64,000 nucleotides of DNA from Acidobacteriota bacterium (GTDB lineage: Bacteria; Acidobacteriota; UBA6911; RPQK01; JAJDTT01): positions 608,001 to 672,000 of the forward strand of contig OZ242374.1 of NCBI GenBank assembly GCA_965209055.1, in the 5' to 3' direction. Each line of letters starts with the position of its first letter. The first letter of the stretch is position 1. The notes under the pieces are model-generated. The model had not been told where the DNA came from. It ran no database searches and worked only from the letters and a program-made list of their open reading frames with translations. This document shows, piece by piece, positions 1-64,000 of the stretch. The position numbers and the translations under genes are program-made.

Positions 1-731
1 ACAGCACCCGTTCGGACCTGGACCGTTACATGGACCTGATCGAGCGGGTCTCCACCGAAGGGCACATGGACGCCCTGACCCTGGCCGACTCCTTCGGCGC
101 CTGCTCTCCGGAGGGGATCGCCATGGTGCTCAAGAAGCTCAAGGCCCGTTTCAATCAGCCCATCGAGATCCATTGCCATGAGGATTTCGGCCTCGGCGTC
201 GCCAACACCATCGCCGCCCTCTCCAACGGAGCTTCGGTGGCCCACGTCACCGTGTCGGCCCTTGGGGAAAGGGCCGGAAACGTGCCCCTGGAGGACACGG
301 TCATGGCCCTGAAGGTGCTCTACGGTGTCGATGTCGGCGTGAGAACGGAGGGATTCTACGAACTCTCCAAGCTGGTGCAGAGACTGTCCAACGTCCAACT
401 GCCGCCCAACCGGCCCATCGTCGGCGATTCCCTGTACAAGATCGAATCGGGCATCGTGGCCATGTTCCACCGGCGCTGCAAGAACGTGGAGCCCTTGGAG
501 TACATTCCTTTTCTTCCCCAGGTGGTCGGCCGTCCCGGCGTCGAGATCGCCCTGGGCAAGGGCGCCGGCCTGGCCAACGTGGAAGAGGTCCTGGAAGCCC
601 GGGGCTTGAGCGCCGACGCCGAACAGACCAAGGAGATCGTGGATCGCGTCAAGCAGGTCTCGATCCGGAACAAGGCGCTGCTGACGGACGAGGAGTTCGA
701 TTCCATCGCCGGCGAGGTGCTGGGATCCTGA
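1..731 (+). CDS. DRE-TIM metallolyase / isopropylmalate-homocitrate synthase family protein (5' partial)
   Basis: Motifs LADSFG, IEIHCHEDFGLGVANT, GERAGNVPLE. The frame is open to the window edge and there is no C-terminal LeuA regulatory domain. Confidence 0.8.
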   Translation, partial: STRSDLDRYMDLIERVSTEGHMDALTLADSFGACSPEGIAMVLKKLKARFNQPIEIHCHEDFGLGVANTIAALSNGASVAHVTVSALGERAGNVPLEDTVMALKVLYGVDVGVRTEGFYELSKLVQRLSNVQLPPNRPIVGDSLYKIESGIVAMFHRRCKNVEPLEYIPFLPQVVGRPGVEIALGKGAGLANVEEVLEARGLSADAEQTKEIVDRVKQVSIRNKALLTDEEFDSIAGEVLGS

Positions 732-784
732 AGCGCCGCCGGAATTCCACCCGGGTCCGGAGTCAAACGGAGGAGCAGTGAAAG

Positions 785-1696
785 ATGTTTCGTAACCTGG
801 ATGCTCTGGTCGAGGCCGCCATCGCACTGGGTCCGGCGCGGATCGCCGTGGCCGCGGGCCACGACCCGGACGTCATCGAGTCGCTCCAGTTGGCTCGCGA
901 GATGGGCCTGGCCGAGGCAGTGCTGGTGGGCGATCGGAAAAAGATCGAGCCCGCGGCGTCGGCCGCCGGACTCCGCCTCGGCTCCGGACAATTGATCCAC
1001 CAACCGGATGAGAGCGCGGCGGCCCTCCAGGCCATTGGGCTGGTTCGGGAGGGTGCCGCAGATCTCCTGATGAAGGGGAAGATCAACACCTCCGTGCTGA
1101 TTCGCGCGGTCCTGAGTCGGGAGAAGGGCCTCCGGACCGGCCGCCAGTTGAGCCAGGTCATCGTCTTTCAGGTGCCCGGGATCGACCGTCTCATGATCAT
1201 GACCGACGCCGCCATCAACCTGGCCCCCGAACTGGCCCAAAAAGCGGAGATCTGCCGCAACGCCATTCACGTGGCCCACGCCCTGGGCATCGAGGAGCCC
1301 AACGTTGCGCTCCTCTGCGCTCTGGAGTTCGTCAACCCCGCCATGCCGGCCACGGTGGACGCGGCGGCTCTGACCATGATGAACCGGAGAGGCCAGTTGA
1401 CGGGCGCCTACCTGGAGGGTCCCATCGCCCTGGACGTCCCCATGAGCCGGTTTGCGGCCGACCGCAAGGGGATCGAGACTCCTCTGGTCGAGAACACGGA
1501 CATCTTCATCGCTCCCGACATCGAAGCCGCGAACATTCTCTACCGGGCCATTCTCTACATGGCCGGCGGGGAATCGGGTGGAATCGTGGTCGGGGCCAAG
1601 GTCCCCTTGATACTTCTCTCCCGGGCCGAAACTCCGGAAACCAAGATACGTTCCATCGCCATCGGTCGGCTGGTCGCCCAATACGCCGCCGGCTGA
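785..1696 (+). CDS. ptb: Phosphate butyryl/acetyltransferase (PTA_PTB family)
   Basis: Motifs ADLLMKG, TDAAIN, EGPIALD, PDIEAANIL, GAKVPLILLSRA; upstream GGAGGAG RBS. Confidence 0.85.
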   Translation: MFRNLDALVEAAIALGPARIAVAAGHDPDVIESLQLAREMGLAEAVLVGDRKKIEPAASAAGLRLGSGQLIHQPDESAAALQAIGLVREGAADLLMKGKINTSVLIRAVLSREKGLRTGRQLSQVIVFQVPGIDRLMIMTDAAINLAPELAQKAEICRNAIHVAHALGIEEPNVALLCALEFVNPAMPATVDAAALTMMNRRGQLTGAYLEGPIALDVPMSRFAADRKGIETPLVENTDIFIAPDIEAANILYRAILYMAGGESGGIVVGAKVPLILLSRAETPETKIRSIAIGRLVAQYAAG

Positions 1697-1715
1697 CCGG
1701 GATCGGACTCCCGCC

Positions 1716-2927
1716 ATGCAGGTTCTGGTCGTCAACGTCGGGTCCACATCCCTCAAATTCCGCCTCTTCCGAATGGAGGATGAAGAGATCCTGGCCGCCG
1801 GGAGGATGGAGCGGGTGGGCAGCCGGTCCTCTCCCTTCAACTATCGGCGCGGCCGGGAACCGGAGCTGAAGGGGAAACTGAAGTGTCCCGACCAGCGAGC
1901 GGCCGTCGACCACGCTCTCAAGCTGTTGACCGACCCGGAAACCGGGGTCCTGAACAGCTTGGAAGAACTGGACGCCGTGGGATTCAAACCGGTCCATGCC
2001 AAGGGGATCGCCGATTCGGTCTTCATCACGGATCAGATCATCGCCGCCATGGAGGAGTACACGCCTCTGGCGCCGGCTCACAATCCGCCGTACATCCAGG
2101 CGTTTCGGATATTCCAGGAAATACTGCCTGAGAAACCGCTTGTGGGTGTCTTCGAGCCCGCGTTCCACAAGACCATCCCCGAGCCCGCCCGAACCTACGG
2201 CATTCCTTACGAATGGTCCCGGAGGCACGCCATTCGCCGCTACGGCTTCCACGGAGCGTCCCATCGCTATGTCTCCCTGCGGGCGCCGGAACTACTGGGA
2301 AATCCGGATCGCGAGCTGCGCATCGTCTCCTGTCACCTCGGGGGCAGCTCCAGCGTCTGCGCCCTCAAAGGGGGCGACTCGGTGGAGACCAGCATGGGCT
2401 TCTCTCCCCAGTCCGGTCTGCCCAACGCCACCAGAAACGGCGATCTTGACCCGTTCGTGCTTCTCTATCTCCTGGACAAGGAGAACCTCACCCCGGCCCA
2501 ACTGCGGGACCGGCTGGTGAAGGACGGCGGCCTCAAGGGAATCTCCGGGGTGAGTGGCGATGTGCGGGACCTGGAGGAAGCGGCAGGACAGGGACACTCG
2601 AGAGCCGCGCTGGCCCTGGATGTGATGGTGCACGAGACCCGCAAGTACATCGGCGCCTACGCGGCGGTGCTGGGGGGACTCGACGCCCTCGTGTTCACCG
2701 GCGGCATCGGAGAAAACGGCATCGCCATCCGCCGCAAGATCTGTCGCGGGTTGGAGTTCCTGGGAATCCGCCTGGACCCTGGCGCCAACGACTCCCGGGG
2801 CCGCGAGGGATGCATCTCCGCACCCGGATCCCCGGCCCAGGTTCTGGTGATCCTGGCCAACGAGGAACTGGTCATCGCCCGCGAGACCGGGAAGCTGGTG
2901 AGGACCGGGATCGGCGGCGGCGCGTAG
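1716..2927 (+). CDS. ackA: Acetate/propionate kinase
   Basis: Motifs VNVGSTSLKF, PLAPAHNP, RRYGFHGASH, CHLGGSSS, VFTGGIGEN, ANEELVIA. Confidence 0.92.
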   Translation: MQVLVVNVGSTSLKFRLFRMEDEEILAAGRMERVGSRSSPFNYRRGREPELKGKLKCPDQRAAVDHALKLLTDPETGVLNSLEELDAVGFKPVHAKGIADSVFITDQIIAAMEEYTPLAPAHNPPYIQAFRIFQEILPEKPLVGVFEPAFHKTIPEPARTYGIPYEWSRRHAIRRYGFHGASHRYVSLRAPELLGNPDRELRIVSCHLGGSSSVCALKGGDSVETSMGFSPQSGLPNATRNGDLDPFVLLYLLDKENLTPAQLRDRLVKDGGLKGISGVSGDVRDLEEAAGQGHSRAALALDVMVHETRKYIGAYAAVLGGLDALVFTGGIGENGIAIRRKICRGLEFLGIRLDPGANDSRGREGCISAPGSPAQVLVILANEELVIARETGKLVRTGIGGGA

Positions 2928-2969
2928 ACCGCGCACCGGTCTTCGTCGCCACGCTGTTACACCGGAGTC

Positions 2970-3079
2970 CGGCGGTTAGGAAACCGCCGCTCCACAAGAG
3001 GAGGGGAGGCGACTTCCATTCGCCCGGTCTTCCGTGGGCCTTTCCTGCGCGGGTGTCCGGCGGTTGGGAAGCCGCCGCT
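2970..3079. repeat. REP-like palindrome cluster between convergent ackA and mltD
   Basis: cggcggttaggaaaccgccgctcc (2970-2993) is identical to 62430-62453; a degenerate copy ggcggttgggaagccgcc lies near 3059-3076. Confidence 0.7.
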
Positions 3080-3128
3080 AATCTCGCCGGGCATGGGCCG
3101 CCGGGGAAGCTTTTCTCGTTTCTCGTTC

Positions 3129-4874
3129 CTACGGCGAAACCAGGATCTTCTGACCCGGAAAGATCCGCTGCCTCGGACTCAGATTGTTCCAGCGGAGCAG
3201 GTCCTTGAGTTTCACGCCATAAGCGCGGGCGATGGCGTAGAGCGTGTCTCCGCGGCTGACGACGTGCGGCCCCGACGAATCGGAACGGCGGACCGCCGAA
3301 CCCCCTCTCCGAGCCGCGCCGGTCCTGGTGGAAGGGAACAGTGGAATGGCCAGCTCCTGTCCGATCCGGAGCCGGTGGATGTTGCGGAGCCGATTGGCCT
3401 GAGCGATGGCCTGAATCGACGTGGAGTAACGGCGGGCGATCAGCGACAGTGTCTCTCCCTTGCGGACCTGGTGGTGGCTGAGCCGGATCCTTTTCTCGGG
3501 TGGAAGCTGGGCCACCTTTTCCTGAACCATCGCTCCCATGCCGACCGGCACCTTCATCCGATAGCCAGGGAGCTTGTGGGGGGTCACTCGCCTCCTCAGC
3601 TCCGGATTGAGGTCGTCCAGCAGTTGGGCCGGGACCTCCATGAGTTCGGCCAGCGTATCCAGATCCACCTGGTGCTCCATGGGAACCATTTCGAATCTCA
3701 GCTCCGGGTCACGTTCGACGTGGAAGCCGTACCGGGCCGGATTCTTGAAAATGATGGTGGCCGCCAGGTAGGAGGGCACGTAATTCCTGGTCTCCCGGGG
3801 CAGAAGGCGCCGCCGGGCCATCTCCCAGTAGTCGATGCGCCCGTAGCGCCGCAGATTGCGCTCGATTCTCCGGGGACCGCAGTTGTATCCGGCCATGGCC
3901 AGATACCAGTCCCCGAACTCGCCGTAGAGGTGTTTCAGATACCGGGCGGCGGCAACGGTGGATTTCAGGATGTCGGAACGTTCGTCGATCCACCAGTCCT
4001 GCCTGAGGCCGTACAGGCGTCCGGTTCCCCGGATGAACTGCCAGATGCCTTTTGCCCGCGCCCTCGACAGCGCCTGGGGCCGGAAGAGGCTCTCGATGTG
4101 GGCCAGGTAGACCAGATCCAGGGGGACCCCCTCTTGGCGGAACACCGCCTTGAACATTTCCAGGTAACGGCCCGACCGCTGCAGCCCCCGCTCCATGAAG
4201 ACCCGTCCGCGCGTCCGGTAGTAGGTCAGGAATCGGAGCACCCGTTCATTGAGGACCACGGGGACGTCGAATTGCGACGTGAGCAGGTCCTCGCTGGCCA
4301 GATGCTTCAACTTCGGGTCCACCCGAATGGTGAAGACGTTGCGGTTGGCCAGCCATTCGATGGAACTGTCCTCATCGGGGACGCTGTCCAGGTCATCCAG
4401 CCGCAGATCCTCGATCCTGCCCAACAGGGAGAAATACGCCTGTTCCAATTGACCGTTCAGAAGGGGCGACGCGGCGGGCTCGCGCAGTTGATCCAGCGCT
4501 CTCTCGAAGTAGCCGCCGCCGTCCTGCTGTCCCTGGTTGAACAGCGACTCTCCCTCCCGGTAGAGCTCCCTGGAAGACTGGATCCGCTCCCTCACGCGAT
4601 TCTCGGCCAGCTTCCGTTGGATCTCCGGATCCGGCTCCGGCGCCTCGTCTGCGGTATGGGCGGCCGGGCGATCTGCGGCTACCGGTGAACTGCCGGTGGG
4701 ATCGGGAACGGTGACTCGACGCTGGGAACTACAGCCGGAAAGCAGGGCCACGGCGGCCAGGGCAGCAACGTTCCGGATCAAGTATCGTCGAAATGCGCGC
4801 CCCTGCCGGGGGGAAGGCTCAAAATTCCGCGCAGAAAACCATTCCCGGTCTGTTCCAGCTTCCGGCCGAGCCAT
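3129..4874 (-). CDS. MltD-like lytic transglycosylase lipoprotein with two LysM domains
   Basis: Lipobox LLSGC; SLT motifs HIES, GIWQFI, AGYNCG, ETRNYVP; LysM motifs HQVRKGETLSLIA and HVVSRGDTLYAIA. Start uncertain. Confidence 0.88.
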   Translation of the reverse strand: MARPEAGTDREWFSARNFEPSPRQGRAFRRYLIRNVAALAAVALLSGCSSQRRVTVPDPTGSSPVAADRPAAHTADEAPEPDPEIQRKLAENRVRERIQSSRELYREGESLFNQGQQDGGGYFERALDQLREPAASPLLNGQLEQAYFSLLGRIEDLRLDDLDSVPDEDSSIEWLANRNVFTIRVDPKLKHLASEDLLTSQFDVPVVLNERVLRFLTYYRTRGRVFMERGLQRSGRYLEMFKAVFRQEGVPLDLVYLAHIESLFRPQALSRARAKGIWQFIRGTGRLYGLRQDWWIDERSDILKSTVAAARYLKHLYGEFGDWYLAMAGYNCGPRRIERNLRRYGRIDYWEMARRRLLPRETRNYVPSYLAATIIFKNPARYGFHVERDPELRFEMVPMEHQVDLDTLAELMEVPAQLLDDLNPELRRRVTPHKLPGYRMKVPVGMGAMVQEKVAQLPPEKRIRLSHHQVRKGETLSLIARRYSTSIQAIAQANRLRNIHRLRIGQELAIPLFPSTRTGAARRGGSAVRRSDSSGPHVVSRGDTLYAIARAYGVKLKDLLRWNNLSPRQRIFPGQKILVSP

Positions 4875-4882
4875 TTCGATCT

Positions 4883-6631
4883 CTAGGTATCGCTCTGCTT
4901 AAGGGCGACGACGTTGTCGAAGAGAGATTTCGCCCGGGGAAGAAGCTCGATGGCCCTTCGCAGCATCTTGTCGATGCTCAATCGGACCCTCTGGCCTTCT
5001 TCCTCACTCAGGACCCGAGTCATGAGCTGCTGTTCCAGAAGGGTCTTGATCAGTTGCCGGTTGTCGTCGAAATCGGCGTGATTGTAGACGATCTTCTCGT
5101 CGTCGAGATATTGCCGGAAACGGTTGAGAATCTTGTCGGTCACCCGATGCTGCTGCCGAAGCCGGTCTTTCTCCGCTTCCGCAAGATCGTTCCAGCGTTC
5201 CAACTGCCTGGGGAAACGATATTTGGGATCGAGATCCCCCTGGGACAGCTTTTCCACGAACTGACGGAAAATGCCCTTGAGGCCCAGTTGACGCACGATC
5301 TTGGGATGCGCCGGCCGGGAAACCTCCTCATCCGGAGTGATGCCGCCTCCACCGTAGACGGGCCTCCCGCTGTCGGTCTTGTGCTCGGTCCGTTCCGACG
5401 AAGAACTATCGCGCCGGCCCGAAAAGTACTCGTAAAAGCTGTCCGAATAGCTGCGCTGGATGAGCCGGTCGCTCGGGGTGTAGTACTTGCCGGTGGTCAG
5501 GGCCAGGCCCCGGTTCTGCTCCAATGGATAGATGGTCTGGACCAGGGCCTTGCCGAAGCTGGTCTCGCCCACGATCAGGGCGCGGTCATGATCCTGCAGC
5601 GCGCCGGCCACGATTTCACTGGCGCTGGCGCTGTTGCGGTCGATGAGGACGACCATGGGATAGACATGATCGCGACCCTTGGGCGCCACGTATTCGTGGC
5701 CTCTTCCCTTTCGCATTCGAGTCCGGACCACCAGTTGTCCCTTGGAGAGAAACCGGTCGGCAACCTGGATCGCCTGGTTGAGGGCGCCGCCGGGATTGTC
5801 GCGCAGATCCAGGATCAAGGCCTGGAGCCTGGATTCGTCCAGCCGCTTCAGCGCTTCGTTCAGTTCCTCACCCGTGGTCTCGGAGAACTTCTTGATCTTC
5901 ACATAGCCGATCTCGTTCGGGAGGTAGAACGCGAACTCGATCGTGTACATGGGGATCTCGTCCCGTTCCACGGTCATTTCGATCGGTTCCGGGACTCCGG
6001 GACGCTCGATGGTGATCTGGACCGTGGTCCCCTTGGGACCCTTCAGGTTGGGGATGACCTCTTCCAGAAGGTCCCAGTCCTCGATCGATTCGCCTCGGAT
6101 TTTGGAGATCACGTCGCCGACCTGGATGCCCGCCTTGTAGGCCGGCGTGCCGACGGAGGGAGGTTTTTCCACCACCACGCGTCCGCTCCCCGGGGATTCC
6201 GCCTTGATGCTGATCCCCAGCCCGTAGTATTTGCCCTTCTGTTCTTCCTGGAGCTTGCTGTAGTCGGCCCGGGAGAAAAACGAACTGTGGGGATCGAGGG
6301 ATCGCAGAAGACCGCGAATGGAACTTTCGATCAGGCGGTCCCCATCCACCTCGCGGGCGTAGTCCGAGTGGATACGATCCAACGTGGCCGTGAAGGCCTT
6401 CAGCAGCCTGTGGGTATCTTCTTCGAGCGGTGCGCCGGCGCTGACCTTCTCTCCCAGCCAGCCACCGAGGAGGGTGACGACCAGGATCGCCAGGACCAGA
6501 AAAATACCCAGCCCCTTGTTCGACCGGTCTCCAGAGTAGTCCAAGTTTCCGAGCCCTTTCCGTCCAGATCTTCCCAAGACCGCCGAATGGCGCTGGTTGC
6601 CGGGCAGTATAACATTTAGTGTCCGTGGCAA
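4883..6631 (-). CDS. S41 carboxyl-terminal processing protease (CtpA-like)
   Basis: LDPHS, a PDZ domain, DLRDNPGG, SASASEI and GETSFGKALVQ. The true start is probably downstream of 6631. Confidence 0.9.
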   Translation of the reverse strand: MPRTLNVILPGNQRHSAVLGRSGRKGLGNLDYSGDRSNKGLGIFLVLAILVVTLLGGWLGEKVSAGAPLEEDTHRLLKAFTATLDRIHSDYAREVDGDRLIESSIRGLLRSLDPHSSFFSRADYSKLQEEQKGKYYGLGISIKAESPGSGRVVVEKPPSVGTPAYKAGIQVGDVISKIRGESIEDWDLLEEVIPNLKGPKGTTVQITIERPGVPEPIEMTVERDEIPMYTIEFAFYLPNEIGYVKIKKFSETTGEELNEALKRLDESRLQALILDLRDNPGGALNQAIQVADRFLSKGQLVVRTRMRKGRGHEYVAPKGRDHVYPMVVLIDRNSASASEIVAGALQDHDRALIVGETSFGKALVQTIYPLEQNRGLALTTGKYYTPSDRLIQRSYSDSFYEYFSGRRDSSSSERTEHKTDSGRPVYGGGGITPDEEVSRPAHPKIVRQLGLKGIFRQFVEKLSQGDLDPKYRFPRQLERWNDLAEAEKDRLRQQHRVTDKILNRFRQYLDDEKIVYNHADFDDNRQLIKTLLEQQLMTRVLSEEEGQRVRLSIDKMLRRAIELLPRAKSLFDNVVALKQSDT

Positions 6632-6714
6632 AAGTCGCCGCGGCCGCCGACCCGGTCCGCATCCCGGGACGGCTTCATGACGGCGGTCCCGGCGCCTGCG
6701 CGGGTCCTTGCCGG

Positions 6715-6744
6715 TTGACTTGATTTGACGCGGTGACTTACTAT
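6715..6744 (+). promoter_or_regulatory. Putative sigma70 promoter of tatAC
   Basis: TTGACT-N18-TACTAT upstream of tatA. Confidence 0.4.
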
Positions 6745-6769
6745 TTTCCTTCAGCGAGACGAGGCAACT

Positions 6770-6985
6770 ATGTGGAATCTGGGCTTTCAGGAAGTGGTGA
6801 TCATCTTCATCATCGCTCTTGTGATCTTTGGCCCTCGGAAGCTTCCCGATCTGGGGAAGTCTCTGGGCAAGAGCCTGGCCGAATTCAAGCGGGCTTCCAA
6901 CGAGTTGAAGCGGACCTGGGAAGACGAGGTTCGAGCCGAGAGCGAAGAGTTGAAGAAGATCCAGCGAGATATCGAATCGTCATGA
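6770..6985 (+). CDS. tatA: Twin-arginine translocase TatA/TatB family subunit
   Basis: N-terminal TM helix followed by FGPRKLPDLGKSLG amphipathic helix. Confidence 0.9.
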   Translation: MWNLGFQEVVIIFIIALVIFGPRKLPDLGKSLGKSLAEFKRASNELKRTWEDEVRAESEELKKIQRDIESS

Positions 6986-7027
6986 TCGACTCCCGGTGGC
7001 TCCCGCTCAGCCAATCGACCGTCTTTC

Positions 7028-7942
7028 ATGAATGACTCCCCGGGTTCCTCTCCTCCCCAAGACCCAAGCGCGTCCGAGTCTCAAGCGGCCGAAGACGCCG
7101 GGCAGGAGATCGTCCCCGCTTCCGGTTCCTCCCCGCCTCCATCCGATCCTCCCACGCCGGTAGCCTCAGCAGAGGCCGAAGACGACCCGGATTCTCCCGA
7201 CGAGGACGAACTGGGCGCCAAGATGACCTTTCTGGAGCACCTGGACGAGCTTCGAAAGCGCATTCTCTGGAGCGCGATCGCCGTCGCGGTCGCTTTCATC
7301 GGCTGCTGGGTTTTCCGCGAGCCCATCTTCGAATTCCTGTCCGTACCCATCAAGAACGCCGGCATCGAGAAGTTGACCTATATCAAGCCGACGGAACCGT
7401 TCACGATCTACCTGAAGGTTTGCTTCGTCGCGGCCGTTTTCCTGGCCGCTCCGGCCATCCTCTCGCAGGTCTGGCTCTTCATCGCTCCGGGCCTGTACCA
7501 GCGGGAGAAGCGCTACATCATCCCCTTCCTGGTCTCGTCAACGGCGCTGGTCCTGCTGGGCGGCACTTTCGCCTACTACATCATCCTCCCCACGGCGCTG
7601 GATTTTCTGATCAACCAGTTCGGCGCAGCCTTCCAGCCCATGGTCACCGCCATCGAGTACTTCAATTTCGAGGTGATCATCATTCTGGGCATGGGCGCCA
7701 TTTTTCAGCTTCCGGTGATCGTGGCCTTCCTCTCCATGTTCGGACTCATCACTCCCGGCTTTCTCTGGAGGAACTTCCGCTACGCCTTCCTCCTCATGGT
7801 CATGGTCGCGGCCGTGGTGTCTCCCACCACGGACGCCATCAACCTGTTCCTCTGGAGCGGCCCCATGGTCCTGCTCTACCTGGTGAGCATCGTCATCTCG
7901 TGGGTGTTCAAACGGAGAGCGGAGAAGCGGGCGGGGCTCTGA
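7028..7942 (+). CDS. tatC: Twin-arginine translocase subunit TatC
   Basis: MTFLEHLDELRKR, QVWLFIAPGLYQREK, FQLP, SPTTD; about 60-aa Pro/acidic N-terminal extension. Confidence 0.95.
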   Translation: MNDSPGSSPPQDPSASESQAAEDAGQEIVPASGSSPPPSDPPTPVASAEAEDDPDSPDEDELGAKMTFLEHLDELRKRILWSAIAVAVAFIGCWVFREPIFEFLSVPIKNAGIEKLTYIKPTEPFTIYLKVCFVAAVFLAAPAILSQVWLFIAPGLYQREKRYIIPFLVSSTALVLLGGTFAYYIILPTALDFLINQFGAAFQPMVTAIEYFNFEVIIILGMGAIFQLPVIVAFLSMFGLITPGFLWRNFRYAFLLMVMVAAVVSPTTDAINLFLWSGPMVLLYLVSIVISWVFKRRAEKRAGL

Positions 7943-8010
7943 GTTCGAGAGCGGCCGGGACGGGCGGCGGACGCCGCCGGCAGGCGTGATGAACGCGGCG
8001 TTGCAAAGAC

Positions 8011-9105
8011 CTAAAATTCGATCGTCGTCAGTCCCAGTTCCTCCACGTCGAAATCCTTCAGGTAACTGGGATCGACGTAGATGAAGCTCTCCTCCCGAAG
8101 GCTCTCCACGTACTTCTTGAGCTGGGGCGCGGCCTTCTTCGTGAAGAGCTGTTGTTCAATGTGGTTCCGTACCGTTTCCAGCTCCAACTGCCGGGCAGGT
8201 TTCCGTTTCAACAGCCTGAGGATCTGGAAACCGTAGTCGGCCTCGATCAGGCCGCTGTGTTCCCCCTCTTTCAACTTGGATACGGCGGCCTCCTGAACCG
8301 CCTGCATGGACCCCCGCTTGAAGGCCCCGATGGACCCTCCCCGATTGGCGGTGGGGCCCTCCGAGTGCTCTTTGGCCAAATCCTCGAACGAGCCGCCCGC
8401 CTTCAGCCGGTCCAGGACCCCCTGAGCCTGGGAACGGACCTGCTCCTTCTCCTTGCCCTCGGTGAGAAACAGGACCTCGGCCAACTCCACCTCCTCGGGC
8501 TCGGTGTACTGCTCGCGGTTCTGGTCGTAGTACTCGTGGATCTCCGGCGTCAGCAGCGTGACCCGGGAATAGACCATGATCCCCAACAGGCGTTCCTGGA
8601 TGGCTCTCTGCCTCAGCTTCTCCCGCATTTGAGCGAGGCTCATGCCTTGCCGGCGCATGGCCTGATCCATGGCTTCCAGGCTGGGAATGCCACTCTGCTT
8701 GCGCATATTTTCGAGCTGGGCCGAGACGTGATCGTCCACATTGGGGGCCACGCCCAGTTCCTCGGCCTTCTGCAGGAGCAGCCGCGTGTCGATCATTTCA
8801 CGCAGCACCGTCCGCTTTTGCGTCTGCCAGAACCGCATGGCCTTTTCCCGATCCTGTATCCGGCTCCGGACTTCGGACTGGATGACGTACAGCTCGTGGT
8901 CCAGGTCCCTGCGGGTGATGATCTGGTCGTTGACGCGGGCCACGATCTCGTCCAGGAGAACCGGCTCGGGAGGCGGCGCCTGTTGCTTGCGCTGCGGCGG
9001 CCGGGGCGGATCTCCCGACACTCCCTGGTCCTGACCGTGGAGGGGACCGAACAGCAGGACACCAGCGACCGTAATCACTCTAATTCGTTGCGGAAACATG
9101 ATCAT
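8011..9105 (-). CDS. SurA-like periplasmic chaperone / peptidyl-prolyl isomerase
   Basis: Signal peptide, IVARVNDQIIT (SurA N-domain), parvulin motif FEDLAKEHSEGPTANRGGSIG. Start set at MIMFP. Confidence 0.85.
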   Translation of the reverse strand: MIMFPQRIRVITVAGVLLFGPLHGQDQGVSGDPPRPPQRKQQAPPPEPVLLDEIVARVNDQIITRRDLDHELYVIQSEVRSRIQDREKAMRFWQTQKRTVLREMIDTRLLLQKAEELGVAPNVDDHVSAQLENMRKQSGIPSLEAMDQAMRRQGMSLAQMREKLRQRAIQERLLGIMVYSRVTLLTPEIHEYYDQNREQYTEPEEVELAEVLFLTEGKEKEQVRSQAQGVLDRLKAGGSFEDLAKEHSEGPTANRGGSIGAFKRGSMQAVQEAAVSKLKEGEHSGLIEADYGFQILRLLKRKPARQLELETVRNHIEQQLFTKKAAPQLKKYVESLREESFIYVDPSYLKDFDVEELGLTTIEF

Positions 9106-10036
9106 CGCTCTCCCGGAAGTCGAGCTCCCTGTCGTAGATCCGGAGCGAGGCCCCGGCCAGCAGACCCTCGATGTAGGAATCCACTGCGGCGCTCTCCTGC
9201 TGTGCAATCAAAGTTGAGAAGATCCCCTCTTGGACAAGGTAGAGGCGCTTGTGGTGCCGCCGTATCCATTCCTCCACCATGAAGAGGTGGTACCCATGCC
9301 GGGATCGAAACACGTCACTGATCTCACCCGGCTCGAGTGACAAGATGACTTTTTCGAACTCGCTCGGCAATTGACCCCGCTCGAAGGTCCCCAGGACTCC
9401 GCCGGTTTCCGCGGTCAGGCCCTCGGAGTGCAATCGGGCCACCTCCTGGAACTGCCGGACGTCTCCCGGCTCCAGCATTCCTCGAATCTCCCGGGCTCGG
9501 GCCCGGTCGGCGACCAGGATCTCCAGGACCCGTCCCGAGTCACCAACCCGAAACTGTTCGTGTTGGCTCCCGTAGAAGTCGCGAACGTCGGACGGAGTCA
9601 CTTCCACCTGGTCCTGCACCTTCAGCTTCAGCAACTTGTGAAAGGTGAGGAATCGGCGCAAGCGTTCGGAGAATTCAGCGTCTCCCGCTTCGATCTGGAG
9701 ATTCCCCATCTGCTCCTCCAGTTCCTCGTCGGCAACGTTGATGCCGTCAGCCTGAGCCTGGCGCAGAAGTATTTTTTCCACCACAAAGTCGCGAAACCGG
9801 CTTTTCCGAGGCGGGACCTGTCCCGAGTCCGGCTCCGCCGCCAAGTAGGCTTCGAATTCTCGAAGCGTGATCTGCTCCGCGTCCAATTCCGCCACCAGAG
9901 TCTCCCGTTCGGGCGATCGGGCGTCTCCGGCCGGAAGCCCGCAGGCGGCCCAACCCAGATGAAGCAGCAGCGCCGTCCCGATCCAGCACCTGCCCAGCGT
10001 CCCACCGGCGTGAATCGCTTTCAGACTCGCGAGCAT
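9080..10036 (-). CDS. PpiC/parvulin-type peptidyl-prolyl isomerase
   Basis: FQEVARLHSEG...GGVLGTFERGQL, SRHGYHLF. Start uncertain. Confidence 0.8.
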   Translation of the reverse strand: MLASLKAIHAGGTLGRCWIGTALLLHLGWAACGLPAGDARSPERETLVAELDAEQITLREFEAYLAAEPDSGQVPPRKSRFRDFVVEKILLRQAQADGINVADEELEEQMGNLQIEAGDAEFSERLRRFLTFHKLLKLKVQDQVEVTPSDVRDFYGSQHEQFRVGDSGRVLEILVADRARAREIRGMLEPGDVRQFQEVARLHSEGLTAETGGVLGTFERGQLPSEFEKVILSLEPGEISDVFRSRHGYHLFMVEEWIRRHHKRLYLVQEGIFSTLIAQQESAAVDSYIEGLLAGASLRIYDRELDFRESDDHVSATN

Positions 10037-10137
10037 CGCCGCCCATTCTATCAGCCCACACACGATATCGCCGGGCCGGGCCGCCTGACCGGGCAGAATC
10101 CGCCGGCTCAGAGCCCGGCAGGATCTCGCCCCTGTCG

Positions 10138-13100
10138 TCACTCCGGACTCTTGATTCCCCGGCTCCCGATCTTCTCGCCGATGCGCTCGAGCACGTCGCC
10201 GACGCAAGCGAAGAGGGTCGCGGGATCGGAAGACGGCACTCGAACATTGAGAACCCCGCCTTGCGCCAGAGTGAGATCGGTTCTCCCTTGGACCAGAGCG
10301 ACGATGTCGTGAGGAGACACCGGCGTGTCATCCCTGAACCTGAGGGAAATCCGCCCCCCGCTGAGTTCGATGGAACTGATTCTCAAACGACTCGCCCCAA
10401 GCCGCAATGCTCCGTACTCGAAAAGATTGGAGACGGAACGCGGGTACTTTCCGAACCGGTCCTCGACCTCCTCCTTCAGGTTTTCCAGAGATCTCCGGCT
10501 CGAGAGAATACTCAGCCGCTTGTAGAGCCAGAGGCGCTGACTCGGATCGGCGATGTAATGTTGCGGAATGTGGATGTCCAGGCCGAGGTCGATGCTGATT
10601 TGGATCTCCTCCGCCGTCTCCTCTCCCTTCAACTCCCGGATCGCCTCCTGCAGCAGCTTCAGGTAGAGCTCGAAGCCGACGGCATTGATGTGCCCATGTT
10701 GTTCCTGTCCCAGTAGATTGCCCGATCCGCGGATCTCCAGATCCATTGCGGCGATGCGAAATCCGGAACCCAGATCGCTGAATTCCCGAATTGCCGCAAG
10801 GCGTTTGGCGGCGTCGGTGCTCAGAGTCTCCTCCGAGGGAATCAGCAGATAGGCGTAGGCCCTGCGATTGGACCGGCCCACCCGGCCCCTGAGCTGGTAG
10901 AGCTGGGCGAGTCCGAACCGGTGGGCCCGGTTCACCAGGAGAGTATTGGCCCGCGGGATGTCCAGACCGTTTTCGATAATGGTGGTGGCGACCAGCACGT
11001 CGTAGCGATAGTCGAGGAAATCCAGCATGACCTTCTCCAACTGGTTCTCCCTCATCTGGCCGTGTCCAACCGCGACGCGAGCTTCGGGCACCGTGTCCTG
11101 GACCATGCGCGCGATGCTGTAGATGGTCTCCACCGAGTTGTGGACCAGGAAAACCTGTCCCTGGCGCTTCAGCTCCAGGTCGATGGCGGTGCGAATCAAC
11201 GACCGGCTGAACCTGACCACGGCCGTCTGAATGGCCAGGCGGTCCTTGGGGGGCGTCTCGATGATGGAGAGGTCGCGGACGCCGGTCAGCGACATGCTCA
11301 GGGTGCGGGGAATCGGCGTTGCCGACAGATTGAGCACGTCCACCCGGGTCTTCAGGCGCTTGAGCCGTTCCTTCTGAGCGACTCCGAACCGTTGCTCCTC
11401 GTCCACCACGATGAGTCCCAGGTCCCGGAACCGGACGTCCCGCGAGAGGAGCCGGTGGGTTCCGATGAGAACGTCGGTCTTTCCCGATTCCGTGTTCCGG
11501 AGGATCCCCCGTTGCTGGCTGCGGTTGCGAAGGCGGCTGATCATCTCGATGGAGACGGGGAACCCCCGGAAGCGCTCGCGAAAGGTATTGTAGTGCTGCA
11601 GCGCCAGGACCGTCGTGGGGGTCAGAACGGCCACCTGCTTGCTGTCGTTGACCGCCCGGAAGGCGGCTCTCATGGCCACTTCGGTCTTTCCGTATCCCAC
11701 GTCTCCGCAGACCAGGCGGTCCATGGGACGCGGCGCCATCATGTCCTTCTTGACGGCCTCGATGGCGTCGGCCTGATCGGGGGTTTCCTCATACGGGAAA
11801 GCCGCCTCGAACTCCCTGACCAGGGCGTCGTCCTCCGGAAAGACATGCCCCCGGGCCACCTCCCGCTGCGCGTACAACTTGAGCAGATCCTGGGCCATGC
11901 TCCGCATGGACTTCTTGATCCGCTTCTTGGTCTTGTCCCAGGAGGCGCCCCCCAGTCGATCCAACCGCGGCCGGGACTCTCCGGAACTGCTGTATTTTTG
12001 AATTTGGTCCAACCGATCCGCCGGGACGTAAAGCTTGTCGTCCCCCCGGAAGCCGACCACCAGGAACTCCCGGCTGTCGCCGCCGACACCCAGCGACCGG
12101 AGTCCCTGGAAGAGTCCGATTCCATGATCGACGTGAACCACGTAATCGCCCGACTTCAGATCCCGGAAATCGGACAGAAAGGCGGCGGCGGGGTCCGGTT
12201 TGGTCCGGGGGGGCGCCGGGGGCCGGAGGCTCTCGGCGAAGAGGTTCTCCTCGCCCAACAGGTGCAGACCCAGGCCGGGCGAGTGGAACCCTTGCGAAAG
12301 CCGTCCCTGGATGACGGCGGTCCCGTGATCCAGGGCGCTGTCGAACCCGGAAGCACGATGCAGGTGGATATCGTATTCGCGAAAGATATCCACCAATCGG
12401 TCGACCATTCCCGGCGTCTTCATCACGAAGACGACCCGTTCCCGCCTGGTCCATTCCTCGAGGTCGGAAAACAACGCGCGAAGCTGACCCGAATACTGCC
12501 GTTCGCTTCGGAAATCGAAACGTTCCACCGCTTCCCGGCCTTGAAAAAGCCGGCTCAGGTAAAAGGACGGGCATTTCTTCGTCCAGCTCTCCACCACCTC
12601 CGCGGACCAGTACAGCCGGTCCGGCGGCAGAGCGAGATCTCCGTCTTCCGTCCGTTCCCGATAGCTCTCCTCCCACCGTTCCCGAATCTTCGTGTGCTCA
12701 TCCCGGAGTTCATCCCAGTCGGAGAGGACCAGCGTCGGGGAGGATCGGCCCTCCGCCCGGACGAAATCCAGCAGATGATGCCGGGTCGGCACCACGAGGG
12801 GAAACAGCGCCTCGAAGCCGTTGAAGAGCTCGCCGTTGGCGGTGAACTGGAGCCGTTCCTCCAGGGCCTGCGCGAATCGAACTTCCGACCAGTGATCCGG
12901 AGCTTCACGGTGCCATCGGGAGATGTCGCGGGCCGTGACGGACAGCTCCCTCATGGGGACCACGCGGCAACCGGGCACCAGCGCCACCGACCGCTGTGAA
13001 TTCGGATCGAATTCGCGAATCGATTCGATCTCGTCTCCAAAAAATTCGATGCGCACGGGAGCCGAACTCGACGGCGGGAAGACGTCGACGATGCCGCCCC

Positions 13101-13746
13101 GCACCGAGTATTCCCCCACTGTGCCGACCGGTTCTTCCCGGACGTAGCCCACCTGGTCCAGGGTTCGCGTCAGGTGGTCCGGAGGGAAGAACCTTCCCGT
13201 TTCCAGGTCGAGACACTGGCTCATGAAGGTCTGGGGCGAAGGAAGCCGGGGCGTCAAGGCGGTCAGCGTCGTCAGGATCAATCCCTGGTTCCAGCGGAGT
13301 ATCTTCCAGAGAGCGGCGGCTCGAGCCGCAGCGATCTCGGGGTGGGGAGACAGCCCGCGATAGGGGTCCGCTTCGGACCCGGGAAGAACCAGGACCCGAT
13401 TCCGGCACTCCCCCGGCAGGAACAGCCGAAGATTTGCCGCCATCGTCTCCAGATCCCGATTGCTCCGGCCCAACCAGAGATAGGAGCCGGGATCTCTTCG
13501 ATAGATGGACGCCAGCACCAGGGCCGAATCGGCTCCACGGAGACCGTCGAGACGCCGGTTGCAGAGCGCTTTCCCGGCCAGGGTCTCGAACAGTTGTGAA
13601 GCCGCGGGAGGCCGTGGGCCCGACGCCGCCGGGGATGGTTGCAGGGACGAATCCGGACTCAAGAACGCTCCCGCCGTCTGGTGCCGGGCGTTCCCGCCAG
13701 CCGTTTGAGGGAGCTCCGGATCTGAGCGGCGATTCCTTCCACGCAT
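10138..13746 (-). CDS. mfd: Transcription-repair coupling factor
   Basis: RGGIVDVF, CarD-like RID (VVHVDHGIG), DRLVCGDVGYGKTEVA, DEEQRFG, QLRGRVGR, TRG motif. Start uncertain (overlaps glmM). Confidence 0.96.
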   Translation of the reverse strand: MRGRNRRSDPELPQTAGGNARHQTAGAFLSPDSSLQPSPAASGPRPPAASQLFETLAGKALCNRRLDGLRGADSALVLASIYRRDPGSYLWLGRSNRDLETMAANLRLFLPGECRNRVLVLPGSEADPYRGLSPHPEIAAARAAALWKILRWNQGLILTTLTALTPRLPSPQTFMSQCLDLETGRFFPPDHLTRTLDQVGYVREEPVGTVGEYSVRGGIVDVFPPSSSAPVRIEFFGDEIESIREFDPNSQRSVALVPGCRVVPMRELSVTARDISRWHREAPDHWSEVRFAQALEERLQFTANGELFNGFEALFPLVVPTRHHLLDFVRAEGRSSPTLVLSDWDELRDEHTKIRERWEESYRERTEDGDLALPPDRLYWSAEVVESWTKKCPSFYLSRLFQGREAVERFDFRSERQYSGQLRALFSDLEEWTRRERVVFVMKTPGMVDRLVDIFREYDIHLHRASGFDSALDHGTAVIQGRLSQGFHSPGLGLHLLGEENLFAESLRPPAPPRTKPDPAAAFLSDFRDLKSGDYVVHVDHGIGLFQGLRSLGVGGDSREFLVVGFRGDDKLYVPADRLDQIQKYSSSGESRPRLDRLGGASWDKTKKRIKKSMRSMAQDLLKLYAQREVARGHVFPEDDALVREFEAAFPYEETPDQADAIEAVKKDMMAPRPMDRLVCGDVGYGKTEVAMRAAFRAVNDSKQVAVLTPTTVLALQHYNTFRERFRGFPVSIEMISRLRNRSQQRGILRNTESGKTDVLIGTHRLLSRDVRFRDLGLIVVDEEQRFGVAQKERLKRLKTRVDVLNLSATPIPRTLSMSLTGVRDLSIIETPPKDRLAIQTAVVRFSRSLIRTAIDLELKRQGQVFLVHNSVETIYSIARMVQDTVPEARVAVGHGQMRENQLEKVMLDFLDYRYDVLVATTIIENGLDIPRANTLLVNRAHRFGLAQLYQLRGRVGRSNRRAYAYLLIPSEETLSTDAAKRLAAIREFSDLGSGFRIAAMDLEIRGSGNLLGQEQHGHINAVGFELYLKLLQEAIRELKGEETAEEIQISIDLGLDIHIPQHYIADPSQRLWLYKRLSILSSRRSLENLKEEVEDRFGKYPRSVSNLFEYGALRLGASRLRISSIELSGGRISLRFRDDTPVSPHDIVALVQGRTDLTLAQGGVLNVRVPSSDPATLFACVGDVLERIGEKIGSRGIKSPE

Positions 13747-15044
13747 TCTTCCAGATGCTCCCGATCCTCTCCTTCAACCATAATCCTGACCACCGGTTCG
13801 GTCCCGGAGCAGCGCACCAGGACCCGGCCCCTGCCCTGCAAGGACTCCTGAACGGATCCGATGCGGCCGCGGACCTTCCGGTCGTCCAGGAGATCCTGCC
13901 CCCGCCCTCCCACGATGACGCTTCGGAGGACCTGCGGGCAAAGTCGCAGCCCGGCGCTCAACCGGGCCAGCGAACGGCGTTCCTGAAGCAACACCTGAGC
14001 CATCTTCAGGGTGGTCAGGATACCGTCTCCCGCCAGGGAGTGCTCTCCGAGAATGATGTGACCCGAAGGCTCCCCACCCAGAGCGTCTCCTCCCTCCACC
14101 ATGGACTCCAGGACGTTTCTGTCTCCGACTTGCGTCCGGACCAGGCTCACACCCAGGCCCGCCAGGGCGGCCTCGAGCCCCAGGTTGGACATGACGGTGG
14201 CGACCACCCGGCGGGTGGGCAGGCGGTTTCGTTCCGACAGGTGCCGGGCCAGAACATAGAGTATGTGATCCCCGGTCAGGATCCGTCCGCGGTGATCGGC
14301 CAGAATGGCGCGGTCGGCGTCTCCGTCGAAGGCGGCGCCGAAGTCGGCCCCCGTTTCGACTACGGCTCGAGCCATCCGCCGGGGATGGACCGCCCCGCAG
14401 TCCCGATTGATGTTCCGGCCGTCGGCCGGCGCATCGATGAGGTGAACGCGAGCCCCAAGGCTGCTGAAGAGCCGGGGCGCCACCTGGGATGCGGCTCCGG
14501 AAGCGCAGTCCAGAATCAGCTTCAGGGGCTTCAGACTCCCCACCTCCAGGGTCGACCGCAGAAACCTGGAGTACATCCCGAGACAGCCGGGTTCGGTCCG
14601 GATCAACGCCGGCGGACTCGAACGGGGAGGAGGCGGCGCGGAGGAATTTGAACCGTCATCCGCAATGAGCGTCTCAAGCGCCAGCTCGCGACGCCGCGAC
14701 AGCTTCCGCCCCCGCGCCGTGAAGAATTTCAGGCCGTTGTCGCTGTAGACGTTATGAGAGGCCGAGACGACGACGCCGGCGTCGAATTCCGAATCCCGGC
14801 AGAGGATGGAGACGGCGGGAGTCGGCAACACTCCGGCGAGGGTCACGCGGGCGCCGGCGGCCGCGAGACCGCGGCTCAAGGCCTCTTCCATCCAGGGGCC
14901 GCTCTCTCGAGTGTCCCTCCCCACCACCACTGACCTGCACCCCTGGAGGGCGAGGCACCGGCCGATTCGAAAGATGGTCGCGGGGTCCAGCGGAGGTTCG
15001 CCCGCCACGCCTCGAATTCCGTCGGTCCCGAAGAGAGTGGACAT
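13659..15044 (-). CDS. glmM: Phosphoglucosamine mutase
   Basis: LFGTDGIRG, SASHN, DGDADR, GGEPSGH, RCSGTEP. Confidence 0.95.
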   Translation of the reverse strand: MSTLFGTDGIRGVAGEPPLDPATIFRIGRCLALQGCRSVVVGRDTRESGPWMEEALSRGLAAAGARVTLAGVLPTPAVSILCRDSEFDAGVVVSASHNVYSDNGLKFFTARGRKLSRRRELALETLIADDGSNSSAPPPPRSSPPALIRTEPGCLGMYSRFLRSTLEVGSLKPLKLILDCASGAASQVAPRLFSSLGARVHLIDAPADGRNINRDCGAVHPRRMARAVVETGADFGAAFDGDADRAILADHRGRILTGDHILYVLARHLSERNRLPTRRVVATVMSNLGLEAALAGLGVSLVRTQVGDRNVLESMVEGGDALGGEPSGHIILGEHSLAGDGILTTLKMAQVLLQERRSLARLSAGLRLCPQVLRSVIVGGRGQDLLDDRKVRGRIGSVQESLQGRGRVLVRCSGTEPVVRIMVEGEDREHLEECVEGIAAQIRSSLKRLAGTPGTRRRERS

Positions 15045-15052
15045 TCGGGCAG

Positions 15053-16000
15053 CTATCGCCTGACCCGGATCCGGACTTGCTCGGGACGGGTCGATTCCAC
15101 CCGGTAGACGTCCTCCAGATCTTCGCGTTCGGAGACAGCCACGATCTCGGGAAGAATCTCATGGGGCTGGCGCTTGGGCTCAAGATTGTCCGCCGCCACA
15201 CGGGCTCGAAAGTCCTTGCTGGAGATCTCTCCCTCGAAGGAGATGGGGACCGACACCACCAGATTCAACGAGCGGGTCATGAGACTGGTCCCGTCCCTCG
15301 GAGATTCCAGCTCCACGGCAACTCGCGACAGCGTCAGCTCGCGCCTTTTTTCCTCGATCAGGATCTGCAAAACGACGGGGGAACTGCCGTCGATCGTGAC
15401 CCGGGGATTTTGAGGATCCAGGTCAACGTCCGCATCGAAACCGGAGGAGCGGCCGGAAATGTCGACGGTTTCGGTCGGGACGGCGGAAACCGTGGCCAGC
15501 ACCGCCTCCAGGCCCGACACTCTCACCTCCGGGGGCGAACTCCGGACTTCGACCAGTGCATACCCTTCCTCCGGCTCACCCTCCAACCGAGGCCGAACCT
15601 CCACCATCTTGTGATGGATCTGCTCCAACTCCAACTGCAGCGGATTGGGGGCGATGCTCAAAACGTCCACGCCAAGCGGGCGGTTGCTGATGTTGTGTTC
15701 GGTCAGGGAAATCTGGACCTTGCCGGCCACCATGCTCTGGAGATCGATTTCGGCCGACATTCGGCCCGCCACTTCCTCGATGGCAATCGTCCGCCCGGAG
15801 CGAATGGTCACCTCCACCTCATGTTCGTAGTCGGTGGAGATCTCAAGGTCGGGCGCCAGGTTGACAAACTGGACCGGAACCGTCACCACTCGAATGACTT
15901 CGTCCTTGACCCCCAACAGATTCCAGAGCAGGAAGGAGAGGCCAAGAGAGATCAGCTTCAGGCCGAAATTGTTCAGGATCCACTGGCGCAGACGGATCAT
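15053..16000 (-). CDS. cdaR: YbbR-domain regulator of diadenylate cyclase (CdaR-like)
   Basis: NNFGLKLISLGLSFLLW TM anchor plus YbbR-like repeats (GEPEEGY...PPEVRVSG); lies between dacA and glmM and its ATG overlaps the dacA stop. Confidence 0.8.
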   Translation of the reverse strand: MIRLRQWILNNFGLKLISLGLSFLLWNLLGVKDEVIRVVTVPVQFVNLAPDLEISTDYEHEVEVTIRSGRTIAIEEVAGRMSAEIDLQSMVAGKVQISLTEHNISNRPLGVDVLSIAPNPLQLELEQIHHKMVEVRPRLEGEPEEGYALVEVRSSPPEVRVSGLEAVLATVSAVPTETVDISGRSSGFDADVDLDPQNPRVTIDGSSPVVLQILIEEKRRELTLSRVAVELESPRDGTSLMTRSLNLVVSVPISFEGEISSKDFRARVAADNLEPKRQPHEILPEIVAVSEREDLEDVYRVESTRPEQVRIRVRR

Positions 16001-16803
16001 GCCGGCTTGGGGCTCCTCTGGACCGCTTGGGTGGATGGACTCCGGCGAGTTCCCATCAATTCCCGGAGCAGCGCCAGCAGCTTCGGGTCCTCCAGATCCT
16101 GGATCAGGTTGCCCTGGAACGCCACCGACACGCTGCCCGTCTCCTCGGAAACAATGATGGAAATGGCGTCGGTTTCTTCCGAGATCCCGAGGCCGGCGCG
16201 GTGGCGGCTTCCCCAACGGCGACCCAGATCCGGACTCGTGGTCAGGGGAAGATAGCAACCCGCGGCGGCGATGCGGTCGGCCTGAACGATTACGGCCCCG
16301 TCGTGGAGTGGACAGCCGGGGCTGAAAATACTCAGCAATAAATCATTTCCGACCAGGGCGTCCAGCTTGATTCCCGTCTCGATGTAGTTGCGGAGCCCGA
16401 TTTCCCGCTCCAGGACGATCAAGGCCCCGGTCTTGTCCCGGGACAGGTGGCCGGTCGTCGCCACCAATCCATTCAAGTTGGCCCGTTGGGCAGAGGTGAA
16501 CAAGGGCAGGAAGAATCTGCCTCTTCCCAGAGCGGCCAGTCCCCGGCGGATCTCCCGCTGATAGATGATGATGGCGGCCAGGATGAAGTTGACGAAGAAA
16601 TTGGAGAACAGGGTCTCCACCATCTGCAGTTCCAGCGTCCGGGCCAGGTAGTAGACCAGCAAAAGTCCCATGACCCCCAGCGTGATTTGCAAGCCGCGGG
16701 TGCCCTTGAACAGCAGCAGGATGTGGTAGATGAGGACGGTCACCACCAGGATGTCGAGCAGATCCCGGACACCCAGATCGAAAAGACCGGAGAATGCGTC
16801 CAC
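15997..16803 (-). CDS. dacA: Diadenylate cyclase CdaA/DacA
   Basis: Three N-terminal TM segments, GALIVLER, catalytic PLHDGA and GSRHRA motifs, VSEETG. Confidence 0.93.
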   Translation of the reverse strand: MDAFSGLFDLGVRDLLDILVVTVLIYHILLLFKGTRGLQITLGVMGLLLVYYLARTLELQMVETLFSNFFVNFILAAIIIYQREIRRGLAALGRGRFFLPLFTSAQRANLNGLVATTGHLSRDKTGALIVLEREIGLRNYIETGIKLDALVGNDLLLSIFSPGCPLHDGAVIVQADRIAAAGCYLPLTTSPDLGRRWGSRHRAGLGISEETDAISIIVSEETGSVSVAFQGNLIQDLEDPKLLALLRELMGTRRSPSTQAVQRSPKPA

Positions 16804-16804
16804 C

Positions 16805-17764
16805 TCAGCAGACTCTCCTTTCGCCCAGAATCGAATCGGCTATTCGGAGCGCGTGGACCATTTCATCGAGATCGTGGACCCTCACGATGTGGGCTCCCCC
16901 GACCACCGCCATCACGACCGAAGCCGCCGTGGCAATCAGCCTCTCTTGCACCGGGATGTCGAGGATTTTGCCGAGAAAGCTCTTTCGGGACGTGCCCACC
17001 AGAATTGGCAACCGGAGCCGGCGCAACCGTGGCAACCGATTCAGGACCTTGAGGTTGTCTTCTACTGTCTTGCCAAACCCGATTCCGGGATCGACAACGA
17101 TTCTATCACGAGCGATTCCGTAGCTGCCGGCAAGGTCCACCGCCTGGGCCAGATTTTGCTCGATCTCCTTCAGAATGTCCCGGCTGGGAGGCAGGGTCTG
17201 CATGGAGCGTGGCGTACCCCGCATGTGCATGAGCACTATGGCGGCGCCGGCCTTGCCCGCAACCTCCGCCACACCCGGGTCCAACTGCAGCGCACCGACG
17301 TTGTTGACGATATGGGCGCCTGCGTCCAGGGCCGCCCGCGCCACCTGCGACTTGTAGGTGTCGACGGAAACGAGACAGGATGTGCGGCCCCGGATTCCCG
17401 CCAGCACCGGCAGAATGCGGTCCAACTCCTGGGCGGCAGAAACCGGGGACACGCCCGGGCGGGTGGACTCGCCGCCGATGTCCAGGATGTCCGCGCCCTT
17501 GGCCGCCAACTCCAGGCAACGGTCCACGGCCTGGTTGGCAGCGAGGAACTTGCCGCCGTCGGAGAAGGAGTCGGGGGTGACGTTGATCACCGCCATGGTC
17601 CGGGTGACCGGACCCAACTCCAGACTCCTGCCCCGGGCTCTCAGGGTGAAAGATTTCCGGACGTCTCCAATTGCGCGTTTTGGCCGATTCTCTCGCATGC
17701 AAGAAAAATGGGACTGGCGGCACTGCCGGCGGCAGAAAAGAACCGGCGCTCCTCCGGCCTGCAC
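16805..17764 (-). CDS. folP: Dihydropteroate synthase
   Basis: INVTPDSFSDGG, DIGGESTRPG, DPGIGFGK, GTSRKSF, RVHD. The true start is probably near 17700 or below. Confidence 0.95.
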   Translation of the reverse strand: MQAGGAPVLFCRRQCRQSHFSCMRENRPKRAIGDVRKSFTLRARGRSLELGPVTRTMAVINVTPDSFSDGGKFLAANQAVDRCLELAAKGADILDIGGESTRPGVSPVSAAQELDRILPVLAGIRGRTSCLVSVDTYKSQVARAALDAGAHIVNNVGALQLDPGVAEVAGKAGAAIVLMHMRGTPRSMQTLPPSRDILKEIEQNLAQAVDLAGSYGIARDRIVVDPGIGFGKTVEDNLKVLNRLPRLRRLRLPILVGTSRKSFLGKILDIPVQERLIATAASVVMAVVGGAHIVRVHDLDEMVHALRIADSILGERRVC

Positions 17765-17794
17765 CCTCCCGATACGGGGAGCGGCCGGAAGGCG

Positions 17795-19738
<1,944 letters not shown>

Positions 19739-19857
19739 GACCGGACCTCCTGAGACGCAGATACGTCGGACATTGTTCCATTATAGGGGAATGTCCCGAG
19801 TCTGAACACGCCCGCCGATTCTTTCAACATGGTCCGCACCGTTCCCGCGGCGCTCCT

Positions 19858-21285
19858 CTATACACGATGCCGACTCGCGCCGGGTTCCCTCGACCCGGCG
19901 TGAGGACCGTCAAGCACCTTAATCAGGACCGCCTCCCTTTCGCCCGGACAGGCGCGGACCCTGGGGTCCGCGGGAAGACCCTCCACCCAGAGCAGGCGGC
20001 CATCGTCCTCCGCCACCACCAGGGAATCCCGGGCGCTCCTGGGGATGCGGTGCCGCAGGAAGAGCCGCTTGAGCTTCTTCCCGCCCGGACCCGGGTACCG
20101 GTCCCCCGCCACGCGGTTCCGGACCGTCAGGCTGGACCCTGGAAAACGAAGCAGAGTTTGACCCGAATCTCCAGCGGGCGCCGTCATCCGGCGGCAGACC
20201 ACGTGCCGGCCGGTTTCCGGAATGGCCACCTCCCCGGGGACCGGAAGCCGGTGGCTGAACCGGACCGGCGGAACCCTCCTGGCGAGTCTCAGGTGGTCGA
20301 ATTCGAGGCCGGCCTCAATTTCTCCCGGCAGGTGGACCCGTCTCCCGCTTCGTCCGGAGACCAGATCCAGTACCCGGTCGACGTGCTCCAGGCCCAGGTC
20401 CCGGAGATCCCCCTTGCAGGTTCTCACTGCATGCCGGACCACCTCTTTCCTGAGGGCCGGCGCCAGATCGAGGAGCGCCGCGACCCTCAGCCTGACCTCG
20501 CCGGAACGGATCGACGGCGTCTCCCGGCACGACCGGAAGGCCTTGCGCCCCTCGTCGTCCAGGAACTCCGCCACCTCCTGCCAGAGCCGGGCGGTCCGTC
20601 CCAGGGTCGGAATCAGGGCCGGGTTCAGGCGGCTGCGCAAGTCGGGAATCAGGTGGTGGCGGACCCAGTTGCGATCGTAGCGGAGATTCCGGTTGCTGGA
20701 ATCGTCCCGGTAGGGCTGTCCCCGGCGTTCGAGAAACCCCAGTATTTCTTCCCGGTCCCTCTCCAGCAACGGGCGGACCATGCGGACCGGGCTCGCTTCC
20801 GGCCCGTGAGGAAGAATCTCGCGCGCCGGGAAGATCCCCGACATACCCGTGGGGCCGGCGCCGCGCGCCAGCTTCAACAGAAAGGTCTCGGCCTGATCCT
20901 GCAGGTTGTGCCCGGTGGCCACGACGGACCCGGCGGCTGACGCGATCTCGGAGAGGAACCGGTAGCGGACCCTTCGGGCCAGATCCTGAAGATTCGTACC
21001 CGGCCCCGGCTTCAGCGGGCGCGACCGGACGTGGAGCGGGACCTCCAATTGCCGGCAGAGCGTTCCGACGAAGCTTGCGTCCGCATCGGACTCGGCGCCT
21101 CGAAGGCCATGATTCACGTGGAGGGCCGACAGCGACAGCGGCCACTCGCGGCTCAGGTCCCTGAGGACCCGGAGCAGCGCCACCGAGTCGGGCCCGCCCG
21201 AAACCGCGCACAGCACCGAATCACCCGGCTTCAGCAACGAAAACCGTTTGACGGTGTCCCTGACTGCCGATACGAAGAGGTCCAT
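19858..21285 (-). CDS. tilS: tRNA(Ile)-lysidine synthetase
   Basis: AVSGGPDS, HVNHGLRG, TGHNLQDQAET, DSSN...RNWVR, C-terminal KKLKRLF. Confidence 0.93.
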   Translation of the reverse strand: MDLFVSAVRDTVKRFSLLKPGDSVLCAVSGGPDSVALLRVLRDLSREWPLSLSALHVNHGLRGAESDADASFVGTLCRQLEVPLHVRSRPLKPGPGTNLQDLARRVRYRFLSEIASAAGSVVATGHNLQDQAETFLLKLARGAGPTGMSGIFPAREILPHGPEASPVRMVRPLLERDREEILGFLERRGQPYRDDSSNRNLRYDRNWVRHHLIPDLRSRLNPALIPTLGRTARLWQEVAEFLDDEGRKAFRSCRETPSIRSGEVRLRVAALLDLAPALRKEVVRHAVRTCKGDLRDLGLEHVDRVLDLVSGRSGRRVHLPGEIEAGLEFDHLRLARRVPPVRFSHRLPVPGEVAIPETGRHVVCRRMTAPAGDSGQTLLRFPGSSLTVRNRVAGDRYPGPGGKKLKRLFLRHRIPRSARDSLVVAEDDGRLLWVEGLPADPRVRACPGEREAVLIKVLDGPHAGSREPGASRHRV

Positions 21286-21366
21286 CGCTTTGCTCGAAGA
21301 CGGCTGCGGCCGGAACCAAGAGGAGCCGGCAGAGGAGGTTGCCTCCTATCCAATAGAACGACGCTC

Positions 21367-21396
21367 TTGACAGAAACGTGGATTCCAACCTATTAT
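21367..21396 (+). promoter_or_regulatory. sigma70 promoter of the SAM riboswitch leader
   Basis: TTGACA-N18-TATTAT about 13 nt upstream of the aptamer. Confidence 0.65.
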
Positions 21397-21408
21397 CCCA
21401 TTTCTTGT

Positions 21409-21521
21409 CCTTATCCAGAGTGACGGAGGGATCGGGCCCTAGGATGTCACGGCAACCGGCCCTTGAATGGTACGGTGCCAAATCCCGCAGACGGGTTCGC
21501 CCGCTTGTCTGAAAGATAAGC
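21409..21521 (+). ncRNA. SAM-I (S-box) riboswitch aptamer
   Basis: P1 CTTATC...GATAAG; ATCCAGAG...GGAGGGA..GGCCC..GA..GGCAACC...GGTGCCAAATCC...GAAAGAT consensus elements. Confidence 0.92.
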
Positions 21522-21534
21522 CCGGTTGCGTGGG

Positions 21535-21565
21535 AGCCCTTTCTCAGCGGGAAAGGGCTTTTTTG
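21535..21565 (+). terminator. Intrinsic terminator (riboswitch expression platform)
   Basis: AGCCCTTTC-N7-GAAAGGGCT stem followed by a T-run. Confidence 0.85.
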
Positions 21566-21610
21566 TTGTTTGGCGATCCGTCCTGCCGGGACAAGGGAAA
21601 GGGAAGCAGG

Positions 21611-22870
21611 ATGAGTTTCTTGACGGGTCTGGGCTGCAAGGAGTGCGACCAACGCTACCCGGCGGATCGGAGCTTCATTTGTCTCGAGTGCTTCGGGCCC
21701 TTGGAGGTCCTGTACGACTACGAGAAGATCGGGGCCAATCTGAATCCCGCCAAGATCGCCACCCGACCCCCGAATCTATGGCGCTACCGGGAGTTGCTGC
21801 CCTTGGATGGCGCGCCGGTGACCGGGTTCCACTCCGGCTTCACACCTTTGATCCGGGCGGACCGGCTGGCCCGCCGGCTGGGACTGAAGGAACTCTATCT
21901 CAAGGACGATTCGGTCAATCATCCCAGCTTCTCCTACAAGGACCGGGTCGTCTCCATCGCCCTGAGCCGGGGGAGGGAGTTGGGATACGAGGTCTTCTCC
22001 TGTGCGTCCACCGGCAATCTCGGCAACTCGGTGGCGGCCCACTGCGCCCGGACCGGTCTTCCCTGCCTTATCTTCATTCCCGAGACGACGGAACCGAGCA
22101 AGATTCTCGGCTCGCTCATCCATGGGCCCGAACTCGTGGGACTGGAGGGCAACTACGACGACGTGAACCGCCTCTGCGCCGAAATCGGCGACCACTACGG
22201 CTGGGGATTCGTCAACGTCAATCTCAGGCCCTACTACACCGAAGGGGCCAAAACCATGGGCTTCGAGATCGTGGAACAGTTGGGTTGGCGGCTTCCCGAC
22301 CACCTGGTCCTTCCCACGGCTGGAGGAACCCTGCTTCCCCGCGTCGCCAAGGCTCTCGAAGAGGTGGTGCACCTGGGCTGGGCCGAGGGCCACACCAAGA
22401 TCCACTGCGCCCAGGCGGCCGGTTGCGCGCCGGTGATCCGGGCCCTCCATCAGGGTCTCGACTACATCAACCCCGAGAAACCGAACACGGTGGCCAAGGC
22501 CATCGCCATCGGCGACCCGGCCGACGGCCCCTACGTGCTGCAGAACGTCCGCCAGTCCGGCGGCTGGGGAGAGATGGCGGAGGATGAGGAAATCCTGGCC
22601 GCCATTCGGCTGCTGGCGGAGACCGAGGGCGTCTTCACCGAACCGGCCGGAGGAACCACTCTGGCCGTCACCATCAAGCTTCTCCGCCAAAACCGGATCC
22701 GGCCCGACGAATCGGTGGTGGTCGGAATCACCGGAAACGGCTACAAGAGCCAGGACGTCTTCCTGGGAAGCGCCCGGATCTCGACGGTGATGCGCCCCAA
22801 CCTCATGGTCTTCCGGGAGTGGTACGAATCCCGGAAAGAAACGCCCATCGTGGCGTCGGCCGCCGTCTGA
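21611..22870 (+). CDS. Threonine synthase-family PLP enzyme with N-terminal Zn ribbon (possibly a Met/sulfur pathway paralog)
   Basis: CKEC...CLEC, HPSFSYKDR (PLP Lys), CASTGN, EGAKT, TEPAGG, ITGNGYK. Start is the ATG after the riboswitch. Confidence 0.88.
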   Translation: MSFLTGLGCKECDQRYPADRSFICLECFGPLEVLYDYEKIGANLNPAKIATRPPNLWRYRELLPLDGAPVTGFHSGFTPLIRADRLARRLGLKELYLKDDSVNHPSFSYKDRVVSIALSRGRELGYEVFSCASTGNLGNSVAAHCARTGLPCLIFIPETTEPSKILGSLIHGPELVGLEGNYDDVNRLCAEIGDHYGWGFVNVNLRPYYTEGAKTMGFEIVEQLGWRLPDHLVLPTAGGTLLPRVAKALEEVVHLGWAEGHTKIHCAQAAGCAPVIRALHQGLDYINPEKPNTVAKAIAIGDPADGPYVLQNVRQSGGWGEMAEDEEILAAIRLLAETEGVFTEPAGGTTLAVTIKLLRQNRIRPDESVVVGITGNGYKSQDVFLGSARISTVMRPNLMVFREWYESRKETPIVASAAV

Positions 22871-22951
22871 GCCAGACCACCGCAGTGCCGACTCGATGGC
22901 CGCTGCCGCGTTGATGTAGCGCCGTCCGTTCAGTTATATTCGATCGCCGTT

Positions 22952-23024
22952 GGCGGTGTAGCTCAGTGGTCAGAGCAGGCGGCTCATATCCGCCGAGTCG
23001 GGGGTTCGAGTCCCTCCACCGCCA
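22952..23024 (+). tRNA. tRNA-Met (CAT), elongator type
   Basis: Acceptor GGCGGTG/CACCGCC, TAGCTCAG D-arm, GGCGG-CTCATAT-CCGCC anticodon arm, GTTCGAG T-loop; CCA not encoded. Confidence 0.9.
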
Positions 23025-23067
23025 TGCCAAATAACCGACCGCAGTCGGATTGAAGTCGGATCTCCCC

Positions 23068-24066
23068 ATGACACTCGCCATCCGCCCCCGCCGTCTGCGA
23101 ACCAGTCCCCGATTGCGCCGCATGGTCCGGGAGACCCGTCTCGAGCCGGGACAGTTGATTTATCCCATGTTCGTTCGCGAGGGGCGGGGCGTCCGGGAGG
23201 AGATCCCGTCCATGCCGGGCCAGTTCCGGTACTCGGTGGACGTTCTGGTCCAGGAGTTGGAACGGGTCCAGGAGTTGGAGATCGCCGGAGTGATGCTCTT
23301 CGGAATCCCGGACCCGTCGGAGAAGGACGCACTGGGAACCCCGGGATACGCCCAGGACGGGCTCATCTGCCGGGCTCTCCAGGCAGGCAGGGAGAAAGTC
23401 GGGGACCTGCTGCTGATCGCGGACGTCTGCCTCTGCGAATACACGGACCACGGGCACTGCGGACGCCTGCTGGACGATCCTCCCCGCGTCGACAACGACG
23501 GCACGCTCGAACTGCTCTCCCAGGAAGCCCTGGCCTACGCCCGGGCGGGCGCCCACCTGGTGGCCCCGTCGGACATGATGGACGGAAGGGTGGGGGCCAT
23601 CCGCAAAACTCTCGACTCGGAAGGTTTCCAGGAGACGGCGATCCTCTCGTACGCGGCCAAGTACGCCTCCGCCTACTACGGACCTTTCCGGGAAGCGGCC
23701 GAGTCGGCCCCCAGTTTCGGTGACCGGAAGAGCTACCAGATGGACCCGGCCAACGCCCGCGAGGCCGAACGGGAGGTCCGCCTGGATCTGGAGGAAGGGG
23801 CCGACATGGTCATGGTGAAACCGGCGCTGCCCTATCTGGACATCATCCACCGGGTCCGCCGAATGTCCGAAGTTCCGGTGGCCGCCTACCAGGTGAGCGG
23901 AGAATACAGCGCCCTCTGCGCGGCCTTCGCCCAGGGTTGGCTGAACCGGGACCAGGCCGTGAGGGAAACGTTGCTTTCGATCCGGCGAGCGGGAGCCGAC
24001 ATCATTCTGACCTATTTCGCGTGCGAGGTGGCCGAGAGGATTCGGCGCGGCGATTGGACCGAATAG
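23068..24066 (+). CDS. hemB: Porphobilinogen synthase (Zn-type)
   Basis: RPRRLR, DVCLCEYTDHGHC, APSDMMDG, SAYYGPFR, MVKPA, AYQVSGEY. Confidence 0.97.
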   Translation: MTLAIRPRRLRTSPRLRRMVRETRLEPGQLIYPMFVREGRGVREEIPSMPGQFRYSVDVLVQELERVQELEIAGVMLFGIPDPSEKDALGTPGYAQDGLICRALQAGREKVGDLLLIADVCLCEYTDHGHCGRLLDDPPRVDNDGTLELLSQEALAYARAGAHLVAPSDMMDGRVGAIRKTLDSEGFQETAILSYAAKYASAYYGPFREAAESAPSFGDRKSYQMDPANAREAEREVRLDLEEGADMVMVKPALPYLDIIHRVRRMSEVPVAAYQVSGEYSALCAAFAQGWLNRDQAVRETLLSIRRAGADIILTYFACEVAERIRRGDWTE

Positions 24067-24086
24067 GACAAACCAGGGGGAACTCC

Positions 24087-25427
24087 TTGAAAAACCGGAA
24101 CGACTCGTCGGAAGCGGGCAGGCTCCAGGCCAACGCCGAGAGCACTGCCTTGATGGATCGGGCCCGGCAGGTCATGCCGGGCGGCGTCAACAGTCCGGTG
24201 CGGGCCTTCAAGGCGGTGGGGGGGAGTCCTCCCTTCCTGCGGTCGGGGAACGGTTCGCAGGTGGTGGACATGGACGGCAACCGCTACGTGGACTACCTGG
24301 GCTCCTGGGGTCCGCTGATCCTGGGACATGCCCGGCCCGAAGTCGTCCAGGCGGTGACCGAAGCGGCGCAGCGGGGGACCAGCTACGGAGCGCCCACCGA
24401 GGGAGAGGTGCTGCTGGCCGAGAAGATCTGCGGCCTGTTTCCCTCCATCGAGAAGGTGAGGCTGGTCAACTCGGGCACCGAGGCCACCATGACCGCGTTG
24501 CGGCTCGCCCGCGCCTACACCGGCCGTTCCCTGGTGGTGAAATTCGACGGCTGCTACCACGGTCACTCCGACGGCCTGCTGGTCCAGGCGGGATCCGGTG
24601 TGCTGACTCTGGGATTGGCCGACAGCCCCGGAGTCCCCGAAGGCTATGCCCGGGAGACGCTGACCGTTCCCTTCAACGATCTCGACCGGTTGGAAGCCGC
24701 CTTCGGCGCCTATCCCGATCGGATCGCGGCCGTCATCCTGGAGCCGGTGCCCGCCAACATGGGAGTGTTGCTTCCTCATGAGGGGTTTCTCCAGGGCGTT
24801 TTGGAGCTGGGTGAGGCTCACGGCGCCGTGGTCATCTTCGATGAGGTGATCACCGGGTTCCGGCTGGCGCTGGGAGGGGCTCAGGAACGATTCTCGGTGG
24901 CGGCTCCCATGACCTGCCTGGGCAAGGTGGTGGGCGGCGGGCTGCCCATCGGCGCCTACGGCGGGCGCAAGGACATCATGGAAATGATGGCTCCCCAGGG
25001 CTCCGTCTACCAGGCGGGGACTCTTTCCGGGAATCCCATTGCCGTGGCGGCCGGCCTGAAGACGCTGGAGATCCTGGAACGGGACCGCCCCTACGAAGCC
25101 ATGGAGGAAAGAGCGTCCGAACTGTGCCGGGGATTGAGGGAGGCGGGCGGCCGCCACTCGATTCCTCTTCAGGTCCAGCGTTGCGGCTCCATGCTCACGC
25201 CGTTTCACCGGGAGGGACCGGTCACGGGATTCGCCGAGGCCAAGACCTGCGACCTGCAACGTTTCGCCGCCTTTTTCCGCGGGATGCTGGATCGCGGCGT
25301 CTACACGGCGCCCTCCCAGTTCGAGGCCAATTTCGTCTCGGCCGCCCACTCCGATGCGGATGTCCGGAAGACGCTGGAAGCCGCGGATGAGACACTGGGC
25401 ACACTTGCGTCCGGCCACATCCGATAG
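24087..25427 (+). CDS. hemL: Glutamate-1-semialdehyde 2,1-aminomutase
   Basis: PGGVNSPVRAF, SWGPLILGH, NSGTEAT, FDEVITGFR, GKVVGGG, YQAGTLSGNP. Confidence 0.96.
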   Translation: MKNRNDSSEAGRLQANAESTALMDRARQVMPGGVNSPVRAFKAVGGSPPFLRSGNGSQVVDMDGNRYVDYLGSWGPLILGHARPEVVQAVTEAAQRGTSYGAPTEGEVLLAEKICGLFPSIEKVRLVNSGTEATMTALRLARAYTGRSLVVKFDGCYHGHSDGLLVQAGSGVLTLGLADSPGVPEGYARETLTVPFNDLDRLEAAFGAYPDRIAAVILEPVPANMGVLLPHEGFLQGVLELGEAHGAVVIFDEVITGFRLALGGAQERFSVAAPMTCLGKVVGGGLPIGAYGGRKDIMEMMAPQGSVYQAGTLSGNPIAVAAGLKTLEILERDRPYEAMEERASELCRGLREAGGRHSIPLQVQRCGSMLTPFHREGPVTGFAEAKTCDLQRFAAFFRGMLDRGVYTAPSQFEANFVSAAHSDADVRKTLEAADETLGTLASGHIR

Positions 25428-25466
25428 TCGGACCGGTCCGGACTGTTGCGGAGACAAGGGCCCCGG

Positions 25467-28400
25467 CTATCGGGATGGGGAAGTCGCCGCGGCCGGGGCC
25501 GGGTGGGGCAGCCGGTCACCGGAACCGCCGACCCGGACTCCGACGACCAGGCCGGGTCCGTACGATGACTGGCTGTAGGAGCAGAACCAGGTCAGCAGGC
25601 GGTCGGGCCGCAGCCGCACCGCATAGCCGGCGCCGGCGTCCACGCCCCAATCGGCCGGTTGCGCGCCGCCCCGGTAGCCGCGGTAGACCTGCTCCTGCCA
25701 GAGTCTGCCGCCGCCGTTGGCCTGATCTCCCCAGCGCGGCGACAGCGACAGCGACAGGCCTTGCTGCCGGCTCCCCACGCTGAGCGTCACCCCGACTCCT
25801 CGCTCGCGATATCCGGCGGCCGAATGCAGCACCAGCATCCGCCCCTGGGCGTCGACCCGCACCCGGCCCCCAGCCGCCCGCAGGCCGCCGGCCAACTCCA
25901 GGCCGGTCCCCGTCTGTCCCGCCCCGCCGTCGCGCCGCACGTGCGCCTCGACAAACGGCGCCAGCGCCAGTCCGTTTTTCATCCGCACCGGACGCGACAC
26001 GTCCGTGCCGAAGCGCGCCTGGCTGACCCCCACCCGGTGCGCGTCGATGGTCTCCTCCCCCGCCCCGGTGGCCAGCCGCGCCCACGCCGCGTCCCCCCGC
26101 AGACCGATCTCGGCCCGGCCGCCCGCCGCGCCGTAGCGCCGCCGCACCTCCACCAGGCCCAGGCCCAGGCCCAGACCGCTGGTTCCCAGGCGACCGCTCC
26201 GCCGCACGTTCTCCACTTCGCCCCAGCCTCCGCCGCCCAGCGCCGAGAACGAGGTCCTCCCATCCGACCAGTGCAGGTACGGGTGCACCGCCGTCAGCGT
26301 TGCCGCCAGCGAGCCGCTCGACCCGCCCACGCGCCAGTCGCCCGATCCCTGACTGCGCGCCAGCGCCACTCCCGCCAACCAGCTCTCCGACAGCCACGTG
26401 TCCAGTCCCAAGTACCCGGTCCGCAGGTCGCCACCGTAGCCCACCGCCGCCGATCGCGCCCCTTGAAACGTCTGGAGGTCCCCCTGGCCCCACACCTGCC
26501 AGCGCCTCCCGGGACGCGTCGGTTCGTCCGCCGCCTCGCCTCCGCCCCAAGCCACCACGAACTCCGTGCCGCTCAGCCACCGGTCCGGCCCGAGTCCGTC
26601 TCCTCCGTACCCGACAGGGCTTCCCAGCCTCCCGGCGCAGTCCCGCTGCGCACCGGCGCCCGGCCCCATCGGGCACTCAGGATCTCCTCCCGGCGCCACA
26701 CCCATCGCGCCGCCGCCGAACGACCCCAACCCGGGCCGCCTCGCCGGGTTCGAATACCGGCCGGCGTACGGCCGGCCGCTCGACATGAACCGCTCCGCCT
26801 CCGTCCGGCTCAGCGGCACCCTCCGTCCCATCACCCTCAGCTCGGTCCGCCGGCCGGGGCCCGCCGCCGCCCGCCGCCCCAGCGTCATCCGCGCGCTCGC
26901 CAGGTGCGACCGCGCCAGGGCCGCCAGCGTATCCTCCACCACCGCGCGCACGAGCCGGTCGCTCACCCCCACCCCGAACGTCTGCGTCGCCCTCATCCCA
27001 TCCGGGTCCTCCCCCGTCACCCGGACCGTCGCCCTCCCGTATTCCACCGGCGTCAGAGTCAGCGTCTCTCCGCTCACCCCCACCGTCACCACCAGCGCAT
27101 CCGACGACGACGCGCGGAAGATCAGCGGGTCCCCGTCGGCGTCGCGGAAGTACCGGCCCAACTCCACCGTCACCTCCGAACCGCCCTCGTCCAGATCCTG
27201 ATCCGGAATCGTCCCGACGGTCACCGGCGCATCGTTCGCCGACACCACAACCACCTCCACGGCCGCTTCCGCCGTCCCGCCGGCTCCGTCGGAGACCACA
27301 TAGGTGAACCGGTCCGTTCCGTGGTAGTTCGCCTCCGGCGTATAGGCCACGCCCCCGGAGACGGACCTCGCCGTCCCGTGCTCCGGGGCCGAGACGCTCT
27401 CGACGTGCAGGGCGTCGCCGTCCGGATCCGTGTCATTGGCCAGCACGTCCACCGTGACTCGCTGGTCCTCCTCCGTTCGCGCCTCGTCGTCCTTTGCCTC
27501 CGGCGCTTCATTCAGGTTGGTCACCGTCACCACAATCGGAACTCTCGCCTCCGCCCCGTGGGGGTCGCGGGCCCGGGCCGTCAGCTCGTACCGGTTCGGC
27601 TCCGACTCGAAGTCCTCCCCCGGACCGGCATAGGTGACGGCGCCGTTTTGCGCCCCGATGGCGAAAAGCTCGCGGTCGCCGGACAGCAACGCGTAGGTCA
27701 CCTCGTCGCCGTCCGGATCCGACGCCGTCACGAGACCGAGGGCCACGGGTCGTTGGCGGCCATCCAGGTTCTCGCGCAGTTCGAAGGCATAGGCCGGCTC
27801 CCCGAACACCGGCGGCTCGTTGACGACTTCGACGACGACCTCGGCCGACGCCGTACCGCCACGGCCGTCGGAGACCACCACCCGGATCGTGACCGTCCCG
27901 GTCCCGTCAGGCGCACGCCAGCGCGCCGTAGCGGCGTCGGCGGCTCCGATGAAACCGCCCTGAGGCGCGCTCCACGAGTACGTCAACGGGTCGTCTTCCG
28001 GGTCTGACGCCGTCGCCGTCAGACTCACCTCGCCGCCCGGATCCACCGTGCACGGGTCGCACGTCGCCGTCACCGTGGGCGGCCAGTTGTCCTGGACGAC
28101 CTCGACGTTCACGACGGCCGACGCCGTACCCCCCCGGCCGTCGGAGACCTCGATTCGGATCGTGACGGTCCCGGTGGCTTCCGGTGCCCGCCAGCGCGCC
28201 GTGGCGGCGTTGGCGGCTCCGATGAAGCCGCCCCGCGGCGCGCTCCACGTGTAGGTCAGCGGGTCGCCGTCCGGGTCCGACGCCGTCGCCGTCAGACTCA
28301 CCTCGCCGCCCGGATCCACCGTGCACGGGTCGCACGACGCCGTCACTGTGGGCCGGCGGTTCCCCGGCGGCGGAGGGTTCGGACGCTTCACCTCGACGTT

Positions 28401-30698
28401 CACTACGGCCGACGCCGTCCCCCCCCGGCCGTCGGAGACCTGGATTCGGACCCGGACGGTTCCAGTGGCGCCCGGCGCCCGCCAGAATGCCACCGCGACG
28501 TTGGCGGCTCCGATGAAGCCGCCCTGAGGCGCGCTCCACGAGTACGTCAACGGATCGCCGTCCGGGTCCGACGCCGTCGCCGTCAGACGCACCTCGCCAC
28601 CCGGGGCCACCGTGCAGGGATTGCACGACGCCCTCACCGTGGGCGGGCGGTTCCCCCGCGGCGGCCTGGTGTCGTCATCGTTCGTGCGCACCGTCACGTC
28701 GCCGGTCACGCCGTCGTAGCCGCCGCCCGACGCCGTGTGCGTCAACGTCACCGTCTCCGAGACCGTGTTCGAATCCTGGGCCGCCGTCACCGTCACCGTC
28801 TGACCCGCGCTCCAGTTCGCCGTCGTGAACCCCAGCGACGTCCGGCTGACGCCGACCCCCCGGCCCGCGCCGGTGATCGACACGGTCACCCCGGCGCCCG
28901 GTTGGGTCGCCAGGGCCACCGTGTAATCCTCCGTCGAGCCCTCGTCCACCGGCACGTCGGTCCGGCTGAACACCAAGCCGGGCTCGCCCGGCGCGCCGGT
29001 CGTCGTCTCCGTGCCCTCCCACCAGGCATAGCCGGGGAGTTGAAATCCGTCCTGGCCAAGCCCGGTCAGGGGTATCGCCCGGAGGTCATAGGATGTGCTG
29101 GGAGAAAGGCCCCGCCAGACCTTGCGTCTCGCCGTGGTCTTGGACGTGCGGAAGACGCCCGGGCCCTGGATCTCGAGTTCGTAGCCGGCCGCTCCCTCGA
29201 CGCCGGGCCAGGTGAGGGTGATCTCATCGTGCGTGGCCGACGTCGTCACGTCCATCCGCTTCCGAGTGTCGACGACGAAGACGGCCACGTCGTCGATGGC
29301 CGCGCCATCGTAGGCGCCGCCGCTCGCCTGGTGCGAAATCGCGGCGCTGCCCGTCCCGGCGCCCGTGACCGTCACCGTCTGGGCGACGTTCCAGTCCGAC
29401 GGCGTGAACGTCAGGCTTGCGGGCAACACCGTCGCCACGCCGGCGTTGCCGCTCGACGCCGTGATGGTCACGTCCGCACTCGGCTCCACGTCCAGGACCA
29501 CGCTGTACGGGCCGGTGTTTCCCGCATCCAAATCGAGGACTGTCGGCGAAACGGTGACGGCCGGGAGGTCGTTGTCGACAATGCTGACGGTGTCCCCGTT
29601 CAGGATCGGGATGATCTCCCGGATGAACTCATTGTCTGTTATCAGGCTCAGAACGACATCGAAACTCTCGTTCCCCTCCACAGTGTCATCGTCGACGGTA
29701 GATACGTCGAACGTGCGCGTTTCGCCCCCGGTGCCATCGAAGGTGAGGGTCTGCGGGGTGTTGTCGTAGTCGACCCCGCCGGTGGCGGTCACATCCGCGA
29801 ACGTCACGCCCACCTGGAACCCCCGCACCACGCCATGCAGCAGCGTAACGTCGAACGTCACCGCTTCGCCTTCATTCGGCAGGTGATTTGATGCCCGCGC
29901 GGTGACCGACGTGACATCGTTGTTTTGAATGATGCCGACTGCGGTATCGCTGACGTCGATGTTCGGGTCGGGCACCGCCAGTGCCAGGTGGACCGTGAAG
30001 TGCTCGTGACCCTCCACCTGCTCATCTTCGGCGATGGTTACGTTGAAACGCGCCTGATGACGAGCTCCGGGCTGATCGTCCGCGCCGAACCTGAGAGTCT
30101 TCTGGGTGTTATCGTAGTCGACCCCGGAGTCACCGATGGCGCCGCCTTTCGCGGTCCCGTCCTCCAACGTGACTGTCACCTCGAGGTTTCTGGGCTCGGA
30201 ATTGTTCAGCGTAACCTCGAATGCCGCGAATCCGCCGCCCTCCGGCACGGTGACGTCTTCCACGGTGAGGCTCGCCGTGTCGTCGTTCGTGATCGTTCCG
30301 GTGGCGGTATCGCTGTCGTCGACATCGTCGTCGTTTGCGTGCAGCGATACCGTGAAAGTCTCGTCGTCTTCGTAGTTGGCGTCTTCGACGGTGGCCACGG
30401 TATAGGTGTGCGCCTCCCCGTCGTTGCCTGCAAAGGTGCGTTGTTGAGTGCCGCCCACGTAGTCGCTGTGCGGCGTGGTGGCTCTGGCGCTCCCCGGGGC
30501 GGTGTTGAAGTTCACATTGAACCCGGACGACGTCGCCCCGTTCAGCGTGACGGTGAACACCAGGTCCTCGCCTTCCTCCGCACTGACGTCCTCGACCGTC
30601 AGCGTCTGGGCGGCGGCGCCCGAGGAAAGCAGGAAGGCGCACACTGCGAGCAGGAGTGCGGTCCACAGGGAAGGTCCGGAAACCGGGCGCCGTCCCAT
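25467..30698 (-). CDS. Large modular autotransporter-like adhesin (Calx-beta, FN3-like, Ig/PKD-like, cadherin-like, C-terminal beta-barrel)
   Basis: Signal ...LLSSGAAA/QT; Calx-beta-like EDDETFTVSL...ATGTITNDD; cadherin-like NEPPVF..RENL..ASDPDGD; Big_9-like NEAPEAKDD..DVLANDTD; barrel starting WQVWGQG. The ORF is open to 30881. Confidence 0.8.
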   Translation of the reverse strand: MGRRPVSGPSLWTALLLAVCAFLLSSGAAAQTLTVEDVSAEEGEDLVFTVTLNGATSSGFNVNFNTAPGSARATTPHSDYVGGTQQRTFAGNDGEAHTYTVATVEDANYEDDETFTVSLHANDDDVDDSDTATGTITNDDTASLTVEDVTVPEGGGFAAFEVTLNNSEPRNLEVTVTLEDGTAKGGAIGDSGVDYDNTQKTLRFGADDQPGARHQARFNVTIAEDEQVEGHEHFTVHLALAVPDPNIDVSDTAVGIIQNNDVTSVTARASNHLPNEGEAVTFDVTLLHGVVRGFQVGVTFADVTATGGVDYDNTPQTLTFDGTGGETRTFDVSTVDDDTVEGNESFDVVLSLITDNEFIREIIPILNGDTVSIVDNDLPAVTVSPTVLDLDAGNTGPYSVVLDVEPSADVTITASSGNAGVATVLPASLTFTPSDWNVAQTVTVTGAGTGSAAISHQASGGAYDGAAIDDVAVFVVDTRKRMDVTTSATHDEITLTWPGVEGAAGYELEIQGPGVFRTSKTTARRKVWRGLSPSTSYDLRAIPLTGLGQDGFQLPGYAWWEGTETTTGAPGEPGLVFSRTDVPVDEGSTEDYTVALATQPGAGVTVSITGAGRGVGVSRTSLGFTTANWSAGQTVTVTAAQDSNTVSETVTLTHTASGGGYDGVTGDVTVRTNDDDTRPPRGNRPPTVRASCNPCTVAPGGEVRLTATASDPDGDPLTYSWSAPQGGFIGAANVAVAFWRAPGATGTVRVRIQVSDGRGGTASAVVNVEVKRPNPPPPGNRRPTVTASCDPCTVDPGGEVSLTATASDPDGDPLTYTWSAPRGGFIGAANAATARWRAPEATGTVTIRIEVSDGRGGTASAVVNVEVVQDNWPPTVTATCDPCTVDPGGEVSLTATASDPEDDPLTYSWSAPQGGFIGAADAATARWRAPDGTGTVTIRVVVSDGRGGTASAEVVVEVVNEPPVFGEPAYAFELRENLDGRQRPVALGLVTASDPDGDEVTYALLSGDRELFAIGAQNGAVTYAGPGEDFESEPNRYELTARARDPHGAEARVPIVVTVTNLNEAPEAKDDEARTEEDQRVTVDVLANDTDPDGDALHVESVSAPEHGTARSVSGGVAYTPEANYHGTDRFTYVVSDGAGGTAEAAVEVVVVSANDAPVTVGTIPDQDLDEGGSEVTVELGRYFRDADGDPLIFRASSSDALVVTVGVSGETLTLTPVEYGRATVRVTGEDPDGMRATQTFGVGVSDRLVRAVVEDTLAALARSHLASARMTLGRRAAAGPGRRTELRVMGRRVPLSRTEAERFMSSGRPYAGRYSNPARRPGLGSFGGGAMGVAPGGDPECPMGPGAGAQRDCAGRLGSPVGYGGDGLGPDRWLSGTEFVVAWGGGEAADEPTRPGRRWQVWGQGDLQTFQGARSAAVGYGGDLRTGYLGLDTWLSESWLAGVALARSQGSGDWRVGGSSGSLAATLTAVHPYLHWSDGRTSFSALGGGGWGEVENVRRSGRLGTSGLGLGLGLVEVRRRYGAAGGRAEIGLRGDAAWARLATGAGEETIDAHRVGVSQARFGTDVSRPVRMKNGLALAPFVEAHVRRDGGAGQTGTGLELAGGLRAAGGRVRVDAQGRMLVLHSAAGYRERGVGVTLSVGSRQQGLSLSLSPRWGDQANGGGRLWQEQVYRGYRGGAQPADWGVDAGAGYAVRLRPDRLLTWFCSYSQSSYGPGLVVGVRVGGSGDRLPHPAPAAATSPSR
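27820..28655 (-). repeat. Three tandem ~270-290 bp Ig-like domain repeats inside the adhesin
   Basis: NxPxTVxAxCxPCTVxPGGEVxLTATASDPxxDPLTYxWSAPxGGFIGAA...SDGRGGTASA occurs three times with near-identical DNA. Confidence 0.9.
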
Positions 30699-31146
30699 TG
30701 CCGGACGGGGCGGCCGGCACTCACCTCCCCGCCCCGCGGCCGATGGTCCAGTTCTCCGGGTTTTCGACCGTCCACCGATTTGTCGCCGATCACATGCGCA
30801 TCCTCCAGACCGAGCAGGATGCACACGCATCACGCCCTGCCTAAAGGTGTCGTCGCACGTGCCGCCGGACTCAAGTGGCAAGCCAAACGGGGATCGCCGG
30901 AAGAGAGCCGATGATCACTCGACCGCTGATGGGTTTCCCGAGCGCCAGAGCGCGGCGGATACATCAATACAGGCACCGAAGAGGACGGTTGGGACCCTTT
31001 AACGAACGCCGAGAAGATGAGAACAGGGAAACCAGCTTCCGTAAGTCGCCGGTGCAGGTCCCAGTTTCAGATATTTGAAGTTAGGGTACAGACTGTGAGG
31101 TGAGGAAACAGGACTTTGTGTGATATTATCGAGTCAATACACACTC

Positions 31147-31161
31147 GTATTGTGACAATAC
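31147..31161. promoter_or_regulatory. Operator-like palindrome in an AT-rich intergenic patch
   Basis: GTATTGT-G-ACAATAC perfect 7-1-7 inverted repeat upstream of the adhesin. Confidence 0.4.
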
Positions 31162-31179
31162 TGTGCTATTTCAGCCATC

Positions 31180-31245
31180 TGCACGGTCATCGACGAGGAG
31201 ACCGGTCAAATGCGGGGCCTGATCGGCGACCTGTTGGATCAGGGA
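31180..31245 (+). pseudogene. Possible histidine kinase (HisKA) remnant
   Basis: The frame reads VIDEETGQMRGLIGDLLD, resembling the HisKA second helix; no H-box or ATPase domain is present. Confidence 0.35.
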
Positions 31246-31483
31246 TGGTCTCCACCTGGCGGTCTTGGTCGCCGACGGTCCCGGGCGAGTTACCGTTGTT
31301 CGGCTCCGGCACTTGATCCTCGATGGTCCCACCGGCATCGCGGAACATCTCCTGAATCCAGGAGCAGTCACAACTCCAGCCATCGTCGGATCCGACCTCC
31401 GTCTACGATCGCGCCCAGGTTCGGCCGCGTCCGACAACGGTGTTCTTGACGTCGCTCAGCTTTCCGTTCATACCTGAGTCAAC

Positions 31484-31858
31484 ATGTCCGTCTTCAGAAT
31501 TCTGCTGTCGATCCTGGCTGTGATCCACGCGCTGTTCGCAGGATTTACGGCGTTGGTTGGAGCATTCGCGAACGGTGGAGAAACCTGGGAACGGCTGCTG
31601 GTCGTGCTTCTTCATCCCCTGGGCGCCGCGGGAGTCCTGGTCCTGGTGCTGGCGCCCCGCCTCCCCAGGATCGCCAACCTCGCCATCGCCGCAGTCCTCC
31701 TCGTGGTCGTGACCGCCGACCTGGTCCTGGCGCAGAGGATTGCCGCAGGCGCCGTGAAGGGAGACTGGGAACTCGCGTTGGTCTTCTCGGTGGTTCCGGT
31801 CATTGGCATTGTCTACGCGATGAGTCTCCTTGGAACTGCTCGCGCAACAGACGAGTAA
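31484..31858 (+). CDS. Small integral membrane protein (about 4 TM), function unknown
   Basis: Four hydrophobic segments, ATG start, plausible coding composition. Confidence 0.7.
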   Translation: MSVFRILLSILAVIHALFAGFTALVGAFANGGETWERLLVVLLHPLGAAGVLVLVLAPRLPRIANLAIAAVLLVVVTADLVLAQRIAAGAVKGDWELALVFSVVPVIGIVYAMSLLGTARATDE

Positions 31859-32073
31859 CGCCAGATTCAGGCGCAGAAGACAATGTCCTCCAGACGCAAT
31901 TGCGCTTCCGGCCGCGGTGGACGACCTTCTCCCTCGTTCACCCGCGCCAGATTGAGCACTTTCGTAGTTGTGGGGGAATCGTCTCGCGGTGGACACGGGT
32001 GCGTCCATAGTGGTGGGAGTCTTGGGCCGGATGAGGATCTTTCAAACGGTAATGAGCCGCCCGGCCAAGAGCC

Positions 32074-33684
32074 TCAGTCCACACGTTGCCCCTGCAAATA
32101 CGAGACTCTCTTAACGTTTCGATCCCGGTCGCGAATGACCCACTGACCATGCCGCTTCCCCGCCACATACGGGCCTTTCTCCATATTGCCGTTCACATCG
32201 TGCACAACCCAGTCGCCTTTCTTCTTGCCGTCCACAAGGAACCCTTTCTCGGTCTTGGGTCGTGACCGGCGTGCGACGAACTCTCCATCCACATAGAACT
32301 CGTACTTGAATGCGTCCCCGTAACCACTGGGTGCGCGCGTGACCCACTGGCCGTGCTTCTTCCCCTCCGCATAGGGGCCTCTCTCAAGATTTCGGTTCTC
32401 GTGGCGAACGACCCATTGCCCGTGCCGATTGCCCCCCACATAGGGGCCTTCCGCGACCCCATTGGTGTAAAGAATGACCCAATGGCCGTCGGCCTTCCCT
32501 TCCGAATACAGGCCTCCCCCAACTTTGTTCTTGTAGCGCGTGACCCACTGGCCGTGCGGCTTCCCTTCCAAATACGCACCTTCATGGACCAATCCTGCCG
32601 GGGCGCGAACGACCCACTGGCCGTGCCGCTTGCCATCCACGACCGGGCCTTGTCCCGTTCCGGTCCAGAATTTTTGGCCCACGTAAAAGCTCTTCTCGAT
32701 CCGCCCGTCCATATGGCGAATGACCCATTGGCCATCTGGTTCCCCGTCAGCGTACAGGCCTTCCTGGGTGTGACTGTCCGGGTAGCGCTCGACCCACCGC
32801 CCGTGCCGCTTGCCCTCGACGTAGGTTCCTTCATGAACGCGTCCGCTCGCGAAGCGCTCGACCCACCGGCCATGCCGCTTGCCATCCCCATATGGACCCT
32901 CATGAACGTCTCCGTCCGGATAGCGCTCGACCCACTTCCCGTGCCGATTCCCCTCAGAATACGGTCCTTCGTGAACGCCACCGTTCGGGTAACGTTCCAC
33001 CCACGGGCCGTGCCGTTTGCCCCGGACATACGAGCCTTCATGAATATCTCCGTTCGCGAAGCGCTCGACCCAGTACCCATGGCGCTCGGCCTTCACAGCG
33101 TGGCTTTTCTCGAGAACCGGCGGCTTTATCTGAGGCTTGGCATCCAGATCCCATGTCCATTTGAGCGTTCCCCGCCCCTGGGCCAGACTCTCTGAACACT
33201 CGCCGTTCCAGGTCACGGTCCTGTAAGGCTGGTAGTCCGGATCCCAAAGGTGGCATCCCGGCTGATTGGACAACTCCCTCCAACACTCGACTCCTTTCGG
33301 CTGCCCGTCGCACGGGATGCGTTCCGCCGGACCCTCGATCACGCGTAACAACGCCCGAGCCTCCGGATAAAACTCGCCGTCTTTGCCGAACGCGGCGAGG
33401 TATTGATTCACCGATTTCAAGGCAGCCTGGACCGAGCCGATGGAATACGACACCTGCGCCGATTTGAAGTGGAACTCCACCGGCAAAGTGATTTCGTGCT
33501 GTTGTTGCAGAGCGAGAATCTTCCGGATCGCCTCGGACGCACCGGCAACGTCACGATTCGCCATCCTCCGATCGGTCTCCGCCAGATACCGTTCCACGAG
33601 GATCTGCGGTGGCGTTTGGGCGGCAGCCGGGTTGGCCCCCAACCACAACAGGGAACTGAGTACGCACGGGATCATGGTGCGCAT
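32074..33684 (-). CDS. Secreted MORN-like repeat protein
   Basis: Signal peptide ending AAA/QT; helical N-domain; Cys-containing linker; roughly 13 repeats of HGxWVxRxxxGxxxEGxYxxGKR. Confidence 0.8.
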   Translation of the reverse strand: MRTMIPCVLSSLLWLGANPAAAQTPPQILVERYLAETDRRMANRDVAGASEAIRKILALQQQHEITLPVEFHFKSAQVSYSIGSVQAALKSVNQYLAAFGKDGEFYPEARALLRVIEGPAERIPCDGQPKGVECWRELSNQPGCHLWDPDYQPYRTVTWNGECSESLAQGRGTLKWTWDLDAKPQIKPPVLEKSHAVKAERHGYWVERFANGDIHEGSYVRGKRHGPWVERYPNGGVHEGPYSEGNRHGKWVERYPDGDVHEGPYGDGKRHGRWVERFASGRVHEGTYVEGKRHGRWVERYPDSHTQEGLYADGEPDGQWVIRHMDGRIEKSFYVGQKFWTGTGQGPVVDGKRHGQWVVRAPAGLVHEGAYLEGKPHGQWVTRYKNKVGGGLYSEGKADGHWVILYTNGVAEGPYVGGNRHGQWVVRHENRNLERGPYAEGKKHGQWVTRAPSGYGDAFKYEFYVDGEFVARRSRPKTEKGFLVDGKKKGDWVVHDVNGNMEKGPYVAGKRHGQWVIRDRDRNVKRVSYLQGQRVD

Positions 33685-33910
33685 GGGAAGTCTCCGGCTT
33701 CGGCCCTTAGCGGGACCAGGTTGGGATGGGGCCGATCATAGCAGCGGGGCGACCGGGAAAGGAATATTTCCGGCCGGAGAACGGAACGGACTCGCCGGCG
33801 CAGGGTCTGTCTACAGGCCCGGACCAGCGCCGCACCCAGCACAAATTCAGGCAGAAAAAAGGGAATTCGGGAGCGAATACTTTCCGGTCTGCGATTGCGG
33901 GTCGGTGTTT

Positions 33911-33939
33911 AAGAGGGGGACAAGACTGTCCCCCCTCCT
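33911..33939. repeat. REP-like palindrome downstream of carD
   Basis: aagagggggacaagactgtcccccctcct, closely matching the reverse complement of 43242-43270. Confidence 0.65.
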
Positions 33940-33949
33940 CGGGACGGTT

Positions 33950-34465
33950 TCAGGAGGGGAGGCTGGGGTTGGCTCCTTCGCAAGCCGAGGAGAGCATCTG
34001 CTCCACGTGCTCTGCGACCCCCTCGTCGGGTTCGTCTTGCACCGTGGCGATCTCCGAGACCACGAGTTGGCGGGCCCGATCGAACATCTTCTTCTCGCGG
34101 AACGAGAGGGTCTTTTGCAGGTTGAGGCAATAGAGATTCTTGAGCACCTCGGCCACCTGGAAGATGGAACCCGACTTCATCTTGTTGACGTTTTCCTTGT
34201 AGCGGCTCTTCCAATCGGACTCCGGCTTGCCGATCTCGTTTCTCAAAATCTGGAACAGCTCGTCCAACTGCTCCACCGTGCAGAGCTTTCGAAGGCCGAC
34301 GTGGAGAGCGTTGGCGGTGGGGACCATTACCGTTGAATTGTTGGAGGTGAGCTTCAACATGTAGAATTCCGCCTGTTGCCCGGCGATCCGAGTCTCCATC
34401 ACCTTCTGGATCACCCCGACTCCCTGATTCGGATAGACAACTTTCTCTCCGACCTTGAATTCCAT
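33950..34465 (-). CDS. carD: CarD/CdnL family transcription regulator
   Basis: FKVGEKVVYPNQGVG, VMVPT..GLR, WKSRYKEN, LSFREKKMF. Confidence 0.92.
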   Translation of the reverse strand: MEFKVGEKVVYPNQGVGVIQKVMETRIAGQQAEFYMLKLTSNNSTVMVPTANALHVGLRKLCTVEQLDELFQILRNEIGKPESDWKSRYKENVNKMKSGSIFQVAEVLKNLYCLNLQKTLSFREKKMFDRARQLVVSEIATVQDEPDEGVAEHVEQMLSSACEGANPSLPS

Positions 34466-34595
34466 TAGCGCCTCCGCGATCGCGGTGTGGGCACCGCTAC
34501 GTTTCAAGCCGTCCAAAGGACAACACGTTCAAGACTGAAGCCGGAAGAGCCGAACAAAAGACCCGTCGAGATCGCCCAGATGGAATAACAGCTTC

Positions 34596-34625
34596 ATTCT
34601 AGGGTAGCTTCTGGCCAAAAGTCAA
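34596..34625 (-). promoter_or_regulatory. Putative sigma70 promoter of carD
   Basis: Minus strand reads TTGACT-N18-TAGAAT. Confidence 0.55.
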
Positions 34626-34722
34626 AATGTGTTGGGCGGCAAGCCGGGCGTAGTAGACTGAGAGAGAGCAATCGGATTCCGTCCAGGATGGCATCCTCCG
34701 GAGGAGGCGGGCCGCGGCCCCC

Positions 34723-37014
34723 ATGGAGCAGATTTTCACCTTTCTCTTCAAATACCGGCCCTTCCACTTCAGGGAGGGAGAGTTCCTCCTGCAGTGGCGC
34801 CTTGAGGGGTGGTTGTTGGCGATCCTGGTCTGCGCCGTTCTGCTCGCAGCGTGGCTGCCCTATCGGGGATGGTTGGGCAGGGGCGCCCCGCGAGCGTGGA
34901 TCCTGCCGGCCGCCAGAGCGGCTTTTCTCCTCGGCATCATGGTGCTGCTGATGCGGCCCAGCCTGGTCCTTTCCACCCTGGCGTCGCGGGAGAACGTGCT
35001 GGCTCTGCTGGTCGACAACTCATTGAGCATGGGGATTGCCGACGAAGAGGCGCCGCGGGGCGAGCCGGTTCGGACGCTGCTGGAGCCCGGCAGCCCGTTG
35101 CGCCAAGGCCTGGATGATCGATTTCGGCTGCTCCGCATGGGGTTCGACGCCGAATCCCGCCTGCTGCGGGAGGACGGAAGGCTGGACTGGCGCGGTAGCC
35201 GCACCGACATCGCGGGCGCCCTCCGGGACGTTCTGACCCGCACCCGGCACGAGGCCCTGGGTGGAATCGTCCTTTTCAGCGACGGTGCGGACAACGGCGT
35301 CGGCGGCTTCAAGGAGATCCTGGCCGATCTTCAGGCGCGAAGAATTCCGGTGCACACAGTGGGCGTGGGTCCCCGGGTGCTGGAGCCCGACCTGGAGCTG
35401 GCCCGGGTGAGCCTTCCGCGGATCCTGGTTCCCGAGACCCGGACCATCGCCCGGGTCACGGTCAGGATCAACGGCTACCAGGGACGCGAGAGCCGCCTGG
35501 AGGTCTGGGAGGGAAACTCTCTGATTCAGGAACAGGAAGTGAAGCTGCCGTTTTCCCAGACGGCCCTGGTGGAAGTTCCCCTAACCCCTCGAAGCCGAGG
35601 CATTCGAATCTACCGCTTCAGGATCCGGCCACTCGACGATGAGGCCCTTCAGGAGAACAACGAACGGTCGGCGGTGCTTCACGTCCGGGACCTGGAGAAC
35701 CGCATTCTGTACGTGGAAGGGCGTCCCCGCTGGGAATACAAGTTCATCCGGAGCGCGGTCTCCGGCGACCGTCACCTGCGGTTGGAGAGCCTGTTGCGAA
35801 CCGCCATCAACAAGTACTACCGGCAGGGCATCGAGGAGGAGAGCACCCTGGCGGCCGGCTTTCCTGCGACCCGGGAGGAGCTGTTCTCGTATCGGGCCCT
35901 GGTGGTGGGGAGCGTGGAATCCTCCTTCTTCACGTATCCTCAAATGGAGATGCTCCGGGAGTTCGTGGACAAGAGGGGCGGCGGGTTCCTCATGTTGGGA
36001 GGCAGTTCCTCTTTCTCCGCGGGGGAATACCAGAACACGCCGGTGGAGGAGTTCCTGCCGGTCTGGATGCTGCCGGACGGAGACCGGGCGCCATCCGCCA
36101 CCCTCTACCGGCGGGGGTCCGCCCGGGTCCGGTTGACTCCCCAGGGGCTCCGGCATCCCGCCCTGCAATTGGGCGCCGGAGATGCGGTCAACCGGCGGCA
36201 GTGGGAAGAGATGCCCGACCTCAGGGACTGGAATCGGGTGGGGGAGCTCAAGCCGGGCGCCACGGTCCTGGCCCGCCTCCAGGATTCCCGGGACGGGACG
36301 GACGTCCCCTTGATGGCCTTTCAGCGCTATGGGCGGGGCTTGGCCATGGTCTTTCTCACCGGCAGCAGTTGGCGCTGGCAGATGCTTAAGGAACATGAGG
36401 ACCGGGCACACCAGAACTTCTGGCAACAGGTCCTGCGCTGGCTGGTGAACTCGGCCAAGGATCCCGTGGAAGTGGAAACGGAACGGGAACTCTATTCCCA
36501 GGGGGAGGAGGTCAAGGTTCAGGCTCAAGTTTACGACCCCACGTTCAACCCGGTCCAATCAGCCCGTCTGGCGGCGACCCTGGTCTCTCCGTCGGGCAAT
36601 GAAACCGGGATCGATTTGGACTGGAGCCCCCGGGACGGCGGCATCTATGAAGGGGTGACCCGGCCCGTGGAAGAGGGGCTCCACCAGGTCCGATTGGAGG
36701 CGGAGGGGGTCCGCGGCGCGGATCCGATCTCCTATGGCTCCGGCGACGCCTACTTCCTGGCGCAATCCGGCCTCAGGGAGTTTCACGACGCCAACCGCAA
36801 GGTCGAGTTTCTGAATTGGCTGGCCCGGGAGACGGGAGGCCACTACTTCAGTCTGGATGACGTGGGGAATCTCCCGGAGGAGGTTTCCTACGTCGAATCC
36901 CGGACGTCCGTTCCCCAGACTCTGGAATTGTGGGACATGCCCGCGAACTTCCTTCTTCTGGCGGCTCTGCTGCTGACGGAATGGGTAATGTGGCGGCGTC
37001 TGGGAGGGATGTAA
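34723..37014 (+). CDS. Membrane protein with vWA (MIDAS), Ig-like and glutamine amidotransferase-like domains
   Basis: N-terminal TMs, VDNSLSM MIDAS, TDI..AL, FSDG, LYVEGRPRWEYKF, GGGFLMLGG, LARETGG, C-terminal TM ending EWVMWRRLG. Confidence 0.75.
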   Translation: MEQIFTFLFKYRPFHFREGEFLLQWRLEGWLLAILVCAVLLAAWLPYRGWLGRGAPRAWILPAARAAFLLGIMVLLMRPSLVLSTLASRENVLALLVDNSLSMGIADEEAPRGEPVRTLLEPGSPLRQGLDDRFRLLRMGFDAESRLLREDGRLDWRGSRTDIAGALRDVLTRTRHEALGGIVLFSDGADNGVGGFKEILADLQARRIPVHTVGVGPRVLEPDLELARVSLPRILVPETRTIARVTVRINGYQGRESRLEVWEGNSLIQEQEVKLPFSQTALVEVPLTPRSRGIRIYRFRIRPLDDEALQENNERSAVLHVRDLENRILYVEGRPRWEYKFIRSAVSGDRHLRLESLLRTAINKYYRQGIEEESTLAAGFPATREELFSYRALVVGSVESSFFTYPQMEMLREFVDKRGGGFLMLGGSSSFSAGEYQNTPVEEFLPVWMLPDGDRAPSATLYRRGSARVRLTPQGLRHPALQLGAGDAVNRRQWEEMPDLRDWNRVGELKPGATVLARLQDSRDGTDVPLMAFQRYGRGLAMVFLTGSSWRWQMLKEHEDRAHQNFWQQVLRWLVNSAKDPVEVETERELYSQGEEVKVQAQVYDPTFNPVQSARLAATLVSPSGNETGIDLDWSPRDGGIYEGVTRPVEEGLHQVRLEAEGVRGADPISYGSGDAYFLAQSGLREFHDANRKVEFLNWLARETGGHYFSLDDVGNLPEEVSYVESRTSVPQTLELWDMPANFLLLAALLLTEWVMWRRLGGM

Positions 37015-37020
37015 GGGCCG

Positions 37021-38067
37021 GTGTCCGGATCAACTCCACGGGAGACGTCCCCGAAAACCGTTGCGGCCGGCGGCATGGGCCGATTCCTTCCGCAACGCTC
37101 GATCTCCTCCCGGCTTGCGGCGCTTCTCGGGGTGATGATCCTCTGCTCCTCTCCGATCCGGGGAGAGAGTTTCGACCGCATCAGCCTCATCGTCACGGGA
37201 CTCGCCGGAATGCCGGAATACGGGGCCAATTTCGCCGATTGGGCAAACCGCATGGAGGAGGCGTTTCAGGGAGACCGGTCCCGGGTGCTGCGAATCGACG
37301 GGAGCGTCCGGACCCGGGATGAGATCCTGCGAACCGCCAGGGAGGAGGCGAAAAAGCTCCTTCCCGACGGCGAGTGGTGGCTGATTCTCGTCGGACACGG
37401 CAGCTACGACGGGCGGCGGTACAAGTTCAACATCAAGGGTCCCGACCTCACGGACCAGGACCTGGGACAGCTCCTGGAGGGACTGGACGGCCCCAGAGCG
37501 GTCGTCGTTGCGGGGACCAGCTCGGCCGGCGCGCTGGTTCCGGCGTTGCGAGGCGTCAATCGAGTGGTGGTGGCCGCAACGCGGGAGCGCGAGCGGCAAC
37601 CACCCCTGTTTCCCCGTTTCTTCGCCGAGGCCCCGGAATCGCCGGACGCGGACCGGGACAAGAACAATCGCGTGTCGCTGCTGGAAGCTTTTCTGTACAG
37701 CCGGCAAAAGGTGAGCGCCTGGTTCGAGGAAGCGGGCCGAATCCAGACCGAGCACGCCATACTGGACGACTCGGCCCGGTTTCAGTTGGCCAAGGAGGAC
37801 GGCGATTCCCAGGCGGAGGTCCGGCAGGGAACCGGTTTGCTGGCCGCCGTCTGTTACCTGGACCCGGCGAGCGCGCCGGCCGAGCGACCGGAGGAAGGGA
37901 GCCGAGCGGAGACCCGGTCCCGGATCCAGCGGCAGATCGACGAACTCAAGCTGCGCAAGGGAGAGTTCACGGAAGGTGAATATTTCCGGAGGCTGGAAGC
38001 GTTGATGGTGGAGCTGGCCGCCAACGAGGAGGCGGAAGGCGCCGCCGAAAAGGAGGACCAGCCTTGA
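37021..38067 (+). CDS. Exported caspase/C13-fold-like hypothetical protein
   Basis: Signal-like N-terminus, LILVGHGSYDG, EF-hand-like DRDKNNRVSLLEAF, TEHAILDD, helical tail. Start uncertain. Confidence 0.6.
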   Translation: MSGSTPRETSPKTVAAGGMGRFLPQRSISSRLAALLGVMILCSSPIRGESFDRISLIVTGLAGMPEYGANFADWANRMEEAFQGDRSRVLRIDGSVRTRDEILRTAREEAKKLLPDGEWWLILVGHGSYDGRRYKFNIKGPDLTDQDLGQLLEGLDGPRAVVVAGTSSAGALVPALRGVNRVVVAATRERERQPPLFPRFFAEAPESPDADRDKNNRVSLLEAFLYSRQKVSAWFEEAGRIQTEHAILDDSARFQLAKEDGDSQAEVRQGTGLLAAVCYLDPASAPAERPEEGSRAETRSRIQRQIDELKLRKGEFTEGEYFRRLEALMVELAANEEAEGAAEKEDQP

Positions 38068-40532
38068 GCAGACCGTGGGCGCCCACGGGTGGCGCCTCAG
38101 CACTTTTCCTTTGCACCCTTCTTCTGACGGGGCTTCTGGCGGCGGCCGGTTTCCGGCAGGAGTCCCCCGCCCCGCTGAAAGAGGTTCTGGAGTTGATGGC
38201 GGCAGGGGCGTACCAGGCTGCCGGGGAGCGGCTCTCGACCGGCGGAGACCGGAACCCCCACGTCCTGCGCCTCAGGCTGGAGCTGGCGGAGCGCGGCGGA
38301 GACGAGGCGGGGATGCGGCGCCTGGCCGGACGCCTGCTTGGCCTCTATCAATCGGGCGCTCTTCAATCCCCCGCGGAAATCGCCGAGGCCGCCTACGCCG
38401 CCCGGCAAATGGAGCAGTGGAAGCGGGCCAACCAACTCTACCTGGAGGCGGCTCGGGGCTCCGGGGCTCCTCTCTGGGTGTACGTGGACTGGGGCAACCT
38501 GTATCTGGAGAAGCACAACGGAGCCGAGGCCGAGTCCATTTTCCGGGATGCCCTCAAGGCTCCTCAGCCGGACGGGTGGTCCCGCTGGGAAACGGACGAC
38601 GCCCGGCTTGGCGTGGCCCGGTCCCTCAAGGCCCAGCAGATGAGCGGGGTGAACGCGGCGCTGGAACACGTCCTCAAAGAGAATCCGGGGAACCTGGACG
38701 CGCACGTCCTCAAGGGGTTGCTGGCCATGGAGGCGGGCGACTGGAAGGAAGCCGAAGAATGGATTGAACGGGGACTGGACGAAAACCCCAACTACGTCCC
38801 CCTGCTGGAGCTCGAGTGCGTCCAGCTTCATTTCCGGGAGCAAAACGAGCGTTACGAGGAACGCCTGAAAAACCTTCTGGAGATCAACCCCCGCAACGGG
38901 AACCTCTACCGGATCATGGGAGATTTCACCGCCCTCCGGCGCCGCATGGACGACGCCATCGGCTACTACCGGGAGGCGGTGCGAAGAAATCCCAGGGAAT
39001 GGCCGGCCCTCGCCTCGCTGGGCGTCAATCTGTTGCGAATGGCCCGGGAGGAGGAGGGCAAGAAGGTCCTGGAGCGGGCCTACGAGAACGACCCCTACAA
39101 CGTCTCCACCGTCAACACGCTGCGCCTGGTGGACAGCTTCGACCGGTTCGTCCGCAAAGAGACGCCCCGGTATTGGCTCCGGCTGCACCGGAAAGAGGCC
39201 GGGGCTCTGGGGCCCTATGTGCGGAGGCTTCTGGACCGGAGCATTTCCTTCCTGGAGGAAAAGTACCGGCACCGTGTCGACCACAAGTTCCTGGTCGAGT
39301 TCTATCCCGACCACGAAGACTTCGCCGTGCGTGCCCTGGGCCTCCCGGGACTGGGCGCGTTCGGAGCCACGTTCGGCCGCATCCTGGCCATGGACTCTCC
39401 CTCTGCGCGTCCCAAGGGAAGCTATCACTGGGGATCGACGCTGTGGCACGAGATGGCCCACGTGGTCATCCTCTCGCTGAGCCAGGACCGGGTGCCCCGC
39501 TGGCTCACCGAAGGGATCTCCATGATGGAAGAGCGCCTTGCGGGACCCGGCTGGGGCGATGGCTTGAGCCCGGCCCTGGTGAGAGCCTACGAGCGGGGAG
39601 AGATCGCTCCCGTGAAGGACCTGAACAAGGGATTCGAGAGTCCCCGGACTCGCGAGCACCTCCAGATCAGCTATCTTCAGGCCGGATTGGTGGCCCGGTA
39701 CCTGGAGGACCGCCACGGGACCGAAAAGGTGCGGGCGCTGGTGGAGGGCTTTTCGCGGGGGCTCGACCTGGAGGAGTCGTTCCAGGAAGCGTTGGGGATC
39801 TCCCCGGCCGAATTCGACCGGGAATTCCTGCAAGAACTGGACCGGACCCTGAAACCGCTGGTCGACCGCATGCAGCCTCCGGCGGTCCTGAGAGGCCGGG
39901 CCAAGAGCCAGTCCCGGGACGAATATCTGAAGTCTCTGCTGGAGGCGGCGAGCCAGGACAAGGAGAATTACTTCCTGAACCTGGCCCTGGGCGAGACTCT
40001 GGACGAGGCCGGCAGGAGCAACGAGGCGGTGCCGTATCTGGAACAGGCGATGGCAACTTTTCCCGACTTTGCCACGGCGGAGAGTCCCTACGCGGTTCTG
40101 ACTCGGATTCACCGGAGGAGCGGCGACACCTCCAAGCTGATCCGAATCCTGGAGCAATGGTTCGGGGCGGCTCCGCAACTGGCGGAAAACGGCCTCGAGC
40201 TGGCCCGCCTGCTGGCTGACGCGGATCAGGACGAACGGGCGGCCGGGGTGTTGGAACAGGTCCTTTATGCCGATACTCTGAATCCGGAGGTTCACCGGTT
40301 GCTGGGCAGTCTTTACCTGGAACTGGGACGGGGACCGGAGGCGGCGGCGGAATACCGGGTCCTGTTGGAGTTGTCGCCGCTGGATACGGCGGACGCCCAC
40401 TACCAGTTGGCCCGCGCCCTGGACCTGTCCGGCGACACGGCTCAGGCCCGCCGCCAGGTGCTGCTGGCCCTGGAGATCGCGCCGGGTTACCGGGACGCCC
40501 AGAAGTTCCTGCTGGAGCTGGTCCGAAGATGA
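38064..40532 (+). CDS. Exported TPR-repeat protein with MA-clan (gluzincin-like) metallopeptidase domain
   Basis: Signal peptide; TPRs on both sides of TLWHEMAH...VPRWLTEG. Confidence 0.8.
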   Translation: MSRPWAPTGGASALFLCTLLLTGLLAAAGFRQESPAPLKEVLELMAAGAYQAAGERLSTGGDRNPHVLRLRLELAERGGDEAGMRRLAGRLLGLYQSGALQSPAEIAEAAYAARQMEQWKRANQLYLEAARGSGAPLWVYVDWGNLYLEKHNGAEAESIFRDALKAPQPDGWSRWETDDARLGVARSLKAQQMSGVNAALEHVLKENPGNLDAHVLKGLLAMEAGDWKEAEEWIERGLDENPNYVPLLELECVQLHFREQNERYEERLKNLLEINPRNGNLYRIMGDFTALRRRMDDAIGYYREAVRRNPREWPALASLGVNLLRMAREEEGKKVLERAYENDPYNVSTVNTLRLVDSFDRFVRKETPRYWLRLHRKEAGALGPYVRRLLDRSISFLEEKYRHRVDHKFLVEFYPDHEDFAVRALGLPGLGAFGATFGRILAMDSPSARPKGSYHWGSTLWHEMAHVVILSLSQDRVPRWLTEGISMMEERLAGPGWGDGLSPALVRAYERGEIAPVKDLNKGFESPRTREHLQISYLQAGLVARYLEDRHGTEKVRALVEGFSRGLDLEESFQEALGISPAEFDREFLQELDRTLKPLVDRMQPPAVLRGRAKSQSRDEYLKSLLEAASQDKENYFLNLALGETLDEAGRSNEAVPYLEQAMATFPDFATAESPYAVLTRIHRRSGDTSKLIRILEQWFGAAPQLAENGLELARLLADADQDERAAGVLEQVLYADTLNPEVHRLLGSLYLELGRGPEAAAEYRVLLELSPLDTADAHYQLARALDLSGDTAQARRQVLLALEIAPGYRDAQKFLLELVRR

Positions 40533-41269
40533 AGCGATACGTTTCGTGGGCACTGCTGCTGGCCGCGCCGCTGCTCCTGAGCACCGGCCCGGAAGTCTCC
40601 GCGGACCCGGAGGCCAACGATTCCACCCTCTTTCAGTTCGTGCGGATCCGCTACAACGGATTCGTCTCGAGTTGGGGCGGTGGTCGGGGACGATGGGTCC
40701 CCCCCTGGATGCACGACTACCCCCGGGCCGAGCAGAACTTCCTGAAGATCTTCATGGAGCTGACGGGAATCGAGACCACGCCCGAATCCTACCTGGTGCT
40801 GGATCTGAACGACCCGCGCATCATGAACTACCCGGCGCTCTACGTGAGCGAGCCGGGCTACTGGAACATCACGGACGAGGAGGCGGCCAATCTCCGCGAA
40901 TACCTGCTGCGCGGGGGCTTCATCATCTTCGACGACTTCCGCGGCGCCAGGGAATGGCACAATTTCACGACCTGCATGCAGCGGGTCTATCCGGAGCGCG
41001 GCTTCGAGGAGCTGACGACGGATCATCCGGTGTTTCACTGTTTCTACGACATCGACAGCCTGGACATGGTGCCGCCCTACAACGTCCCGGGAAAGCCCCG
41101 CTTCTACGGCCTGTCGGACGAGGAGGGGCGGCTCCTTGCCGTGGCCAATTTCAACAACGACATCGGGGATTACTGGGAGTGGTCCGACGATTCGCTGGTG
41201 CCCATCAGCGCTTCGAACGAGGCTTACAGATTCGGAATCAACTATTTCGTATACGCCCTCACGCACTGA
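40529..41269 (+). CDS. DUF4159 family protein
   Basis: FVRIRY, W.HDYPRAEQN, LREYLLRGGFIIFDDF, HPVF, NDIGDYWE, GINYFVYALTH. Confidence 0.8.
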   Translation: MKRYVSWALLLAAPLLLSTGPEVSADPEANDSTLFQFVRIRYNGFVSSWGGGRGRWVPPWMHDYPRAEQNFLKIFMELTGIETTPESYLVLDLNDPRIMNYPALYVSEPGYWNITDEEAANLREYLLRGGFIIFDDFRGAREWHNFTTCMQRVYPERGFEELTTDHPVFHCFYDIDSLDMVPPYNVPGKPRFYGLSDEEGRLLAVANFNNDIGDYWEWSDDSLVPISASNEAYRFGINYFVYALTH

Positions 41270-41293
41270 ACGCGGGTCGGCGGAGGACCGAAC

Positions 41294-42319
41294 ATGCACG
41301 AACAGGACCGCACAACGGAGGTTTCCACCGCCGAGTTGATCGATTCCATGCGCGACTCGCAGACCCGCATTCTGACGGAGCTGCGCAAGGCCATCGTGGG
41401 ACAGGACCAGGTGATCGAGGAGGTGCTCATCTCCCTCTACGTGGGAGGGCATTCCCTCATCACCGGCCTGCCCGGCCTGGCCAAGACGCTGCTGGTGCGC
41501 AGCATCGCCAAGACCCTGGGCCTCTCCTTCAGCCGCATCCAGTTCACGCCCGATCTCATGCCTTCGGACATCACCGGAACCGAGATCATCGAGGAGGACC
41601 GCGCCACCGGGAAGCGGGTGCTGCAGTTCGTGCCGGGGCCGGTCTTCACCAACATCCTCCTGGCCGACGAGATCAACCGGACGCCTCCCAAGACCCAGGC
41701 GGCCCTCTTGGAAGCCATGCAGGAACGGCGGGTCACGATCCGGGGCATCACGCACGAACTGGACCTTCCGTTTTTCGTGCTGGCGACCCAGAATCCCATC
41801 GAGCTGGAGGGGACCTATCCGCTTCCGGAGGCCCAGTTGGACCGCTTCATGTTCAACATCCACATCGGCTATCTGAACGAGGAAGAGGAGATCCAGGTGG
41901 TTCTCCAGACCACCGGGGAGGGCGGGGAGGAGGTTCGGCAGGCCGTCACGGGGGAAGAGATCCTTCGCTTCCAGCGGCTGGTGCGCAAGGTGCCGGCTTC
42001 GGAATCGGTCAGCCGCTACGCGGTCCAACTGGTCCGCAGCACCCGTCCGGGGGACGAACTGGCGCCCGGCTTCGTTCGAGACTGGGTCAGCTACGGCGCC
42101 AGCCTCAGGGCTTCCCAGTACCTGATCCTGGGAGGGAGGGCGCGGGCCCTGATGAAGGGCCGCTACCATGTCTCCTACGAGGACGTCCGGGAGCTGGCCC
42201 TCTCGGTCTTCCGCCACCGGATCCTGATCAACTTCCACGCCGAGTCGGAGAACGTGACCCCCGACCAGATCGTCCAGCGCCTTCTGGAGGCGGTTCCTCC
42301 TCCCGCCTCGGGACTGTGA
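41294..42319 (+). CDS. moxR: MoxR family AAA+ ATPase
   Basis: GLPGLAKT, RIQFTPDLMPSDITG, LADEINRTPPKTQAALLEAMQE, ATQNPIE.EGTYPLPEAQLDRF. Confidence 0.96.
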   Translation: MHEQDRTTEVSTAELIDSMRDSQTRILTELRKAIVGQDQVIEEVLISLYVGGHSLITGLPGLAKTLLVRSIAKTLGLSFSRIQFTPDLMPSDITGTEIIEEDRATGKRVLQFVPGPVFTNILLADEINRTPPKTQAALLEAMQERRVTIRGITHELDLPFFVLATQNPIELEGTYPLPEAQLDRFMFNIHIGYLNEEEEIQVVLQTTGEGGEEVRQAVTGEEILRFQRLVRKVPASESVSRYAVQLVRSTRPGDELAPGFVRDWVSYGASLRASQYLILGGRARALMKGRYHVSYEDVRELALSVFRHRILINFHAESENVTPDQIVQRLLEAVPPPASGL

Positions 42320-42346
42320 CCCGCTGGGGAATTCAAGCTGGAAACA

Positions 42347-43234
42347 ATGCAAGCCAGATTCATCGACCCGGCCCTGCTGGCCAAACTCGGCAATCTGCAG
42401 TTGGTGGCCAAAACCGTGGTGGAAGGGTTCATTCTGGGGATGCACCGTTCGCCCTACCACGGGTTCAGCCTCGATTTCGCCGAGTACCGGCAGTATGCGC
42501 CGGGAGACGACATCCGGACCGTGGACTGGAAGGTCTACGGCAGGACCGACCGCTTCTACGTCAAGAAGTACGAAGGCGACACCAACACCCAACTGCACAT
42601 CATCCTGGACGGCAGCCGAAGCATGTCATTCGCCGGCAACGGCCTGTCCAAGCTGGACTACGGACGCTTCCTGGCGGCTTCCCTGGCCTACCTGTCCGTC
42701 CGCCAGAACGACGCCACCGGGTTGGCCGTCTTCGATTCGGATGTCCTGGAGGCGGTGCCGCCGCGAGCCCAATACCGGCACTTCCTGTCCATTCTCCACC
42801 TCCTGGAGCGGCTCCAGCCGGGCGGACGAAGCCAGATCACCGAATCGCTGGGCCAGGTTTCCCGCTTCATCCGCAAGCGGAGCATGGTGGTGATCATCAG
42901 CGACTTCTACCAGGACGCCTCCTCCCTTTCCCGGGCGCTCCACTACCTGCACCACCGGGGGAACGACGTGGTCCTGTTCCACGTTCTGGACCCGGTCGAG
43001 CTGGAACTCCCGCTGGAGGCCGTGAGAACCCTGGAGGACCTGGAGACGGGCGAGCACCTTCCCTATGTTCCCGGAGACTCCCGGCAGGCCTATCTGGACC
43101 TGCTGGAAAACCACATCCAAGAACTCAGGAAAGAGTGCCGCGACATCTTCATCGACTACCAGTTGCTGAACACCCGGGAGCCGCTGGACCGGGCGCTCCG
43201 CTCCTACCTGGTGGCCCGCCGGAGGAGATACTGA
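42347..43234 (+). CDS. DUF58 family vWA-like protein
   Basis: G.HRSP..G.S.DFAEYRQY.PGDD.R.VDWKVYGR, LDGSRSM, IISDF. Confidence 0.92.
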   Translation: MQARFIDPALLAKLGNLQLVAKTVVEGFILGMHRSPYHGFSLDFAEYRQYAPGDDIRTVDWKVYGRTDRFYVKKYEGDTNTQLHIILDGSRSMSFAGNGLSKLDYGRFLAASLAYLSVRQNDATGLAVFDSDVLEAVPPRAQYRHFLSILHLLERLQPGGRSQITESLGQVSRFIRKRSMVVIISDFYQDASSLSRALHYLHHRGNDVVLFHVLDPVELELPLEAVRTLEDLETGEHLPYVPGDSRQAYLDLLENHIQELRKECRDIFIDYQLLNTREPLDRALRSYLVARRRRY

Positions 43235-43241
43235 TGGGCGC

Positions 43242-43270
43242 AGGAGGGGGGACTTTCCTGTCCCCCTCTT
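43242..43270. repeat. REP-like palindrome inside the MoxR operon
   Basis: aggaggggggactttcctgtccccctctt; same family as 33911, 58039 and 60482. Confidence 0.65.
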
Positions 43271-43325
43271 CATCTCTTCATCTTCGACCCCCCACCGGCA
43301 CCAAAGCTTCAGACCCCGTAGAACC

Positions 43326-45353
43326 ATGCAATTCCTGACCCCCCTCTTCTTCCTCGGCGCCCTGGCGTTAGCCGGCCCCATCCTGCTTCACCTGGTTCGC
43401 CGGGACCAGAGAAACCGCATGCTCTTCCCCTCCCTCATGTTCCTGCGCCGGGTTCCCATCCAGGAGTACCGGCGCCGCAAGCTCCGCTACCTCCTGCTCC
43501 TCTTTCTGCGCTGCCTGGGCCTGCTCCTGCTGGTGGCGGCCTTCGCCTCGCCCGTGACCCATCTGGCCTGGTTCGGGGCCGTCAGCGGCCAGGTCTCCCG
43601 GTCGCTGGTGGTGCTGTTGGACAACTCCATGAGCATGGCCCGGCCCGGAGTCTGGGACCGGGCCCTGGAGAAGGCCCGCGCCAAGGTCCGGTCGATGCAG
43701 GGAACGGACCAGGCCTGCCTGATCCTGTTCGCCGCCAAGCCGGCCGTCCTCTCGGCATGGGAATCCCGCTCCGCGCGATTGCTCCAGATTCTGGAGAGCC
43801 GGGCGGAGCCCTCTTTCGAGAGCACCTCGTACCTGGAGGGACTGCGGGCCGCCGCCCAACAGTTCGACGAGGAGGTGCCGGGACGCCGGGAGATCTACCT
43901 GATCACCGACCTTCAGCAGACGGCCATGCCCCGGGACGTCCAGTGGTCGCTGGACGGCGGCGTGCGCCTGGAGGTGGAGGACGTGGGGGAGCCGTCCACC
44001 AACGTCTTCATCCAGGAAGCGGACCTGCAGCGGCTCGTGTATTCCGAAGAGTATCCGCAGCCGGTCCGGGTTCAGCTTCGCTCGTCGCCTCCCGGGTCCG
44101 TCCGCGGCGAGCTTCAACTCTTCGTCGAAGGGCGGATGGTGGACCGCCAGTCCTTCGAGATGGACCAGGAGGGGTCGGCGCCTGTCACTCTCCGCCCCTT
44201 CGAGCTCAAGGAGGGCATCTTCCGCGGGCGGCTGGTGCTGGCCGTCGAGGACGCCTTGGAAGCGGACAACGTCTTCCATTTCGTCGTGGAGAGGACCATC
44301 CCCGGACGAATCCGGGTCCTCTCGGATCGGGGGGCCGGCTCCGTCTATCTGAGGAACGCCCTGGGGGCGGGCCGCAACCTGCCCTTCGCGGCGGAGTTCC
44401 CGGACCCGCGCGACACGGCGGAAATGGACCCGGAGCGGGTTCCCCTGGTCATTCTGGACGACCTGAGGACGCCTCCCGGCACCGATCGGCTGAGCCGCTA
44501 CCTGGAGGCGGGAGGAGGCCTCATCGTGGCTCCGGGCAAGCGGGTCGATGGCCGCGCGTACAATCGATCGGAATTTTTCCCCGCCCGGTTGGCCGAACCC
44601 CGGTTCGTCCGGGGCCGCGGACGGTCCTTCACCTCCATCACCCAGGTGGACTGGAGCCATCCCGCCTTCGCCATCTTCCAGGACCTCCAGCGGACGGCCC
44701 TGGCGTCGGTTCGCTTCTACGGACACTGGAGACTTGAGCCGAGGGCGGATTCCCGGGTGCTCGGGCGTTTCGACGAGGGCGATCCGGCGCTGGTGGAGGG
44801 ACAGGCCGGCGCCGGAAGAGTCCTGGTCCTGGCCTATCCCCTGGACCGGATCTGGTCCGATTTTCCGTTGCGTCCGGCGTTCCTGCCCTTCTGGCAGAGC
44901 CTCGTGCATCACATGGGCGGGGTCCGGCAACAGGAAGCGGCCCTGCGAGTCGACCAGTCGCTGGCGCTGCAGGAGGAACCGGGGGCGGCCGAGTCCGGGA
45001 GCGGCGCACGATGGAACGTGCTGGATCCCCGGGGCCGGAGAGTGGTGGATCTGGACCAGCCCGCGCCCGCCGCCATAGATTTGCAGTTGCCGGGACACTA
45101 TGAAATAAGAAAGGACAAGAAGACGGACTGGGTGGCGGTCAACCCCGATCCGAGCGAGTCCGATATCCAGCCTCTTCCCGTGGCCATGCTGCTGGATCGA
45201 TTCCAGGCTGCAACCCTGGCCGCCGGTGAAGGCGTTTCCGAGAACGCCTCCGAAGCGGACGCGAGGGAGCCTCTCTGGTGGCTTTTCCTGCTGACCGCCG
45301 TCGTGGTCCTGGCGGCCGAGTCGGTGGTCGGCGGCCGCACCCGGCCGCGGTGA
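43326..45353 (+). CDS. BatA N-terminal domain + vWA membrane protein
   Basis: MQFLTPLFF...PILLHL...FPSLMFL (BatA), LDNSMSM MIDAS, LITDLQ, C-terminal TM LWWLFLL...AES. Confidence 0.82.
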   Translation: MQFLTPLFFLGALALAGPILLHLVRRDQRNRMLFPSLMFLRRVPIQEYRRRKLRYLLLLFLRCLGLLLLVAAFASPVTHLAWFGAVSGQVSRSLVVLLDNSMSMARPGVWDRALEKARAKVRSMQGTDQACLILFAAKPAVLSAWESRSARLLQILESRAEPSFESTSYLEGLRAAAQQFDEEVPGRREIYLITDLQQTAMPRDVQWSLDGGVRLEVEDVGEPSTNVFIQEADLQRLVYSEEYPQPVRVQLRSSPPGSVRGELQLFVEGRMVDRQSFEMDQEGSAPVTLRPFELKEGIFRGRLVLAVEDALEADNVFHFVVERTIPGRIRVLSDRGAGSVYLRNALGAGRNLPFAAEFPDPRDTAEMDPERVPLVILDDLRTPPGTDRLSRYLEAGGGLIVAPGKRVDGRAYNRSEFFPARLAEPRFVRGRGRSFTSITQVDWSHPAFAIFQDLQRTALASVRFYGHWRLEPRADSRVLGRFDEGDPALVEGQAGAGRVLVLAYPLDRIWSDFPLRPAFLPFWQSLVHHMGGVRQQEAALRVDQSLALQEEPGAAESGSGARWNVLDPRGRRVVDLDQPAPAAIDLQLPGHYEIRKDKKTDWVAVNPDPSESDIQPLPVAMLLDRFQAATLAAGEGVSENASEADAREPLWWLFLLTAVVVLAAESVVGGRTRPR

Positions 45354-45385
45354 AGGTTCCGCTTGGAGCGGACCCGAGTCCAATC

Positions 45386-48300
45386 ATGCTGGAAATCATC
45401 GCAACGGTGAGGCGGAAGCTCCTGGGGGAGCGGTTGCTCAGAGGCCTCGCCGTCGTGCTCCTGGCCACCATCCTGGCTTCCGTCCTCTTCAGCTACGTTC
45501 TGGCCCAGCACAACTTCTCGGAGCCGGCTCTCTTCTGGGCCCGGATGCTGGGGGGAGCGATTCTGATACTGCTGCTGGCAGGCGGCCTCCTGGCCCCGTT
45601 TCTGCGCCGCCGCTATTCCCCCGGGCGCCTGGCCCGTTTACTGGAGGAACGGAATCCGCAACTGGAGCAAGGGCTCTCCACCGTCGTGGAGATCCGGGAG
45701 GGACAGGCGCCGGCCGATCCCGAGTTGAGGCGCCTGCTGGAGAGTGACGTGAGGCGGAAGCTGTTCCGCGTCTCACAGCCCCGCTTCTACGATCCCCGGG
45801 GCAGCCTCCTCTCGCTGTTGACGGGGGCGGTTTCGGTGCTCCTCTTCGGCTACCTCTTCTTCGGAGGGCCCGAAGCCTATCGCTACACTCTGGACCGGCT
45901 ATTCCTGGGCTGGACCGCCGACGGCACGCTCCCCCTCTACTCGATTCGGGTCACGCCCGGCAGCGCCACCGTCGCCAAGCACGCCGACGTGGAGGTCCGC
46001 GCCGTGCTGGCGGGCTTCGAGAGCCAACGGGTCCGTCTTCTCGTCCGGTACGGGGAAGATCCGTCGTGGGAGGAGGTCCGGATGCGGCCCGATCCGGACT
46101 CGGGAGGGTTCGTCTTCCTCTTTTTCGACATCCGCGATCCCATGGACTACTTCGTGGAGGCCGACGGGATCCGGTCCGAGACCTTCTCGCTCGAGGTCTC
46201 CGAGATTCCCCGGGTAAACTCCCTCGAGGTCCGCCTGGTCTATCCGAAGTACACGCATCTCGAACCGGCGGTGCAGAAGGACGAGGGAGACATCGAAGCC
46301 CTGGTGGGCACCACCGCGCATTTTCGCATCGAGAGCGACCAGCCCATCCGGGGAGCGCTCCTGAAGCTGGAGGAGGGCGGCTCCATCGGGCTCGAAGCGG
46401 ACGGCTCCGGCGGATACCGGGGTTCCTTCAAGATCGAACGCAGCGACTACTACCGCATCCACCTCCAGAACCAGGAGGAGGTGTGGAACCCCGGGACCAA
46501 CGAGTACGTGATCCTGGCGGTGGATGACCAGCCCCCCCGGATCGTCTTCAGGCAGCCCGGACGGGACCGGCGGGTGAGCAACATCGAAGAGGTCTTCATG
46601 GAGCTCCAGGCCGGCGACGACCACGGGATCCGGAGCTTGGCGCTCCGCTACTCGGTCAACGGCGACGCGGAACAGGCCGTCGAGCTGACGCCGGTGGCCG
46701 GCGCCGGTTCATTCACCGTCAGCCACACCTTCTTCATGGAGGAGCACGACCTGGTGCCGGGGGATTTCGTCTCCTATCACGCCCGCGCCTCGGACGCCGT
46801 CTCCCATTCGGATACGGACATCTTCTTCCTGGAGGTCCAGCCGTACGACCGGGAGTACTACCAGTCCCAGACCGGCGGGATCGGCCTTCCCGGCGGCGGC
46901 TCCCAGGAGCTGGAGCTGTCCAAGCGCCAGAAGCAGATCATCATCGCCACCTTCAAGCTGCAGAAGGACCGGGCTTCGACGCCGGCGGAGGAGTTCAAGG
47001 AGCAGAGCCAGACCGCGGCTCTGGTGCAGCAGCGCCTCCGGGAGGAGGTCCAGGTGATCGCCGAACGTCTGGAACGCCGCCAGGCGGCCGCGTCCGACGA
47101 GCGCTTCGGCAAGATGAGGGAACGGCTGAGCGAGGCCATGACCCACATGGAGCCGGCCCACGAACGGCTCAACGAGCTGGAGCCGGAGCAGGCCCTGCCC
47201 CATGAGCAGAAGGCGTTCCGCCAGTTGCTCAGCGCCGAGTCCCTGTTCAAGGAGATCCAGGTCTCCTTCGGCGAGTCCCAGGGAGCCGGCGGCGCCACTT
47301 CGGAGGAATTGGCCGATCTTGTGGACCTGGAACTGGACCGGACCAAGAACCAGTACGAGACCATTCGCCAGAACCAGCAGTTCCGCCAGGAACAGCAGTT
47401 GGACGAGGCCCTGGAGAAGCTGAAGGAACTGGCGCGCCGCCAGGAACAGGCAGTGGAACGCTCGCGGCGCATGGCCGGCCGCGGGTCCGGCGCCGACCGG
47501 CTCACCGCCCAGCAGCTCCGGGAGGAGATCGAGCGCCTGACCCGGCAACTGGAACGGCTCTCCCGGCAGGAGGAGCAGCGGGAGCTGTCCAGGATCAGCA
47601 ACCGGCTTCGGGAGGCGGCTCGCGACCTGGGAGAGGGCGGAAACGGCCAGACGGGACAACGGCAGCGGATGCTGGCCGAGCGCGCACTCGAGCGAATGAA
47701 GGAAGCCCAGGAAGCGCTGGAGAAGGCCCGGCAGGAGCAGATCTCGGAAAAAATCCGGCAGTTGTCCCAGGACTCCCGCCGCATGCTGCACCAGCAGGAA
47801 GGGACGCTCGAGGGGATGGACGGAGTTGAGAAACGGCTGAATCAGGGAAAGGTGGACCGGGAAACCATCAACCAGATACGAAGCCTGCTCCGTGAGAAGG
47901 GTGAACTCCAACAGGAACTTTCCCGGGTGGAAGGGGAACTGCACCAGACCGCCAAGCGGACCGCGTCTCAGGAGCCGCAGGCTTCCCGCCAATTGAAGCA
48001 GGCCGGAAACAAAATCCGGGACGACAGAATTTCCGAAAAGATGCAGGAGGGCTCCGAGTTGCTGTCCCGAGGCTGGGTCGATCTGGCCCGCGACCGCGAG
48101 GAAGGGGTGACCAAGGGGTTGCAGGAGCTGGTGGAGAACATCGACGAGGCGACCAAGGCCTTGGGCCAGAAGGGGCCGCCCGGCACCGTGGAGAGCCTGG
48201 AGCGGGCCGGGGAGGAGGTCGCCGACCTGGTGGAGGGCCTTGAATCGTTGCGCCGCCGTCTTTCCCAGTCCGGCGCCAAGGGGACAGAGGGTCCCGAGGG

Positions 48301-48787
48301 AAAAGAGGGTTCCGGCGAAGGCGACGGCGAGTTGTCCGGCCGGGAGGGATCCCAGGGTGAAGGAGATTCCGGGTTCCTGCCCCAGGGCAAACCGGCGGAC
48401 TCCAGGCAGGCCGGTAGCCGCGCCAACCTCTCCGGCATCGACCCGCGCCAATTGCGACGGGAATGGCAGGAGCGGCTTCAGGAAGCCGAGTCCATATCCC
48501 GCCTGCTCCGGGGGGAGCATTCCCTGGGGAGGGATGCGGCGGAGTTGTCCCGGGAGATGCGCGAACTGGCTCTGGAGCGGATCTTTTCCGACCCGGAGGA
48601 GATCGCGAGGCTCAAGTCCAAGATCGTCCACGGCTTCCAACAGTTGGAACTGGAGATCAACCGGGCCCTGGACCGGGAAGAGGAGAACCTCGTATGGCTG
48701 TTCCAGGAAGAAGAGGTTCCGCCAGCCTTCCGTGACCGCGTCGAGGAGTACTACCGGACCCTCTCCAACGAACGCGGCGCCCGCTGA
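45386..48787 (+). CDS. Large membrane-anchored Ig-like/coiled-coil protein (DUF4175-like)
   Basis: Three N-terminal TMs, beta-rich region (DQPP.I, DDHGI), long Q/E/R coiled coil, C-terminal VPPAFRDRVEEYYRTLS. Confidence 0.75.
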   Translation: MLEIIATVRRKLLGERLLRGLAVVLLATILASVLFSYVLAQHNFSEPALFWARMLGGAILILLLAGGLLAPFLRRRYSPGRLARLLEERNPQLEQGLSTVVEIREGQAPADPELRRLLESDVRRKLFRVSQPRFYDPRGSLLSLLTGAVSVLLFGYLFFGGPEAYRYTLDRLFLGWTADGTLPLYSIRVTPGSATVAKHADVEVRAVLAGFESQRVRLLVRYGEDPSWEEVRMRPDPDSGGFVFLFFDIRDPMDYFVEADGIRSETFSLEVSEIPRVNSLEVRLVYPKYTHLEPAVQKDEGDIEALVGTTAHFRIESDQPIRGALLKLEEGGSIGLEADGSGGYRGSFKIERSDYYRIHLQNQEEVWNPGTNEYVILAVDDQPPRIVFRQPGRDRRVSNIEEVFMELQAGDDHGIRSLALRYSVNGDAEQAVELTPVAGAGSFTVSHTFFMEEHDLVPGDFVSYHARASDAVSHSDTDIFFLEVQPYDREYYQSQTGGIGLPGGGSQELELSKRQKQIIIATFKLQKDRASTPAEEFKEQSQTAALVQQRLREEVQVIAERLERRQAAASDERFGKMRERLSEAMTHMEPAHERLNELEPEQALPHEQKAFRQLLSAESLFKEIQVSFGESQGAGGATSEELADLVDLELDRTKNQYETIRQNQQFRQEQQLDEALEKLKELARRQEQAVERSRRMAGRGSGADRLTAQQLREEIERLTRQLERLSRQEEQRELSRISNRLREAARDLGEGGNGQTGQRQRMLAERALERMKEAQEALEKARQEQISEKIRQLSQDSRRMLHQQEGTLEGMDGVEKRLNQGKVDRETINQIRSLLREKGELQQELSRVEGELHQTAKRTASQEPQASRQLKQAGNKIRDDRISEKMQEGSELLSRGWVDLARDREEGVTKGLQELVENIDEATKALGQKGPPGTVESLERAGEEVADLVEGLESLRRRLSQSGAKGTEGPEGKEGSGEGDGELSGREGSQGEGDSGFLPQGKPADSRQAGSRANLSGIDPRQLRREWQERLQEAESISRLLRGEHSLGRDAAELSREMRELALERIFSDPEEIARLKSKIVHGFQQLELEINRALDREEENLVWLFQEEEVPPAFRDRVEEYYRTLSNERGAR

Positions 48788-50076
48788 TGCGCCCGGAGAC
48801 TCCGCTACCCGCTTCCCCGTCCCCACTGAAGATTTCCCGCCGCCGGGCGTTGGCGAATCTGGGTGGAGGAGCCGCTCTCGCCTCGCTCTCGCCGCTGCTC
48901 TCGTGCGCCCCGGGCGGAGGACCGGGGGAATCCGGTTCCGAACGAATCCGGGTGCGGGAGCGGGAGTCGGGCGCACCCGGTCTGGAGCTCATCCTCGGCC
49001 GGTCCAACGAGATCTTCCCGCGTCATTCGGAAGGCGACCTGATCCAAATCCCCGACGGACGCCTGCTGGCCGTCTGGTCCCGTTTCTCGGGAGCCAGCGA
49101 CCATGCCAGATCCCAGATCGTGGGCCGTTACTCGGAGGATCTGGGCCAAAGCTGGGGACCGATTCATCCGGTGGCCTCCCTGAGCGAACCGGAGCACGCC
49201 GCCAACTCGAACCTCATGAGCGCCAGCCTCCTGCGCCTCTCCGGCTCCGAAGAGATCCACCTGTTTTACATGGGCAAGGAGGAGACGGAGCCGGAGAACG
49301 AGGCCTTCCACCGGAAGATCCGCAGCAGCATTCACACCCGGGTGTCCCAGGACGGCGTCAACTTCTCGAAGCCCGTGCGGCTCTCGGACCGGGACCACTA
49401 CTACGTGACCAACAACGCCCGGGTCCTGCAGCTCTCCAGCGGCCGGATCCTGGTCCCCTCGGCCGTCGCCCTGGACCCGGGGAAGGAACTGGGCTGGGAG
49501 AAGCAGTCGGCCCTGGCGCACTACTCGGACGACGGCGGGAAGACCTGGACCCGCGGAGAGTCCTGCACCTTGCGCCGCGAGGACTACCCCGGCCATGAGT
49601 ACTGGCAGATCACGCTTCAGGAACCGGGACTGGTGGAGCTGACCGACGGCCGGATCCTGATGGTGAACCGGACCAAGCTCAACCATCCCTACAAGTGTTT
49701 CTCGAGCGATGCGGGAGTGACCTGGAGCGACCCGGAGCCGATCCAGGAGATCGTCGCTCCCACCTCGCCCCAGACCCTGTTCCGGCTGCCCTCAGGGCGC
49801 CTGGCGATGATCTACAACAACAATCCCAAGGGAGCCGAGGCGAAATGGACCGAACGCCGGCCCCTGGCCTTCGCCGTCAGCGAGGACGAGGGGAACAGCT
49901 TCCGGTACGCCAAGACCATCGAGGAGGTGGAGGGACGCTGCTGGGCCTACCACTCGGTGCGAATCTATGGCGAAAACGCCTACCTCCTCTACTACGAGTG
50001 GTATCAGGGGCACCCCACCTTCTTCTTCTGCGACAAGAAGCTGTCCATCATCCCGGTGGAGTGGTTCGAGAGCTGA
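48787..50076 (+). CDS. Tat-exported BNR/Asp-box sialidase-like lipoprotein
   Basis: SRRRAL...LLSC signal; Asp-boxes SEDLGQSW, SQDGVNF, SDDGGKTW, SSDAGVTW, SEDEGNSF. Confidence 0.8.
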   Translation: MRPETPLPASPSPLKISRRRALANLGGGAALASLSPLLSCAPGGGPGESGSERIRVRERESGAPGLELILGRSNEIFPRHSEGDLIQIPDGRLLAVWSRFSGASDHARSQIVGRYSEDLGQSWGPIHPVASLSEPEHAANSNLMSASLLRLSGSEEIHLFYMGKEETEPENEAFHRKIRSSIHTRVSQDGVNFSKPVRLSDRDHYYVTNNARVLQLSSGRILVPSAVALDPGKELGWEKQSALAHYSDDGGKTWTRGESCTLRREDYPGHEYWQITLQEPGLVELTDGRILMVNRTKLNHPYKCFSSDAGVTWSDPEPIQEIVAPTSPQTLFRLPSGRLAMIYNNNPKGAEAKWTERRPLAFAVSEDEGNSFRYAKTIEEVEGRCWAYHSVRIYGENAYLLYYEWYQGHPTFFFCDKKLSIIPVEWFES

Positions 50077-50107
50077 TTCCTTCGCAACGCGAATGGGGAT
50101 CCGGCGG

Positions 50108-51361
50108 TCAGGAAACCGCCGCTCCAGAGTCGCCGCGGAGAAGGTACGTCCGGACCAGATCGAGGGCATAGAGGCTCGTGCGGGTCCGGTCCGGCCGGCC
50201 GCGGCCGGCCATGCCGAAACTGCGGGTTTGCATGGTCCGCCCGTCGGTGACGCAGAAAAAGGATTGGCCTTTCGCCAGGTTCCGGCTCCGATCCTCCGGG
50301 TCCGGAATCCCGTGCACGGCCAATCCCAGGTCGGCATGGCAGACCGTCCGGAGGGCCCGCGCCAGTTCCCGGGTCCGGAGCTTCGGGTCCGACATCGGCG
50401 CGTCGGATCCCGCCGCCTCCAGGACCCGACGGGCGGAATCGGGATCGCCGGCGATGACCCCTTCGACAAAGCGATCCGGATCGGCCAGTTGCAACCGCTC
50501 CGCCACCATCCCGCCGGTAATGTCCTCGTAGACGGCGATCCTCAGATCGGCCCGCCGCAACAGCTCCCCCACCGAATCCTCCATGGATTCCTCGTCGGCG
50601 CCGAAAACATGGTGTCCCAACAGGCCACGGACCTCCTCCTCCACTGGAGCGATCAACCGCGCGGCCGCTTCCCGGTCGCGGGCTTTGGCGGCGATTCTCA
50701 CATCCACCTGGCCGGGATGAGCCAGAACTCCCACGGTGGGGTTGGTGGATTCGGTGATCAGGTGACCGATCAGGTGATCCACGTGGCTCTCCCCCATGGC
50801 GGAGACCTTGAGGATGCGATAGACGATGATGTGGTCCAGGCGAAAGCGTCTCCTGAGACGGGGAATCACCTCATGGTCGAAGAGCCACTTGAGTTCGTGC
50901 GGCACTCCCGGAAGAGCGATGACGACGCCTCGCGGGTCCTCCACGAGGAAAGCGGGGGCGGTGCCGTTGGGGTTGCGGATCGGCACGGCCCCCTGCGGGA
51001 TGTCGGCCTGACGCTCGTTGTTGGCCGTCAGGACAAAACCCCGGTTGCGGAACCGGGTGTAGATCTCCTGAAGCAGATCCGGGTCCCGGACCAGCGTCCG
51101 TCCCGTCACCCGGGCGATCGCTTCCCGGGTCAGGTCGTCCCGGGTGGGACCCAGTCCTCCGCCGGTGATCACGATGTCGGAACGATCCAGGGCCCGGCCG
51201 ATGACCTCCTCCATCCGGCCCGGGTTGTCCCCCACCACGGTCTTGTAGAAGAGATCGACGCCCAGCCCGGTCAAACGATCGGCCATCCAGGCCGAGTTGG
51301 TATCGACGATCTGCCCCAGGAGCAGCTCGGAACCGATGGCGACGATCTCTGCGTTGGGCAT
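50108..51361 (-). CDS. cinA: CinA family protein (MocF-like N-domain plus degenerate PncC domain)
   Basis: AEIVAIGSELLLGQIVDTNS, GGLGPTRDD, NPNGTAP, LPGVPHE. Confidence 0.88.
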   Translation of the reverse strand: MPNAEIVAIGSELLLGQIVDTNSAWMADRLTGLGVDLFYKTVVGDNPGRMEEVIGRALDRSDIVITGGGLGPTRDDLTREAIARVTGRTLVRDPDLLQEIYTRFRNRGFVLTANNERQADIPQGAVPIRNPNGTAPAFLVEDPRGVVIALPGVPHELKWLFDHEVIPRLRRRFRLDHIIVYRILKVSAMGESHVDHLIGHLITESTNPTVGVLAHPGQVDVRIAAKARDREAAARLIAPVEEEVRGLLGHHVFGADEESMEDSVGELLRRADLRIAVYEDITGGMVAERLQLADPDRFVEGVIAGDPDSARRVLEAAGSDAPMSDPKLRTRELARALRTVCHADLGLAVHGIPDPEDRSRNLAKGQSFFCVTDGRTMQTRSFGMAGRGRPDRTRTSLYALDLVRTYLLRGDSGAAVS

Positions 51362-51507
51362 GGGATCTCCTTCGGCGGCATCTTCCGGTATCCGGTGGCC
51401 ACTGTCCAGGATTGAATCCCGGGACCCGACGTAGAGTCCCGGTTGCAAAAGCAATACTGTCGATGCTGCCTTGTGTCAGCGGTGCTTTATTTTGTGGAGT
51501 TCTGACA

Positions 51508-51741
51508 ATGGGCAGTTTGAGCATCAGAAATCTCGATGACCACATCATCACCCGCCTGCGTCTGCGCGCGACGCGACGCGGAGTATCCATGGAGGAAGAA
51601 GTCCGTTCGATTCTGCGAACGGCGGTATCCTCCTCCGAGCGCTTGGGAGATTTGGCCACCGAGCTTTTTGGTCCGAAACATGGCGTCAACGTCGACTTTG
51701 AGCCGCGCTCGCCGCATGCTCCACCGAACATCCTCGAATGA
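51508..51741 (+). CDS. FitA-like ribbon-helix-helix antitoxin
   Basis: MGSLSIRNLDD...LRLRA..RGVSMEEEVRSIL. Confidence 0.85.
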   Translation: MGSLSIRNLDDHIITRLRLRATRRGVSMEEEVRSILRTAVSSSERLGDLATELFGPKHGVNVDFEPRSPHAPPNILE

Positions 51742-51800
51742 TCGTGCTGGACGCTAACGTTGTCTCGGAGGTCACTAAGGCTGCGGTATGGCTCTCGTGA
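51738..51800 (+). pseudogene. Truncated VapC/FitB PIN toxin (20 codons)
   Basis: ATGA overlap with the antitoxin stop; translates to MIVLDANVVSEVTKAAVWLS*. Confidence 0.8.
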
Positions 51801-51954
51801 ATCCGTCCGCCACGCGGGCACCGTAACTGCCGCCGGTCGAGTCCGCCTGTTCGGTGACCCGATTCTACCGACCTGCCTTCCACGTGGATCGCCTAATCTT
51901 GCTCGCGAGGGGCTGCTATACTTTCAGCCGGAACCGCCAGTTCCTTTGACGGGA

Positions 51955-52043
51955 GCCGGAGTGGCGGAATTGGCAGACGCACCAGACTCAAAATCTGGCG
52001 GGTGGCGACACCCGTGGGGGTTCGACTCCCCCCTCCGGCACCA
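51955..52043 (+). tRNA. tRNA-Leu (CAA)
   Basis: GCCGGAG/CTCCGGC acceptor, CCAGA-CTCAAAA-TCTGG anticodon arm, long variable arm, GTTCGAC, encoded CCA; extended -10 TGCTATACT at 51914-51922. Confidence 0.95.
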
Positions 52044-52291
52044 CTTTTGGGGGGGGTGGCGTTGACTTCCTTTTCTTCTCTTGCTACACATTTCTCTATA
52101 CCGTTTGCATCCCAGTGCGATGTGTGTGTCTTTGACTGAATGGCGCATCCGCAAGACTCGGAGTCTCGGCGACTGACTTTGCCCAGCCAATATCGACAGA
52201 GTTCCGCCACGGCTCGTGGTGAACGCCGGATTCCAAGCAACCGTAGCGGACGAAGAGACTTCGGTTCCGCAACTCATTAATGGGAGGGTTC

Positions 52292-55200
52292 ATGAGACCG
52301 ACAATCCACCTGTTTTCCTGCCTTCTACTAGTGCTGATCCTCGGCTTCCAGCTCGGTGGACCGGTTCAGGCGCAGCGCGCCCAGCAGGGCGCCGGAAACA
52401 TCCAGGGGACCGTCACCGACGAATCGGGCGGCTTGATCCCGGGTGTGGAGGTGACCGCGCGAAACGTAGCCACCGGCATCGAGAGGATGTCGGTGACCGG
52501 CGACAGCGGCTACTACCTGATCCAGGCCCTCGGGATCGGCGAATATGAGATCTCGGCCGGCTTGACCGGATTCAAGACCAAGGTCGTGACCGGACAGCGA
52601 GTCACCTCGGAACTGACCCGGACGGTCGATATCGTGCTCGAGGTCGGCGACGTGACCGAAACGGTCACCGTCGCGGGTCAGGCGACACTGGTCAAAATGA
52701 CCGACACCACCGTGGCCCACGCCCAGGACTCGGAAGTGCTGGAAGTCCTTCCGGTCCACATGAGCTTCTTTGTCCGGCAGTCCATGGTGCTGATCAACAC
52801 CCTGCCCGGTGTGATCTTCAAGCCCACCTGGGACGGGAACAAGGGGACCATCCACGGTGTGGGCGACAACGGACCCCACCGGAACCCCCTCGGGTACAAC
52901 ACCGACGGTCATCAGAGCAGCATCAACTGGCATCAGGGGCTGCGCGACGAAACGGGTCCTGCGCCCGAGTTGATCGAAGAGTTTCGCATCGAGACCAATC
53001 AGGACGCGGAGAAGGGGTTCAACTCCGGGGTGTCCGTCGAGATGATCACCAAGTCGGGAACCAACGAATTCCACGGGAGTGGTTTCTTGTTTCACCGCAA
53101 CGACATCCTGGACGCGCGCCGGTGGACCGCCTCCGGGAAGGGCGAACAGATCCAGAACGAGTGGGGCTTCATTCTGGGGGGCCCCATCGTCCAGGACAAG
53201 GCCTTCTTCATGATGAACTACACCGGTTACGAGTGGTCCACGCAACCGAGCGGACGGATCGGAACCGTCCAGACCGAGCTCATGCGGCAAGGGAACTTCA
53301 CCGAGATCCTCGGTGCGTCCCTCGGGACCGACGTCCTGGGCCGGGAAGTCCGGGCCGGCATGATCTACGATCCCCTCACCACCCGGCCCGACGGGCAGGG
53401 CGGCTTCCTGCGTGATCCCTTTCCCAACAACACGATTCCCGACAGCCGAATCGGCGGTGTCGCCAAGCACCTCATGACGGCGTATCCGGGACCGAACCGG
53501 GGCGGACTGACCAACAACTACGAGGGCGAGGGTTCCGACATCTTCGACATCGACAAGGTCTATCTCAAGACCGACATCGAGCATGAGGACCACAAGGTCA
53601 CCATCGGCTGGGAAGACACCCCCAATATGAAGTTGAGCTTCCTGTCGCCGGCCAACCGGCTGAACAGCGTCGCGGTCGAAAGCCGCGGCGTCCGGGTTCG
53701 CCTCAATCACCTTTGGACGGTAAATCCGTCTCTCCTCTTCAGCACCCGGCTCGGAATCAACCGGATCACCTACGGAGAGGGAAAATTGCCGCCCGCCTCG
53801 GACCACTGTCCGGGTGGTTGCGTCCAGGGTGCGTTGACCACCGCGATTCCCAGACTAAGGATTCAGAGCGCGGTGGGAGGCGGTTTCGGCGACAACACCG
53901 ACACGGCCCAACACTTCCAGTCGACGGTTCCCGTCTTCATGGACCTGTCCTGGACCAGCGGGAACCACAACGTGAAGGTCGGCGCCCAGCTCAGCATCTG
54001 GGCTGGAAAATTTCTCGTGGAAAACCACACGGCCGGCACCTACACCTTCCGCAACCGCACCAGCGGCCTGCCCGGTTATCCGGACACGGGTGACGGATTT
54101 GCCTCCTTCCTCATGGGCGACGTGGACGAAGTCCTCCAGGAGACCGCCAGCGCCAGGAAGGTCACCAGCTACAGTTGGGCCTTCTACGTTCAGGACTCCT
54201 GGCGAACGACGCCGAAGCTGACCATCAACTACGGCCTCCGCTGGGAGATCCCCATACCTTTCCACGAGTCTCACCGGCGCTGGGGCCTCATGGACATCCA
54301 CACTCCCAATCCGGAGGCGGGCGGCCTCCCGGGCGGCCTCACCTTCTACGGAGAGGGAGAGGGACGCAACGGGCGGGTCCGGGCGTTCAATGTCGGCTTC
54401 AGGAGTTTCGGGCCGCGGCTGGGTTTTGCCTATCAATTGAACGAAAAGACCGTGGCGCGGGCCTATTACGGACTGATGTACTTCCCCATGAACGGGGAAA
54501 TGGGCAATGGCTCCGGCATGCCCAACCAGGGTTTCGGCGCCTCGGTGACCGCAACGACCCCGGACTTCGGTCTGACGCCGGCCCTCAATTGGGATCAGGG
54601 AATCAGCATTCTGCCCACCAACCTGCCTTTCCTGAATCCTTCCCTGATCAACGGCTCCTCGGTCGGTTTCGTGGACGTCAACGAGACCCAGCAGGGGACC
54701 GCCCAGAGGTTGGGTCTGGCCATCGAGCGGGAGCTCCCCTGGGATATGGTGTTCACCGCCGAATACATCGGTCTCTTGGGCCACGGCGTCATCGGCACCC
54801 AGATCGCCCGTTACAACCAATTGCCCCTGAGCTATCTGGCTCTCGGCAACCTCCTGCTGCAGGATATCGATTCCCAGGCTGCCAGAGACGCCGGCTACAC
54901 CCGGCCCTATCCGGGATTCACCGGGACCGTGGGGCAGTCCCAGCGGCGCTTTCCCCAGTACAACTGGGTGGCCCAGTTGAACTCCCACTCGGGTTTCAAC
55001 CTATACCACTCGGGCATCTTCATACTGCAGAAGCGGTTCTCCTCCGGGTTGAACTTCATGTTGTCGCACACCATTGCCAAATCGCTGACCTCGGGGGACG
55101 TCCGGGAGAGGGGCAGCTTCGCGCCCCGCGCCGGGTCCTCCTTGCAGCATTGGGATACCTGGAGTTCCTCCAAGACGCTCGTGCCGTTCAACCGCTCTTG

Positions 55201-55759
55201 GGCGACCAAGGCAAGCTTTTCTTGGGAACTGCCCTTCGGACGAGGCAAAGCCATCGGCGGCGGCGTTGGCCGATTGGGCAACCTGCTGGTCGGCGGCTGG
55301 AGAGTCGCGGGTCACATCGTCTACCACGCCGGCAATCCCCTGACCGTCGGGACGGGACAGTTCCTTCCCTATATGGGACCTGCGTGGGCGGTCTGGAATC
55401 ACGGCGTCGGGGTCACGACCGGCGTCAATTGCGGCGACTACGATCCCAACCAGACGGGACGAGACCGTATCTTCAATCCCGCAGCATTCAGCACCGCGCC
55501 CAATTTCACGTTGGGGAACTTCCGCGTCCATCCCAGTGCGCAAAACTGCGGATTCATGCAGGAAGACATTTCCATCATGAAGGATTTCCAGATCAGCGAG
55601 GGCGTGAGTTTCCGCTTCGCGGCGGAGATGTTCAACGCCTTCAACCGGGTCAACTGGCGCGAGGCGGGCAACAACGTGGACAGTCCCCAGGGTTTCGGAA
55701 AAATCGGCAACACCTTGGATCCGCGGATCATTCAGCTCTACTGGAAGATCAACTTCTGA
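52292..55759 (+). CDS. TonB-dependent receptor, Oar-like, with carboxypeptidase-regulatory-like N-domain
   Basis: IQGTVTDESGGLIPGVEV, KSGTNEFHGS, YVQDSWR..PKLTINYGLRW, PRLGFAY, C-terminal PRIIQLYWKINF. Confidence 0.9.
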   Translation: MRPTIHLFSCLLLVLILGFQLGGPVQAQRAQQGAGNIQGTVTDESGGLIPGVEVTARNVATGIERMSVTGDSGYYLIQALGIGEYEISAGLTGFKTKVVTGQRVTSELTRTVDIVLEVGDVTETVTVAGQATLVKMTDTTVAHAQDSEVLEVLPVHMSFFVRQSMVLINTLPGVIFKPTWDGNKGTIHGVGDNGPHRNPLGYNTDGHQSSINWHQGLRDETGPAPELIEEFRIETNQDAEKGFNSGVSVEMITKSGTNEFHGSGFLFHRNDILDARRWTASGKGEQIQNEWGFILGGPIVQDKAFFMMNYTGYEWSTQPSGRIGTVQTELMRQGNFTEILGASLGTDVLGREVRAGMIYDPLTTRPDGQGGFLRDPFPNNTIPDSRIGGVAKHLMTAYPGPNRGGLTNNYEGEGSDIFDIDKVYLKTDIEHEDHKVTIGWEDTPNMKLSFLSPANRLNSVAVESRGVRVRLNHLWTVNPSLLFSTRLGINRITYGEGKLPPASDHCPGGCVQGALTTAIPRLRIQSAVGGGFGDNTDTAQHFQSTVPVFMDLSWTSGNHNVKVGAQLSIWAGKFLVENHTAGTYTFRNRTSGLPGYPDTGDGFASFLMGDVDEVLQETASARKVTSYSWAFYVQDSWRTTPKLTINYGLRWEIPIPFHESHRRWGLMDIHTPNPEAGGLPGGLTFYGEGEGRNGRVRAFNVGFRSFGPRLGFAYQLNEKTVARAYYGLMYFPMNGEMGNGSGMPNQGFGASVTATTPDFGLTPALNWDQGISILPTNLPFLNPSLINGSSVGFVDVNETQQGTAQRLGLAIERELPWDMVFTAEYIGLLGHGVIGTQIARYNQLPLSYLALGNLLLQDIDSQAARDAGYTRPYPGFTGTVGQSQRRFPQYNWVAQLNSHSGFNLYHSGIFILQKRFSSGLNFMLSHTIAKSLTSGDVRERGSFAPRAGSSLQHWDTWSSSKTLVPFNRSWATKASFSWELPFGRGKAIGGGVGRLGNLLVGGWRVAGHIVYHAGNPLTVGTGQFLPYMGPAWAVWNHGVGVTTGVNCGDYDPNQTGRDRIFNPAAFSTAPNFTLGNFRVHPSAQNCGFMQEDISIMKDFQISEGVSFRFAAEMFNAFNRVNWREAGNNVDSPQGFGKIGNTLDPRIIQLYWKINF

Positions 55760-55827
55760 GGATCGCCGCCGACGGGCTGCACCATGGAAACAGGGTTGTC
55801 ACCATTCAGATGCAAAGGTCATAAACA

Positions 55828-56244
55828 ATGAAAGCCATCTCTTTGTTCCTTACGGTCCTCCTGGTCTTCTCGACGAGTCTGCAGGCCGGGCCCATCCCGG
55901 CTCAGAAGGCGATTCACCTCGTGTCGATCGAGGAGCTGAAGGGCCAGATCTCGGAACGGACGGCCGAACGCGCCGAAAATATTCGTGAAGTTCAGACCCT
56001 GCTCCGTCAGCCGGCGGTGCAGGATCGTCTGGGACACCTCTACGACCTGGAGCAGATCGCGGTCGCGGTACCCACGCTGGACGACCAGACACTGGCCCGG
56101 CTGGCGCGGGAAAGCGCTCAGATGAACGAGCAGTTCCAAGCCGGCCTGCTCGGCCTGTCATTCATGAGCTGGGTGGTCATCACGGGCCTCATCGTTTTCA
56201 CCGTGCTCGTTCTGATTCACACGTATGACCGGGGAGAACCCTGA
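55828..56244 (+). CDS. PA2779-like exported small protein with C-terminal hydrophobic tail
   Basis: Signal peptide ending LQA, helical core, TLDDQTLARLA...QAG, then a 25-aa hydrophobic segment. Confidence 0.65.
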   Translation: MKAISLFLTVLLVFSTSLQAGPIPAQKAIHLVSIEELKGQISERTAERAENIREVQTLLRQPAVQDRLGHLYDLEQIAVAVPTLDDQTLARLARESAQMNEQFQAGLLGLSFMSWVVITGLIVFTVLVLIHTYDRGEP

Positions 56245-56296
56245 CGCGTCACCGCGTGTAGGCGCGGCCGTTACTTCCCGCTCGGAAATCTCACCA

Positions 56297-56337
56297 TCGG
56301 GCTGGCCGCGCATGCCGCGGCCAGCCCGATATTTGTT
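56297..56337 (+). terminator. Strong hairpin / probable terminator
   Basis: ATCGGGCTGGCCGCG...CGCGGCCAGCCCGAT stem followed by ATTTGTT. Confidence 0.6.
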
Positions 56338-56402
56338 ATAGTCGCCTGATACGGCGTTCGGTTCCGCTCGCGAGTCCGGGAACGCTTCGACCAGTCGCGA
56401 TT

Positions 56403-58040
56403 ATGAAGAAGCAACACCACCCTCCGTTGCTGTCTCTGCTCCTCCTCATTGCGTCGCTTTCCTTTTCCGGCCCCGTGCTGGCCAAAGAAAAGGACGAGAA
56501 GAGAGACACCTCCGCCGTTCAAAAAGAGGAAGCGGAGGATTACTACCAGCGCTGGCTGAACCAGGATGTCACCTACATCATCAGCGACGAGGAGGAATCG
56601 GTCTTCAACAGCCTGACCAGCCCGGAGGAGAAGGAGTTGTTCATCGAACAGTTCTGGCGTCGCCGGGACCCGGACCTGAGGACGGCCATCAACGAATTCA
56701 AGGAAGAGCACTATCGGCGCATCGCCTACGTCAATGAGCGATTCTACGCCGGGGTGCCGGGCTGGAAAACGGACCGGGGGATGATCTACATCCTCCATGG
56801 ACCGCCTCATGAAATTGAGAGCTATGTGACCGGGGGCAATTACAATCGCTCCTTCAGCGAGGGCGGCGGCAGTACGGTGGTCCACCCCTTGGAGGTGTGG
56901 CGCTACCGGCACCTCGAGGGTGTCGGGGACGACATCGTTCTGGAATTCGTGGACCGCACCTACACGGGGACGTACAAGCTGGCCCTGTTCCCCGACGAAA
57001 AGGACGCCCTGCTCCATTTCGATGGATATGGCCTGACCCTGTCGGAACAGTGGGGCATCAGCGACAAGCAGCATCGTCCTTCCCTGATCGGCGGCAGGAG
57101 CACCGCCTACGAAACCCGGCTCCACAACAACAACCCCTTCCAGCGCTACGAGATCTTCTCTCGGGTCATGGTCCCCAAGAAGATCAAGTACAATGACCTC
57201 AAGGAGTTGGTCAAAGTGGAGATTGGTTTTTCCAACCTCCCCTTCCGGGTTCAAAGCGACTACTTCAAGCTCAACGACGGTCAGGTCCTGGTTCCCGTCA
57301 CCGTCGAGATCCGAAACAAGTTCCTTTCGTTCGAGCCCGAAGGCGAAGTGCACTCGGCCCGGGTCGGACTCTACGGCGTCGTCACCAGCCTCACCAACAA
57401 GTTCATCGAAGAATTCGATCAGGACCTGGTGATTTCGTTCGGACCCGAACGGCTGATGAGGGGCCTGGAGGGGCGGGCGACCTACCAGAAGGTCCTGCTT
57501 CTGGACAGCGGCACCCGCTACAAGCTCGACCTGATCATGAAGGACCTGACCAGCAACAACATCGGCGCCGTCAAGCATGGCATCATTCCACCGTCCAGCA
57601 TGCGGCAAAGGGAGAAGCTGAGCAGCAGCTCAATGCTGCTTTCCAATTACATGCAGGAGCTTCCCGAGGCGCCGGACCAGGACCAGATGTTCGTCCTGGG
57701 AGACGTCAAGATCCGGCCCAGTCTCGACAAGAGCTTTTCCAAGAAGCTCCCGCTGGGCGTCTACCTGCACCTCTACAACTTCGGCATGGACCAAGCCTCA
57801 AATTCTCCCCAGATGCAGGTGTCCTACCGAATCTCCCGCGACGGCGAAGTCATCGGCGAAGCCACCGACAGCCGCGGAGAATCGGTCCAGTTCTTCTCCG
57901 ACCGGAGAATGGTCCTGCTCAAGAGGTTGAGCCTGCGCACCCTGGAACCCGGCAAATACCGGCTCGAAGTCGAGGCCTGGGACCAGGTCAAGGACGTCAG
58001 GACCAGGATCCAGGAAAACTTCCAGGTCCAGGGAAGCTAG
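56403..58040 (+). CDS. GWxTD domain-containing exported protein
   Basis: Signal peptide, YYQRWLNQDVTYII, FWRRRDP, EEHYRRIAY.NERF, GWKTDRG.IYILHGPP. Confidence 0.92.
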   Translation: MKKQHHPPLLSLLLLIASLSFSGPVLAKEKDEKRDTSAVQKEEAEDYYQRWLNQDVTYIISDEEESVFNSLTSPEEKELFIEQFWRRRDPDLRTAINEFKEEHYRRIAYVNERFYAGVPGWKTDRGMIYILHGPPHEIESYVTGGNYNRSFSEGGGSTVVHPLEVWRYRHLEGVGDDIVLEFVDRTYTGTYKLALFPDEKDALLHFDGYGLTLSEQWGISDKQHRPSLIGGRSTAYETRLHNNNPFQRYEIFSRVMVPKKIKYNDLKELVKVEIGFSNLPFRVQSDYFKLNDGQVLVPVTVEIRNKFLSFEPEGEVHSARVGLYGVVTSLTNKFIEEFDQDLVISFGPERLMRGLEGRATYQKVLLLDSGTRYKLDLIMKDLTSNNIGAVKHGIIPPSSMRQREKLSSSSMLLSNYMQELPEAPDQDQMFVLGDVKIRPSLDKSFSKKLPLGVYLHLYNFGMDQASNSPQMQVSYRISRDGEVIGEATDSRGESVQFFSDRRMVLLKRLSLRTLEPGKYRLEVEAWDQVKDVRTRIQENFQVQGS

Positions 58041-58068
58041 GAGGGGCGACTTTCCTGTCGCCCATTCT
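58039..58068. repeat. REP-like palindrome; exact inverted partner of 60482-60510
   Basis: ggaggggcgactttcctgtcgcccattct (58040-58068) is the reverse complement of agaatgggcgacaggaaagtcgcccctcc. Confidence 0.75.
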
Positions 58069-58102
58069 TTCTTTTCTTACAACGTGAACGGGAGTTCGGC
58101 GG

Positions 58103-59818
58103 CTAGAAGCCGTCGCGCCAAGCCCCCGCTCCAACGCTGGGAAGCCCGGCCCAGTGATGAAAGGTCCGGCTCCTCGTATCCAGCCCCAGGAAAACATTCA
58201 GGAACTCCTGACCAAACACCGTGAGTCTCAAACCCACCCCAACGTCCTGAAACCACTCCCCCTCTCCCGGAAAAAACGGCCTGCCCGAGATGAACGCCGT
58301 ATCGCTGAAGACGAATCCCCCCACCTCGAGGAGCCCCCACCTCCACAGCCTCCGCCCCAGTTCCGCGCCCAGGAGAACAAAATCGCGCCCCATGGGACTG
58401 TTCCCTTTCCGGCCGTCCAGCAGTTCGGGATGAGCCTTGAGAGGCAACCGCGCGTCGGGCCCGATCCCGAAGAGAAAATAGTGATCCAGCGGCAGGTCCC
58501 GGCCCGAGACTCCACCCTGAATCGACAATCTCATCCGGGACTCCGTTTTCCCGGCCAGCGTCCAATCGATCCCCAAGCCTGACATCATCCTGTGGGAAGG
58601 ATCCCCCCCTCCCGCAAGAGGCGAAAAGGCATCGAACCGGGCCATCCAACTCAACCGGGCGTTCTCCCCCGCGTCGAGGCCCCAAAGCTGATTCCATTCC
58701 AGTCCCGCGGCCAGAAGATGAGGACTCCGTGTAACCTGGCTGGCGTCTCCGCCGAATCGAAATTTCTGGCGCTGGTATCCGCCGTGAAAGGCCAGGGACC
58801 TGCGTGCGGACATCAACCATTCGTAGCCGCCGAAGACCTTTTCCGTCCGGTAGTCATATTCCGTACCCGATGCGGCGTGGCTCCACTCCTCGTCCCGGAC
58901 ATCGAAGCCAAGACGCAACAGGTCGGAAGAAGACGAAACAAACGGAAACCAGGCGGATGCCCCGGCCCGTTTCCGGGGAGCGTCCCACCGAACCCCTCCC
59001 GCCAATCGCCGGCCCCGGCCGTCCCGCAACCCGAGACCGATCTCCCGATTGAGGACGGCTCGGGAGGAGTTTTCGATCAGGAACCCGGTCTTGTTGGAAA
59101 AAGAGTCGCTGGCTGGAGGAAGATCGACACGTAGATCCCAACGTCCCCCGGGCTGTGGGTCGAGCTGCCATCCGAACCGGGGTCCCAGCCTGAACCTGGT
59201 CTGGACCCAATACGCCTGCAGGAGCTGCCTCCGGTCCAGGACCTCCCCTTCATTGAATCGGAAGAGGGACTCCACCAGTTTCGGCGCCGCGTCCTCGGAA
59301 GCCGCGACCTGGATCTGAGCGATTTGAGGCTCGCCCAGCAGATTCCAGTGGTGCAGAGCCTCCAGCCGCCGGTCCTGGAGGTAGGAAAGGATGGCCAGGA
59401 AGCTCCGGGCGTAGCTGTTACTCGGGTCCAGCTGCAGCGCTGTCCCCAGGCTGGCTCGGGCCTTGTCCCTCCGGTCCTGTTTGAAATAAACGCCGGCCAA
59501 CTCCGCGTGGGCCGCCGCGTCGCCGGGCCTCAGGCGGACGGCGCGCTCCAGTTCCCGTTCGGCTTCGGCCCAACGCTCCTGCTTGGCCAGGGCCATGCCG
59601 AGCAGAAAGGTGGCCTCGCCGTTGGACGCCTCCTGTTGCAGAGCCTGCCGGAAGAGCAACTCGGCAGACTCGTATCGCTCCGCCTCCAGTTCCGTTCGGC
59701 CGCGGGAGAGTAGCTCTTCCGTGCCGGAGGCCAAGCCGGCCGGAGCGAAAAGCAGGCTCAGCAATACCAAGAGGGAGACGCGGACGGAAATCGGCGCCGG
59801 CCGGAAGTGCCCGAGCAT
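58103..59818 (-). CDS. TPR-repeat protein with POTRA-like segment and Omp85/BamA-like beta-barrel
   Basis: Signal peptide, about 4 TPRs, LFRFNEGEVLD segment, alternating beta-strands, C-terminal FSDTAF...DVGVGLRL. Confidence 0.65.
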   Translation of the reverse strand: MLGHFRPAPISVRVSLLVLLSLLFAPAGLASGTEELLSRGRTELEAERYESAELLFRQALQQEASNGEATFLLGMALAKQERWAEAERELERAVRLRPGDAAAHAELAGVYFKQDRRDKARASLGTALQLDPSNSYARSFLAILSYLQDRRLEALHHWNLLGEPQIAQIQVAASEDAAPKLVESLFRFNEGEVLDRRQLLQAYWVQTRFRLGPRFGWQLDPQPGGRWDLRVDLPPASDSFSNKTGFLIENSSRAVLNREIGLGLRDGRGRRLAGGVRWDAPRKRAGASAWFPFVSSSSDLLRLGFDVRDEEWSHAASGTEYDYRTEKVFGGYEWLMSARRSLAFHGGYQRQKFRFGGDASQVTRSPHLLAAGLEWNQLWGLDAGENARLSWMARFDAFSPLAGGGDPSHRMMSGLGIDWTLAGKTESRMRLSIQGGVSGRDLPLDHYFLFGIGPDARLPLKAHPELLDGRKGNSPMGRDFVLLGAELGRRLWRWGLLEVGGFVFSDTAFISGRPFFPGEGEWFQDVGVGLRLTVFGQEFLNVFLGLDTRSRTFHHWAGLPSVGAGAWRDGF

Positions 59819-59867
59819 ACGCCGGACATTGTAGTCAGTCGCGATTTCGGTTGTTGCCGCAGCCGGC

Positions 59868-60413
59868 TCAGGATGAAGTCGCGGGGATGACCAGAAGCGT
59901 CCAGTTTTCCAGCCGCGACCGCTGCTGCGCCATTTCTCCCGCCGGCCGCCGCTGATAGGGTCCCTTTACGGGATCGTGCACGATCCATTCCCGGCGGGAT
60001 TCGTCCCAGCCCACCAGCACCACATAATGATTGTTGGTCGTCAGGATGGACGGGTCGATCACGGTGATCAGTGGCCGTCCCTGCCGCAGGTGATCGAGCA
60101 TTTCGGCAGCGTCGCCGGCGAAGGAGTAGGCCTGGAACCCCTCCGCAGTAGCGAGCTTTTTCAGTTCGAGACCGCTCAGGCCCTTTTTCGGAAAGGGTTG
60201 GAAACGTCCCGCCAACTCACGATGATCGGCCGGATGCTTCCAGTAACGCAGCAGCATGGCGAGCACGGCGGGACCGCAGTAGTTCTCCGCCTGGCGGACA
60301 TAGGGGACTTCCAGGAAGAATCCCTTGGCGGGCGATTCCTCTTCTGCGTGTACGGTGAGGACCGATACGGCCAGCATCAGAATGAAAAGGACCCAGACCG
60401 GAAGCCTCAACAA
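59868..60413 (-). CDS. Exported C39-like (papain-fold) cysteine peptidase
   Basis: LEVPYVRQAENYCGPAVLAM (Gln, Cys), NHYVVLVG (His), HDP (Asp); signal peptide ending VHA. Start set at TTG 60413. Confidence 0.85.
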   Translation of the reverse strand: MLRLPVWVLFILMLAVSVLTVHAEEESPAKGFFLEVPYVRQAENYCGPAVLAMLLRYWKHPADHRELAGRFQPFPKKGLSGLELKKLATAEGFQAYSFAGDAAEMLDHLRQGRPLITVIDPSILTTNNHYVVLVGWDESRREWIVHDPVKGPYQRRPAGEMAQQRSRLENWTLLVIPATSS

Positions 60414-60481
60414 TTCTGGTGGAAAACCGGTGGGAGCGGCGGCTTTCTTGCCGCCGATTCTCGTGAGTGCGTGCGAAAGAT

Positions 60482-60539
60482 AGAATGGGCGACAGGAAAG
60501 TCGCCCCTCCCAACGGGGGACACGAATGTCCCCCCTCCT
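60482..60539. repeat. Tandem pair of REP-like palindromes
   Basis: gggcgacaggaaagtcgcccctcc followed by gggggacacgaatgtcccccctcct. Confidence 0.7.
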
Positions 60540-60559
60540 GGCACCACACGTTAATCGAA

Positions 60560-61300
60560 TCAACCGAATAGGTTCCTGGGGAGACCGGTCTGTTGGAACG
60601 CCTTGGCTCCCGCTTCGACGTGGCGCTTTCCCCGCTCCAGGGAGAAAGCCAGATGCGACGGGAGCAGAGCGTCGAAGTCGTAGTTCAGCAGCTTTTGCAT
60701 TGAGGCCGCGCAGTCCTGAATGCTCGAGTCACGGACGTTCTGGAGAACCACCGCACCGCCCCAGAACACCTGGTCACCTGCGATGAGATAGGTCCGGTCC
60801 CGTCCCTTCAGCAGGAGGGAATAGTGGCCGCTGCAGTGACCCGGAGTGGCGATGGACGTGAGTTCCAGACCTCCCACTTCGAACCGGTCCCCGTCCGCCA
60901 TTTCCCCCTCGACGTCACACGCCTCCCAGTGGAATTCCGCCGGATAGAAGCCGAAATCCTGTGCCCAGGCCAGACCGGTCTGTTCCGCATCCCCCTCGCG
61001 GATCGTCGGCGCGGCTTCCCTTCCGGCGATGACGGTGGCGCCCAGTTCGCGCTTCAGTTGAGCCAGCGCCCCCACATGGTCGGCGTGGTAGTGGGTGACG
61101 AAGATCCGGCGGATCTCCCCCGGATCCAGGCCGTCGTTCTCGATGTTGCGGAGGATCTTCCCGGGCCCGTCGAATCCGGCATCCACCAAGGCCAGTTCGC
61201 CTTCCCCCCGGATCACGAATACGTGACAGTCCATTCGATTGGAGATGTTGAAACCGGTGTCGCCGCCGCCCACCAGATAAACGTCTTCCGTCAGTTTCAT
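60560..61300 (-). CDS. MBL-fold metallo-hydrolase
   Basis: LVDAG, THYHADHVG, TPGHCSG, GD, PSH. Confidence 0.9.
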   Translation of the reverse strand: MKLTEDVYLVGGGDTGFNISNRMDCHVFVIRGEGELALVDAGFDGPGKILRNIENDGLDPGEIRRIFVTHYHADHVGALAQLKRELGATVIAGREAAPTIREGDAEQTGLAWAQDFGFYPAEFHWEACDVEGEMADGDRFEVGGLELTSIATPGHCSGHYSLLLKGRDRTYLIAGDQVFWGGAVVLQNVRDSSIQDCAASMQKLLNYDFDALLPSHLAFSLERGKRHVEAGAKAFQQTGLPRNLFG

Positions 61301-61338
61301 GTCACTCAGTCCTCAAAGGGAAAAAGCTTCGGGGGGCG

Positions 61339-62343
61339 TCACTCCACCAGGGACGGCGCGGCGGTTTCCTTCGGCGCGGCTGCGTCGTACGCCGCGGCCA
61401 GGCGGGAGTACTCCTGCTCCTTGGCGTCCATCTCCGCCTCGAGCCGCTGTCTCTCGTCCCGAATGATCTTGTTGGCGTTGGTCGAAGCCCATCGCGAGTT
61501 GGGAACGTTTTTCAGACCGTCGTGGAGCCTCTGCACATGCCCCTTGGCCGAACTCGCGGCCGGCCCTTCCACCACCGCCGCGCGGGCATAGGCCAACAGG
61601 GCGGTGTCGTAGTCGTGGGTCCGGGATGCGGCAAACCCGAGACGGAACGCGGCATAGCCGTGTCCGGGATTCATCTTCAGAGTCTGTTTCAGGTGCTCCA
61701 CCGCCACCTCAAGGTCCGAAACCGGCTTTTTGGGAGACTTGGTCCACACTTCGAGGATCGAACGCCCCATTGCATAATGTGCGTCCGCCGCCCAACCCTG
61801 CTTCATGGCGATCCAATCGGACGTGTTCTGGCCCATCGGTTTCTCCAACTGATCCAACAGGCCGAGGGCCCGGGTGGCGTAATCGCTTGCCCGGTCGATC
61901 CTTTTGCTCTCGGAGTAGATATTGGCCAATGGCGCCAGCAACTCGACCGTGTCGGGAAGCTCCAGCAGAGCCTCCTCTCCGTGCCGAATGAAACGATCGA
62001 CATCGTTGCGCGAAAAAGCCGCGTTGGCAATCGCAAGGTGGGCCCACGCGGTCAATCCACTGTCGGGAAACTTCTTCAGGAATCTCTCTGCCAACCGGGA
62101 CTGCTTGCGAACGTCGCTGGTCTCTCTGATCTCCTCCCACGCTCGGAATTCCTCTCGGGACCGGGGCTTGCCCACGGTGCGGGCTTCGTCCAGCACCTGG
62201 TCTTCTACGAACTCCACCGGCGGGTCACCCTCAGATTGTTTCTCGTCCTGAGGCGGGAGCGGGTGGGCTGGAGTGGTGGCCACCGTCATGGCCAGCAACA
62301 GAACGGAGGAAAGCAACCGCGGATTCTTCATCATGATGTCCAA
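61339..62343 (-). CDS. Exported TPR-repeat protein
   Basis: Signal peptide, FLKKFPDS, multiple TPR-like helical pairs. Confidence 0.75.
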   Translation of the reverse strand: MDIMMKNPRLLSSVLLLAMTVATTPAHPLPPQDEKQSEGDPPVEFVEDQVLDEARTVGKPRSREEFRAWEEIRETSDVRKQSRLAERFLKKFPDSGLTAWAHLAIANAAFSRNDVDRFIRHGEEALLELPDTVELLAPLANIYSESKRIDRASDYATRALGLLDQLEKPMGQNTSDWIAMKQGWAADAHYAMGRSILEVWTKSPKKPVSDLEVAVEHLKQTLKMNPGHGYAAFRLGFAASRTHDYDTALLAYARAAVVEGPAASSAKGHVQRLHDGLKNVPNSRWASTNANKIIRDERQRLEAEMDAKEQEYSRLAAAYDAAAPKETAAPSLVE

Positions 62344-62376
62344 ATCTACCTGATTCCAGAACTTCCGGCCACGGAC

Positions 62377-62453
62377 CGGCGGTTTCCTAGCCGCCCGTTC
62401 CTCCTCGCTCGGCCCATCATTTCAAGAATCGGCGGTTAGGAAACCGCCGCTCC
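62377..62453. repeat. Inverted pair of REP-like palindromes
   Basis: cggcggtttcctagccgcc followed by cggcggttaggaaaccgccgctcc, the latter identical to 2970-2993. Confidence 0.7.
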
Positions 62454-62485
62454 GTCTCGGAGATTGGAAATCGACGCTCCACGAT

Positions 62486-63970
62486 TCACGCCAACAGCTT
62501 GGTCACCACCTCGCCGCCCACGTCGGTCAGCCGGAAGTCTCGTCCCTGAAAGCGGTGGGTCAACCGGAGGTGGTCGATGCCGAAGAGATGGAGGATCGTG
62601 GCGTGGAAGTCATTGATGGAGACGGGCTCCTCCTCGACTCCCCAGCCGATGTCGTCCGTCCTGCCGATGACCTGTCCTCCCTGGATGCCACCGCCGGCCA
62701 TGAAGACGCTGAAGGCGAAGGGGTGGTGATCCCGGCCGGTGTTGATTTCCTCTTCTCCTCCGTTGTTCTCCGCCAACGGGGTCCGGCCGAATTCCGCGGC
62801 CCAGACGACCAGCGTCTCGTCCAGCATGCCGCGCTGCTTCAAGTCCTGAATGAGCGCGGCCACCGGCTGGTCGACGATCCCGCAGTTGGTGGGCAATTGT
62901 TTGTCCAGACTGCTGTGATGATCCCATGAGGCGTGATAGATGTTGACGAATCGTACGCCCCGTTCCACCAAGCGGCGGGCCAACAGGCAGTTGCGCGCGT
63001 AGCTGCCGAACACCCCGTTGGTGAAGCCGCGTCCTCGACTGCCGTCGGGATCTTTCCGGTTGACCCCGTACATCTCCAAGGTCTTCTCGCTTTCCTGGGA
63101 GAGGTCGATGAGTTCCGGCGTCGCTGACTGCATCCGGTACGCCAGCTCATAGGAGGCGATTCGAGACAGGATCTCGGGGTCGCGGGCCTGCTTGTAGTGC
63201 TGCCGGTTGAGCTGTTTCAGCGCCTCCAGGCTCCGGCGCTGGCATTCGTGCGGCAGGCCCTCAGGATTGGACAGGTGCAGCACCGGGTCTCCCTGGTTTC
63301 GGAAGAGCACCCCCTCGTAGCTCGAAGGCAGGAAGCCGCTGGACCAGTTGGAGGCGCCGCCGCTGGTCCCCCTGCCGGCCGTGAGCACGACGTAGCCCGG
63401 CAGGTCCTCCGACTCGCTGCCCAGGCCGTAGTTGATCCAGGAGCCCATCGACGGACGGCCGAAGGTGGGCACTCCCGAATTCATCATCAACTGTCCCGGA
63501 TGATGGTTGAAGGCCTCGGTGTGCATGGACCGGATCAAGGCGATGTCGTCGGCGCAGCCGCCGATATGGGGCAGGTATTCGGAGATCCTGATGCCCGATT
63601 CGCCATGTTTGGGAAACTTGGCATTGCTGCCCATCAGCACCGCCGACTCCTTTTTGATGAAGGCGAACCGGACCTTCTCCAACATGGACTCGGGCATGGG
63701 TTGGCCGTTCAGCTCCGTCAGTTTCGGCTTGGGATCGAAGAGGTCGATCTGGCTGGGAGCGCCCGCCATGAATAGGAATATGCAGCTCTTGGCCTTGGCC
63801 GGGAGATGGGTCGACATCATCTGCTGTCCCAGGGTTCCGGCGGCATTCGCCTGCCCCAGGAGTCCCTTCTCCGCCAGCATCGTCGTCAGGGCGATACCAC
63901 CCAGACCGCTGGCGCTGCTGGTCAGGAAGTCTCGACGCGATTCCAGAATTTTTTCCCTCAAAGAACTCAT
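62486..63970 (-). CDS. DUF1501 family Tat-exported protein
   Basis: SRRDFL Tat motif, FMAGAPSQIDLFDPKP, CLLARRLVERGVRFV, WDHH, EFGRTP, GRDHHP. Confidence 0.92.
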   Translation of the reverse strand: MSSLREKILESRRDFLTSSASGLGGIALTTMLAEKGLLGQANAAGTLGQQMMSTHLPAKAKSCIFLFMAGAPSQIDLFDPKPKLTELNGQPMPESMLEKVRFAFIKKESAVLMGSNAKFPKHGESGIRISEYLPHIGGCADDIALIRSMHTEAFNHHPGQLMMNSGVPTFGRPSMGSWINYGLGSESEDLPGYVVLTAGRGTSGGASNWSSGFLPSSYEGVLFRNQGDPVLHLSNPEGLPHECQRRSLEALKQLNRQHYKQARDPEILSRIASYELAYRMQSATPELIDLSQESEKTLEMYGVNRKDPDGSRGRGFTNGVFGSYARNCLLARRLVERGVRFVNIYHASWDHHSSLDKQLPTNCGIVDQPVAALIQDLKQRGMLDETLVVWAAEFGRTPLAENNGGEEEINTGRDHHPFAFSVFMAGGGIQGGQVIGRTDDIGWGVEEEPVSINDFHATILHLFGIDHLRLTHRFQGRDFRLTDVGGEVVTKLLA

Positions 63971-63973
63971 GTC

Positions 63974-64000
63974 CTACTCCCGAGTGACAAACTCGTCCAG
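63974..64000 (-). CDS. 3' end of upstream gene, probably DUF1553/PSD1 family (partial)
   Basis: Reads LDEFVTRE*, a typical ending for DUF1549/DUF1553 proteins that precede DUF1501. Only 9 codons are visible. Confidence 0.55.
   Translation of the reverse strand: MDEFVTRE

Follow-up and report, generated by a model that had tools for sequence, protein, structure and literature searches.

A predicted cell-envelope module of a PA2779-like protein, an exported C39 peptidase and a TPR-POTRA-Omp85 protein in a soil acidobacterium

The window, a stretch of 64,000 nucleotides from a soil acidobacterium, contains four genes of interest, all located where an earlier note on this DNA had placed them. 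The genes, together with the features within and around them, are as follows:

55828–56244, plus strand: small PA2779-like protein of 138 amino acids (ORF with signal peptide, predicted four-helix periplasmic domain, A105-G106 and C-terminal membrane anchor)
55828–55887, plus strand: Sec signal peptide predicted at residues 1–20 of the small protein (read from the sequence)
56077–56145, plus strand: leader-like amphipathic helix and candidate cleavage site of the small protein, L84 to G106, with A105-G106 at 56140–56145 (alignment, AF2 model)
56146–56217, plus strand: predicted C-terminal hydrophobic membrane anchor of the small protein, residues 107–130, before an 8-residue tail (sequence, alignment, AF2 model)
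56296–56330, plus strand: terminator-like hairpin just 3' of the small gene (15-bp stem with 12 G-C pairs, T-rich tail)
56403–58040, plus strand: GWxTD-domain protein of 545 amino acids (TIGR04514, 109.8 bits)
58040–58074, plus strand: 35-nt G+C-rich hairpin repeat, the copy 3' of the GWxTD stop codon (97% complementary to the copy at 60476–60510)
58103–59818, minus strand: TPR-POTRA-Omp85 outer-membrane protein of 571 amino acids (signal peptide, TPR Pfam matches, AF2 model, Foldseek)
59339–59725, minus strand: TPR region of the outer-membrane protein (TPR Pfam matches)
59120–59326, minus strand: single POTRA-like domain of the outer-membrane protein (AF2 model)
58145–59044, minus strand: predicted Omp85-fold barrel of the outer-membrane protein (AF2 model, Foldseek)
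59868–60413, minus strand: stand-alone exported C39 cysteine peptidase of 181 amino acids (TTG start at 60413; Cys46 codon at 60276–60278)
60476–60510, minus strand: the hairpin repeat again, in the gap that separates the peptidase gene from an MBL-fold gene (resembles a terminator when read on the minus strand)

The small protein begins with a signal-like segment (MKAISLFLTVLLVFSTSLQA) in which MK and a hydrophobic run are followed, judged by eye, by SLQA and a cut before G. Further along, TLDDQTLARLA is separated by 10 residues from QAG (A105-G106), and the hydrophobic segment 107–130 and the short tail complete the protein. The earlier note had described a Sec-exported protein with a hydrophobic C-terminal tail, and both its coordinates and its features are confirmed; the motif that it reported also stands, its nine-residue spacer being corrected to 10. 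The AF2 model (mean pLDDT 77.8) places helices at residues 34–59, 62–68, 74–83, 86–105 and 111–135, with the AG closing helix 86–105 and a five-residue break preceding the membrane helix 111–135.

NCBIfam model NF033919 (PA2779_fam) scored the small protein at 25.1 bits, under its cut-off of 40, and a DUF6627 match was absent at E ≤ 1. The family profile recovers it at 6.7e-39. Among 27 small proteins from related loci, 26 matched NF033919 (E ≤ 0.01) and 17 matched DUF6627, which was also matched by 98 of 147 family members. The window protein has the PA2779/DUF6627 architecture, namely a signal peptide, a helical domain, [AG]G and a C-terminal membrane helix, and judged by its sequence it is a divergent member of this wider family. 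The window genome encodes three such paralogs (2–5 across six genomes of the genus; 1–5 per genome overall), the two orphans elsewhere in the genome sharing the same motif.

No feature of the small-protein family is more conserved than the Ala/Gly-Gly pair, which closes the last periplasmic helix directly before the anchor. In an alignment of 147 members the position of G106 is Gly in 144, which bears out the site conservation that the earlier note had made a test of its reading; position 105 is Ala in 120 and Gly in 25 (Ala or Gly in 145 rows). The next most conserved columns are L84 (143 rows), A93 (134), L89 (130) and L92 (128). Just past the site the alignment is moderately conserved (L108, S/T109, N/D110, L113 and I116), and the sequence of the C-terminal part, a plain membrane helix, is poorly conserved. 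The profile found 3,998 cluster representatives at E ≤ 0.001; a script for the motif and the transmembrane run was applied to the best 150 of these. In 147 of the 150, [AGS]G lies at most 16 residues from the C-terminal hydrophobic run, and in 134 of the 147 that passed both checks only 0–3 residues follow that run. Classical double-glycine leaders have a hydrophobic pattern at -4, -7, -12 and -15, which is only partly matched by the conserved hydrophobic positions found here (-4, -8, -11, -14/-15 and -18 relative to the site). Nif11-leader matches were weak and confined to two of the 147 family members.

The peptidase has an N-terminus (MLRLPVWVLFILMLAVSVLTVHA, then EEE after the putative cut) resembling a signal peptide. 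Its TTG start was checked in two relatives of the genus, in which the stop-to-stop frame runs just 11 codons above the start. It matches Peptidase_C39_2 (PF13529; 61.1 bits, cut-off 24) and Peptidase_C39 (PF03412; 51.1 bits, cut-off 22), and by the latter two families it is the sole match in the 6.08 Mb genome. A C39-bearing ABC exporter is therefore absent, and the earlier note's statement that there is no ABC transporter holds for exporters of this kind; the ABC-fused NCBIfam models gave the peptidase just 16–18 bits. C46 and H129 are invariant among 29 relatives, Q41 and D147 among the 10 closer ones. The best solved matches of the family profile are double-glycine peptidase domains, those of ComA (2e-14), LahT (6.8e-12) and PCAT1 (4.5e-11), and its conserved C-G, H-Y and D-P motifs align with residues of the ComA domain that we take to be catalytic. 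By sequence, then, this is a C39 family member retaining the catalytic residues Gln41, Cys46, His129 and Asp147, as the earlier note had described for a stand-alone peptidase with a signal peptide. Model NF033920 (PA2778 family) matched it at 55.1 bits (cut-off 150) over profile positions 4–147 of 255 only. It contains no TPR repeats; these are found in the separate POTRA-Omp85 protein.

In that protein, TPR families match residues ~34–160. Against the TPR half of NF033920 it scored 27.6 bits, and about 28 other matches to that half elsewhere in the genome were stronger. The AF2 model (mean pLDDT 83.5, pTM 0.74) has ~15–16 strands by DSSP, preceded by one POTRA-like beta-alpha-alpha-beta-beta unit (E165–173, H179–185, H196–208, E216–221 and E227–233). 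Foldseek returned at least 500 matches at E ≤ 0.001, and the 49 matches listed are all Omp85-family chains; the top ones, at probability 1.00, are TamA (1.2e-13), BamA, CdiB and FhaC, and Sam50 is also among the matches. The Pfam sequence models for Omp85 (Bac_surface_Ag), ShlB and POTRA were absent among the 14 families matched at E ≤ 0.01. Omp85 proteins are marked by a loop-6 (V/I)RG(Y/F) motif and a strand (F/G)xDxG motif, which the conserved F504-x-D506, D525-x-G527 and a long loop with LxLRAH (H463) appear to resemble. On its modelled structure the protein is a member of the Omp85 superfamily with the BamA/TamA/FhaC fold; the TPR and barrel protein that the earlier note had seen co-oriented with the peptidase is hereby upheld. 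Of the HMM searches suggested there, those for C39 succeeded above cut-off, those for PA2779 and PA2778 fell short of theirs, and those for Omp85 and POTRA yielded nothing at E ≤ 0.01.

Based upon the gene arrangement, the barrel gene lies 49 nt downstream of the peptidase gene in the same orientation, and this pair looks like its own transcription unit, since the hairpin copy at 60476–60510 is terminator-like on the minus strand. The same 35-nt repeat occurs in 10 genome copies at ≤2 mismatches. The small gene is 4.2 kb from the peptidase gene, on the opposite strand, with the GWxTD gene between, and the hairpin at 56296–56330 suggests that its transcript stops before the GWxTD gene. In the genus of the window, to judge from the DNA, the small gene is thus outside the peptidase operon, on the opposite strand and with a strong terminator-like hairpin of its own. 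The earlier note had identified the GWxTD protein correctly; its inclusion as a component of the system is rejected, since the genome encodes 20 paralogs of this kind and only seven of 38 loci, five of them in the window's own genus, have the gene.

A sample of 301 genomes from the phylum was surveyed for co-occurrence. The peptidase was present in 39 and the small-protein profile matched in 43, with both in 34, the peptidase alone in five, the small protein alone in nine and neither in 253. The barrel clade, with one copy per genome, was found in 20 genomes, and all 18 strong hits (E ≤ 3.1e-79) are in genomes with peptidase and small protein. Co-occurrence in other genomes had been set beforehand as a test by the earlier note, and it is borne out by these 34 genomes with the pair and 18 with all three. 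Gene order was surveyed in 38 fetched loci. In 25 of them the small gene immediately precedes the peptidase gene in the same orientation; the expectation of a PA2779-like gene beside the peptidase is realized at these loci, and in the window the two genes are 4.2 kb apart. The barrel gene is directly downstream of the peptidase gene in 15 loci, fused to it in six and convergent in one, and in seven loci the peptidase is extended at its C-terminus and a barrel match is absent. The fused forms have the order signal, C39, TPR, POTRA, barrel, and these natural fusions support the earlier suggestion that the barrel protein could hold the peptidase. We therefore regard the three genes, which travel together and are adjacent or fused elsewhere, as encoding one cell-envelope module of small protein, peptidase and TPR-POTRA-Omp85 protein.

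We propose the following mechanism. The small protein would be exported by Sec, and its C-terminal helix would then hold it in the inner membrane, leaving the helical domain in the periplasm. The peptidase, likewise Sec-exported, would dock on the Omp85 protein at its periplasmic TPR/POTRA arm, to which it is covalently joined in the fused relatives, and would bind the leader-like helix L84–F103 as double-glycine peptidases bind leader peptides. A cut after A105-G106 would free the 85-residue helical domain from its anchor. The same single peptidase could also cut the two orphan paralogs, the genome having one C39 domain against three small proteins. Our preferred guess is that the Omp85 barrel receives the freed domain and either displays it on the surface or releases it, but product export through the barrel is speculation, and it cannot be the core function because canonical PA2778/PA2779 pairs lack the barrel and seven of the 38 loci gave no match to it. 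Cleavage at the Ala/Gly-Gly site is, we infer from the sequences, the best-supported mechanism; as counterpoints, an invariant pair of small residues at a helix-to-membrane junction could be structural, the hydrophobic positions agree only in part with those of classical leaders, classical systems have an N-terminal leader and a cytoplasmic enzyme, and the small gene of this genus is transcribed apart from the peptidase gene, to judge from its strand and hairpin. For the proposal as a whole, in which a docked exported peptidase cuts the anchored small protein after A105-G106, we put the chances at about even.

Other readings of the same genes have to be weighed. Perhaps the small protein is an uncleaved partner, be it inner-membrane anchor, adaptor or immunity-like pseudo-substrate inhibitor, whose conserved helix contacts either the peptidase or the TPR arm, while the peptidase acts on other envelope proteins. 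Gene pairing and a conserved helix-AG suit a tight binder as well as they suit a substrate. In a passage of a transposon-sequencing preprint (10.1101/733030), PA2778 is named as a potential toxin gene, one of the putative enzymes encoded 5' of small genes that protect against type VI killing; this toxin-immunity-like pattern points to an inhibitor role, and PA2778 is not followed up there. The window peptidase is no type VI effector, however, because it has a Sec signal; Gly and Ala/Gly at both positions required by double-glycine peptidases would be a specific coincidence for a mere binder, and several small paralogs per peptidase fit substrates better than a dedicated inhibitor. We consider this reading rather unlikely. 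A classical bacteriocin-like precursor, with the helical domain as leader and the hydrophobic peptide past AG as product, would agree with the moderate conservation just past the site and with the rule that in double-glycine systems the product is the part beyond the cut. That part is nevertheless a plain, poorly conserved membrane helix, the peptide would remain in the inner membrane of its own producer, neither an immunity gene nor an exporter is evident, and the Nif11-leader matches are few and weak, all of which makes such a precursor very improbable. Least credible, to the point that we scarcely entertain it, is a chance neighbourhood of unrelated envelope genes: the separation and opposite strands of the small and peptidase genes in the window, with an unrelated GWxTD gene between them, would allow it, but co-occurrence, adjacency and fusion across many families of the phylum contradict it.

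Two further possibilities concern the fate of the proteins. The [AG]G and membrane helix might be a sorting signal in a sortase-like system, the peptidase removing the anchor and joining the new C-terminus to an acceptor in the envelope, be it lipid, glycan or outer-membrane component, as is thought for exosortase, rhombosortase and PorU. In favour are the motif, short spacer and terminal membrane helix of the 147 representatives among the best 150, the presence of one enzyme with several same-tailed proteins per genome, and the acyl-enzyme intermediates that papain-like cysteine peptidases form. Known C-terminal sorting signals typically have a basic cluster past the helix, though, and the very short tails noted above leave none; the enzyme here is a C39 peptidase, no acceptor is evident, and the tail is found on only 1–5 small proteins per genome from one family rather than on diverse cargo. 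We find this improbable, and much the same goes for export of the peptidase itself by the Omp85 protein in a two-partner or type Vd-like manner, with the fused C39-TPR as passenger and action at the surface or outside. The fused domain order mirrors the passenger, POTRA, barrel order of type Vd, in which patatin is the passenger of PlpD, and CdiB and FhaC are among the Foldseek matches. Yet the strictly paired partner is predicted to be anchored in the inner membrane with its conserved site in the periplasm, and therefore beyond the reach of an external peptidase. Canonical C39-TPR forms occur without a barrel, and TpsB proteins have two POTRA domains against the one here. The partners are moreover a 138-residue helical protein and a C39 peptidase rather than a TpsA with a TPS domain.

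Returning to cleavage at the Ala/Gly-Gly site, the closest known counterpart is the PA2778/PA2779 pair (NF033920/NF033919; DUF6627), in which a small exported protein with helix, [AG]G and anchor likewise adjoins a C39-type peptidase with TPR, and the window peptidase matches the N-terminal half of NF033920. The window differs in that its TPR is on a separate POTRA-Omp85 protein, where the canonical form joins C39 and TPR in one protein, in the opposite strand of its small gene, and in that both proteins fall short of the curated scores, the small protein with 25.1 bits (cut-off 40) and the peptidase with 55.1 bits (cut-off 150). In those parts of the literature that the search covered, the canonical pair is a catalogued family mentioned in passing only, and a paper on an Omp85-coupled form was not found.

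Classical C39 domains are cytoplasmic and N-terminal on an ABC transporter, and cut an N-terminal leader behind Gly-Gly or Gly-Ala during export. With ComA, LahT and PCAT1 the window peptidase has in common the Cys/His core and an Ala/Gly-Gly candidate site behind an amphipathic helix; it is, in contrast, free, signal-peptide-bearing and the genome's sole C39 domain, and the candidate cut is near the C-terminus of a protein already exported by Sec. The barrel protein shares with TamA, BamA, TpsB proteins (FhaC, CdiB) and PlpD a predicted barrel and POTRA-like domain, but its single POTRA is behind TPR repeats, and the partners to which it is dedicated are a small anchored protein and a C39 peptidase instead of beta-barrel or TpsA substrates. 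LapG/LapA and PorU/PorV, the latter of type IX secretion, also combine an envelope cysteine peptidase, a membrane protein and an anchored substrate. The likeness would be that a tethered protein is cut at small residues beside an outer-membrane protein; it is an analogy only, the peptidase families, substrates and outer-membrane partners all being unrelated.

A bolder reading is that Sec-exported proteins parked in the inner membrane by an [AG]G-helix are freed by an Omp85-docked periplasmic peptidase, and that the Omp85 protein then passes them to or across the outer membrane. This would be an undescribed sorting route related to type V secretion but built of three parts, and its C-terminal sorting signal would be of a new kind; we hold this to be doubtful. 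If the proposed cleavage is true, double-glycine C39 chemistry would extend from the cytoplasm to the periplasm, and the PA2778/PA2779 family, which has 3,998 small-protein representatives and includes a Pseudomonas aeruginosa pair, would have its first testable function. The module also brings in an Omp85 clade that is missed by sequence models and has two defined partner proteins, which is useful for understanding the roles of non-BamA Omp85 proteins.

Six-frame ORFs and family scans gave the following gene order around the module, which comprises the genes for a small PA2779-like protein, a C39 peptidase and a TPR-POTRA-Omp85 barrel protein.

Gene order around the module in the window
52280-55759, plus strand: OMP_b-brl_4 / CarboxypepD_reg outer-membrane protein
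55828-56244, plus strand: small protein, 138 amino acids
56403-58040, plus strand: GWxTD protein
58103-59818, minus strand: TPR protein (the barrel protein), 571 amino acids
59868-60413, minus strand: C39 peptidase
60560-61300, minus strand: MBL-fold protein
61339-62343, minus strand: second TPR protein, exported
62486-63970, minus strand: further ORF

A tRNA-Leu(CAA) gene (51955-52043) is located just 5' of the OMP_b-brl_4 gene. The models nearest to the MBL-fold protein (60560-61300) are subclass B3-like, with a score far under the cut-off (94 vs 240 bits); its gene and the neighbouring exported TPR gene are syntenic with the module within the genus only.

The peptidase frame is open up to 60563, and the TTG at 60413 was chosen as the start. 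This gives a plausible signal peptide (MLRLPVWVLFILMLAVSVLTVHA, followed by EEE), and in two relatives from the genus the frame extends just 11 codons above the equivalent start. The protein exceeds the cut-offs of Pfam Peptidase_C39_2 (61.1 bits) and Peptidase_C39 (51.1 bits), and scores 55.1 bits against NF033920, the PA2778 family model (C39 plus TPR; cut-off 150), matching its C39 half only (positions 4-147 of 255). C46 and H129 are invariant among 29 homologs, and Q41 and D147 among the 10 closer ones. Its best solved relatives, located with a family profile, are the double-glycine peptidase domains of ComA (2e-14), LahT (6.8e-12) and PCAT1 (4.5e-11); single-sequence phmmer against solved structures gave no match at E <= 0.01. 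The 6.08 Mb genome holds this one C39/C39_2 domain. A protein homolog search for longer proteins matching the peptidase found none, which is weak evidence, fused forms having turned up in genome loci.

The small protein scores 25.1 bits against NF033919, the PA2779 family model (cut-off 40), and has no Pfam family at E <= 0.01. Of 27 homologs drawn from this genome and from related loci, NF033919 matches 26 (E <= 0.01; best 1.2e-23) and Pfam DUF6627 matches 17. Judged by these matches, it belongs to the wider PA2779/DUF6627 family. A full-text literature search covering PA2778/PA2779, DUF6627, GWxTD and C39 with POTRA revealed no study of the module; one paper terms PA2779 hypothetical (PMC3985676), and PA2778 stands among the candidate toxin genes listed in another, without follow-up there (10.1101/733030).

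An AF2 model of the small protein (147 sequences, pLDDT 77.8) predicts a signal helix, periplasmic helices at 34-59, 62-68, 74-83 and 86-105, the last closed by A105-G106, and, past a short break, a membrane helix at 111-135. The small-protein profile found 3,998 cluster representatives at E <= 0.001 (1,562 at E <= 1e-10). Among the best 150 of the 3,998, 147 possess [AGS]G at most 16 residues ahead of the hydrophobic run at the C-terminus, as AG (138), GG (6) or SG (3); the three exceptions have AAG just outside the search window, TG, and a truncation after AGG. Since the most informative columns of the 147-row alignment (G106, Gly in 144; L84, 143; A93, 134; L89, 130; L92, 128) fall in the final helix of the periplasmic part, with the Ala/Gly-Gly that ends it, this region is under the strongest constraint. 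Position 105, likewise among the most informative, is A in 120 rows and G in 25, and at F103 (-4) 133 of 139 rows have a hydrophobic residue. One 211 amino acid family member (P0027) carries the helical domain twice in tandem, with FAAG and the membrane tail on the second copy only. The helical domain was also considered as a Nif11-type leader; Pfam Nif11 matches 2 of 147 family members (best E 0.015), and among 151 Acidobacteriota genomes 3 have a match to it.

Conservation is also seen in a second patch directly following the signal peptide, H30-V-V-S33 (55915-55926 in the window), with H in 115 and V32 in 120 aligned rows. It is clearest where the TPR-POTRA-Omp85 gene is separate and differs in the barrel-less group; it could possibly serve as a docking strand, but this pattern among lineages is confounded by phylogeny. 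A sigma-54-like element 5' of the small gene was dismissed as uninformative because it is kept only in near-identical genus members.

TPR families span about residues 34-160 of the barrel protein. In its AF2 model (20 sequences, pLDDT 83.5, pTM 0.74) residues 165-233 form a beta-alpha-alpha-beta-beta unit, accompanied by a barrel with some 15-16 strands. Among the matches to this model listed by Foldseek against the PDB are TamA (1.2e-13), BamA, CdiB, FhaC and Sam50. Neither the Omp85 nor the POTRA models of Pfam match the protein at E <= 0.01, so that sequence annotation shows only a 'TPR protein'. Conserved in it are F504-x-D506, D525-x-G527 and an LxLRAH loop, which we take to recall Omp85 hallmark motifs. 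A protein homolog search gave 22 matches, close relatives only, one of which (93% identity) its source assigns to Acidobacteriota. A specific kinship of its TPR with that of PA2778 was rejected, its likeness to the latter being no higher than that of the many other TPR proteins of the genome.

The three parts were searched for separately in 301 sampled Acidobacteriota genomes, and the lists were compared by hand. The peptidase was found in 39 genomes and the small-protein profile in 43 (both E <= 1e-5), and the POTRA-barrel profile in 20 (E <= 1e-10). Peptidase and small protein occur together in 34 genomes, the peptidase by itself in five, the small protein by itself in nine, and neither in 253. 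Strong barrel matches (E <= 3.1e-79) are restricted to 18 genomes, one copy each, and all 18 hold both other parts. The parts co-occur, and the pattern reaches across many families of the phylum; related genomes not being independent, we give no statistical test. Weaker barrel matches were seen in G010, where about 650 nt separate the match from the small gene on one contig, and in G270, which has neither peptidase nor small protein at the thresholds used. These counts include an unpublished genome (G049), without which 39, 43, 34, 20 and 18 are each one lower.

Gene order was then compared in 38 loci, taken as 8 kb on either side of 38 of the 39 peptidase matches outside the window's own genome (G049 left out), with parts mapped by BLAST and local profiles. 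The small gene is directly upstream of the peptidase and co-oriented in 25 loci. In four, all from the window's genus, it lies inside the stretch but on the other strand; a fifth genus member has it 9.6 kb from the peptidase. It is a weak partial match in one locus and missing from seven, and six of these eight contain the weakest peptidase matches (E >= 3e-9). The barrel is a separate gene directly downstream of the peptidase in 15 loci, convergent in one, and in frame with the peptidase in six, giving C39-TPR-POTRA-barrel frames of about 640-940 codons stop to stop (five by profile match; L065 by 54% identity over 685 residues to another locus, L066). No barrel was found within 8 kb in the remaining 16 loci, three of which end at a contig edge. 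In seven of the 16 the peptidase has a C-terminal extension of 145-204 residues; this is taken to be the canonical C39-TPR form, the TPR being confirmed by BLAST in one. Many C39+TPR proteins of about 300-316 amino acids occur in Acidobacteriota metagenomes.

The ancestral order is likely to have been small gene, peptidase, barrel. It is kept in a relative from the same taxonomic order (L047), together with the upstream OMP_b-brl_4 gene, while in the window's genus the peptidase-barrel pair is reversed and the GWxTD gene lies in between. The OMP_b-brl_4 / CarboxypepD_reg gene is directly 5' of the small gene in the genus, and the same placement is seen in G076 (64% identity) and, with a more distant version of the gene, in G015 (L047:1474-4944; L064:9256-13047). 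The placement may reflect synteny conserved within the order, or coincidence, such genes being plentiful in the phylum.

The GWxTD gene is present in seven of the 38 loci, namely the five of the genus and, at a distance of 3-4 kb from the module, L051 and L064. The window copy is one of 20 paralogs in its genome, and by position at least 10 of these are no more than about 3.5 kb from a gene for a TPR protein; GWxTD and TPR proteins may be a recurrent pair of their own. Because terminator-like hairpins divide them, the small gene, the GWxTD gene and the peptidase-barrel pair look like three separate transcription units, the first perhaps including the upstream OMP gene. A strong hairpin is located 3' of the small gene (56296-56330), and two identical hairpins are found past the ends of the GWxTD gene (58044-58063) and, on the minus strand, the MBL gene (60487-60506). 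The latter two belong to copies of a 35-nt G+C-rich hairpin repeat (58040-58074 and 60476-60510; 97% complementary) that flank the peptidase-barrel unit in inverted orientation. Like hairpins flank this unit in two relatives from the genus (G200 and G170), and a third (G088) has one on a single side. An invertible segment was considered and rejected: the repeat has 10 genome copies at up to 2 mismatches (4 exact), both flanking copies sit just past a gene end in terminator orientation, and contigs from public runs break at the repeats with no clear second orientation. We read the repeat as a family of terminators or REP-like elements.

Two further small-family genes in the genome are orphans, each with the full LDDxTLAxLA...F[RQ]AG motif and membrane tail.

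Orphan paralogs of the small gene
G000:2156624-2157007 (L009:1456-1881), minus strand in L009
G000:2486262-2486672 (L011:1474-1887), plus strand in L011

Both are far from any peptidase gene, and are followed by genes for a MORN-like repeat protein at one and a large exported protein at the other. Six genomes of the genus have 2-5 small-family copies vs one peptidase each.

We propose that the peptidase leaves the cytoplasm via Sec, would dock on the Omp85 protein at the TPR-POTRA arm, and would bind the small protein and cut it in the periplasm after A105-G106, a reading to which we give about an even chance. Behind it stand the linked and fused genes, the family assignments, the conserved site and the predicted topology. 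The constrained helix with its Ala/Gly-Gly end is what a double-glycine peptidase would need. Complex prediction with the mature peptidase (24-181) and small protein (22-116), from 29-row alignments, scored 0.00 in two runs without controls, a score that counts neither for nor against binding. The paired genes and the conserved helix would suit an uncleaved binder or inhibitor of the peptidase as well, a role for the small protein that, with so specific a site, we hold to be rather unlikely.

Sortase-like transfer would likewise involve the conserved site ahead of the membrane helix, in a genome whose peptidase is of the C39 type; we think it improbable. Equally doubtful to us is that the peptidase is an exported passenger, which the fused frames favour and the barrel-less pairs speak against. 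After the membrane helix, 134 of the 147 representatives passing the membrane-helix and motif checks have 0-3 residues; with such a short tail the family lacks a cytoplasmic domain, so whatever part of it is functional must lie in the periplasm or the membrane. The hydrophobic peptide lies in the membrane part, and the strongest constraint in the periplasmic helix; that this peptide is the product seems very unlikely indeed. With periplasmic cleavage as the preferred reading, the product would be the freed helical domain. Because canonical pairs occur without a barrel, the barrel is not essential to the core chemistry; it may hold the enzyme at the outer membrane or carry the product further.
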